From Sminthopsis crassicaudata (lineage: Eukaryota), in assembly GCF_048593235.1 (NCBI RefSeq), contig NC_133620.1, positions 440,787,261 through 440,851,260 of the forward strand: a stretch of DNA of 64,000 nt, in the 5' to 3' direction. The notes below the pieces were generated by a model. The model saw nothing but the letters and a program-made list of their open reading frames with translations. It did not search any database and was not told the origin of the DNA. Positions 1 to 64,000 of this stretch are shown here, piece by piece. Numbering within the stretch: position 1 is the stretch's first letter; each line of letters begins with the position of its first letter. A program made the position numbers and the translations under genes.

Positions 1-15100: not shown

Positions 15101-17036
15101 CAGGGAAGTTGTTACTCTATTTCCCTGACAATTGGGTCCAGAGCGGTTGGCCACCCATTGGGTGGAGGAATTTATGATGAGAAAGGTGTGGGGGAGTTTC
15201 ATGAGGAAACCAACCTGGAGCTGAAACTGATCTGGTTTCCACCTTTCTGGTTCCCAGGCTTGACCAAGGACCCTGAGAAAATTTCTGGGACTGGAATGGA
15301 ATGGAGGAAACAGTTATCCTCAGTGCCCTAGATAGAAGTTTCCCATATCTAAGGTGGATGTGAAACCACCATTCTCCATGGAAAGGAAGACTTAGTGACC
15401 AGAGAATAGGCAGTGTTATCAACACTAGGGAAACCAGAATCTAATCTCCTGGAGGGCATGTATCACATCTTAAACTTCACCTGTTCTCTACACTGGCAGT
15501 CTTTATCACAGAGATTCCAGTAAAACTAAGCTTTACCTTTTGACTGAAATAGGAAGTTGCATAGAGAAGTCATTGTGAGAGGATTAAGGACATACCTCAA
15601 TAGACCTCTTAGTATTTTCATTTGATTTAATTACATTGAACAGATATTGATTAAACACCTACTATGTGTCAGGCTGGAGAAGGAAAGGGCAAATCATTCC
15701 AGTATCTTAGCTAGGAAAACCCAAAATTGGTTCATGCAGAGTGAGATGTGACTGAACAAAAGCAACAAAGTACCTACTATGTTCTGGCATTGTGCTAAGC
15801 ACTGGAGATTTTATAAAAATAGTCCCTGCTCTTGAAGAGCTAACAGTCAAATAGGAAGAAATAATATATTAACATCTAGATACAAACAAGTTATATACAT
15901 AATAAATTAGAGATAATCATCAGAGGGAAGGCATGAGGATCAAGGGTCATTCATTGAGAAAAGTTTTAATTGAGACTTGAAATCATGGAAACTAGGAGTT
16001 GGAGATGAAGATCAAGAACATTCTAGGGATGGGGGACAACTAAGGGACAACCAGGTCCCTTCCAGCTATGAATCTATGGTCCTAATTATCTGAGCATTTC
16101 TCAGACTTGCTGATGGATAAAAACCTCTGGGTCAGCTTAGGCAATTAATCACTTTACAGGTGACAAATTCATTTCTGAATCATTTGGATCGGTAACAGAA
16201 CTCCTGTGACTAGAATAGAACACATTTTGAACAGTAGTTCCAATAACTGCGCAATTTCATTCCCAAATGGAGATCTCTCCTGTTGGAGATCTTCCCAGGA
16301 GGAAATGTTATATCTTCTTTGTCAACCTTTTCTGGGGCTTTCTACTTCAAATTCTGCACAAGAAAAGAGGGAAGGATTTATCAGAGTGGAAACATCTTGA
16401 CCTCAAACTCCCTTAGTCATTTCAACTTAAATCCAAATCAATGTTATAATAGACTCAAGAAGATATTTAAGGGTTTGGGAAGGGGGAGGGAGTTAAGGAG
16501 GGAGCATATAGAAGGCCTGCAGAGGTCTGGAGACCAACCTCAAAGCCAAAGGCTGCAGGGAGGTGGTTGGAGGAATATGCTGCAAGCAACTCATCCTTTA
16601 CCTGGGCAGCAGCCAGGTAGGCTGCTCCTCCTCTGGCACTGCCAGTTGGGCTGGCCAAACAGCAAGGTGAACCTGCAGAGAACTAGTGTAAAGAGGTGCG
16701 GGGGTACCGGGCAAAAGAGTGAGAGATAGAGACAGACATAGAGAAGGAGATGGAGGAGGGTTTTTTGGGGGAAAGGCACTCGGGGCCAAAGGGACTCTGG
16801 GGCAAAGGACAAGGACCCTGGAGGAGAAAAAGAGGAAGAGAAAGGACCAAAAAGTCACTCGCTCCCCAGAGATGCCTGCACCTTCCGCGCTGCGCAGAGC
16901 GCTGGCCATTTCCGACCCTTGACCCCTGTCTCGGGAATGTCCTCACCCCAATCCCCAGACCCTCTTCTCTACCTGGCAGCATCCGCGGGATACCTACCGC
17001 CACCTGTGAACTGGAGCAGGAGAAGATCCGCTTCAT
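145..17036 (-). CDS. ANKRD35: Ankyrin repeat domain-containing protein 35; exons 1-12 present, last coding exon(s) lie beyond window position 1
   Basis: Exons (minus, all GT-AG, phases consistent, 957 codons): 17036-16998 (MKRIFSCSSSQVA), 9332-9202, 8312-8224, 7872-7808, 6990-6933, 6713-6643, 6338-6232, 5454-5270, 4373-4336, 4135-2204 (1932-nt coiled-coil exon), 891-802, 210-145. Ankyrin repeats (FHLAASKGLTECL, SALILACEKGSAEVAELLLSHGAD) and C-terminal DSQKNHQEIISTYRNHLLNAA match the recalled human protein. Confidence 0.97.
508..667 (+). mobile_element. Short 5'-truncated marsupial L1 3' tail with A-tail and TSD
   Basis: G-rich tract plus A-rich tail typical of L1 3' UTRs; flanked by direct repeat A-run+GTGCTAT (501-507 and 668-674). 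Confidence 0.7.
1862..1982. repeat. Degenerate (TA)n low-complexity tract
   Basis: Visible AT-only dinucleotide-rich run in ANKRD35 intron 10. Confidence 0.8.
6848..6905. repeat. Interrupted (CA)n microsatellite
   Basis: cacacacacacgcacacacacacacacatccctacacatacccacacacaca in ANKRD35 intron 5. Confidence 0.85.
12441..12616. mobile_element. Old hAT-type MITE (176 bp) nested in a MIR-like SINE
   Basis: Decayed TIRs (CAGAAGCGTCAGACTC vs reverse complement CAATGGTGTCAAATTC) and decayed 8-bp TSD (TACTAAAT 12433-12440 / CACTAGAT 12617-12624); MIR-like sequence resumes on both sides. Confidence 0.55.
13490..13712 (+). mobile_element. CORE-SINE with RTE-derived tail (Mar1/WALLSI-like)
   Basis: CORE segment (ctgcctcaatttcctcatctataaaatg) followed by RTE-type tail (gctggagaaagaaatggcaagccactccagtatctttgcc). 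Confidence 0.7.
15630..16030 (+). mobile_element. L2 3' fragments with an inserted RTE/SINE tail
   Basis: L2-type attaaacacctactatgtgtcagg and tgtgctaagcactggaga...ccctgctcttgaagagctaacagtc motifs, interrupted by an RTE tail at about 15675-15760. Confidence 0.6.
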
Positions 17037-17340
17037 GGCCGGGGCTGGGGCCGGAGCCGCCGGGAGAGCGGGGCCGGGGAGACGTGCAGGAGCCGGGCCG
17101 GGCGGACCGAACCCACAGACTCCCCGGCTGCGGCCGCAGCCCAAATTGTCAGAGGCAGGAGGCGGAGCCCCGCCCCCAGAAGTCCCAACCTATGGTAGGG
17201 CGGCATCCCGCGGCACCTGGCGCGTGGCCCCGCCCACCTCCCTGGCTGACCCGGGAGGCCCGCCGGACTCAGTCACCTCAGCAGCTGCAGACCTGACCCG
17301 CATGTAGTCTCAGATAAGATTGGCTAGGTCCGAGAAAACT
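16860..17340 (-). promoter_or_regulatory. ANKRD35 CpG-island promoter
   Basis: CpG-dense segment around exon 1; GC boxes (CCCCGCCC near 17168 and 17227), CCAAT on minus (17319-17323), GATA site (17312-17317). Confidence 0.75.
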
Positions 17341-17550
17341 CGATTATAACGCCCGGTGCGCCCATGCAGATTGTATACTCGAATATAGCCCGGTGTGCTC
17401 CTGCATATTGTATGCCCGATTATAATGCCCGGTGTGCCCAGACAGATTGTATGCCCGATTATAGCACCCAGTGTGCCCAGGCAGACTGTATGCTCGATTA
17501 TAACGCCCGGTGTGCCCATGCAGAGTGTATGCTTGATTATAATACCCAGG
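17341..17550. repeat. 39-bp minisatellite, about 5.4 copies
   Basis: Units start at 17341, 17380, 17417, 17456, 17495, 17534 (39,37,39,39,39 bp, partial); consensus approx. CGATTATAACGCCCGGTGTGCCCATGCAGATTGTATGCC. Confidence 0.92.
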
Positions 17551-18930
17551 ACTGTGAGCGCAGCAAACTGAGGCAAGACTGAGCATTGAAAACATTTGAG
17601 AAGAACAGAAATTGAGGAGAAACCAGTGTCCCGTGGCTGAGAGTTTGAGGGTATACAGAACAAATATATAGGTGGCAAATAGCAAAACCCACGGACGGAA
17701 GCGAAAGGAACAGAACTCAGTAGCTAGAGCACTGGAACTGGACTCAGGAAGATGAATTCAAATTCTATCTCAATCACCTAGTTATATAGACTTGGGCAAA
17801 TAATTTAACTTCTCGAGAAGCCTCTGATTTCTCTTCCACAAAATGGGAATAATAGTAATAAGGCTGTTGTTCGGGGCCAATGCAATAATTCATCAAAGCG
17901 CTTCGCAAACATTAAAGCACTAGGTGGATGCTAATTGCTGTGGTGGTGGTGATAGTGGTCATTAGGCATCCGGAGCAAGAAAAGGAGAAATCTAGAACCA
18001 AAGAAAGGAAGGATAGAAATGAAGACAGAAAGAAGAAAGTGTCCTTGATGTCAGCCTGAGAAAAATACTGGCTTCCTATCCATCACTCTGATCTTCTTTT
18101 TCTTTGAAAGCTCATTTGTAATCTCTGACTTTCTTCTCTCTTACTTTTGGACTGTTCTTTCTCTACATTTGTTCTTGCTAAGTTTGGTAGCTGTGGTTGG
18201 AGATCTCTCCAAAGTCCTGGAACCAGAAATCTGAAGCTGGAAAGGATCACAGAAACCAGCTAGTTTTACTCCCTCATCTTACAGATAAGGAAAATGAGGC
18301 TAGGGAAGGTTAAACTAAGAAGGCAGAGGAAACATATTTCATGTCAACGTAGCAATCTTAGTAAAGGAAACCCAGTCCAATGTGATGATCTGTGATATAA
18401 CAAAAAGAGCATGACTGGGGGCAGGCAATTTAAGTTCAACTTCTTCCTCTCTTCCAGTGGGACCCCAAAGTAAAGAATTCATGTGAAAGAGCTTTTATAA
18501 AATCTGAGTTAGAAAATATATCAGAAGTCATCTAGTCCAACTCCTAGCTAACTTAGAGACTCTTCTATGATATTCTCAAAAAACCTCTAATGTAGGAGAA
18601 AACTACTAGACCCTAAAAGAGGCATCCTACTTTTTCTCCAAGCTCTGTGATATCTGAGATTTTAATATGTTATGGCTATGAATTCATAGTTTTATCCAAA
18701 TCACTGATTAAAAAAATTATACAGTACAAAGTCAAGGACAGGTGGGGGTGCACTTCACTGGAAAACCTTCATACAAGTTAACTTTGAACCATTAATAACT
18801 ACTCTTTAGGTCTAGTCATTCAACCAGTTTTGACACTACCTAACCATATTTTCTTCTAGCCTATATACCGGCATCTTTTCCACAAGTTAGCATGGGAAAT
18901 ATTGTCAAAAACTGTGTAAAAGTGTTTGGA

Positions 18931-19112
18931 CGTGTATAAATATATTGTATTTAATTTATACTTTAACATATTTTACATGTATTCGTCAACCTGCCAATTG
19001 GGGGAGGGGGGGATGGAGGGGAAAAATTGGAACAAAAGATTTGGCAGTTGTCAATGCTGTAAAATTACCCATGCATATATCTGGTAAATAAAAACTATAA
19101 TTAAAAAAAAAT
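18931..19112 (+). mobile_element. Marsupial L1 3' tail
   Basis: G-rich tract, aaaattacccatgcatat motif shared with the L1 at 24780, AATAAA and A-tail. Confidence 0.65.
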
Positions 19113-19361
19113 ACTGCGTTAAAGTCTAGGTAAAGCATTCCACAACAGTACCCTGGTCTACTAGTTCAATAACTTTGTCAACAAAGAAAATGAGTCTAAT
19201 CTGGCATGACCTGAATTGTTTGGGTTTGGGGTTTTTTTTGGTATTTAAATTTTTTTTTGTTTTTGTTTTTGTTTTTGTTTTTGTTTTTTAACATGACAAA
19301 TACAAATAAACCACCACTTCCACATATGCAAAGAAAAAAAGAAAAAAAAAAAAAAAAAAAG

Positions 19362-19510
19362 AGGAGCAGCTACATGACCCAGTGGATAGAGCACCAGCCC
19401 TGAAGTCAGGAGGACCTGAATTCTAATCTAAGCTTCAGACACTTAATGCTTCCTAGCTGTATAACCCTGGGCAAGTCACTTAACTCCAATTGCCTCAGCA
19501 AAAAGAAAAA
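19362..19510 (+). mobile_element. WSINE1-type CORE-SINE
   Basis: tRNA-like head (agtggatagagcaccagccctgaagtcaggaggacctgaattc), CORE (ctagctgtataaccctgggcaagtcacttaac), A-tail. Confidence 0.8.
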
Positions 19511-20989
19511 TGAGATTTTTTTCTAAAACCACATCTTTATTTCGGACATTTGTTTTTGAAAAGAACATGATTAATTCAATATATGAGTTTCAAAGTTATC
19601 TTTTTATGAATTTCCTTCTGTTCTCTTCTGTGCATTCTCATAAATGTTTCAATTACCCCATTTTCTTTGTTTTCTTGTTTTTTTGCCTCTATCACTAACC
19701 TCTTCCTTCCAAATTAACAAAAAGTTTATCTTTGTAAAGTCAAGCATGACAAATCAGTTCATTGACCATGAGCAAGAATATATTCTTGATAGTAAAAAAT
19801 CAATAAGCATTATGAAATGCCTACTATGTGCCAAATATTGTGCTGTGTTGATCTCTCATAAATACCTGAAGGAAAATTCTGAGCTCTCTATAAAGGGAGG
19901 CTTTGGGAAGAGCTTATTGTTCAGCCCCACCATCACAAGAAAAAGGCAACTGAGGGTGCTGAGGAGGTGTATGTAGTATTAAAGTTGAATCAGCCTCTCT
20001 GATGATGAAATATCAGGTGATGAGCTTATCCTGGGGGGTGGGAATGGAACATGATGATTGTGGAGATGAAACCAAGCAGAGACCTGTTTTTCCCTTTCCT
20101 TTTCTGGATGTTTGCTAATAGCTTTAATATTAATTACCTTTAACATCATGTTCTAGAATTTTGCTAGTGTAGCACACGCTCTGTGACAACTATCCCAACT
20201 ATTTTAACTCCTTAAAATGGCAATTCAGCTCTTCAGAGGATGGCTACTACATGTGTGCTCATAATTCTAAGAGGTGGTCTTGAATGTTTCACCCAACAAT
20301 TATTCATATCAGTCAAGCAGATTTAACTTAGCTCATAGGATATAGAATTTTTACTAAGGTGATTTGGTAAGAATATTTGGTATAAAACATCCCTAGAAAA
20401 TCTGTGATAGACCATCCCTCTAGTATATAGAGAGATTACAGGGGAGAATGGACTCAAGCTTAGAGAACAGATATTGCTAAGGGGCAACTTATAGTTCTTA
20501 GAAGTCTTTTTTTTCTGGAATTCAAAATATTTCCCCTTTAGATGGGGTGTACACTTTCTGATGGTTTCCTTGTAGTATCTTTGAAATTGCCTTTCCTCAG
20601 CATGTCAATTGCTGCTGTTCTAGAAATATTGCAAAAAAAGATAAATTAGAAACCTGAATTCTTTAACCATCCCAAGTTCACAAAGTTCTTAACTGGTCAA
20701 AGTAGAGGTGAGATGAAATCAAGGCTCGTTTGTCTCCTCCCCCTCAAGTGTACCACGACTGAAGTTAAGGTAAACCAAGGTACAAAATTCTGAATGTGAT
20801 TGATTTATTAGCAAAGTACATATTTGCCAATTAACAAGGTGTTGATCTCTCATCAATCCCTAAAATCCAGTGGGGCTTACAAATTATTTTTATAGACAAA
20901 AGGAAAAGCATCATAGTAAAAGGGTAGCATCATAGATGGGGAAAACAGTATGATTGGTTATTATCATTTTTGTTATTATATTATCATTT

Positions 20990-21210
20990 TTCAGTTGCAT
21001 CCAACTAATCATGACCCCATCTATGGTTTTCTAGGTAAAGAAAAAAATGAAGTGGTTTGCCATTACTTTCTCCAGCTCATTGTGCAGATGAGGGAACTGA
21101 GTTAAACAGGAGCAAAAGATCACACAGCTAGTAAATGGCTGAGGTTAGATTTAAAATCAGAAAGTTGAGTCTAGGCCTGGCACTTTATTCACTGTGCCAC
21201 TCAGCTGCCC
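20990..21210 (-). mobile_element. CORE-SINE with RTE-type tail (Mar1/WALLSI-like)
   Basis: Reverse-complement head ending ...cactgtgccactcagctgcccc and tail gtggtttgccattactttctccagctc. Confidence 0.65.
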
Positions 21211-22419
21211 CTTAGGGAAAAGAATATGATTGATTCCAGATTGGGTATTCAGGGCTATCAACTACCATCCCATTACTGATTGATTGTTTCCACCTGCAAG
21301 GTTAATCAGGGATTCATGGATAACAAAACAGACTTCCTTGAAGGACAGAGATAACAGAGCAGACTTCCTGGAAGGACAACTGTGTGGGATAGAGATAACA
21401 AATTTCCTTGACATAAGAATAGACCATTGATTTCACAGAAAAACTGAACTTTTAAACTTAACTTAGAGACAATGGGTAATTTACAGGAAAGCTGAACTTC
21501 TAAATTCAGAGAGACAATAAAACATGTCATAGGCAAATATAAAAATGTCAGTGGTGATACTGAATAAATTATAAAGTACACTAAATTTGATTTTTTTCAA
21601 GTGCTTGGGCTAGGATGCTTTCACTTGTCTATTATCAAAAAAAGCACTCAATCCCAAATTAGCTTGTTGGGTTTATGTAAGGCTCATAGAGTATAACTAA
21701 GACTCCTCAACCAATTCAAATAGACTTCCTGGGCATTTTCCATCCATTTTATCCAATGGCTTTCAAAAACTTCTCAATGGATAAAGGATTTTAAGCCTAA
21801 CATCTTTGATTCATTGGTCCAATCTTGTTAATTTTAAACCATATTTGGAGCTATACCTAGTTAATATCTTTGATTCAACTGAGATATGTTTTCATACAAC
21901 TATCAAAGTTTAGACTTTATTAATTATTCCTATGGGGGGGTGTGGGTGATTGATTCATTCAAGAGACCTCACACTCAGTCATACATTCACATACTCTCTT
22001 ATATAAAGCTAGTATTACTGCAGTTTGGACACTCTAATATCATTTTTCCTCCTTTTTAAAAATGAAGACATTTGTATTTTTCTAATCCTGAAGCACTTTT
22101 CCTGTTTTCCTGTGATTTTTCAAAGATCAGTTGGTAGCTCAGCTATGACATCTGCCAAATCTTTCAATACCATGGGATGTAATTCCTCTGAGTCTGGTGA
22201 CTGGAGCTCATTAAAGGCACCTAGTTGTTCTCATTATTTTCTTTCTTGCCTTGGGTTCCAACTAGCTATCTGCCATTTTTGTTTTCTCCTTTCTAGTCCC
22301 AAGATAATTTTCTTTAACAGAGAAAACAAAAATGAAATAATAAGAGAATATGGTAAGGTAGAAAGAACTCTGGTTGGAATCAAGGAACTGGGTTAGAATT
22401 CATGTTTTTACAGTCAGTG

Positions 22420-23460
22420 TTTTTGATAAAAGAGTTATTTCTCAAATATGTAGATAACGGACTCAAATTTTATAATACAGGCCATTCCCCAATTGACAAA
22501 TGGTCAAAAGATATGAACAGCAGTTTTCAGATGAAGAAATTAAAGCCACATGAAAAAATGCTCTAACTCACTATTGATTAGAGAAATGTAAACTAAAACT
22601 ACTCTGAGGTACCACTCACAGGAATCAGTTGTCCAATACGTCAGAAAAAAATGATAAACATTGGATGTGATATGGGAAAACTGGAATGCTAGTATATTGG
22701 TGGAGTTGTGAACTGATCCAACCATTCTAGAGAACAATGTGGAATTATGTCCAATGGGCTATAAAACTCATGAATACCCTTTGACTTAACAATATCCCTG
22801 CTAGGTCTGTACCTCAAAGACATTAAAGGGGATGGTGGTTGGGGTGAAGAATCTATTTGTAGAAAAATATTTATAGCAGCTTTTTTTGTAGGACATATTC
22901 ATCATTTGGGAAATAGCTGACAAGTTGTAGTATATGACTGTAATAAAATATTATTGTGCTCTAAGAATTGAAAAGCAGGCAGATTTCAGAAAAACCTGGA
23001 AAGACTCAAATGAACTGATATAGTGAAGTGAGCAGAACCAGGAGAACATTGTTTGTATACAGTAACAGCCACATTGTTTGAGGATCAACTATGATGGATT
23101 TAGCTCATTTTGTAAAATAATAATCCCAAGATTCATTCAAAAAGATTCATGTTGTAGAATGCCATCCACATTCAGAGAAAGAACTATGGAGTCTGAATGT
23201 AGATCAAAGCAAATTATTTTCACTTTTTTTGTTGTTGTTTTTTTTTCTTTCTTAAGGTTTTTATTATAATTCTTCTTTTAGACTAATGTGGAGCTTTAAG
23301 ATGATTGTACATGTATAACCTATATCAGATGGATTACAGTTGTGGGAAGTGGAAAGAGAGAGAGAAAACTGTGAAGCTCAAAATCTTATAAAAATGAGTA
23401 TTTAGAATTATCTTTATATGTAATTGGAAAAAATAAAAAATTCTTCAATGAGGGGGGGAA
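22420..23460 (+). mobile_element. Older degenerate L1 fragment (ORF2 C-terminus plus 3' UTR)
   Basis: Decayed ORF2 motifs (aaatggtcaaaagatatgaacag, gaaatgtaaactaaaactactctgaggtacc) with stops and frameshifts; homologous to the younger copy at 23931. Confidence 0.8.
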
Positions 23461-23930
23461 AAAACCATTTTTCCCCTTATCAGAATATTTTCACTTGAGT
23501 CTTCAGAACATCATTTGAAAGAGGAAATCTAGGGCTGATTTCCTATATAGTCTTCCCATTAGGCTATAATTTACAGCTCAACAGTACTTCCAGAAATAGT
23601 ATTTCCTCCCACCTCCCCCCCCAAAAAAAAAATCTAATATGATCCCGGGCTACTAAGTTAATAAAAGTAAAGTGTTAGAGCAAAGAAGGTGATAATATTC
23701 TTACATTCTTTTCTGGTCAGAATATAGTCAGACAGTTGCGTTTTGGATGACATGATCAGAATGTTTTAGATACCACATTTTAGGAAGGTCACTGACAAAG
23801 TGGAACATATCTAGTAAGGGGCAAAAGACAGTCCCCTGTCCTCAAGAAGTTTACAATCTAATGAAGGAGACAACAAACAAATATAACAAATCTAGCCATA
23901 TAGAGGATAAATGGGACAAAAATTAATAGG

Positions 23931-24854
23931 TAAGCAAATCACTATTGATCAAAGAAATGCAAATTAAGACAACTCTGAGGTATCATTACACACCTGTCAG
24001 ATTGGCTAAGATGACAGGAACAAATAACGATGAATGTTGGAGGGGCTGTGGGAAAACTGGGACACTGATGCATTGTTGGTGGAGTTGTGAAAGAATCCAA
24101 CCATTCTGGAGAGCAATCTGGAATTATGCCCAAAATGTTATCAAAATGTGCATACCCTTTGACCCAGCCATACTACTACTGGGCTTATACCCCAAGGAAC
24201 TACTAGAGAAGGGAAAGGGTCCTGTATGTGCCAAAATGTTTGTGGCAGCCCTTTTCATAGTGGCTAGAAGCTGGAAGATGAATGGATGTCCATCAATTGG
24301 AGAATGGTTGGGTAAACTATGGTATATGAATGTTATGGAATATTATTGTTCTATAAGAAATGACCAACAGGAGAAATATAGAGAGGCTTGGAGAGACTTA
24401 CATCAACTGATGCTGAGTGAAACGAGCAGAACCAGAAGATCATTATACACTTCAACAATGATACTGTATGAGGATGTATGCTGATGGAAGTGGATATCTT
24501 CAACATAGAGAAGAGCTACTCCAATTCCAATTGATTAATGATGGACAGAACCAGCTACATCCAGAAAAGGAACACTGGGAAATGAATGTAAACTGTTATT
24601 TTTACCTTCTGAATCCAATTCTTCCTGTGCAACAAAAATTCGGTTCTACACACATATATTGTATCTAAATTATACTGTAATATATTTAACATATATAAGA
24701 CTGCTTGCCATCTGGGGGAGGGGGTTGGGGGAGGAAGGGAAAAAATCTGAATAGAAGTAAGTGCAAGGGATAATGTTGTAAAAAATTACCCATGCATATG
24801 TACTGTCAAAAAATGTTATAATTATAAAATAAAATTTAAAAAAAAAAAAACAAC
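23931..24854 (+). mobile_element. Young 5'-truncated L1 with uninterrupted ORF2 C-terminal 179 codons, inserted into an L2 relic
   Basis: ORF 23945-24484 reads [18 protein letters not shown]...[18 protein letters not shown] (L1 ORF2 CCHC region); poly-A tail; perfect 15-bp TSD ACAAAAATTAATAGG (23916-23930, 24855-24869). Confidence 0.93.
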
Positions 24855-25996
24855 ACAAAAATTAATAGGGAAGGTCCTAGAATTGAGTGGTTGGGAAAAG
24901 GCTTCTCGTAGAAGATGGGATTTTAGTTTGGACTAGAAGGAAACCAGGTAATTTCTTTCCACAGACACTGCTACAGCTAAGTTTGGCCTTCTTCCTGTTT
25001 CTTCAAAGTAACTACCATTTCTCCATATCTTCGCACTGGCTGTACCCCCATGCCCAGAATGCATGTTCTTCCTATCTCTACCTCTTAAGACTCAGCTTAC
25101 AAAGCTGCTCCCCATCATTTACCTTCTATTTATTTTATATGTGCTCACACAAGATGTTCCAAACATCTTACTATAGGTTCAAGCTTACTAGAGCTTAATG
25201 GAGAGTTGTAGGACACCCTATATGTGTAACAAAGCTCTCTAGAACTCACTTTTGCTTTTTTATACAGTACCCAGCTCAGTGACATGGACATGTTGTATAC
25301 TAAGTAAATATATTGATTGATTAGCACCAAAGGGAAGAACTAGTATTAATGGGTATAAGTTGCAAAGAGAACAAGGACACAATTCCTCACAGATTCCTAA
25401 TTCTAATTCCTTCCTATCTGATCTTAAAGTCTTTGTCTTTAGAGTCACTTCCTTTGGGCTCACGGGTTGTAGAAAGTAGCTGCTTATTAATTAAACCATC
25501 ATTGGATAAGGCAGCAATGGTAATGGTTTCTCTCCAGAAGGCTGCTATAAAAATGGGAGAGGAAGAAATAGAAAGGGTATGGGAGTGGGGAAAGACCTCT
25601 TCTAGTCTTCTGTCATTAGCACAAATTGGTTTATTGGATCAGCTGGGACCATGGAACAAATGGAAAAACTCCACAGAAGTGCATTTGAATGAACAGCAGG
25701 CACTGAAATATGACAAGCCTATCTTGTGGTGGCTGAGGCTCCAAGCCAGGAATGTGAACTATGGATGGTGGGGTCAAGCTCTGGGAGGGTACAGGATGGC
25801 CCCTGTAGCTAATTTCCTATTTCATGAACACATTTTTCTAGGGCTTGCCTGCCAGAGTTCATTTGCTTTCAGGATCACCGCTCGGTCCCAAAGTCTCCAC
25901 AACTTCTCTACTCCCTGCACCCCCTATACTGATCCAACCCTCCAGTAAGCTTATTGCTGAGAACATGGACTGAACTGGTATTCATTTAAACACAAC

Positions 25997-26002
25997 TTTA
26001 TT
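25997..26002 (-). terminator. Probable ITGA10 polyadenylation signal (AATAAA)
   Basis: Plus-strand TTTATT about 1.67 kb past the ITGA10 stop, upstream of an AT-rich segment on the minus strand. Confidence 0.55.
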
Positions 26003-27253
26003 GGCTTCATTGAAATAATGTTAAACACTGAGATGTATTGTTAGCCCAGGTCAGTTGGAGAAGCAAAAACACTGACCAAGATGATGGTCCTCTGCAGTGC
26101 TACTGGTCAAAGGAAGCAGGAAGGAGGTGGCCGTGGGGGGCAAGAAGAGTGAATGGAGACATTTCAAGATACCCAGAAACCCTCGGGAAGAGACAAGTGC
26201 TCCGGCTACTGACCATCTTACTTTTCTCTAAATGGGTGGGAGAGTTCAAATGCGGTGGGGCCTGCACTAAGACTGATTTCACAGGTCTCCACAGCAAATG
26301 GATTCTCAGTTATTAGGAGGAATCCCACCCTGACAGCTGGTTGAGAGGAAACAATCCGAGAGGAATAGGGAGTTTGAAAGATAAGTTTGGGAATCCCTAG
26401 TGGAGATCAGGAAATGGCTGGCAGACTATTTCTCACATAGGAGCCTTCTGAGGTATGGCCAAGGGACCAAGGGGAGAGTAGCTGGGTGCCCTGGAAACAT
26501 TTCCCAGGGAGAGAACTCTGCTGCACAAACAACACTCCCAGAGCAAGTGAGGGCTTGTTTCCCAGTGACTTCACTCCACCCACTTCTACTTCTCCCCGGG
26601 GTGCGGACCCCCCTCGGTCCAGTCCCATGATGCTCCCTGCCCTTGGGGCCCTGGCTTGCCAGCACTGACTAGCCGCTGCCTCTCAATGCCTTGGATCTCG
26701 GAAGAGGGCTCCCCTAAGGGGCCTGGTAGGGATGTGACCTTGGAGCTCTGCCTCCCGCACTGCACGCTGGCCGGCGGGGAGCTGGGCGATCCCCAATCTG
26801 TCCACACGGAGGCTCCTGGCCCCCACAAACCGCCTTTACCCAGGGAAAGGGGAAGTGGGCGAAGCAGGGGGCAGCACCTGAGGGCCGGCGGCTCCAGGCT
26901 GGCTCGGGTTTCAGGGGGGTGCCAAGCGGCCTGTCTGAGGCTCCTCTGTTCCCCGGCCTCGCACAGAACGTCTCTTGTGGCTTCCCCCCTCCCTCCGTTC
27001 TTCCTGTTGACTCTCCCCACCAGGCTCTGAATCACCAGGCTCCACAGGAAAGCAGCAGATGTTGACTTTGCTCGGGCGAAGCCCACGTCAGCTCCTCCGC
27101 TGGTGTCGGGTAGGAAGGCCGGGAGGTGGGGGGGTGGGGACTAGGAGGAGGCTAGGCCCGGTCATTTCCAAAGGATGGGGGTGAGGAAGAAAAAGAAGAG
27201 AGAGAGACAGAGAGAGGGACGGAGGGAGGGAAGAAGGGAGAGAAGAAAGGAGG

Positions 27254-27403
27254 NNNNNNNNNNNNNNNNNNNNNNNNNNNNNNNNNNNNNNNNNNNNNNN
27301 NNNNNNNNNNNNNNNNNNNNNNNNNNNNNNNNNNNNNNNNNNNNNNNNNNNNNNNNNNNNNNNNNNNNNNNNNNNNNNNNNNNNNNNNNNNNNNNNNNNN
27401 NNN
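27254..27403. other. Assembly gap (150 N) in ITGA10 3' UTR, next to a purine-rich simple repeat
   Basis: Run of N preceded by a GA-rich tract. Confidence 0.99.
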
Positions 27404-27674
27404 GCCCTGTCCAAGCCAAAGGGCCCTGAGACCTGAGGCCTGGGAGGGGTAGAGAAGCGGCTGCCAGGGGAAGACGGGCTGAGCGGGAGGACTGTGGAAC
27501 CAATTCTTCTTGGCAGAGGCTGGCCTCCCTTCCTGAGAGAAGTATCCCTAGGACCCAGAAGTCAAACTTGGAGTTTGGAGGAGAGGGCCAGAGGGTGCCT
27601 TTTGTTCTACAGGCTCCCCTTCAAGTCTCTAGGGTCCCCTGTAGAAGAGGCATTCACAAGGTCTTCTTCCAGCT

Positions 27675-30600
27675 TCATTGGTCCACCTTCCCATTTCCAT
27701 CTTCTTCGGGTACTTTCTTTCGGGCAAAGAATCCAAGCTACATGGAAGAGGTGATGAGGAGTGCTCATATTCCCCAAAGCCCTCGCTTGCCCATAACTGA
27801 GGGCAAGACCACAGGCTGCTTTCTCATTTGGGGGAGTGGTACAAAATACACAAGTTTACCCTTTTTCTCTGCTCCTGTCCTTTCAGTAAGCCTTAGATCC
27901 CTAGAGAGGCAGCATGGCCTGGGGGAAAGAAGCATGGATTCCGAGAACCTAAATTGAAATCCTGGTTCTGCCACCTGTGTGAGCCTGGCTAGTCACTTAA
28001 CTTTGGAGCCTCAGTTTCCTCCCCTTTAAGGTGAGGGAGTTGGACTAGCAACTCTTAAGATCCCCTACATACTTGGGAACAACCCCCCCACTCCTCCAAT
28101 GTTCCATGGAATAGTACTCACTTTCCAAAGACAGAAAACAATGAGGGCCAATAATAAAAGCCCTCCTATGACGCTGCCAACCAGGATCCACAATGAGACA
28201 GGAACGTGGCGGGCCTGGATTACCTCCAGGAGGCTCTGGAAGAAAAGGACATCTTTCTTTTCTGGATCCTCCAGTTAGTCCCCTCCCCTGTTCTGTCCCA
28301 CAGCCCTTTTCCCCATCTCCCCCCCCCCTCAATATTTTTCATGAACCTCCCCAGGTAGATCCAACAACAGAGGGCTAAGAAGTCTCTCCAAAAAGGATCC
28401 CTTAAACAACCAGCAGAACCCCAGAGATTTGATTCTTATGCCTCATTTACTCACTGGATCACCAGGATAGCACATTGCATGACAAAGCTCAGTCACACTG
28501 CACCCACCTCACTCCATTGGGAGGCCTCCATCAGCTGCAAGACACTGCCTTCCTCAACCTCCAGTTTAAAGGTGCTGACCACAGTCACAGATTTGAACTT
28601 GGCCTGTGGGGACAAAAGGCATGAAAAATATTAGCGTGAGGGATCAATGGCCTGCAAATTGGGCAGAGGTGGTATGAAGCTCCTTGGGTGACAAGAATAG
28701 GATAAGAGATGGGTCCCTGGATACCATGTTGAAATAATGAAGAAGAGGAAGAAGAGAAATGGCATCATGGAGGGAAGGAGGAAGGGGGATGGGGCGGCTA
28801 GCCTAAATCTCTTAACATACTACTTTTTATCATCTCCTTCATTTGCCTACTCAAGGCCAATGGCTTCCTCTGGGATGCTGTCACTATGTCAAAATTTATG
28901 AGCTCAATTGTCACAGGACTCCGTCATCCTCTCCATCACCTCACTTTGGGTATCCAAATGTATCTATACACACACACATACAACTCCATTAATCCCTCTT
29001 TTCTATGAAGTTCTATGGCCTTCACAACCTGAACTACATAGTTTAACAGTTCAAAGTTTTGTCTTCCCCACTAGATACTGTAAAATCCTTGAGGAAAAGA
29101 CCCTCTCTTATACTATTTTCTGATCTTCTAAATTACCTGGTACGAGGTATTGGATTTGGAAATAAGAGAGGCTTGAGTTTGAATTTTTCACCACACATTT
29201 GCTGTTTGACCTTGAACACAGTCTGAACTTCAATGTCCTCATCTGTACAATGGGGATGATTCTATCCCTAGCATTTGTCTCACAGAGTTATAAGGATCAA
29301 ATGAGAAGATGTAAAGCATTTCTAAATCTTAAGGTACTGAGTCAATGTTAGTCATTGTTATCATTAGGATACTAATGACATGATGACAAAAGATGGGAAT
29401 AGTCGATGCTGGAAGAGCTGTGAAAAGGCAGGCATATTAGTATAATATAAATTGGACAAGAAACTCTAGAGAGCACTTTAGAACTATGGTCCATATCTAG
29501 AGATCAGTGATAAAAAGAAAAGTCCCAAAGGCACCAACATGTTTATGCTGGAACTTTTTATAGTAGCAAAGAATTGGAAACAAAGTAGAAGCTGCCTGCT
29601 GACTCTGGAAGTGGTGAAGCAAGTTGTGATACATGACTGCAATGTAACACTCATTTGCTATGAACATAAGTGATCATGAAGAATACTAAGTAGCACAGAA
29701 GATCTATAACTGATGCAGAGTAAATAGAACTAATAAAAATGTGACAATGTCTACCTCAATGTAAGTAAAAAGGAAACAACAAATTGAAGCTCAATGCTGT
29801 GAAATGATAATGACCAAGTTTGGCTCCAAGGAAGAGGTGAGAAGCATTCCTCTCCTTCTCGGGGTTCACCGGCTGGATTTCTTTTTTAAGGACCACGCCT
29901 TAGCCCCTAATCACTAGCTTTCATTGATTGGCCAACAAAAGGTCCCAGGACAAGCCAAACTTAGTTTTTCTTTCAGCCCCAGTTGCCTTAGAGTGAATGT
30001 TATAGCAATTGTTGCTGTTGTTTTTGGCTAAAAACCCTGAGTCTTCTCCCAGATTGATTTTTTTTTTTTTAATTAGGTAAGAAGCCATTCTTTGCCTCAG
30101 GTCTCACCCAGTCTTAGTCACTGACAGACTGGTTGTTGTGGTCAAACTGAGACCTGGTGAAAATGTTAGCTTAAAAAGGCCAGGCCTCCCACTGCACCCA
30201 GGGCCATCTCCAGTCCTCCTGATCTATATCTTCCCTGTGGACCACATGGCTCTGGAGGAGAAAGTAAGGCTGGTGATCTTGCACAGCCCCTCTCAGAGCC
30301 AGTTCCCTGGCATGGTGGAGCTGCCCTTGGAGAACAAAGGACTGACCACAGCGATACGGGCATGGCACACAAGCTAGGCGCGGAGAGACTGGTTCCGTTT
30401 TGTTCAGTTGGGTTTTTTTTTTCCCTTTATAAAAAGGGTGGCTCCCTTTGGTAGTAAAACAAGGATATAAGAGATGGAGGTGTTTAGAAACAGGAGGATG
30501 AGATCTGGAAAGGGCCTGGATCTGGATCTCTTGGTTCTGGAGCTGCCAGGGAGGAGCTTCCTCTACCACAGGGAGGAGCCCTCTCTGTAACCCTGGGACC

Positions 30601-33600
30601 TTGACTGGTCAGCCCGAAGGCCAGAGCCACTGAGTGCTAGAAGCGAAGTTCATTCCCCGGCTTCAAGGCCGGTTTTCTACAGATACCGCTGAAAATGTAA
30701 GTTAGAGGGGCAGCAGGTGCTCAGTGAGCAGAAGGAAATGGTTTCTGGGGAAAGGAACAGCTCCACGAGGACAGCTCCGCAGCTCACCCTTCGGAAGAAG
30801 TCATCGTGGATGAGCCTCAGGAACTGCAGCGAGATCTGGGACCCCCGGGGCAGGCGGCCGAGGCGGCACCGCACCACTTGGCACCAGGAATTACTGCCGT
30901 TCTATGGGAGAAAGGGGTCAGCACCCACGGACAAGAAGGACCTCCTCCTTCTTCCCCCAGCCCCAGTACCCACCAGCAAGGCCCCATCACCTCCCCAGGA
31001 TCTGTTTCTGGGTCTCCCCTCTCCAGCGCTAGGAGCTCGTACCAGATGGCTGACATGTCGCAGGTCCTCGGAGTGCACCGGAGCCGTGGAGGGCTCAGTC
31101 AGGTTCTGCACCATGCAGCTAGCCTGGAAAAAGCGGGCGTACAAGGAGAGGGTTCCCTCAGACCGGACTGCCAACCTCAGAGGACCCTTTCATTACCTCC
31201 CAAACGTGGGACCATCAATTTAGAAGCATAAAGGACCCAAAGAGCCATGCAATCCAATGCTTCCATTTTACAGATGGGGAAGCAGAGCCCCCTAAAGGTG
31301 ACGAGCTAGTGGGAAGGCACAGGGGCTGGGCAGGGTACGAACTCCAAGGCCAGAGTCCTTTCTGCTGTCCCATGCTGCCTCCTTGGCCTAGAAAGGGCAC
31401 TGCTAAGTCCTGGGTCTGATCCAAGATGCCCGCATTAAGGTCACCCGCATCCTTCACAATTCTCTTATCCTGTCAAGTTCATGGGCTGACTTCGGCCAAC
31501 ACATGGGTGCAGGCAGGACCGGGGGTCTGTGGCCTGGATGAAGAAATTCTGGGGAGGGTCCCACAGCCAGAGGGGCTTCAGGAAGGAGGCATCTTCCACT
31601 CACATTGTCAGTAATGATCTGGGACAGGGACAGGAAGTAACTGCCCCCATAGGCCACAGCAGGAAAGAAGGCAGAAATCAAGAGGTCGCTGATGGAATAA
31701 CAACCGAGGTTCTGTACCTGATGGAGTAAATGGGGAGGAGTGAGGGTGCCCAAGGAAGGGTGACTGCCCCCTCTCCCCCCAGCCACAAGATCTGTGGAGG
31801 AACCCAGGAGAATCCCCTCCACCAGCCTTCTCCTTCTCCCCCCCATCTCCCCATCCAGGGCTCCACCCTCTTTGCCCGGCCCCCTTCTGTCTCTCACCCT
31901 GAGAGTGGTTTTGAACTCAGGGCCAGGACCCTCAGGGAGGGCCCCATAGGGGTGAACCTCATATCGGTGCAGCGTGGACTCACTTCAGGGTCACGACACA
32001 GACACCAAACCGGGAAGCACCAGGACGCAGACAGAGGGAGCAGGTGGTCAGCACAGGGACACTGGAGCATGGGAGGCAGGGCTGGGACAGGGACCCAAAG
32101 AGGGGGGCATGTGCCATGCAGAAGGCCCGGGAGCACATGAAGCACTGACACGGGCAAATAGCCAACCCCCCCCAACCCGTTCCAACCCCCTCCAACATGT
32201 CTGGCTGCAGCCTCTCTTGGAGGAGCAAAAAGGGAGAGGAAGGAGAGGGCGGCAGGTTCAGAGTCAAAGGTGCAGGGCTATGAGAGGTTCTGGACAAAGC
32301 GGACCATGGTGGAGGGAGAGTGGTGAAGGTCTGAGGCCCGGGGTCAGGGCTGACCGAAGGGCAGGCCGGGCATCGGGCCATACCTGGAGACCAGGAGCTC
32401 AGGCTCATAGCGGATGTAGGCAGAGGCCTGGACCACATTGTCGTGCAAAGTCTCATTGGACTCCAGACTGTTGCTGCCGGGGCGAGGGGAGAGTCATCAT
32501 CCCTAACTCCTTTGTAGAGAATTCTTCCTCAAGAAGCACTATCCCCCTCCCCCATGTTGTGAAACCCCATCCCCCCCAGGCCAGGATGAGGGGCCTAGAT
32601 GTTTACCTGGTGGCAGTCAGCCTTACAAGAGTTTGGCTTAGGAGAGAAGAGCAGCTGAATTCAAACTCCAAGAGGAAGGTCACCTGGGTTGGGGGAAAAG
32701 GGACCAAAGGCCATAAGGTCCAGGGCCAGCTTTCAGTCAGAGTACTGACCTCTGCACAAGTCTGGAGCATGAGCCAAAGATTCCCTGAGAGCCACAAGGG
32801 TCCCTCAACTCTAGGGGTTCTTAACTTTTTTCATGTCCTCCTGCAGACCCTATCTCACAATCATGCATAAAATAAAGTACAGAGGATTACAAAGGAGGCT
32901 AGAGGTTAATTAGAGATGTAATTTATTTTCTGTACAATTCCAGGTCCCTGGGATCTCTGTTGGAGGGAGTGGGGTCTGTGGATCCTGAATGAAGAAACTG
33001 TCTTAGGTATTCTCTCCCAGAACCCCATGGCCAACCTTCATTCCCCATCTACTGTAAACTTCTATGGGACCAGCTCCCTGGTCCTCTCACTCACGCCAAT
33101 GTTCTCCAATTCCCCCACTCCTAACAATGCCCTATCCAAAAGAAAAGCGTTCTGGGCCTGGAAGCAGGAAAACCTGAGTTCAAATCTAGCTTCAGAAACT
33201 TCCTTTGTGTGTGTGTGAGACCCTGGGCAAGTCACTTACCCTGTTTGCCTCAAGTAGATAACCACTGTCCCTCCTTCATNNNNNNNNNNNNNNNNNNNNN
33301 NNNNNNNNNNNNNNNNNNNNNNNNNNNNNNNNNNNNNNNNNNNNNNNNNNNNNNNNNNNNNNNNNNNNNNNNNNNNNNNNNNNNNNNNNNNNNNNNNNNN
33401 NNNNNNNNNNNNNNNNNNNNNNNNNNNNNNNNNNNCTCAGCACATAGCAGGTGCTTTAACACATGTCCCACTCCCTCCCCCAAAGCCCATGCTTCAGAAG
33501 ACTCCCAGCCTTCTGACTCACCTTGGCCCCGGTCTGGAAGACAGGGTGCCCTATGCTACAGAGCTGGCCATGTGTGGAAGTGGCTGCACACTCTACCTTG

Positions 33601-36600
33601 ACAGTGGGGTCCTTCTGGGGGACAGAGAGTCAGAGTGTGAAGGGGACTTGGGCTTAAACCACTCCCCCCCTTCCCCCACCTCTTTTACTTCCTCCCCCAC
33701 TCCAGTAAATCCCCAGAAGGGGGAGCTGACCAGGTAGTGGCTGTTTGCCCCATTCTCCCCCCCTCCACCCCATGGGCCACGGGAGGCAGCAGGCTGGCCA
33801 AGCAGAACTTCTGGAACTCTCCTCCTTCTTCCTTTCCAACATCTGCTCCTACCCCCCGCCCCTACTCCGAGCACCTGAGGCATGAAGCTAGCCAGATGGA
33901 GGCTCCTGGAGAAACTGAGGCTCAGATTGGTATTGTAGGCGTTCTCCTTTCTGTTCTCGAGAGTTGCTGACACCAGCACCTTCTGCCGCCCACCTCGAAC
34001 CACAAATGGCTTTTTCCTGAAAACAGAGTTGGGAAACCAGTAATTGCTGACGGGAGCTCTGGGGCCCCAGAAACTCTCCTAGAATATTTAATTCAATCTC
34101 ACTTTACAGGTAAAGAAACTGAGGCCCAAAGGAACATAAAAGGTTTGGACAGTTTAGGTACCAATTTGCTACTTGTCATCTCTAAACTAGGCTCTTGATT
34201 TCAAATCTAGTCATTATCTAGAAATCCTTGTATCCTTGGGAAAAGCAAGGACGGTTCTATTTTTGTCTCTGAACCTCCAGATCTCAGCACAGTGCTTAGT
34301 GCATAGTAAGTGTTTAATAAAGAGGCATTCAGGTGGCCCGGGAGGAGGTGCTGGGCCTGGTATCAAAAAGCCCTCCATTCCAAGTCCATCTTCAAGCACC
34401 GGAAGGCTGAGTGACCTTGAGCAAGCCCCTTTACTTTGCCTAGCCTCAGTTTCCTCACCTGTAAAAGGGAGACAATAAAAGCACCTATCTTCTCAGATAT
34501 TATGGAGGATAAAATTTTACATATGTGTATATGTATACACACACATACACAAACATATTTGTGTGTAACTATTTACATATTTAAAGTACATGGGAAATCT
34601 TAAAGTGATGAATAAATGCCAGCAATTATGATAATGAAGTGCTTGTTGATTGATGGATGCACCTCCCTTTGCCCCCTTCCCCTCTCCCCATTCTGTCCAT
34701 CCACTTCCCTTCCATCTGGTCCCAGTTTGCTTCTCACACCTGGAGCCCCGGATGTCCATGTCTACCTGGAGTACCAGGTCAGTATGGCATTCATTATCAG
34801 GCCCACAGTCCTTTGAGAAAGGTACCTAGGAACAGGGGACAAGGTAAAAAGAGGTTGAGGGGAATATAAATGGCCCAGAAGGCAGGAAAAGCAAGAAGTA
34901 TGTGGAGTGCAGGGAGGATTACTGGGAAGGACTGGACACCTTGTCCCAAGGTCAGAGGACATGTCGCTCTGACCACTCCCATCTCCCCTCTCTCTCCTTC
35001 CTGCGAGGAGATGGGAGTGTGGGGGGCGTAACACAAGGCTGGAACAAAGTGTCAGAAGCCAAAGGCAGGGGTCACTAACCAGGTTTCTAAGGGAAGTGGG
35101 CGAGTCCTCATCGAGCACTGGCCTTGGCTTTGTGGAGTTATCCAGCTCAAAGGTCACTGCCAGGGCCAGCGGCCGGAGGTAATCAGATGCATCCTAAGAG
35201 AAGGAAGACCAAACAGGTCATGGGACCCATAGCCTGACTCCTTTCAGACTCCAACCTCAGCCTCCCCACTGGCCCCCTAAAGTTTTGGTCCTTTTGAAAC
35301 CACCATCTCCAGGAAAACTTCCCCCAGCTTCGCCGAGCCCCTTCCTTACCAGCACATGGAAATGCAGCTGCTGACAGGTGGTGTTCCCCACACTGACCCT
35401 TAGTCTCCGTACAGGCAGCCTCTGGCCAAAGCCGTCAAATGCCGCCCGAGCCCCGGCTGTCCACTCGTCCAGGGAGGCGGTGAATCGGACATCTAGAGAG
35501 GAGAGTTGGAAGGGTGAGGGCAGGAAAAAGGGGGGTGGGCTCACCCACTATGCCTGGAGGTGGCTTACAGAAGTGGCGGTTCCAGCGGCCTGGGGTTCGG
35601 GAGGTTACTTGGAAGCAGAGGTCGGCGGTCAGGCAGGTGGCATCCTGGCCATGTCGCTGACAATCCCGGTGCACCACACTGACTGCTGGAGGGGTCACCG
35701 TTAGCGATGGGGCCAGATGGACGATGGGGCGGGAGCTGGGGAATTTGAGGGAGAGACCCCACAGAGGTGAGAAGCACATGGGAGCAGACCCTACCGAGAC
35801 TGACTCCCCACGATCTCCAATCCAGATGACTTCCAAAGTTCCCTCTAAAACCTGATATTCTAGGATTCTATGCCTCATTGTTGCTCCTCCTTTTAAATAT
35901 TAAGAGAAGGAAATAGGGGACCCCCTCTCCCCTAGAGAAACCTGGTACTTGAGCTTTGGTCCCACACCTGAGCAGTACAGCTGCTCCCTGAGCCCCCACA
36001 GCAACATCCACTAGTTCATCCCCGTCCAGGTCCAGTCGTCCATCCACACTTCGGCCAAAGTAGTTGAGTGGCTGAGGCATGGAGGCAGCTGAGATGCGCT
36101 AGAAAGAGACAGGAAACAAGAACTAAGGCTCCTTCCTGTCTCTAGTAGGATCCTCACTCCTCCCGGAGCACTCTTCCTCCCCAATCTTCTCCAATCCCCT
36201 CATTAACCACTTTCAGGACCAGGGATCACAACAACATCCCCTGCAGCTTTCCTAGCACCATTCCCCCAGTACCTCACCAGTATTTCCACCCCAGCTCCAC
36301 CAGGGTCTGAAGAGGGTCTACAGCCTGATAATCTCAGGTAAATGGGACAGATTCAGGGCTTTTGGGGATCTCGCTGGAGATCCCGGAAGATTAGGATTCT
36401 GGGCCTCAGTCTGACATTTGCTAACTATATGACCTTAGGATCCCCAGATTTTCCTGAGCAGGGCAGGTCTAAGAATTGCCAAAGCACCCCCCCTTCCCAA
36501 CACAGTGTTCTTCTGGCTCCCCCAACCTGCGCAGGACGGGGCCGGATGCCATCCTGGGTCCCATGATAGATGTACAGAGCTCCTCTGTGTCCATCTTCTA

Positions 36601-39600
36601 GGGGTGCCCCCACAGCCACATCTGCAAAGCCATCCTGGTTCAGGTCAGGCAGGGCACCCATTGCAAAGCCAAAACGAGAATCCTGGGCGGGGTCTGGCTG
36701 CAGGGTTCTCCAGAGGATCAGCAAGGGCTATGGGAAAGCATGATGAGTAGTCTCATTGAGGTCTCTTCTCTTCCTGCCCACCCCCAATCTTTCCCAGGTA
36801 TTACTGTCTCTGCTTTATTTCCAGTGTATCCTTACCCTACTCACTTGGCCCACTAGGTAGACATACACTCGTCCTGTCTCCCGATAGTGGGGCCCCAGAT
36901 ACATAGGGGCAGCCACAAGAAGAACATCGGTCACCCCATCACCATCTGTGTCCAGGGGGCAAAGTTCACTGCCAAAATAGGAGCCGATCTATGAAGAAGG
37001 AAAAAGAATAATGCTGAACACTCCCAAGAGTGGGAAGGGACCTAACGCCCCTTACTGCATGGCCCCAGTGGCTGAGGAGCCCCCCATGGATGGATCTCAA
37101 ACCCAGGAGACTTCAGAGTTCTCCACTGGATAGTGATTCTCATTGCCCCTCACACTCTTCCTGCCATGTACACACCTGTTCCCCTTGGAGGCTCTGGGCA
37201 ACATTCATAGACCCATCTTTCTTTAGCTGGAAAGCGATGACTTTCCCTCGATGTTTAAACCGAGGGGCTCCTGAGAGAAACAGGCGTCGTCCACCCAGGA
37301 GAATCAAGGAGGAAACTGAGTAACCTAGAAGTGGGGAGATAGGGTTGAAAAGAAGGAAAGCAGGGAGAGATCATGGGGTCAGAGTAGCAGAAGACAATGG
37401 GAAATTAATAGAGGAGCAGACAATTTTTGGATTCAACAGGCAAATGGAGGGACCTTTAAGTAGTATATCTTCTGAGGTATAATTTATCTAACTCTCTTTA
37501 AAAAATCAATTTTAGGAGCAGCTAGGTGGTGTAGTGTCTAGTGCAGGGGTTCTCAAACTAAGGCCCAGCAGGCCTGATGTGGCCGCTGAGGACGTTTATG
37601 CGGCACCCCCCCTCCCCAGGTTATGGCAAATGGACTGAGGGGCGGAGACAGAGTGTAGAGTGTGAGCTTTTGTTTTTACTGTAGTCCGGCCCTCCCACAG
37701 TCTGAGGGACAGTGAATTGGCCCCCTATTTAAAAAGTTTGAGGACCACTGGTCTAGTGGATCAGCCCTGAAGTCAGGAGGACCTGAATTCAAATCTGTCT
37801 TCAGACTTCCTAGCTGTGTGACCCTGAGCAAGTCACTTAACCCCAATTGTTTCAGAAAAAAAATACAGAAAAATACAGAAAAAAAAAATTCAATTTTATT
37901 TTCAGTTCTGAATTTTCTTCCCCTTTCCCTATAGAGGAAAAAGAAAAAGCCCATCATCAATATGTATAGTCATGCAAGATAAATTCCCACATTAGTCACA
38001 TCAGAGAGACAGACAGAAAAAAAGGTAGAGAGACAGAGAGATCCTCACTCTGCCCTTGGAGTTCACAAGTTCTCTGAGATCCACTGAACACTCACCCAGG
38101 TAGGCAGCATGATTCTGGAGAGCAGTAGGGAACTCCTCTTCCAAGGCCGTGCGGGGCGGGAAAAGGCGGTGGCCCTCCTTTAGCCACAGCACTGAGCCCC
38201 CCCAGTCATAGGCCCCCACCATTCCAAATAGGATCCCATCCTGTGGGAATGGGGAAATACTGAGAAGTCGTAGGGATTACTGAAGAAGCAAAAAGGATTC
38301 ACAGGGAGACACTCATTTGTAAGAAGGAAAGGGTAGCTGTCATCTAGAAGCTTAGCCTTTCAAAGAGGAGTTCACCTAGGAGGGCCAAGGTCACCTTGGG
38401 CAGATTCTCAGAGAGAGACTCACTGTATATAGGTGAGATTAGTGGGGCTTAGATCACCTGGCCAGAGAGGGGGGGGCGGGGTCGGCAGCAGCAGTAACAG
38501 AATGTCTAACCTTTAGCTGATGGGTAGAGAAGCCAATCTGAGACATCTCTAGTCCGAAGGAGCTTTCGTTCTCCCCATGGGAACCTGGGGTAAGAGAGAA
38601 TATCGGGAGAATGCAATGAGACACACAGGTCTAGGCCAGGATCTCCCAATTCTTTCATTTCCAGTTTCTTCTGATCCAAGTTTCAATTCCCATTAAAATC
38701 ATCCTTTTTGATGCTTTAAAGTTAAAAGAAGCTTCCTATTCAGAGCTGTCCAAAAATGGGATGATGCCTTCACCAGGCATCACCTTGATGGTAAAGGTTT
38801 TCAGAAAAGAGCTGTAGAGGGATATTGGGAAAAGGTTCAGGCTCTTGGGGAGCCACTGAATCACAGGACCTGGGAACAGGACTCTGAGATTCTCAGCTTC
38901 CATATCCTACCCTCCAAGCCAAAGATGCGGTCTCCTAGGGCATCCACAATGTCAGTCAGTGCAGCCTCATCTGTGACGTTGAAAAAGAATCTCTCATCTG
39001 GATCACTAGCAATGTCCCTGATTTCCCGAAGAAAGGAGCTAGGATCACGTTGCCTTCGAATGTAGTGACCCAGGACCTGGGTAAGGTTACAGATCTCAGA
39101 GCTGGAGTGGTAATGGGTAATGGAGCTTGGGGGGCAAAGGCAGGGTTTGCAGAGGTGTGAGGTGGTACTGCTGTCAGATGGAGTGGTAATAAGGAATGGG
39201 GCTCTGGAGACAAATGCAGAGGTGTGATGTGGTCTTTCCCTCCCTTTTTTCCTGAGGAAGTCATCATTCCTCAATATCTCCACCTTCCCGACCCTACCTC
39301 CCACTGTTTCTTACAGCAATCCCATATCGGGTCACACTGCCAGCTTCACAGGCCTTGAGTGCTGCTGGAAGTTCCTCCCCATCATGGGATTCCCCGTCTG
39401 TGACAACAACTAGCAACCGGGCAGCCTCTGGCCGGCCCCCTCGAGAGGGACTGAATCCTTCTGTGCTGGAGTAGGAGGGAAGGAAAAGGCAGGGTGAGAC
39501 ACTGGAGTCTTCCACCCTACTCCTTTGACACACATACACATATTCCAACCTAGGATAAACTGGGAGAAAGAGACAGAAATGAAAGGCTGGAGCAAAATAA

Positions 39601-42600
39601 GTCTCATTATCAACCCCTTCACATCTCCACTACTCCTTCCTTTTCATTAGCATCCTCCATACCTCATCTGATTAATATTTTTTAATGCATAAAACTAAGT
39701 CAATGCCCCCAAAGGATTTTAGTAGCACTCTAATGGCTCCTGCAGAAGGCCCATTCTGACTCCCAGTAATTGTCTGCTAGCTCATCTCAAAGATTCAGAA
39801 TAGTGCAGTTTCATAAGAAGTGCTGAACAAGGGGCAGCTAGGTGGCGCAGTGGATAGAGTACCAGCCTTGAATTCAGGAGGACCTGAGTTCAAATGTGAG
39901 TCAAATCTGGTCTCAGACACTTAACACTTCCTGGCTGTATGACCCTGGGCAAGTCACTTAACCCCAGAATCCAAAAAAAAAAAAAAAAAAAAAAAGTGCT
40001 GAACAATCAGTGCACAAATTCCTGTTTACCTTGTTGAGAGGCTGCTTTAGATTCTGTGACTGGCAAAAAAGTTAAATCAAGAATTTAAGGGATGAACAAA
40101 CTTGATCTTGTCTCTCCAAGGGGTCCCATTTGTGTAGAGGGAGGAGCCCTTTGTTCAGAGAGAGTTACAGGGAAATGCTAAGGTCATGAGAACAGGCTCA
40201 GCTCCAAAACTTACAAAGTAATGATGAGATGAGTCAAACCTGTCTCCCTCAGTCAATTATAATGCTAAAAGATTTCAAAGACCCTAGGAGCACTTTAACT
40301 TCTTTTAACACTTTACTTCTCAATCACTGCCCTAGAATCCCTGGGAAGTAAAGAAAATTAGTGAAATGTTACCGATACAAGTCACAAGTGACAATTTCTA
40401 TTTTTTATAAAGAGAAAGCAGTTACTCGGTTACTGCCCACCCATGAATTGACCTGACACTGTAGGTACTCTCTCAGATAGCTTAGTAGGGGCTCACTTCA
40501 AGATAAAGACCGGAGAATTTATAGTATTTCTGTCGTTAGTCTTTCTTGGTTGGTTATAAGAATGTCTTTGAGTAATCATATTTAGATATGTGCCTAAGTT
40601 TTTTCTTCCTTTCATAATAAGTATGCTGATTTACTTACAAAAATCCATTTACAGTAGATGAAAGAGGAGCTGGAGGGAAGAATTTAGAACTCAACATTTT
40701 TTAAAATGTTGAAAAAAAAATTTTAAATAGCCATTTAGAGAGGCTTTGCTGCTAAATGTAGGAAGCAAAATGGTTAGAATTTGATCAATTTTCATTTTTG
40801 TTTTAATGAAAACCTTGTGGACCTAGAAAATAGCAGCAATTATTTTACTTCATTAGGTTCAGACTGCTTTTCTAGCATCACAGGTCCTGGTGCCACTGTA
40901 TATATCCATCCTAATTATATATGACTTCCTGCCACATAGTCTATATTTAAATCAAGATGTGTCATATCCCTAGAACATAACTGGAATCTTCCTATCTCGA
41001 TGTGTTTGCTTCTGGAATGTCTTCTTTCCCTATTCTGGATTCTCTTCTCTTTCAATGTACTTTTTCACACTTAATAAGTACTTAATTTTATTTATTTATT
41101 TATTATTATTTGCTGAGACAATTGTGGGTAAGTGACTTGCCTAGGATAACATAGCTCGGAAGTGTTGTGTCTGAGGTCATATTTGAACTCAGGTCCTCCT
41201 GACTTCAGGGCTGGTGCTCTGTCCACTTCGCCACCTAGCTGCCCCAGTTGGTAATTTTATCATCTCTAATGGATTCAATAACCATCTTTATCACATGATT
41301 CCAAAATTTACATATAGGATCATAGATTTAAAGCTGCAAGGGACCTTAGAGGTTGAGTTCAACCCTCTCATTTTACAGATGAGAAAACTGAGGCTCAGAG
41401 AGGTTACATGATCTATCCAGATTAATAGTAGCTAAATTCCCAAGTAAGAGTCAAAGCCTGGTCTTCTTGACTCCACTCTGCCATATGAAGTCCTCATCTC
41501 TCTCCTAACATCATCAACTCCTTGCTAGACATCTCTACCTTGATGTCACATAGGCATCTCAATGTCAAGGTATCCAAAACAGAACTCAATATATTTCTCG
41601 CCAAAACCACGCTCCTCCTAATTTTTCTATTTTTGTCTAGGCCACTACCAACTTTCTAGTCACCTAGAAACAAAACCTCAGCTCCATCTTAACTCTTTCT
41701 TCATCCTCTCTGTCCAACAAATTGCCAAATACAATCAACTAAACCACCATACCTTTCTCTAATTCATCCCTTTGTCTTTAGGAATCTCTAGGATAAAATA
41801 CAGATTCCTCTCAAACTTATTTTTTAAAATTTTTACTTATTAATTAAAAAATTTTTTAACCTTAAAGCCCTTCACAATCTGATACCAATAAATAATTCCA
41901 GTCTCAGACAGGCATTAAATGTTCCAGCCAAATTGACCTACTTGTTCCCCATACATGGCATCCCTTATTTTTTGTCTCCAAGCCTTCACACAGGCTGATA
42001 GCCATGTCTGCAATGCTGTCTTGTCAATGTCTCTTTTCCTGATCTCCCAAATTAGTAATGGTCTTTTACTTGAAGACCTCACCTAGTTTGTTGTTGTTCA
42101 CCTTTCTAGTACATCTGTCAACTATTACATGTCTATTTTTTGCATTTGTCTATATATTTCATCCCCCTCCCAGACTATGAGCTTTAGGGATAGCAGGGAC
42201 CAGTTGATTTATGCTTTACACTTTCCCTACCCTAGAAGAACGCTTGGAAGAAAGTACACCATAATTATATGTTTGTTAAATTGAACATTAGACACCTGAA
42301 AAATATATTGTACACAGTGTATTAACTGGAAATGCCATAGTACATTAGTGCTGAATGCACACAAAGAGAGGGGCTCCAGAGCTGATGAGGTTGGTCAAGA
42401 AAAACTTTCTGGAAAAAATTAGTTTTGAGCCAAATTTTGAAGGAAGGGACAGAAAACACATATTTTTGCAGAAATGGGGAGTGGGATGAACCAGTCTCTA
42501 GTTTATTAAATCCATCTTTTGTCCCCCTGAAAAACATCAGATACTGACACATCTCTAGCCCTATAATTCCTTTTCCATTTGCCACAGTGTCTCGAAGATC

Positions 42601-45600
42601 ATTGAAGACTTCTCAGCAATCTAACAAACAGTCCAACTTCTCTTCCCAGCCTTCTTCCCAAGTTTTATTTCTGTTAAGAGTGTCGCCTTAGATCCCATAC
42701 TTAAAGTTGTAGTCTTAGCTTTCTCTCTAACTAGCCCATCATCACATTAGTTCAGAAGGTGTCTGACACTCACCTGCACTAATTATGATCATAATAGCTT
42801 CTAAATTAGTTTCCCAGACTCTCCAATTCCCCCTTCAAAAACCTTCTGGAATATGCCTTCTAAGGCAGAGATCATGCAGGTCATTCCCCTGCTCTAAAAA
42901 AATATTGTTTTAATGATCAAATCAAACTTCTTAGCCTGGCATTCAAGGTCCTCAGCCATCAGGTTCTCACTTACTTTTCACATTATGCCCCTTCAAGTAT
43001 TCTACATTCCAGTCACACTGGACTAAGAGTCCTTGAACTCAGCATGACGTGGCCAAGCCTTGTGCAGCCCCCCCTGGCTAGGATGTGCTTGGAATGCATG
43101 GCTCCTTCCTCATGTTCCCTCCCTGAGATTCTCTAACTCCCTCCATGTCTTGGCTCAGGGGGAGCTTGCTTCCCTGTGGGTTTTCCTTGGAGCCGACAGC
43201 TATCAGGACTTTTCCCCTCCTTCAACACTGGTAGGGGAGATTTCTCCTTCACCAGATTCCCCATCTAGCACATCCCTTCTTTTTGTCCTCTGTGCCCATG
43301 AGCGTAAGCTCTTTGAAAACAGGGATCTTTTGTTTTTATGACTTCCAGTTTACCTTCTATTTGCTTTCCTTTCTTTCCCACACCCATCCCCTATCAAAAA
43401 GCATGACTCAAAAGCATGAGGATGGATACAATTCACCTTACTCTCTCCCAGAATCCTTCCCCACGGTTCCCAGGACCCCCCCTCCCCTCCCTCCATCGCC
43501 CCTCCCCCACCTCACCAAGCCACCGTTATGGCCTGAGCTGTATGGGTTTCTCGCCCTTCTCTTCGGCTCAGGTTCCGGGCAGCTTTCACGACCTCTTCCT
43601 TGGTCCGGAAATCTCCAAGTGACCATTCATGTACGGCAGTCTCCCCATACTGAACCAACCCAACCTGGAGAGGGACAGTTTTGTTGATAGCTCTGTCTAT
43701 ACCTGCCACCCATCTCTGACTCCCACCCTCACCCCTTCTCACCTGTATCTGTTCGGGGTCAATGAACAGCCTCCCCACTAGTCTACGCAAGAAAGTCTGA
43801 ACCTCAGCCCAGGGATAGATGCTGTTAGAGCCATCCAGGACAATGACCACGTCCATGTAGGTGGGGCAGCCTAGATTTTGGAGGCACAGAATGGGGAAGC
43901 TAAAGCACATCAGGGCAAGAGTGTGGGAGCAGTGTCAACAGAAGGGGGCAGTGGCTGAATAAATTGGTACATGAAAGTAATGGGTTATTGTTCTATAAAA
44001 TACGATGAACAGGCTGATGTTAGAAAAGCCGGGAAAGATTTACACAAACTGATGCTGAGAGAAACAAGCAGAACCAGGAATACATTGTATACAATAACAG
44101 CAGGATTGTGAGATGATCAATTAGGAAAGGTTTGGTTCAGTGATCCAAGGAAATTCCAATAAACTTTGGATAGAAAACACCATCTGCACCCAGAGACAGA
44201 GCTATGGACACTGAATGTAAATCAATACCTGCTATGTTTACTATTTTCCTTTTTTCTTCTTCCTTTTTTTTCCCCCTTGGGGTTTTCCCCTTTTGTTCTG
44301 ATATTTCTCTCCCAACATGATTCACAACAAAATGTGCTTTTAAAAAATGAATGTACATGTATAACCAGAAAAAAAAGGAAAAACAATAAAATGAGTTGGG
44401 AAAACCGTGTGGGGGTAGTACAAAGAATATTGGTTGGGGAATAAGAGAATGTGGGCAAAAACCCTAGCTTTGTTTTTTATTAGCTATGTGATCATGAGTA
44501 AGTCTCTTTTCTTTATTTATAAAATGAAAATAATAATAACAACTATTCACAGTGTTATTATGAGGATCAAATAATATTTGGAAAATGCTTAGCACAGTGC
44601 CTGGCACAGAGCAGGGGCTTAAATAGGCAGATAGATGATAAATAAGTAAATGAGAGGTTTCCCTTCTCCGGTCCCCTCCCCACCACTCACGCTGTGCAGT
44701 AGGTGCTAAGCTCCCCCGGGGTCGGAATGAGGCATCCACTTGGGCACAGATCCCAGAACTGTACACAGAAGTACCACAAGCACGAGACCACAGTGGGGCA
44801 CAGGCCTGAGGAAAGAGAAATGGCAGGAACGTGTAAGGGCCCTTTAAATGGGCGGACACAGTGCATCGGGAGATTGAGGCCCAGAAGTAATTTCTGTGGA
44901 CATTAGGACTGCCCTTGGGCGGGATCCTGGCCATATTGAGATAGTTTTGTAATGGGTGACTCTCTCGCTGATTGGCTGTGTGTGTGACCTCACAGGCCCT
45001 ATGTAAGCCCACTGCAGGCAGCAACCGCCCTCTTTAATCTGGCATTCTTCACCCTGGCTTCCCAGCCTGGTGGCCAAGCCAAGATGGATAGCCAAAAGAG
45101 GTAAGGGTTTTGGTAGTGAACACATGGGTCTTCTGACCAGGTGTTCACCAGGGAACCAACAAGTCAGGGCATCAGTTAGGGCATTATGTGAGTAGGTATA
45201 ATAAAGGCTTTTAAGATTACACGTGGCTGTTCTTGAGTGCGCTACCGGTTATTAAGCTATAGATTCAAGAGATTGTGGCCAGAGACCTTAGAAGGCCTCA
45301 GAGGAGGCGAGCCGGGTAGAGCTCACACTGCAGAGGACAGTGGTCAAAGGTACTCTGGTGGGTCTAGGACAGACTAGTAATTGTAACTGCCAGGAGAGCA
45401 CGTACAAATGGCGCTCAACGTGGACGCATCAGGAATTATCAGGTTTTGAAAATATTTAATATTCAGAATTAAGATTCTGAAAGATCCGGTAGAAACGCCA
45501 CTTAAGAGGGAAGACAGAGAAGCAATATGGACCCAGGTAAATCTGGGATCAGGCTCAAGGACACAGCTGAACATAATGCTTATTATATAAAGAGGTTAAA

Positions 45601-48600
45601 GAGCCAGATGGAAGATCTTTTAACAAAGATCACCACTGAAGAACAGCAGGAAGCTTGTAATCAAGCTCCACAAAGGCTATCCCCACACCCAGTAAATAGA
45701 GCTAGGAGAGGGAGCAACCTAGAGCTAATGCGATTGTATGACAGTAGAGAGTATAAAATGCCACAGCAAGAGTTGCTGGAATTGCAGGTTAAACTACAGA
45801 TGGAGATAGAGAAAGAAGAAAAAGCTAGGTTACTACAGATAGAACAGGAAGAGTTCAAACCAGTGGCTGAAACTAAGGAAGGAAATAAAGGAACCACATG
45901 GATTAAAGTTGTAGAAATTCTTCTTAGCGTTTTGTTGGTTTACCTCCTGCATTGTTGTTTTAAGGAATTTATTGATTACTCTTCCATTGAGAAGTTTAGT
46001 TCTTTTTATGTGCAAAGCTCAGGTTTGATTTTAAATCAGCCTTTGGGGAATTTTCCAATTCTTCTTCCCTCTGCCTCACCTTCTTGGGCCAAGGGAGAAG
46101 GGGGAGGAGGAAAAGGAAGGGCGATAATACCATCAGTACTGCCCATTAATCCATTTAAAACTCCTGTGTCTTCATTTCAAAGGACAGGAGTAGGCTTTAT
46201 GCCCCAAGGCAAAAAGGAATTGTGGGGTATTGAGTATAATCAGAAAAGTTTTAAAAATACAGTTCAGTTAATTTCTAAGAAACCTTACAGGGACAAGACC
46301 TTGCAGTTAGAGAGAGTGGAGTTTTATACTTGTAAAACTGCTAGGATTGTCTTTGGAGAGTTGGAACTCCTCTTTTATTACCTCGTGGATTTTCCACTTC
46401 CACAGGTGAGCTTGATTTCCCAACCCCCTACGGGTACTTATAAAACAGTGTTTATGTCTAGAATGGGTTGGAAAATTGTTGTTTTAATCACTAGAATAAA
46501 TAGACAGTGTGTGATCTTTGACCCAGGAGGAAAAGTAATATCAGATTTATTGATTCACACTCCTGGAGTACAATTCGGTATCAGAAACTCAAACTTTGAT
46601 TTTTAGGCAAAAGAATTCAGGGATATAGCCAGAGTGTTCTAGTAAAGTCATTACTGCACAGACTATCCCCAAGATCTCTTCTAAACAAGAGAAGGGAATT
46701 TTGGGATATGTGATTGCTTACAATTTTTAAATTTTGATTTTACATTTTTAAACATTTTTGATTTTACATCTTCAAAGTATTTTGATTTTACATTTTTAAT
46801 CTATTTCGGTTTTACACTTTTAAATTATTTTGGTTTTACATTTTTAAATTCTTTGCATTTTACCTTAGCAATGCACTTCGGGCATACACAGAAAGTGCAG
46901 CTAAGTGACAGACTGACTTTTGTCTGACTTGTTAATCTTTTTGACAACAACTTTGTTTCCACTGTGATGTGGAAAGGCCTGGATGGCATTTGGAAAGGCC
47001 CAAGTTGGGCCCCAGGGACATTCCTTCCTAGGTGCAGATCCAGCAGCAGAGTTCATCCCCACCAGAGACATTTGTAACCTGGGGATCCAAGAGAAGGACC
47101 AGACAACAGTCCAGAGAGACCAGCCAGATGTCCGCAGCCCTTCAGACGCTGATGGCAGCGATGCCCCTCCTGACCGTGACACCAGAGACAGCAGACACGG
47201 TTCCAGTGTTGCAGCTGAGATGGACTGTTTTGGGTGATACACGATATAAAGACTGTAAATGGACAATGGGCCTGCTTGCTTCTCCCGTGGCCACTTACCA
47301 TATGGTGGCCTGGGGAGAGGCTTTGCCCTATGCTTTCTATTGAAGGACTATGCTTTTAAATTAGTGGGTGAAAAACCAACACACCCACCTGCCATTGTTA
47401 TTGAGACAATGTTACTGGACATGACTTTGCTTATGTGCACCTGTGAAACTAGAATTGTTCTAGAATTGTGAAAAGTGCAATAGAGAATTGTGATAAACTA
47501 GAATTGTTCTAGGATTGTGAAAAAGTGCAATTGAGAATTGTGATAAACTAGAATTGTTCTAGGATTGTGACAAGTGCAATTGAGAATTGTGATAAGCTAG
47601 AATTGTTCTAGAATTGTGACAAGTGCAATTGAGAATTGTGATAAGCTAGAATTGTTCTAGGAGTGTGAAAAGTGCAACAGAAAATTGTAAGAAACTAGAA
47701 TTGGTCTAGAACTGTGATAAATGTAACTAGAATTGTGACAACCTACCTACTGATATTTGTTAACTAGAATTGTGATGTTTTACCTTGTTGACTTCCCACC
47801 TCAGTGTTGACATCCTACCTCATTGGCATCCAACCTCTTTGGCTTATTATCTCGAGTATGACTTTGATGAATGGGTTGAACACTTGGGCCACTGTTGAGC
47901 CTGGTTCTCATTGTCATACTTCTGTTTACTGATTTGCTGCTTTGTACCTCCTTGGGCATAACACTGTCATCTCATGGATCAAGTGAACTATAGCTGATGG
48001 TAAAAGTTTAGCTTGGTGAGATGTGCGGTTCCCGCAAAACAAGAGAAAGGGAATTGTAAGGGCCCTTTAAATGGGCGGACACAGTGCATCGGGAGATTGA
48101 GGCCCAGAAGTAATTTCTGTGGACATTAGGACTGCCCTTGGGCGGGATCCTGGCCATATTGAGATAGTTTTGTAATGGGTGACTCTCTCGCTGATTGGCT
48201 GTGTGTGTGACCTCACAGGCCCTATGTAAGCCCACTGCAGGCAGCAACCGCCCTCTTTAATCTGGCATTCTTCACCCTGGCTTCCCAGCCTGGTGGCCAA
48301 GCCAAGATGGATAGCCAAAAGAGGTAAGGGTTTTGGTAGTGAACACATGGGTCTTCTGACCAGGTGTTCACCAGGGAACCAACAAGTCAGGGCATCAGTT
48401 AGGGCATTATGTGAGTAGGTATAATAAAGGCTTTTAAGATTACACGTGGCTGTTCTTGAGTGCGCTACCGGTTATTAAGCTATAGATTCAAGAGATTGTG
48501 GCCAGAGACCTTAGAAGGCCTCAGAGGAGGCGAGCCGGGTAGAGCTCACACTGCAGAGGACAGTGGTCAAAGGTACTCTGGTGGGTCTAGGACAGACTAG

Positions 48601-51108
48601 TAATTGTAACTGCCAGGAGAGCACGTACAGGAACGTCATTCCCAGATCCCAGGGCCGGATCTCATTCCCCCTTCTCGAGCTGTTTCCCACTCCCTACCTC
48701 CCCCATAGGGTCTAAACACCATCCATTTGGTCCTTCCCCACTCTCCGTGCCATTAACTTTCTGCACTGCTCCCTCAGTGGACTCCTAGAATGGATTCCCC
48801 ATCGTTAACTTCCACAATGCCCCTCATTCCCACCTCACCATAAAGCCCCCATCCACATCAGTTTTCAGCAGTGACATCCCAAGATGCATGTTCACAGCTG
48901 GACTCGAAGAGTTTCCCAGTGGATAGTCACCTGGAAGTGACAGGGAAGTTGGTGAACACAGGTTTGGGGTCGGGAGTGGAGAGGGAAGGAATATTTAGGA
49001 AGTCATGGGAAGCAATCAAATGTTATTGGGAAGCGGGGAGTTTGAGGAATAAGAGGTCAGGGTCAAAGAGTGGAGAAGAAGGCTGAAAGGGAGTGGCCTC
49101 TGCTTACCCAGGTGGCCCTTGGCACAGGAGGCATTAGGCCGCTCCTCCACAGGACAGAGATACACATCTCCTCTCCTATCTCCGGAAGGTCCATCCCAAG
49201 GGGCACCCACCAACATCCTGTGAGACCAAGGTTGTGCATGAGCATGGCTTCCCGGAGCATAACCCTAAAGACAAGCTGGTCCCAAAGCCAGAACTTCAGT
49301 TTGTGATCACCCCAGTTTATTCTCCAAGATCCCAACTGTCTCATTCCTTCTGAAAGTAACTACATGGCGATTACTCTCCTATTATCTATGGCTCGTGGGG
49401 GATAAATAATATTGGCCCAACCTAAAGTCTATCCTTCTGTTTCCCTACAGGCTTCTCCTTAACCAGCCCCACCCCAGCGCCAGCCCTTTCTCCTTTCTTC
49501 CTTCTCATTCGGGTTCCCTTTGACCATCATGATACCCCGAGTTGTCCCAGGCTTCCCTCACCATCCACGTCCTCCCCCCACGTGCTGCAAGACACTGTAT
49601 CCGAACTCGGCCTCCGGTGGCCCATGAAACAGGCGAGGATGACTATCATCCAAGTTGAAGGAGAGGCAGAAACCTGGGGGAAGGAGGGATGGAGGGAGAG
49701 AAGATCAGTCACGAGGTCAAGGGCTTAGGGGAAGCCACAGGAGGGCTTGGCTAAGTGAAGAGACCTCTGGCCAGGACATGCTGGCCCGAGCCGCTGGCCC
49801 TCTCCTTGTCTTGTCTCTAGCAGCATTTCCATCTGCGCCTGCTGGCCCAAGGGTGTCTTCTTCTACCTTGTCTCCATCCAGATGTCCTGTTCATCCTGTC
49901 TGTGGCTCTTAGCCACAATGACATGCACAGCTGTGAATTCATTCCCGCCCCCGAAATCTCTTTCACAGAATCAATCTAAAGGGTCGGGTTACTCAGCCCC
50001 CCTTTTCCTCCCTGCCCTCACCCAACCTGGGAGGCTCAAACAAAAGTAGGGGAATGGCAGCTTTCTGTAACATCAGAAAAATTCCCCAGTCCCTGTGGGG
50101 TCCAGGGGTTAGACAGGAGCCTGAAAAGGACAGGACACTGAAAGCTGTCTCTTACAAGTACCCCCTGTTTCTCCATCTCCCCATGTCAGTGTGTCTCATG
50201 CAGGCACACACAGATTCCTGTGTCTTCGGCCTCAGCCCCGGAAACCTCAGGATCAATTACCGGGGTGGGGCAGCCTGCCCACACACAAACTTCTCTCTGC
50301 CCCCACCACAGAGGTCCCAAAGCTTCACCACCCTTCTGCCTTCCCAGCACAGCGACATCCCACTCCCTAACTAGGCCCCTGTTCACTTCCTGAATAATTT
50401 AGTCCCCTCCCAGAGACCCCACATCATGTCCTAGCTGGTCCTCTCCTTCCTAGCCCAAGCTCTCTCCAGACTCAGAACGGGTATTTTGGGAAACATAGAT
50501 TATAGGGGAAAGCTAAGATCCCCTTAAACATGGCCAAACCACCCCCGCCTTTTAGGGTTCCCTCCCTACTTCCCAGACCATCCCTTCCCCCTCCTCCCTT
50601 CCTAACAAATGCCTCTCCAGAACAAAGGAGTGTCTCATATGTCTTCAGACCCCCCTGGACACTAGGAAGTCAATAGGTGGGGTGGGACTGCATGTGGTCA
50701 TTGGTCAAATATTCTTAGGATGCCAGCCACTCTGGCCGAGGGGGACCCTGAAGAAAAGGGGCCATGTGGAGCATTCTGGGTGCCACTTTCCAGAAGTCTA
50801 GGCACCAATTCCAGGTAACTAAGCAAAAGCTTCCACCAGCACCACAGGAAAATTCTCCTACTATCATCCTGGGAGAGGAGGGAATAATCTGTAATATGGA
50901 TTCAAAGTCACACTTTTCAGAGCCCTGTCCTTAGGGCTCCCAGCAGCAGGGCGTCTCCTCCCCCCACAAAGGACATTCTTACCCCTAAGGTCCCAGCCCC
51001 CAGACATCCCACACACCTGCCTCCCCACCAAGCCCCAAATGGTTAACCTCCCTCACCTGCCAGGAGCAACACGGGGAGAGGGAGGAGAGGGCTGAGGGAG
51101 AGCTCCAT
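27675..51108 (-). CDS. ITGA10: Integrin alpha-10 (collagen-binding I-domain integrin), 30 exons, 1165 aa, intact
   Basis: Exons (minus): 51108-51057, 49673-49562, 49217-49108, 48930-48839, 44805-44691, 43870-43743, 43664-43516, 39465-39315, 39076-38911, 38584-38511, 38240-38096, 37324-37176, 36988-36845, 36727-36527, 36098-35968, 35735-35569, 35492-35350, 35193-35080, 34825-34740, 34016-33875, 33614-33522, 32683-32607, 32473-32384, 31982-31898, 31717-31604, 31123-31043, 30901-30788, 28603-28508, 28235-28122, 27737-27675. Total 3498 nt, all GT-AG. Signal peptide, FNLD start, MIDAS DGSNS, FG-GAP repeats, TM and GFFARK tail. Confidence 0.98.
33280..33435. other. Assembly gap (156 N) inside a MIR-like SINE in ITGA10 intron 21
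   Basis: Run of N flanked by SINE-like sequence. Confidence 0.99.
37515..37864 (+). mobile_element. WSINE1-type SINE split by a hAT MITE
   Basis: Head ggagcagctaggtggtgtagt at 37515 continues after the MITE as gatcagccctgaagtcaggaggacctgaattc...CORE...A-tail. Confidence 0.8.
37544..37750 (-). mobile_element. 207-bp hAT/Charlie MITE resembling OC1 (OposCharlie1) non-autonomous elements
   Basis: 16-bp TIRs CAGGGGTTCTCAAACT / CAGTGGTCCTCAAACT; perfect 8-bp TSD GTCTAGTG (37536-37543, 37751-37758). Minus-strand start cagtggtcctcaaactttttaaatagggggccaattcactgtccctcagac matches the recalled OC1 MITE left end. Confidence 0.85.
39831..39993 (+). mobile_element. Young WSINE1-type SINE with long poly-A and TSD
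   Basis: Intact head and CORE, pure A-tail of about 23 nt, 13-bp TSD AAGTGCTGAACAA (39818-39830, 39994-40006). Confidence 0.9.
41110..41245 (-). mobile_element. WSINE1-type SINE
   Basis: Reverse complement of head (...ccacctagctgcccc) and CORE, with (TAT)n tail upstream. Confidence 0.85.
43960..44370 (+). mobile_element. Degenerate L1 3' fragment
   Basis: gttattgttctataaaatacgatgaacagg...aactgatgctgag...gcagaaccagga homologous to 24340-24440. Confidence 0.75.
44832..45406 (+). repeat. 5' LTR (575 bp)
   Basis: TGTAAG...CGTACA; GC box (GGGCGG near 44917), inverted CCAAT 44971-44975, TATA-like TATGTAA near 45000, AATAAA 45200-45205. Confidence 0.96.
45409..45426 (+). promoter_or_regulatory. 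Primer binding site, tRNA-Lys(CUU)-like
   Basis: TGGCGCTCAACGTGGACG, 2 nt after the LTR; matches the Lys1,2 PBS TGGCGCCCAACGTGGGGC at 14 of the first 15 nt. Confidence 0.85.
45527..46606 (+). CDS. Unknown 359-aa predicted single-pass membrane protein carried by the LTR element in the gag position
   Basis: Uninterrupted ATG-to-TAG ORF of 1080 nt; strong Kozak (aatATGG); 100 nt after the PBS. Heptad-like segments at about aa 18-42 and 80-110; hydrophobic stretch aa 125-145 ending in CC. No recognisable retroviral motif. Confidence 0.75.
   Translation: MDPGKSGIRLKDTAEHNAYYIKRLKSQMEDLLTKITTEEQQEACNQAPQRLSPHPVNRARRGSNLELMRLYDSREYKMPQQELLELQVKLQMEIEKEEKARLLQIEQEEFKPVAETKEGNKGTTWIKVVEILLSVLLVYLLHCCFKEFIDYSSIEKFSSFYVQSSGLILNQPLGNFPILLPSASPSWAKGEGGGGKGRAIIPSVLPINPFKTPVSSFQRTGVGFMPQGKKELWGIEYNQKSFKNTVQLISKKPYRDKTLQLERVEFYTCKTARIVFGELELLFYYLVDFPLPQVSLISQPPTGTYKTVFMSRMGWKIVVLITRINRQCVIFDPGGKVISDLLIHTPGVQFGIRNSNFDF
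46720..46863. repeat. 24-bp T-rich tandem array, about 6 copies
   Basis: G(A/G)TTTTACA anchors at 46736, 46760, 46784, 46808, 46832, 46856 (exact 24-bp period). Confidence 0.9.
46964..47075 (+). pseudogene. Frameshifted remnant of a betaretrovirus-like integrase C-terminal domain
   Basis: VMWKGLDGIWKGP (46964-47002), then W-A-P-G and, in the next frame, HSFLGADPAAEFIPTRDI; resembles recalled MPMV VKWKDPLDNTWHGP...WGRG...DAARWLPER and HERV-K WIPTRHL. Confidence 0.6.
47449..47775. repeat. 49-bp tandem array (5 full units plus 3 degenerate) with internal hairpin
   Basis: Units start at 47449, 47498, 47548, 47597, 47646, 47695, 47727, 47764; each full unit opens with CTAGAA-TTG-TTCTAG. Confidence 0.92.
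48036..48053 (+). promoter_or_regulatory. Polypurine tract
   Basis: AAAACAAGAGAAAGGGAA immediately before the 3' LTR. Confidence 0.85.
48055..48629 (+). repeat. 3' LTR (575 bp)
   Basis: Same length as the 5' LTR; no difference found by eye; identical 93-aa ORF translations in both copies. Confidence 0.96.
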
Positions 51109-51109
51109 G

Positions 51110-51230
51110 TCTGGCCGCTGTTCTGTCTCTCTGAGGAGTCCTCTGTGCTCCTGTCCCGTTCTGTTTTCTTTACTTACCCTCCTGTCCCGCCCCCCTCCCA
51201 TTGGCAGCTAAAAATAAAGTCAGACTGGCC
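51110..51230 (-). promoter_or_regulatory. Probable ITGA10 proximal promoter
   Basis: CCAAT (minus, 51200-51204) next to a GC box (51186-51193) within about 100 nt of the ATG. Confidence 0.55.

Positions 51231-64000: not shown

Follow-up and report, generated by a model that had tools for sequence, protein, structure and literature searches.

What is the origin of a protein that resembles nothing outside its own family, and why does a mobile element keep the frame that encodes it? The window analysed here, 64,000 nucleotides from the dunnart Sminthopsis crassicaudata, contains a real open reading frame of 359 aa (P0001; 45527..46606, + strand); the non-autonomous LTR element around it, 3.8 kb long and multiplied in this dasyurid genome, has no other gene. 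The initial annotation had taken it for foreign cargo, with a possible accessory, immune-modulating or restriction role. Our comparisons argue instead that it is left over from the gag-pro lineage to which the element itself belongs, and related to an autonomous family of the same genome that we refer to as the helper.

Database searches gave no hint of this origin. Pfam returned only a sub-threshold match of P0001 to Herpes_UL73, on the hydrophobic helix, and a PDB sequence search returned none. A search of 5.8 billion proteins yielded one match, a member of the element's own family, and HMMER over 1.84 billion representatives yielded the same single member only. Kinesin-like matches in the ESM Atlas, at 0.80 or less, were at chance level. 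No clear match to a host gene, the outcome that the initial annotation held would mean gene capture, was found, and there was no database relative beyond the element's own family. Among 32 loci picked mostly by a Pfam dUTPase match, nothing but further copies of the element was related to the ORF. For aa 19–55, descent from LINE-1 ORF2 was discarded, as 225 of 300 shuffles scored equally high at the DNA level, and an antisense-gag origin of the ORF was likewise rejected. The orphan now appears to be an eroded gag-pro fusion.

Structure and copies of the element

The element carries the marks of a Class II (betaretrovirus-like) non-autonomous LTR element: paired TG...CA LTRs, a 6-nt target-site duplication, a tRNA-Lys primer-binding site and a polypurine tract. 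Its features, in window coordinates, are:

44826..44831, no strand: left copy of the 6-nt target-site duplication (GGAACG), flanking the 5′ LTR
44832..45406, +: 5′ LTR, 575 nt, TG...CA ends, 0 mismatches to the 3′ LTR
45409..45426, +: tRNA-Lys(CUU) primer-binding site, with two mismatches to the perfect form of sister copies
45527..46606, +: ORF P0001, 359 aa, a putative drifted Gag-Pro deletion fusion
45527..46270, +: codons 1–248, probable 5′ gag derivative, weakly similar to helper-family gag in both DNA and protein
45902..45958, +: hydrophobic helix aa 126–144 with C143-C144, from hydropathy
46064..46171, +: Gly/Pro-rich stretch aa 180–215, resembling the Gly/Pro spacer in helper-family Gag
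46277..46627, +: homology to helper-family pro, in its N-terminal part with the degenerate dUTPase, with aa 257–351 in frame
46533..46536, +: site of a 4-nt deletion common to other copies, giving proteins of 337–341 aa without NFDF
46707..46874, +: T-rich tandem array of a 24-nt unit, non-coding
47424..47718, +: tandem array of a 49-nt unit, non-coding, of different length among copies
48036..48052, +: polypurine tract, sharing 15 of 16 nt with the purine tract of helper-family locus L135
48055..48629, +: 3′ LTR, identical to the 5′ LTR, with AATAAA at 48423
48630..48635, no strand: right copy of the target-site duplication, flanking the 3′ LTR

The element is young, retrovirus-like and still inserting: more than 100 near-identical copies are dispersed in the genome, the LTR pairs of individual copies differ at 0–14 positions per 575 nt, and most of 28 two-LTR sister elements have similar target duplications. 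At one sister locus (L168) the primer site extends into the entire complement of tRNA-Lys(CTT). No frame for protease, reverse transcriptase or integrase is present in the element, and no autonomous element with the same LTR was present among 34 loci picked by that LTR, 20 picked by an older LTR and 30 picked by the primer site. An integrase remnant suspected by eye near 46960–47100 had no Pfam match and gained no support from further comparison.

At least four ATGs precede the ORF in the element, so that the protein could come from a spliced RNA and not from the packaged one; an ATG at 45408, in the primer-site region, starts a 13-codon upstream ORF. Four sequencing runs cover the element, three of them with the 4-nt deletion; we do not count this coverage as evidence of transcription, because the RNA status of the runs is a guess and a silent-stretch control is lacking. 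RefSeq gene models overlie at least eight element loci, a warning that several "uncharacterized proteins" of S. crassicaudata are copies of one mobile element.

Origin of the open reading frame

As judged by sequence homology, the last third of the ORF descends from the degenerate dUTPase domain of helper-family Pro, which in the helper directly precedes the protease. Eight of 20 endogenous retrovirus (ERV) loci picked by integrase match the 3′ end of the ORF at 59–62% nucleotide identity, and tblastn aligns aa 257–351 in frame with Pro at nine loci (33–41% identity; E values between 5e-8 and 4e-13 for a database of 13 loci). In hhalign, P0001 matched the helper Pro domain with a probability of 97.5 and an E value of 6.6e-12, and the helper domain matched 10 Pfam-positive ERV dUTPases (92.5 and 4.8e-7). 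Homology of P0001 to dUTPases follows transitively from these two matches; compared directly with the ERV dUTPases, P0001 gave none. Neither P0001 nor its domain matched Pfam dUTPase (PF00692), against which the helper domain scored 12.8 bits, below the cut-off of 22. The helper domain had no database relative at E 0.001 within the length range searched, and its best matches were weak (FIV dUTPase, E 0.4–0.9). The dUTPase echo heard in the initial annotation is thus genuine as ancestry, though the protein alone scores no dUTPase match. The alignment does not recover the set of five motifs that an active dUTPase has, with an aspartate in motif 3 and a Gly-rich motif 5: motif 3, which the initial annotation had already found missing, is deleted, and motifs 1, 2, 4 and 5 are eroded. 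The common short form, produced by the 4-nt deletion, also loses the strand aligned with motif 4.

Codons 1–248 probably derive from 5′ gag, covering matrix and spacer and stopping close to where capsid begins. Compared with the gag starts of seven helper loci, they beat 200 of 200 shuffles at four (z 3.6–5.4) and reached z 1.6–2.8 at the remaining three; with other betaretroviral gags, none of seven comparisons beat all 200 (z at most 1.8), and hhalign gave no match for the gag side of the ORF. The DNA and protein alignments to gag put the hydrophobic helix at different places, and these codons contain no Gly at position 2, no capsid and no zinc knuckle. The combined similarity to pro and gag leads us to interpret the ORF as a drifted Gag-Pro deletion fusion and not as captured cargo.

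Selection on the frame and its residues

Differences among copies, and from the helper, show on the evidence of molecular evolution that the frame is selected while its residues change near-neutrally. Multiples of three make up 11 of 14 distinct indels in the ORF, as against 7 of 32 merged (9 of 38 raw) non-coding indels, an in-frame excess with p of 6e-4 to 8e-4 and below 0.002 in every variant. Omitted from the counts were L015 (5′-deleted), L036 (ORF and flanks equal to L029), L161 (the same locus as L016) and the partial L158 and L171; the figure of 11 in 14 includes the frameshifts of L015 and L167. Not one stop is common to several copies, compared with 54 amino-acid changes that are (P about 0.03); the older copies L112 and L126 contain stops. 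At 0.6 substitutions per site, the divergence of the ORF domain from the helper domain, about 3.4 stops would be expected per 100 codons (P of none 0.03), and part of that divergence may have built up earlier, when the domain still belonged to pro in an unsampled lineage.

The residues tell a different story from the frame. dN/dS is about 0.95 among 39 copies (95% range 0.57–1.66) and 0.95 between ORF and helper (0.56–1.57), ranges wide enough for moderate constraint (as low as about 0.56) or for purifying selection mixed with positive selection; between two helper subfamilies it is 0.37 (0.18–0.75). Shared amino-acid changes are no more conservative than random (P 0.50), and identity to the helper is similar at the three codon positions (0.57, 0.62 and 0.57). 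dN/dS exceeds 1 in 121–150 and 251–335 and is below 1 in 1–120, with no region significantly different from 1; pN/pS in the first 120 codons is 0.46–0.71, on shared sites not significantly below 1 (p 0.52). Recombination among copies is evident from the four-gamete test, which 753 of 861 pairs of sites fail. The family has many recombining source copies, and free-riding copies should therefore lose any trans-acting protein. A frame that is selected while its residues are free allows a direct inquiry into what makes non-autonomous retroelements retain ORFs.

Features of the predicted protein

Several features described in the initial annotation were borne out. By hydropathy there is no signal peptide, since no KD19 window exceeds 1.2 before residue 121. 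Gly and Pro account for 12 of 36 residues in the linker at 180–215, compared with 46 of 359 protein-wide. An N-glycosylation sequon is indeed absent, yet this is uninformative, because only about 0.9 would be expected in the last 215 aa. The proposed transmembrane helix corresponds to one strong hydrophobic stretch, aa 126–144 (peak KD19 2.15), ending in C143-C144, but the presence of E130 and H142 makes it only a marginal membrane helix. Its peak is equalled in 3.6% of 2000 shuffled proteins, and its hydrophobicity is retained in 40 of 40 copies (KD19 2.0–2.33). The flanking charges lean weakly toward an N-in topology, in which the di-Cys and the tail would face the lumen. Of the two heptad helices, the one at 18–42 held up (P = 0.012 versus shuffles), whereas that at 80–110 did not (P = 1.0); AlphaFold draws both as low-confidence helices. 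The models of the whole protein and of aa 212–359 reached no confident fold (mean pLDDT 34 and 35), and Foldseek with the latter found no match at E 0.001 or better.

The C-terminal NFDF, read as a class II PDZ ligand, is present in this copy but dispensable, being missing in 21 of 39 copies. A hydrophobic-X-hydrophobic end has a chance expectation of 13% at the protein's composition, and tail-bearing and tail-less forms both occur in elements with zero LTR mismatch. Adenovirus E4-ORF1 has a PDZ-binding tail; for P0001, a PDZ-binding immune modulator is unlikely. In the dUTPase-derived part and in the hydrophobic helix, residues are conserved no more than neutrality predicts, which counts against a sequence-specific protein of the accessory, immune-modulating or restriction type.

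The helper family and chimeric insertions

Judged by its frames, the helper is an env-less, IAP-like betaretrovirus family. Its members, exemplified by L135, have gag, pro and pol frames, a length of about 6.9 kb and an LTR of about 303 nt; no env frame reaching 200 aa was found in the family. It is abundant and young, with 150 scored places 99–100% identical. At 10 of the 30 loci picked by the primer site, an element LTR stands head to head with a helper LTR across the palindromic primer site, and an exact 6-nt duplication surrounds the pair in 3 of 11 examined. One additional locus fuses the element LTR with helper gag on the same strand. It is on account of these chimeras of both families' LTRs that we name the env-less family as helper, and they point to mobilisation of the element by this autonomous relative; helper identification by such chimeras takes no assay.

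Why is the frame kept open?

The value of the ORF likely lies in helping the copying of the element's own RNA, rather than in a new viral accessory protein. We consider it fairly probable that a Gag-Pro(dUTPase) fusion from the env-less IAP-like helper has been kept because its translation in cis favours that copying. Deletion in an ancestor would have removed capsid, nucleocapsid, protease and pol and joined the remains of Gag and Pro in frame, and the element would take Gag and Pol from the helper, with which it would travel in common particles. RNA translated to about codon 335 would be packaged or survive better than RNA with an early stop, and since translated RNAs would fare better, each copy would be selected for an open frame in which few residues matter. 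Through its hydrophobic helix the nascent chain would tether the RNA that encodes it close to helper Gag during assembly, as has been proposed for mouse IAP 1-Delta-1; ribosome passage alone might equally stabilise the RNA, and the data separate neither version from the other.

Several observations sit uneasily with this reading: the gag similarity is weak at three of the seven helper loci and silent in hhalign; no capsid domain is left to co-assemble with helper Gag, unlike in 1-Delta-1; element and helper LTRs do not align beyond their ends; the upstream ATGs would allow translation from a spliced RNA; and the dN/dS ranges and the possibly older share of the divergence leave room for other histories. 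More tentatively, one may think of a "decoy ORF", a gag-pro remnant kept merely translatable that has drifted into an orphan with a membrane-type helix and drives a parasite of the dunnart's most active retrotransposon. If so, a new protein would be arising here, live and in many copies, out of retroviral genes selected for their frame only, and the genome would hold in its head-to-head LTR chimeras a record of particle-sharing elements.

Could the residues matter after all? A sequence-specific cis adaptor in an arms race, binding helper Gag or Gag-Pro (e.g., via the dUTPase-derived domain), would explain a dN/dS near 1 as the average of conserved and positively selected sites. The frame is open across the entire dUTPase-derived part, which keeps 41% identity to a helper domain itself under purifying selection, and both the regional dN/dS pattern and the constant hydrophobicity of the helix would suit an adaptor; we nevertheless think it rather unlikely, as codon-position identities are equal, amino-acid changes are not conservative, no regional dN/dS departs significantly from 1 and the common short form lacks the strand aligned to motif 4. 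The trans-acting accessory of the initial annotation, a palmitoylated membrane pseudo-dUTPase whose PDZ ligand alters host signalling or immunity, is improbable. It would require a tail that 21 of 39 copies lack, with both forms among recent insertions, and residues that in fact drift near-neutrally, a recombining family should not select a trans product copy by copy, and the weak N-in bias would place tail and cysteines in the lumen; on its side are the dUTPase ancestry without catalytic motifs, the helix with its di-Cys and the precedent of E4-ORF1 (PMC4006922).

That the ORF is a neutral relic, intact-looking only through the youth of its copies, is very improbable, being largely refuted by the indel test. 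The similarity of LTR pairs, a dN/dS of about 1 and the stops in older copies would be as expected of a relic, but the in-frame indel excess, the lack of common stops and a frame still open after diverging from the helper domain by about 0.6 substitutions per site would not. Least probable is a restriction factor retained by the host, in which a defective Gag-like protein would poison the assembly of the highly active helper family: the probable gag origin, the abundance and youth of the helper and the overlying RefSeq models are compatible with it, but host selection would favour a few fixed loci with conserved residues, as opposed to the dispersed, recombining and still-inserting copies observed.

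Comparison with known systems

The question of ORF retention has so far rested mainly on mouse IAP 1-Delta-1, whose Gag-Pol fusion is reported to act in cis (PMC6466679, PMC7411935). As described there, 1-Delta-1 belongs to an env-less IAP-like betaretroviral lineage, has an internal deletion giving one in-frame fusion ORF and needs Gag and Pol in trans; the dunnart element resembles it in lineage and may do so in the deletion fusion, of which the pro part is firm and the gag part weak, and in the need for Gag and Pol. Unlike 1-Delta-1, the dunnart element has a putative Gag-Pro(dUTPase) fusion without capsid and nucleocapsid, a hydrophobic helix and its own LTR type, and its putative cis action is deduced from evolutionary patterns. 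The dunnart fusion has also drifted by about 0.6 substitutions per site, which is why no database search recognises it. The two natural tail forms and the many recombining copies make it testable in population and ribosome-profiling data.

Defective elements mobilised by intact relatives, with recombination, are reported for ETn/MusD, recKoRV/KoRV-A and bovine ERVK D/C (PMC10924933), and the dunnart pair resembles them in these respects. Their central segment is described as swapped for old retroelement DNA (PMC10924933), whereas the dunnart element appears to be a frame-selected deletion fusion. E4-ORF1, reported as a dUTPase-derived pseudoenzyme that has lost catalysis (PMC4006922), is similar in descent and in that loss, but has a conserved signalling function, in contrast to the dispensable tail and drifting residues of the dunnart protein. 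In organisation and abundance, the helper is comparable to MEBrv 3, a group of env-less betaretroviruses in dasyurids (Harding et al. 2024, PMC11334065), reported to have gag, pro and pol, no env and very many near-identical copies. The main text of that study makes no mention of dUTPase, non-autonomous or accessory. The LTR of its published MEBrv 3 representative is 469 nt, as opposed to about 303 nt in the helper.

Results

The 359-aa open reading frame under study (the ORF, encoding P0001) lies within a short two-LTR element, which contains no other retroviral frame. The positions concerned are as follows.

44832-48629: element, 3,798 nt, with two identical 575-nt LTRs, a tRNA-Lys-type primer site after the 5' LTR, and GGAACG as its 6-nt target duplication
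45527-46606: ORF, 359 aa
45100-45106: splice-donor-like site in the LTR, spotted by eye
45455-45467: acceptor-like site upstream of the ORF, spotted by eye
57432-58283 (+): exon of a rhodopsin-family GPCR, within a GC-rich island some 9 kb 3' of the element

A joint between the two splice-like sites was absent from the contigs of four runs that are only guessed to be RNA.

There are 6,356 candidate places in the genome. The 113 scored, which are the best matches among these and biased to intact copies, show 94-100% identity along their full length, and 102 of them are free of inner stops. Database relatives are confined to RefSeq "uncharacterized proteins" of Sminthopsis crassicaudata. A sample chosen blind to the ORF, 34 loci fetched from the 40 best LTR matches, comprised 28 two-LTR elements, four solo LTRs, one partial element and one chimera; 30 of 66 primer-site matches were added as further copies. 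The element is real, young and present in many copies, and its ORF, initially annotated as a cargo protein, is probably of the kind of the mouse IAP subtype 1-Delta-1, an in-frame gag-pol deletion fusion, not a new accessory gene. Tandem copies with common LTRs also occur (L040; G000:C4:419107667 and 419111196). Six older solo LTRs (L111, L114, L120, L122, L124, L125) carry an extra 30-40 nt at the 5' end that match the present element's sequence 5' of the purine tract, so the LTR boundary moved during the family's history.

The origin of the C-terminal part is firmly placed by alignment in pro. No link to the ORF came from loci that had been selected largely on a Pfam dUTPase match. Among 20 loci chosen from 150 integrase-tail matches, eight match its last 350 nt at 59-62% identity. 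The match shares the reading frame of the beginning of Pro in an env-less, IAP-like betaretrovirus family that has frames for gag, pro and pol (the helper; example L135). Over residues 257-351, identity to L135 is 41% and lies between 33% and 41% across nine loci, and profile comparison with the helper Pro domain, located 5' of the protease, gave a probability of 97.5. That domain matches Pfam dUTPase below threshold (E 0.1), finds its best, though weak, PDB match in FIV dUTPase, and matches an alignment of ten Pfam-positive ERV dUTPases with a probability of 92.5 (E 4.8e-7); P0001 compared directly with those ten gave no match. Because P0001 matches helper Pro and helper Pro matches ERV dUTPases, the dUTPase echo noted in the initial annotation is true ancestry, two steps removed. 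In the alignment, at the dUTPase motif positions, the catalytic motifs are already gone in the helper family, and the motif 3 region of P0001 is in addition about five residues shorter. Although the helper domain (L135:5834-6709 and relatives) has no catalytic motifs, two subfamilies compared with L135 give a dN/dS of about 0.35; this purifying selection suggests a non-enzymatic role in Gag-Pro. A cluster of about 17 weak dUTPase matches lies at about 28.0-29.3 Mb of contig G000:C7; two loci fetched from it, L179 and L180, proved to be decayed elements of ERV-L-like type with no relation to P0001.

Codons 1-248 probably derive from gag: over their whole length they align with the initial 760 nt of helper gag. 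None of 200 shuffles reached the DNA score for four of seven helper loci (z 3.6-5.4); the other three gave z 1.6-2.8, and seven unrelated betaretroviral gags at most 1.8. At the protein level, the Gag frame of L135 was the best of three, with 2/300 shuffles equalling its score, and one frame of L145 exceeded all 300; four other helper loci were not significant, and hhalign of codons 1-248 against gag found nothing. We interpret the ORF as a matrix-spacer-dUTPase fusion that has drifted and lacks both capsid and nucleocapsid, firmly for the pro part and probably for the gag part.

Most of the protein features first listed are present. The second heptad stretch does no better than chance, the lack of an N-glycosylation sequon and the hydrophobic tail are real but unremarkable, and the hydrophobic helix holds a glutamate and a histidine. 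This helix keeps its 19-residue hydropathy (2.0-2.33) in 40/40 copies, yet is the most variable part of the ORF; it is placed opposite the last matrix helix in the protein alignment and opposite a hydrophilic spacer in the DNA alignment. The AlphaFold and Foldseek check yielded no fold. Among the 28 two-LTR elements, 11 encode 356-360 aa and 15 encode 339-341 aa through one common 4-nt deletion near codon 336, and of the other two, one ends at 326 and the other is missing its 5' part. Mismatch-free LTR pairs flank three long-form and five short-form elements. As both forms exist, the short one in 21/39 usable LTR-picked and primer-site-picked sequences, the strand aligned with dUTPase motif 4 and the NFDF tail, proposed as a PDZ-type end, are dispensable.

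The helper family is abundant and young (12,099 candidates; 150 scored at 99-100% identity). The element shares a purine tract with it, and their LTR bodies gave no alignment. The primer-site search required a perfect site, and shares among its 30 loci are not genome-wide rates: 13 are ordinary elements, one joins this LTR to helper gag, two (L152, L175) carry two LTRs of the ORF's family head to head, and ten carry this LTR head to head with a helper LTR through a palindromic primer site. In the remaining four (L153, L157, L158, L168) tRNA complement follows the primer site just after the LTR, extending in L168 into the whole tRNA-Lys(CTT) complement; it seems that reverse transcription continued on through the primer.

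Head-to-head LTR-primer site-LTR chimeras of the ORF's family and the helper (n = 11)
L024, L155, L156, L163, L164, L169, L170, L173, L174, L176, L177

An exact 6-nt duplication flanks the LTR pair in three of the 11 chimeras and one matching at 5/6 positions in another; the rest are portions of longer or interrupted structures. The simplest reading would be that a single particle brought together plus-strand strong-stop DNAs from the two families, which then annealed and integrated as a unit.

Discussion

What has kept the frame open? In LTR-picked copies, 8/9 distinct ORF indels have a length divisible by three; for indels in the LTR, leader and 3' non-coding sequence the share is 9/38 (p 5.5e-4). 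The counts become 11/14 and 7/32 when every picked copy is included and the control calls are merged (p 6e-4). Copies have 54 amino-acid changes in common but not a single stop (P 0.03). Relative to the helper, dN and dS each come to about 0.6, and their ratio is 0.96-1.19 over five loci (bootstrap 0.56-1.57); this divergence should have produced about 3.4 stops per 100 codons (P of none 0.03). The residues themselves appear free: pairwise pN/pS among copies is 0.70, 0.90 and 1.00 at kappa 1, 3 and 5, dN/dS at shared sites is about 0.95 (0.57-1.66), no region of the ORF differs from 1 in regional tests, and amino-acid replacements are as radical as expected at random.

A frame kept open while its residues vary freely is consistent with selection on translation in cis, which we consider the probable cause of its retention; the retained hydrophobic helix would then be a likely tether, or translation might act by stabilising the RNA. 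Against selection in cis, upstream ATGs may allow a spliced mRNA, the capsid domain is, on alignment, missing from the ORF, and the dN/dS ranges leave room for moderate constraint. A product acting in trans is unlikely, since it would favour no encoding copy and its frame should therefore decay in a large recombining family, yet the frame is kept here, where 753/861 site pairs are incompatible. A sequence-specific product should show conserved residues where we find them free, and we regard it as improbable.

For the mouse 1-Delta-1 fusion, passages of PMC6466679 and PMC7411935 report a cis effect, whereas cis action of the present ORF is inferred from its evolution; similar helper-parasite pairs are listed in part of PMC10924933. 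No description of this element, of a frame-only-selected ERV ORF or of the head-to-head LTR chimeras appeared in the literature searched, a collection with few subscription journals. According to Harding et al. 2024 (PMC11334065), dasyurid ERVs are dominated by MEBrv 3, an env-less family to which the helper may belong; the terms dUTPase, non-autonomous and accessory are absent from the main text of that paper. Two other short two-LTR elements (L133:2582-5796 and L138:2485-4592) carry long open pol fragments, of 720 aa and 270 aa, that begin directly after the Lys primer site, and are possibly further frame-selected non-autonomous families.

Follow-up and report, generated by a model that had tools for sequence, protein, structure and literature searches.

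A young non-autonomous LTR element before ITGA10 exon 5 in the fat-tailed dunnart and its candidate replacement branch point

In the fat-tailed dunnart, Sminthopsis crassicaudata, a young 3.8-kb retroelement lies antisense in intron 4 of the cartilage gene ITGA10, where it parts the exon 5 acceptor from what is likely the native branch point. The best explanation of our observations, to which we give a probability of about 0.5, is that the element was mobilised by a helper, that the motif CTTAC at the end of its LTR serves as the new branch point, and that exon 5 is mostly included. The motif is invariant at this end throughout the element's family, and it likely takes over the role of the displaced site. 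All positions below refer to the window, that is, the whole 64,000-nucleotide stretch of DNA that was analysed.

The insertion in ITGA10

ITGA10 is complete in the window on the minus strand, with 30 exons, 29 GT-AG introns and an open frame of 1,165 aa, and is a single-copy gene. The encoded protein is 96.8% identical to that of the Tasmanian devil, 97.0% to that of antechinus, and 92-93% to those of three other marsupials. The join of exons 4 and 5 was found in 16 of the 17 marsupial ITGA10 proteins checked; the 15 members listed from a cluster of 33 included no dunnart ITGA10 model. Splice sites were scored with a matrix trained only on the 28-29 sites of ITGA10 itself. On this scale the acceptor of intron 23 (window 31983, minus strand) is very weak, with a score of -6.4 and no TNA, and this boundary may represent an alignment misplacement or an alternative site. 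Just upstream of ITGA10, the minus strand carries an open frame (52595-52999) that we take to resemble the last exon of PEX11B.

Intron 4 extends from 48838 to 44806 and measures 4033 nt, or 229 nt without the insert; recomputing both lengths reproduced the growth given in an initial annotation of this DNA. The insert itself comprises 3,798 bp (44832-48629). The exons on either side and the parts of the element are as follows.

48839..48930, minus strand: ITGA10 exon 4
48630..48635: right copy of the 6-bp target-site duplication
48055..48629, plus strand: 3' LTR, 575 bp
48036..48054, plus strand: polypurine tract (PPT)
47424..47718, plus strand: 49-nt tandem repeat
46707..46874, plus strand: 24-nt tandem repeat
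45527..46606, plus strand: single ORF of 359 aa
45409..45426, plus strand: primer-binding site (PBS), of the same type as in the pol-bearing families
44832..45406, plus strand: 5' LTR, 575 bp, with TG...CA ends
44826..44831: left copy of the 6-bp target-site duplication
44691..44805, minus strand: ITGA10 exon 5, 115 nt

The insert had been described as a provirus. An LTR pair with TG...CA ends, a short flanking duplication, and a PBS and PPT beside the LTRs were indeed present, as in an integrated LTR retroelement. On the other hand, gag, pol and env were absent from the insert, both in a Pfam search and in a comparison with six pol-bearing loci; the insert is not an autonomous provirus. The 6-bp duplication was seen here and also at other copies of the family, and the PBS is presumably of the tRNA-Lys type. 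The identity of the insert with a koala ERV was ruled out by the ORF and ITGA10 matches; the phaCin-beta-like element has pol (PMC9231498).

The 5' and 3' LTRs showed no differences over 575 nt. With rates of 2-4.5e-9, as assumed for koala in PMC9231498, this bounds the age of the insertion at ~0.6-1.3 My (95%). Close to the right terminus, both LTRs lack one base that most copies have (45397-45406 and 48620-48629), a private variant that predates integration. A second PPT-like tract is present inside the element just after the ORF (46683-46700), and on the gene strand it gives a cryptic acceptor at 46681.

Sequencing runs were searched with a 165-nt query divided into 10 words. At least half of the words matched in 20 of the 24 rows, each row giving the number of words only: seven with all 10 words (six of them flagged as a possible source), four runs of one study with 9 of 10, and nine rows with 5-7. 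No RNA run was among the 24 rows listed for this query.

The branch point and the splicing of exon 5

The LTR begins at intron position -27, leaving 26 nt of host sequence before exon 5, exactly the distance first proposed. The splicing signals considered are listed below.

48635..48639, minus strand: ATGAC, displaced native branch-point candidate; its A, 48636, lies at -27 when the insert is absent
47079..47100, minus strand: strongest cryptic acceptor in the element, AG ending at 47079, score 10.7 against a median of 10.2 for real acceptors
46546..46551, minus strand: AATAAA, 130 nt after the cryptic acceptor at 46681
46379 and 45973, minus strand: two further AATAAA
46073..46082, minus strand: strong cryptic donor, GT at 46079, score 11.5 against a median of 8.1 for real donors
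44842..44843, minus strand: weak alternative AG in the LTR, score 5.9, by which exon 5 would be lengthened in frame by 36 nt (12 aa)
44833..44837, minus strand: CTTAC, the proposed substitute branch point, with its A at 44834 (-29)
44806..44825, minus strand: pyrimidine tract left in place, with the acceptor AG of intron 4 (score 12.0, rank 8 of 29)

Within -15..-45 of the empty allele there is no TNA other than ATGAC, and the coordinates given for it in the initial annotation (aaTGAc, with the A at 48636) hold. The insertion shifts this candidate 3.8 kb away from the acceptor. The LTR end does read CTTAC on the ITGA10 strand, a YTNAY match with its A at the proposed position, and in the filled allele the stretch from the last upstream AG (-37) to the acceptor contains no other TNA. 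CTTAC lies within -18..-45 with no AG before the acceptor, as in a U2-type branch point; more TNA are found at -39 and -40, upstream of the AG at -37. When pairing with U2 was scored, CTTAC reached 3 and the native ATGAC 3.5, the median of the best candidates in the gene's 29 introns being 3.0. Motif calls of this kind do not map branch points, because TNA motifs are common (27 of 29 ITGA10 introns); YTNAY in -18..-45 is missing in 13 of the 29.

As CTTAC is the sole TNA past the last AG, has a median U2 score and precedes a strong acceptor, a replacement is plausible. This much of the earlier proposal stands, together with the displacement of the native candidate; what falls away is any special fit of the LTR end to this role. 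Judged by motif and position, CTTAC has an even chance of being a replacement branch point for exon 5, and a coincidental one. We predict that most transcripts still contain exon 5 and that splicing is near normal; the two adenosines, one for each allele, are putative branch points.

The foremost competing explanation, possible though doubtful, is that the filled allele is a hypomorph, which persists because it is young and loss of ITGA10 is recessive. Exon 4 would be spliced to the cryptic acceptors at 47079, 46681 or 46458, with transcripts ending at poly(A) signals of the element or including stop-bearing pseudo-exons; alternatively, exon 5 would be skipped, or transcription from the LTR towards exons 4-1 would interfere. 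Signals for such routes are present on the gene strand. Beside the acceptor of 10.7 and the donor of 11.5, the element contains cryptic acceptors with scores of 9.5, 8.9 and 8.6, poly(A) signals follow four cryptic acceptors at 79-279 nt (AATAAA at 79-130 nt for three of them), and all six pseudo-exon candidates tried contain a stop. Skipping of exon 5 would shift the frame, as had been noted, and the computed stop is at codon 153, within exon 6. Intron 4 has been enlarged 17-fold. Canine chondrodysplasia, a recessive condition, results from an ITGA10 nonsense allele (PMC3783422), and in both mouse and human, the neighbourhood of acceptors is poor in full-length elements but rich in mutagenic ones (PMC3088655).

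Against a hypomorph, the insert is antisense, and the exon 5 acceptor has the top score among the 249 AGs in intron 4, outscoring all 248 others. Antisense is the less harmful orientation in mouse, since 20 of 26 mutagenic LTR insertions near exons are in sense orientation (PMC3088655), and antisense-ERV splicing appears to be suppressed in human mRNAs (PMC6466679). The intactness of ITGA10 itself says little on tolerance, because the insertion is younger than ~0.6-1.3 My.

Exon 5 might also be spliced normally with CTTAC dispensable, other adenosines of the LTR end or of the retained 26 nt being used, since the choice of branch site is flexible beside a strong pyrimidine tract. We consider this unlikely. 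The 13 ITGA10 introns that have no YTNAY in the range, and the extra TNA at -39 and -40, speak for it; these two TNA, however, lie upstream of the AG at -37, and downstream of that AG there is no TNA other than CTTAC. Still less probable is a branch point deeper in the LTR that selects the AG at 44842 and extends exon 5 by 36 nt, or 12 residues derived from LTR and intron. The frame is open throughout and the TNA at -39 and -40 are available, but the score of this AG is 5.9 against 12.0 for the true acceptor and those adenosines are too near to it.

Compared with these alternatives, replacement by CTTAC remains our preferred reading, and the occurrence of the motif at this site was examined in terms of chance. 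CTTAC is the reverse complement of the LTR start, and there are 3,236 exact matches to this end in the genome. Those preceded by the PPT number 1,125, and the remainder corresponds to ~2,111 outer ends. When the LTR end was replaced by random host 40-mers, a YTNAY fell in range in 28% of 20,000 trials, and in 19% with no AG before the acceptor; the values for any TNA were 72% and 50%. Taking the number of acceptors in the genome as 150-250 thousand, chance alone would place 1.4-2.3 of the ~2,111 outer ends at -18..-45.

An acceptor-like pattern after the motif was found in 40 cases, of which three are PPT variants and one is the ITGA10 locus. There was no excess of acceptor-like sites after the family LTR end, with 37 host-flank AG against 26 in a GA control (p 0.5-0.9, at a background ratio of 1.36-1.72). 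Thirty of the 40 acceptor-like matches were screened for exons; in seven the frame stayed open as far as the best donor, and exon status was established for none of the 30. The opposite LTR end gave 64 acceptor-like matches, a count that has no denominator. In the PPT variants (L064, L071 and G000:C6:122778412), the 3' LTR's CTTAC is followed at 25 nt by a strong antisense acceptor, with scores of 16.8 and 14.6, and such copies could be potent exon traps. In the ITGA10 insert, the second CTTAC with the PPT complement at the 3' LTR was rejected as a cryptic acceptor, the AG scores there being 3.0 or lower.

The notion that the LTR end owes its sequence to shaping or selection as a source of branch points, by which the family would be tolerated before acceptors, has very little in its favour: the motif is invariant, but acceptor-like sites are not in excess, and conservation of the terminus needs no cause beyond integrase attachment, the terminus of a retroviral LTR being the end to which integrase attaches. 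The fit at ITGA10 would be luck and not a strategy of the family, with survival filtering at most.

The element family, its ORF and its probable helper

The family comprises at least 1,125 copies with an internal part. A first look at the genome with the 359-aa ORF gave 6,356 candidates; the 113 that were scored, a set biased to open frames, were all 94-100% identical, and most were open. A further 17 copies were picked by position on one contig (C1), with L108 left out. Eleven of these have a frame of 354-360 aa, four have one of 339-341 aa owing to a shared late frameshift, and two are cut short. The LTR pair is without substitution in nine of the 17. Tandem arrays of the element with shared LTRs, at a spacing of ~3,230 nt, were observed at L107, L108 and L099.

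Among the 17 copies and the window copy, dN/dS was 1.01 for shared variants (45 N, 17 S; CI 0.57-1.88) and 1.14 for singletons. Indel events were counted against the window copy, in lineages that are not independent; inside the ORF, 7 of 10 were multiples of three, and outside the ORF this held for 8 of 35 (Fisher p 0.009). As indels are kept in frame while dN/dS is about 1, this suggests that translation of the ORF matters more than its product.

Relatives of the ORF were found only among Sminthopsis crassicaudata models, where NCBI annotates copies as uncharacterised dunnart genes (eight cluster members, P0001-P0008). The ORF formed one cluster in searches of 5.8 and 1.84 billion proteins. 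Pfam gave only a weak hydrophobic match, and there was no match to the ORF in Atlas, PDB or Rfam. Residues 126-144 are hydrophobic and the N-terminal part is predicted to be helical; AlphaFold models had pLDDT values of 32 and 36. The C-terminal part of the ORF is a separate feature.

46295..46600, plus strand: ORF aa 257-358, homologous to the nucleocapsid-protease interval of pol-bearing ERVs in the same genome

This segment is 39% (E 1e-16, pairwise) and 33% identical to the corresponding segments of two pol-bearing families, and when the element was compared with six pol-bearing loci, only this segment, at the position of dUTPase, aligned. With a profile of the segment, all four PDB matches at E<10 were dUTPases, with weak E values of 0.18-1.6. 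The Ser-Ser and Ile-Asp catalytic motifs of the solved dUTPases are absent from the aligned columns, and the corresponding segment of the probable helper family gave no homologues. From these alignments we call the C-terminus of the ORF a decayed dUTPase-like domain and not an enzyme. The element has no RT; the 6-bp duplication, the Lys-type PBS and the dUTPase-position segment before the protease are marks that are associated with class II (betaretrovirus-like) ERVs.

Genome-wide, 9,033 integrase candidates were obtained. Young pol-bearing families number at least two, and their LTRs differ, at about 300 and about 380-450 bp; these families are ~6-7.7 kb in length, with no frame of at least 200 codons between pol and the 3' LTR. 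An autonomous element with the LTR of the insert's family (LTR-A) was not found: one of 20 integrase loci held LTR-A, in the opposite orientation, and none of six longer loci did. In two of the six pol-bearing loci, a 301-bp LTR (LTR-B) flanks gag, pro and pol frames and no env-sized frame, and the other four carry the LTR of a third family (895/938-aa pol). LTR-A and LTR-B gave only matches of 7-12 nt, with E of 2 or more.

At locus L020, the match to LTR-A ran via the PBS into an inverted PBS and then into the 301-bp LTR-B. This head-to-head LTR-PBS/PBS-LTR junction occurs at 74 exact places in the genome. Among the 30 junctions examined (L129-L158), 18 join LTR-A and LTR-B (11 one way and 7 the other), one joins LTR-A to LTR-A, and the remaining 11 are partial or of another kind; the LTR of the third family is joined to LTR-A in none. 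Both outer ends were aligned in 12 hybrids, and in these an exact 6-bp duplication surrounds the whole unit in four cases and a near one in two, one has a duplication round a longer unit, and five have none. Some single-LTR units (L138, L144) have the target duplication directly at the PBS end.

The most economical account of such units is that plus-strand strong-stop DNAs of both elements primed each other via the self-complementary PBS in one particle, and the hybrid would then have been integrated as one unit. The share of hybrids may be inflated by loss of unstable self-self palindromes. Because 18 of the 30 head-to-head junctions join LTR-A to LTR-B and LTR-B flanks gag-pro-pol, the family is likely copied by the enzymes of the pol-bearing, betaretrovirus-like LTR-B family as its helper. 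A more elaborate picture is tentative and rather unlikely to hold in full: an undescribed, spreading non-autonomous class II family of over a thousand full-length copies, co-packaged with a helper of unrelated LTR, that would need its membrane-anchored pseudo-dUTPase frame to be translated in order to move and whose branch-point swap in ITGA10 would segregate as a natural test of such a replacement. The hybrid head-to-head units would then be a fossil trace of the co-packaging.

Known systems and significance

Mouse VL30 likewise lacks gag, pol and env, is co-packaged with a helper (MLV), and can be mutagenic when inserted in introns (PMC6466679). VL30 belongs to class I, whereas the dunnart element has class II marks and keeps a single long frame open; its link to a helper is deduced from genomic junctions. 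Mouse IAP 1-delta-1 is a non-autonomous class II element whose sole ORF acts in cis for retrotransposition (PMC6466679), and so sets a precedent for the retention of an open frame. It arose, however, from its helper by a deletion and carries a gag-pol fusion; the dunnart ORF has no gag or pol homology, only the decayed dUTPase-like end, and the LTR is unlike that of the helper. ETn has LTRs in common with MusD and no ORF, in contrast to the dunnart element, which has an ORF and shares no LTR with its helper. The resemblance to ETn/MusD lies in being non-autonomous and betaretrovirus-like, with intronic insertions that disturb splicing (PMC3088655, PMC6466679). The MaLR are also a very large non-autonomous LTR group with mere traces of retroviral homology (PMC6466679), but they are class III and ERV-L-related, unlike an element with a 6-bp duplication and a remnant of the betaretroviral pro region. 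By analogy, the family is best described as working like VL30 with a retained frame like that of IAP 1-delta-1, and as a member of neither.

MEBrv 3, an env-less, IAP-like class II group of dasyurids with a length of ~7.3 kb, is active in S. crassicaudata (Harding et al. 2024, PMC11334065). The pol-bearing families of this genome resemble MEBrv 3. The insert differs from it in its length of 3.8 kb, in its 575-bp LTR, compared with 281-486 in Table 3 of that paper, and in having none of the genes on which the screen of Harding et al. relied (PMC11334065); the terms "non-autonomous" and "dUTPase" are absent from the main text of the paper. We did not find the family or the hybrid head-to-head junctions in print, and Dfam, Repbase or a study of devil transposons (PMC4408412) may catalogue the family. 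Transposable elements are known to supply predicted branch points to splice acceptors, as LTR78 does in an F8 pseudoexon, L1 in GPR143 and AluY in CEP290 (PMC7951965). These activate pseudoexons, whereas in ITGA10 the element would rescue a constitutive exon after its own displacement of the native site; branch-point rescue by an LTR end was not found in the literature.

A working replacement branch point, if true, would be a clean natural case of an insertion repairing its own damage. Dunnarts serve as laboratory marsupials in work on the development of the skeleton, and a segregating ITGA10 hypomorph, if that reading proved true, would matter to dunnart colonies. The larger interest lies in the family more than in the ITGA10 site. 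Gene-based ERV screens miss it. Since nine of the 17 copies have substitution-free LTRs, a main share of new insertions probably stems from this family, and the hybrid LTR units make it possible to match non-autonomous elements to their helpers by sequence alone.

Follow-up and report, generated by a model that had tools for sequence, protein, structure and literature searches.

An Intact LTR Element with Identical Ends

The window analyzed here, a 64,000-nucleotide stretch of the Sminthopsis crassicaudata genome, contains an LTR element, complete and 3,798 bp long, at positions 44832-48629. An exon of the GnRH receptor gene neighbors the element in the window; its best match is to opossum (94%), with no dasyurid entry among the matches, which marks the host only as a marsupial other than Monodelphis. 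Runs of N occupy positions 27254-27403 and 33280-33435. The element is bounded by two LTRs of 575 bp each with TG...CA ends, located on the plus strand at 44832-45406 (5' LTR) and 48055-48629 (3' LTR), and the two are the same over their entire length, with 0 mismatches and 0 gaps (100% identity across 575 bp). Immediately outside the LTRs, a 6-bp target-site duplication reads GGAACG in both its left (44826-44831) and its right copy (48630-48635). Internally, an 18-nt primer-binding site (PBS) of the tRNA-Lys1,2 type is found at 45409-45426 on the plus strand, 2 bases 3' of the 5' LTR, and an 18-nt polypurine tract (PPT) at 48036-48053, also on the plus strand, ends 1 base short of the 3' LTR.

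The PBS was compared with the Lys1,2 strings printed in PMC8775094 and PMC1084362, and not with a marsupial tRNA gene; by this standard the window PBS matches at 14 of 18 positions, whereas the PBS of the other S. crassicaudata copies described below has 16 of 18 positions in common with them, including all of the first 15. Neither the window nor the fetched loci contain tRNA genes against which the site could be checked directly. Within the 5' LTR, TATAATAAA at 45197-45205 is both the sole TATA-like and the sole AATAAA motif of the LTR, and such a single TATAATAAA would fit a short, or even very short, R region. The LTR is followed by a leader at 45407-45526 on the plus strand, which extends to the start of the long open reading frame (ORF) discussed below, contains the PBS as well as a single upstream ORF of 13 codons, and presumably serves as the packaging region.

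The original prediction for this DNA, made from the nucleotide letters without database searches, had proposed a recently integrated, non-autonomous and betaretrovirus-like element, and its structural part is borne out at the stated coordinates, where the LTRs, the Lys-type PBS, the PPT and the 6-bp duplication are all found. The identity of the LTRs points to a recent insertion, as had been claimed, and with 0 differences in 575 bp the age of the window insertion would lie below ~1 My (95% bound) at an assumed rate of 2.5e-9 substitutions/site/year. The length of the duplication and the PBS type likewise agree with the betaretrovirus-like cis signals that had been described. It is important to note that the putative class II assignment used throughout draws only on the length of the duplication, the type of the PBS and the LTR ends, there being no reverse transcriptase from which a tree could be built.

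Internal Region outside the Long ORF

The long ORF occupies the 5' part of the internal region. A short way past its stop codon lies a second purine-rich tract (46683-46698, plus strand), a near-copy of the PPT, followed by two tandem arrays on the plus strand: ~6 copies of a 24-bp unit at 46718-46863 and, separated from these by ~550 bp of unique sequence, 6.1 copies of a 49-bp unit at 47446-47745. Each 49-bp unit contains the palindrome CTAGAA-TTG-TTCTAG, and the array has a fold z-score of -2.8; another ~300 bp then lead to the PPT. Rfam models, run over the window and over the element at a lax threshold, returned chance-level matches only.

No Pfam domain of gag, pro, RT or env was found in any plus-strand piece of the element of at least 25 aa, none of RNase H or integrase in the element pieces, and no such piece matched a Pfam family of any other kind either. 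The absence of the first four genes had been part of the original prediction, as had the non-autonomous nature of the element, and both are upheld by the combination of retained cis signals and undetected gag-pro-pol. The integrase scrap that it had allowed as the one retroviral remnant, by contrast, is not confirmed: the supposed scrap, a one-frame piece at 46928-47074 on the plus strand, has no Pfam match and aligns to two integrase C-terminal chains of mouse mammary tumor virus (MMTV) in the PDB over 14-15 residues at E = 1.4 and 1.8, amid chance-level matches, while a longer one-frame version of the same piece in a relative, L008, has no PDB, Pfam or protein match.

A 359-Codon Orphan ORF and Its Predicted Product

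The sole long frame inside the element is an intact ORF of 359 codons, stop included, at 45527-46606 on the plus strand. It begins 100 nt past the end of the PBS, where gag would begin; its start codon has the A at -3 and the G at +4 of a strong initiation context, and a single short ATG, that of the 13-codon ORF in the presumed leader, lies upstream of it. In its own frame it is free of stops, while each of the remaining five frames has 17-35; composition gives such an open frame a chance probability of P ~1e-11, and among 2000 simulated sequences none had one this long. The stop counts, the composition and the simulation argue that the ORF is not a product of chance and was real coding sequence at some point. 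Its integrity, its strong Kozak context and its improbability as a random frame had all been claimed before and are confirmed here.

The product is predicted to be a single-pass membrane protein, in keeping with the membrane protein of the original prediction. Its one hydrophobic segment (residues 126-144, encoded by 45902-45958 on the plus strand) has a Kyte-Doolittle mean of 2.15, against at most 1.27 in every other stretch scanned, and the charges on either side of it favor neither orientation in the membrane. The 110 residues at the N terminus are predicted, with low confidence, to be helical, and the C-terminal ~215 aa would follow without a confident fold: AlphaFold2 gave a pLDDT of 33.9 for the whole protein with an alignment and of 32.0 for the C-terminal 214 aa alone. 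The protein has five cysteines and no N-glycosylation sequons (N-X-S/T).

Searches for relatives led back to the element itself. At E values up to 1, Pfam yielded nothing for the ORF except a noise match to a membrane helix, the MMTV_SAg model was not returned, and neither a Pfam search of the region's five alternative frames nor a PDB sequence search with the product gave a match. A word-indexed search of 5.8 billion protein clusters matched a single S. crassicaudata cluster, the members of which are eight RefSeq "uncharacterized protein LOC..." entries of this species, 85-96% identical to the window ORF, and a HMMER profile search of 1.84 billion representative proteins returned this same cluster and one other entry, P0009. 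The latter, an SRCR-repeat protein with E = 2.4e-4, was rejected: its score is summed over five near-identical repeats, its pairwise BLASTP E value is ~1, and the SRCR cysteines are missing from the ORF product. Scans of viral and metagenome contigs found no relatives either. Nothing outside its own family thus resembles the ORF, and the original prediction holds in that profile models recognize in it neither gag nor env. As far as sequence comparison reaches, no known protein appears to resemble the product.

A Family of Independent Integrations

Eight loci, spread over six chromosome records of S. crassicaudata, contain at least nine further ORF-bearing copies. The layout of 3.7-4.1 kb is the same in all of them, and their DNA is 93-97% identical to the window copy; they were located through annotated RefSeq proteins, which biases the sample towards open frames. 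The seven of them that retain both LTRs have a matching 6-bp duplication, distinct for each locus, and the seven loci checked, including that of the window, have seven different duplications. A tandem pair at locus L001 shares one duplication in the order LTR-internal-LTR-internal-LTR, an arrangement expected from unequal exchange between LTRs. The LTR pairs differ at 0-1 positions in six of seven copies and at 12 in one, while one further copy is without its 5' LTR and another has a cut 5' LTR. The window copy lies ~2.5% from the others, a distance equal to that among them, and nests within them in a distance tree, which places the window in this species or a very near relative.

The defective form has therefore been integrated independently multiple times, and a family that has done so without gag, pro, pol or env must, we infer, borrow its replication proteins. 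The original prediction of a satellite that borrows a helper virus thus stands as regards repeated integration without replication genes of its own, while its helper step remains inferential: an autonomous partner with the same LTR, PBS and leader was found neither in the window nor in ~90 kb of fetched loci.

Little Sign of Selection on a Young Frame

Among ten copies of the ORF, six are full length (358-360 codons) and four are shortened, three of these by one common frameshift and the fourth by a different one. The three copies with the common shortened ORF have three different duplications and are scattered in the tree rather than grouped, which argues that the shortened ORF was itself propagated or passed on by recombination. 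Tests for selection were carried out on eight copies, with L008 left out because its frameshifted tail adds noise. Variable sites are distributed 28/29/24 over codon positions 1/2/3, and the ratio of nonsynonymous to synonymous variable sites is 52:20, versus a neutral expectation of 0.742 nonsynonymous for the same mutation spectrum (p = 0.39). Pairwise dN/dS averages 0.57 with NG86 (bootstrap CI 0.34-1.00) and 0.90 with LWL85, a method that takes transitions into account (CI 0.51-1.60), and nucleotide divergence in the ORF (0.026) is the same as in the non-coding parts (0.017-0.028). A neutral ORF this young would gain no new stop with a probability of 0.46, counting substitutions alone.

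Strong purifying selection on the ORF is excluded. Two observations, both possibly affected by ascertainment bias, hint at some constraint on the frame or the protein: indels in the ORF are depleted, with 3 events where 10.3 were expected (p = 0.002), two of which preserve the frame, and the nonsynonymous to synonymous ratio is 21:12 for shared variants vs. 31:8 for private ones (p = 0.19). A constraint that is weak, or that acts on the frame only, would be compatible with these data. The claim that the ORF is maintained is not sustained by the even codon positions, by dN/dS values of 0.57-0.90 or by a shortened variant in three independent integrations. Disrupted copies with dN/dS near 1, which the original prediction had named as an argument against itself, are found in part, in that 4 of 10 copies are shortened and 6 of 10 are full length. 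In our reading, the ORF was genuinely coding in the founder of the family and is now a passenger, open mainly through the youth of the family (~2.5% divergence), with a protein that is not needed for spread.

A Probable Helper-Copied Element with a Passenger ORF

In light of the structure, the repeated integrations and the selection tests, the window element probably belongs to a dasyurid family of class II (betaretrovirus-like) LTR retroelements that is young, multi-copy and non-autonomous, is copied by a helper and carries the ORF as a passenger. RNA would be made from the 5' LTR, packaged through its leader with Gag from a related, autonomous endogenous retrovirus (ERV), reverse-transcribed from a tRNA-Lys1,2 primer and then inserted by the helper's integrase with the 6-bp duplication. 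The 359-codon ORF would sit in a swapped-in central segment, and the full-length RNA could serve as its mRNA. The family would be a parasite of a parasite, comparable to ETn, which depends on MusD, or to the bovine ERVK D-type, which depends on the C-type. Going by their published description, the dasyurid MEBrv 1-5 clades are the obvious candidates for the helper; the 575-bp LTR, which lies outside the range published for dasyurid clades (281-486 bp, eight clades, PMC11334065), counts against this account.

A working accessory gene, that is, a new retroviral membrane protein under selection that aids the persistence of the element or of its helper, is in our view the less probable account of the ORF, and on balance we think it unlikely. 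Arguing for it are a frame beyond chance that starts in a strong context behind a single short upstream ORF, the depleted and mostly in-frame indels, the lower nonsynonymous share among shared than among private variants, an NG86 dN/dS of 0.57 (with an upper bound that nevertheless reaches 1.00), the 6 of 10 copies at full length, and the RefSeq gene models on the ORFs, two of them spliced. Against these stand the absent third-position excess (28/29/24), a dN/dS of ~0.9 once transitions are allowed for, the shortened variant that reached three sites, the pLDDT of 32-34, and the ascertainment of the sampled copies via their ORFs. Such a gene might act on host immunity, or it might interfere with the helper or counter host restriction. 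For the first of these roles the MMTV superantigen offers a precedent, an extra betaretroviral ORF of ~320-360 aa in U3 whose product, a type II membrane protein that is glycosylated, has one internal hydrophobic segment. The likeness is one of format only: neither MMTV_SAg nor any other Pfam model matches, the ORF is internal rather than in the U3 of the LTR, and its product has no sequons. Still more doubtful is the farther-reaching joint reading of a spreading marsupial satellite with its own new, relative-less membrane-protein gene, born in or captured by an ERV and acting on host or helper, under which the weak signs of a conserved frame would be genuine and diversifying pressure would account for the flat dN/dS.

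Two further accounts trace the ORF to a recognizable kind of ancestor, and we hold both to be very improbable. Acutely transforming retroviruses carry cellular genes, and an order of LTR, leader, foreign ORF in place of gag, remnant, PPT and LTR is typical of a transducing, helper-dependent retrovirus; the layout of the window element would accordingly suit a host gene fragment captured by a retrovirus in this manner. Yet among 5.8 billion clusters, which include the S. crassicaudata RefSeq proteins, only the element's own copies match, an intron-bearing or LTR-free paralogue is absent from the fetched loci, and the lack of any LTR-free relative in the protein collection or the fetched DNA argues against a captured host gene. 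The start of the ORF at the gag position, 100 nt past the PBS, and the predicted helical N-terminal 110 residues followed by a hydrophobic stretch could instead recall a strongly diverged gag or env remnant, either a matrix-like helical N terminus or a long Env signal peptide with a partial surface unit, and the Gag and Env of marsupial betaretroviruses are reportedly just 26-29% identical to known ones (PMC11334065). Such an origin is hard to reconcile with the empty Pfam result at E values up to 1, with a profile search of 1.84 billion proteins that found the ORF's own family and one repeat-inflated chance match, and with other five frames that match nothing. We therefore retain the passenger reading, and the present data do not support a function for the ORF.

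Comparison with Known Defective ERVs

To our knowledge, the swapped center of the mouse element ETn holds no long ORF, whereas the window element has an intact 359-codon frame; the helper of ETn, on the other hand, has a name, MusD. In other respects ETn/MusD is a close parallel, as LTRs, PBS and PPT are kept in both, the center is swapped, and the copies are made in trans, young and numerous (PMC10924933). Together with bovine ERVK and koala recKoRV, ETn/MusD belongs to a set of defective ERVs with swapped centers that outnumber their helpers (PMC10924933). In cattle, the defective D-type of ERVK[2-1-LTR] is mobilized by a competent C-type in what has been called a "parasite-of-parasite" relationship, and like the window family it is class II, with defective copies dominating new insertions (PMC10924933). 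It differs in being 6.8 kb long with broken gag, pro, pol and env, whereas the window element measures 3.8 kb and has no recognizable retroviral gene and an orphan ORF. Koala recKoRV, with KoRV ends and a PhER center, is likewise a marsupial element with a swapped center that needs an intact relative (as cited in PMC10924933); unlike the window element, with its class II signals, it is gammaretroviral, and the source of its center is established.

Trans-dependent defective ERVs are thus a known class, of which the family described here is an undescribed member, unusual for its intact orphan ORF. The original prediction knew of no marsupial ERV with this layout; the ORFs are already in RefSeq, and the swapped-center class is known (PMC10924933). 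Harding et al. (2024; PMC11334065) reported dasyurid class II clades, some with identical LTRs, as recently active in the fat-tailed dunnart. Compared by published description, MEBrv 1-5 share the host family and class II membership with the window element and differ from it in their size of 7.3-9.5 kb, in having gag and pol, and in LTRs of 373-469 bp. The same screen, the one systematic survey of dasyurid ERVs, kept only ERVs with similarity to gag, pol or env (PMC11334065), a requirement under which it would have missed the window family.

Defective copies outrun their helper in mouse, cattle and koala, and this family extends the pattern by a marsupial example of class II; its orphan ORF provides a clean, small case for the question of where the extra genes of retroviruses come from. 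The fat-tailed dunnart is, moreover, an emerging laboratory marsupial, in which a family whose LTRs are identical is likely to make individuals differ in their insertions and to give rise to chimeric transcripts.

Annotation and Expression Leads

RefSeq holds the ORFs of the family as "uncharacterized protein" entries of S. crassicaudata. Two of the RefSeq models are spliced from a donor within the ORF (AGGTGA, window position 46404) to acceptors downstream, and one model already splices the ORF into flanking DNA, with its acceptor beyond the 3' LTR in host sequence. At one locus three isoform accessions encode an identical protein, and these isoforms, together with the spliced models, suggest transcript support for the family.

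Copy Structure and Sequence Variation

Some further copies of the element in the S. crassicaudata genome differ from the one in the window in arrangement or in sequence. At one locus on CM109184.1 (L001:1852-9320) it is present as an LTR-internal-LTR-internal-LTR tandem form bounded by a single 6-bp target-site duplication, GGGACC, with two identical internal parts, an arrangement that looks like the product of unequal LTR-LTR exchange. Together with a second locus on the same chromosome sequence (L007), it places three ORF copies inside ~375 kb (about 258.59-258.97 Mb); the duplications at the two loci are different, and these are therefore two independent integrations.

The copy at L008 is about 96% identical to the window copy in its ORF half, with just 84-87% identity in its 3' internal half (L008:6331-7690); it is either recombinant or mosaic, combining two subfamilies. 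Directly 3' of the ORF stop, three dunnart copies (L007, L004 and L008) carry an extra segment of 223 bp (L007:6114-6336), which is missing from the window copy and all remaining copies and for which a search for a protein match returned none. In the window copy, the ORF stop is immediately followed by a second purine tract (46683-46698), a near-copy of the true PPT at 48036-48053. This tract could be the relic of an old junction at which the ORF formerly sat immediately 5' of an LTR; alternatively, it could serve as a plus-strand priming site inside the element.

Splicing and the 49-bp Tandem Array

Two RefSeq gene models (L006:5001-9961 and L008:5001-6810) place a splice donor within the ORF, equivalent to window position 46404, and acceptors downstream. 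The L006 model takes its acceptor from the host sequence that flanks the element past the 3' LTR, making this gene model chimeric. Further 3' in the window copy, a tandem array of a 49-bp unit (47446-47745) features a perfect 6-3-6 palindrome per unit (CTAGAA TTG TTCTAG) and a fold z-score of -2.8, and is without a match in Rfam. Simple retroviruses often have an RNA export element at the corresponding position.

Flanking Host Sequence

Near the start of the window, the minus strand of a block of GC 0.67 (2001-4000) stays open for 603 codons (2111-3922). The sole Pfam match of this frame is a weak coiled-coil; the block may represent a large host-gene exon or merely a CpG island. A type II GnRH receptor (7tm_1) has its first coding exon at 57603-58140 on the plus strand, accompanied by a second GC-rich block (0.70; 56000-58000). 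The closest match of this exon is a Monodelphis protein (94%), with no dasyurid entry among the matches in the protein collection, and it lies ~9 kb downstream of the element in the same orientation.
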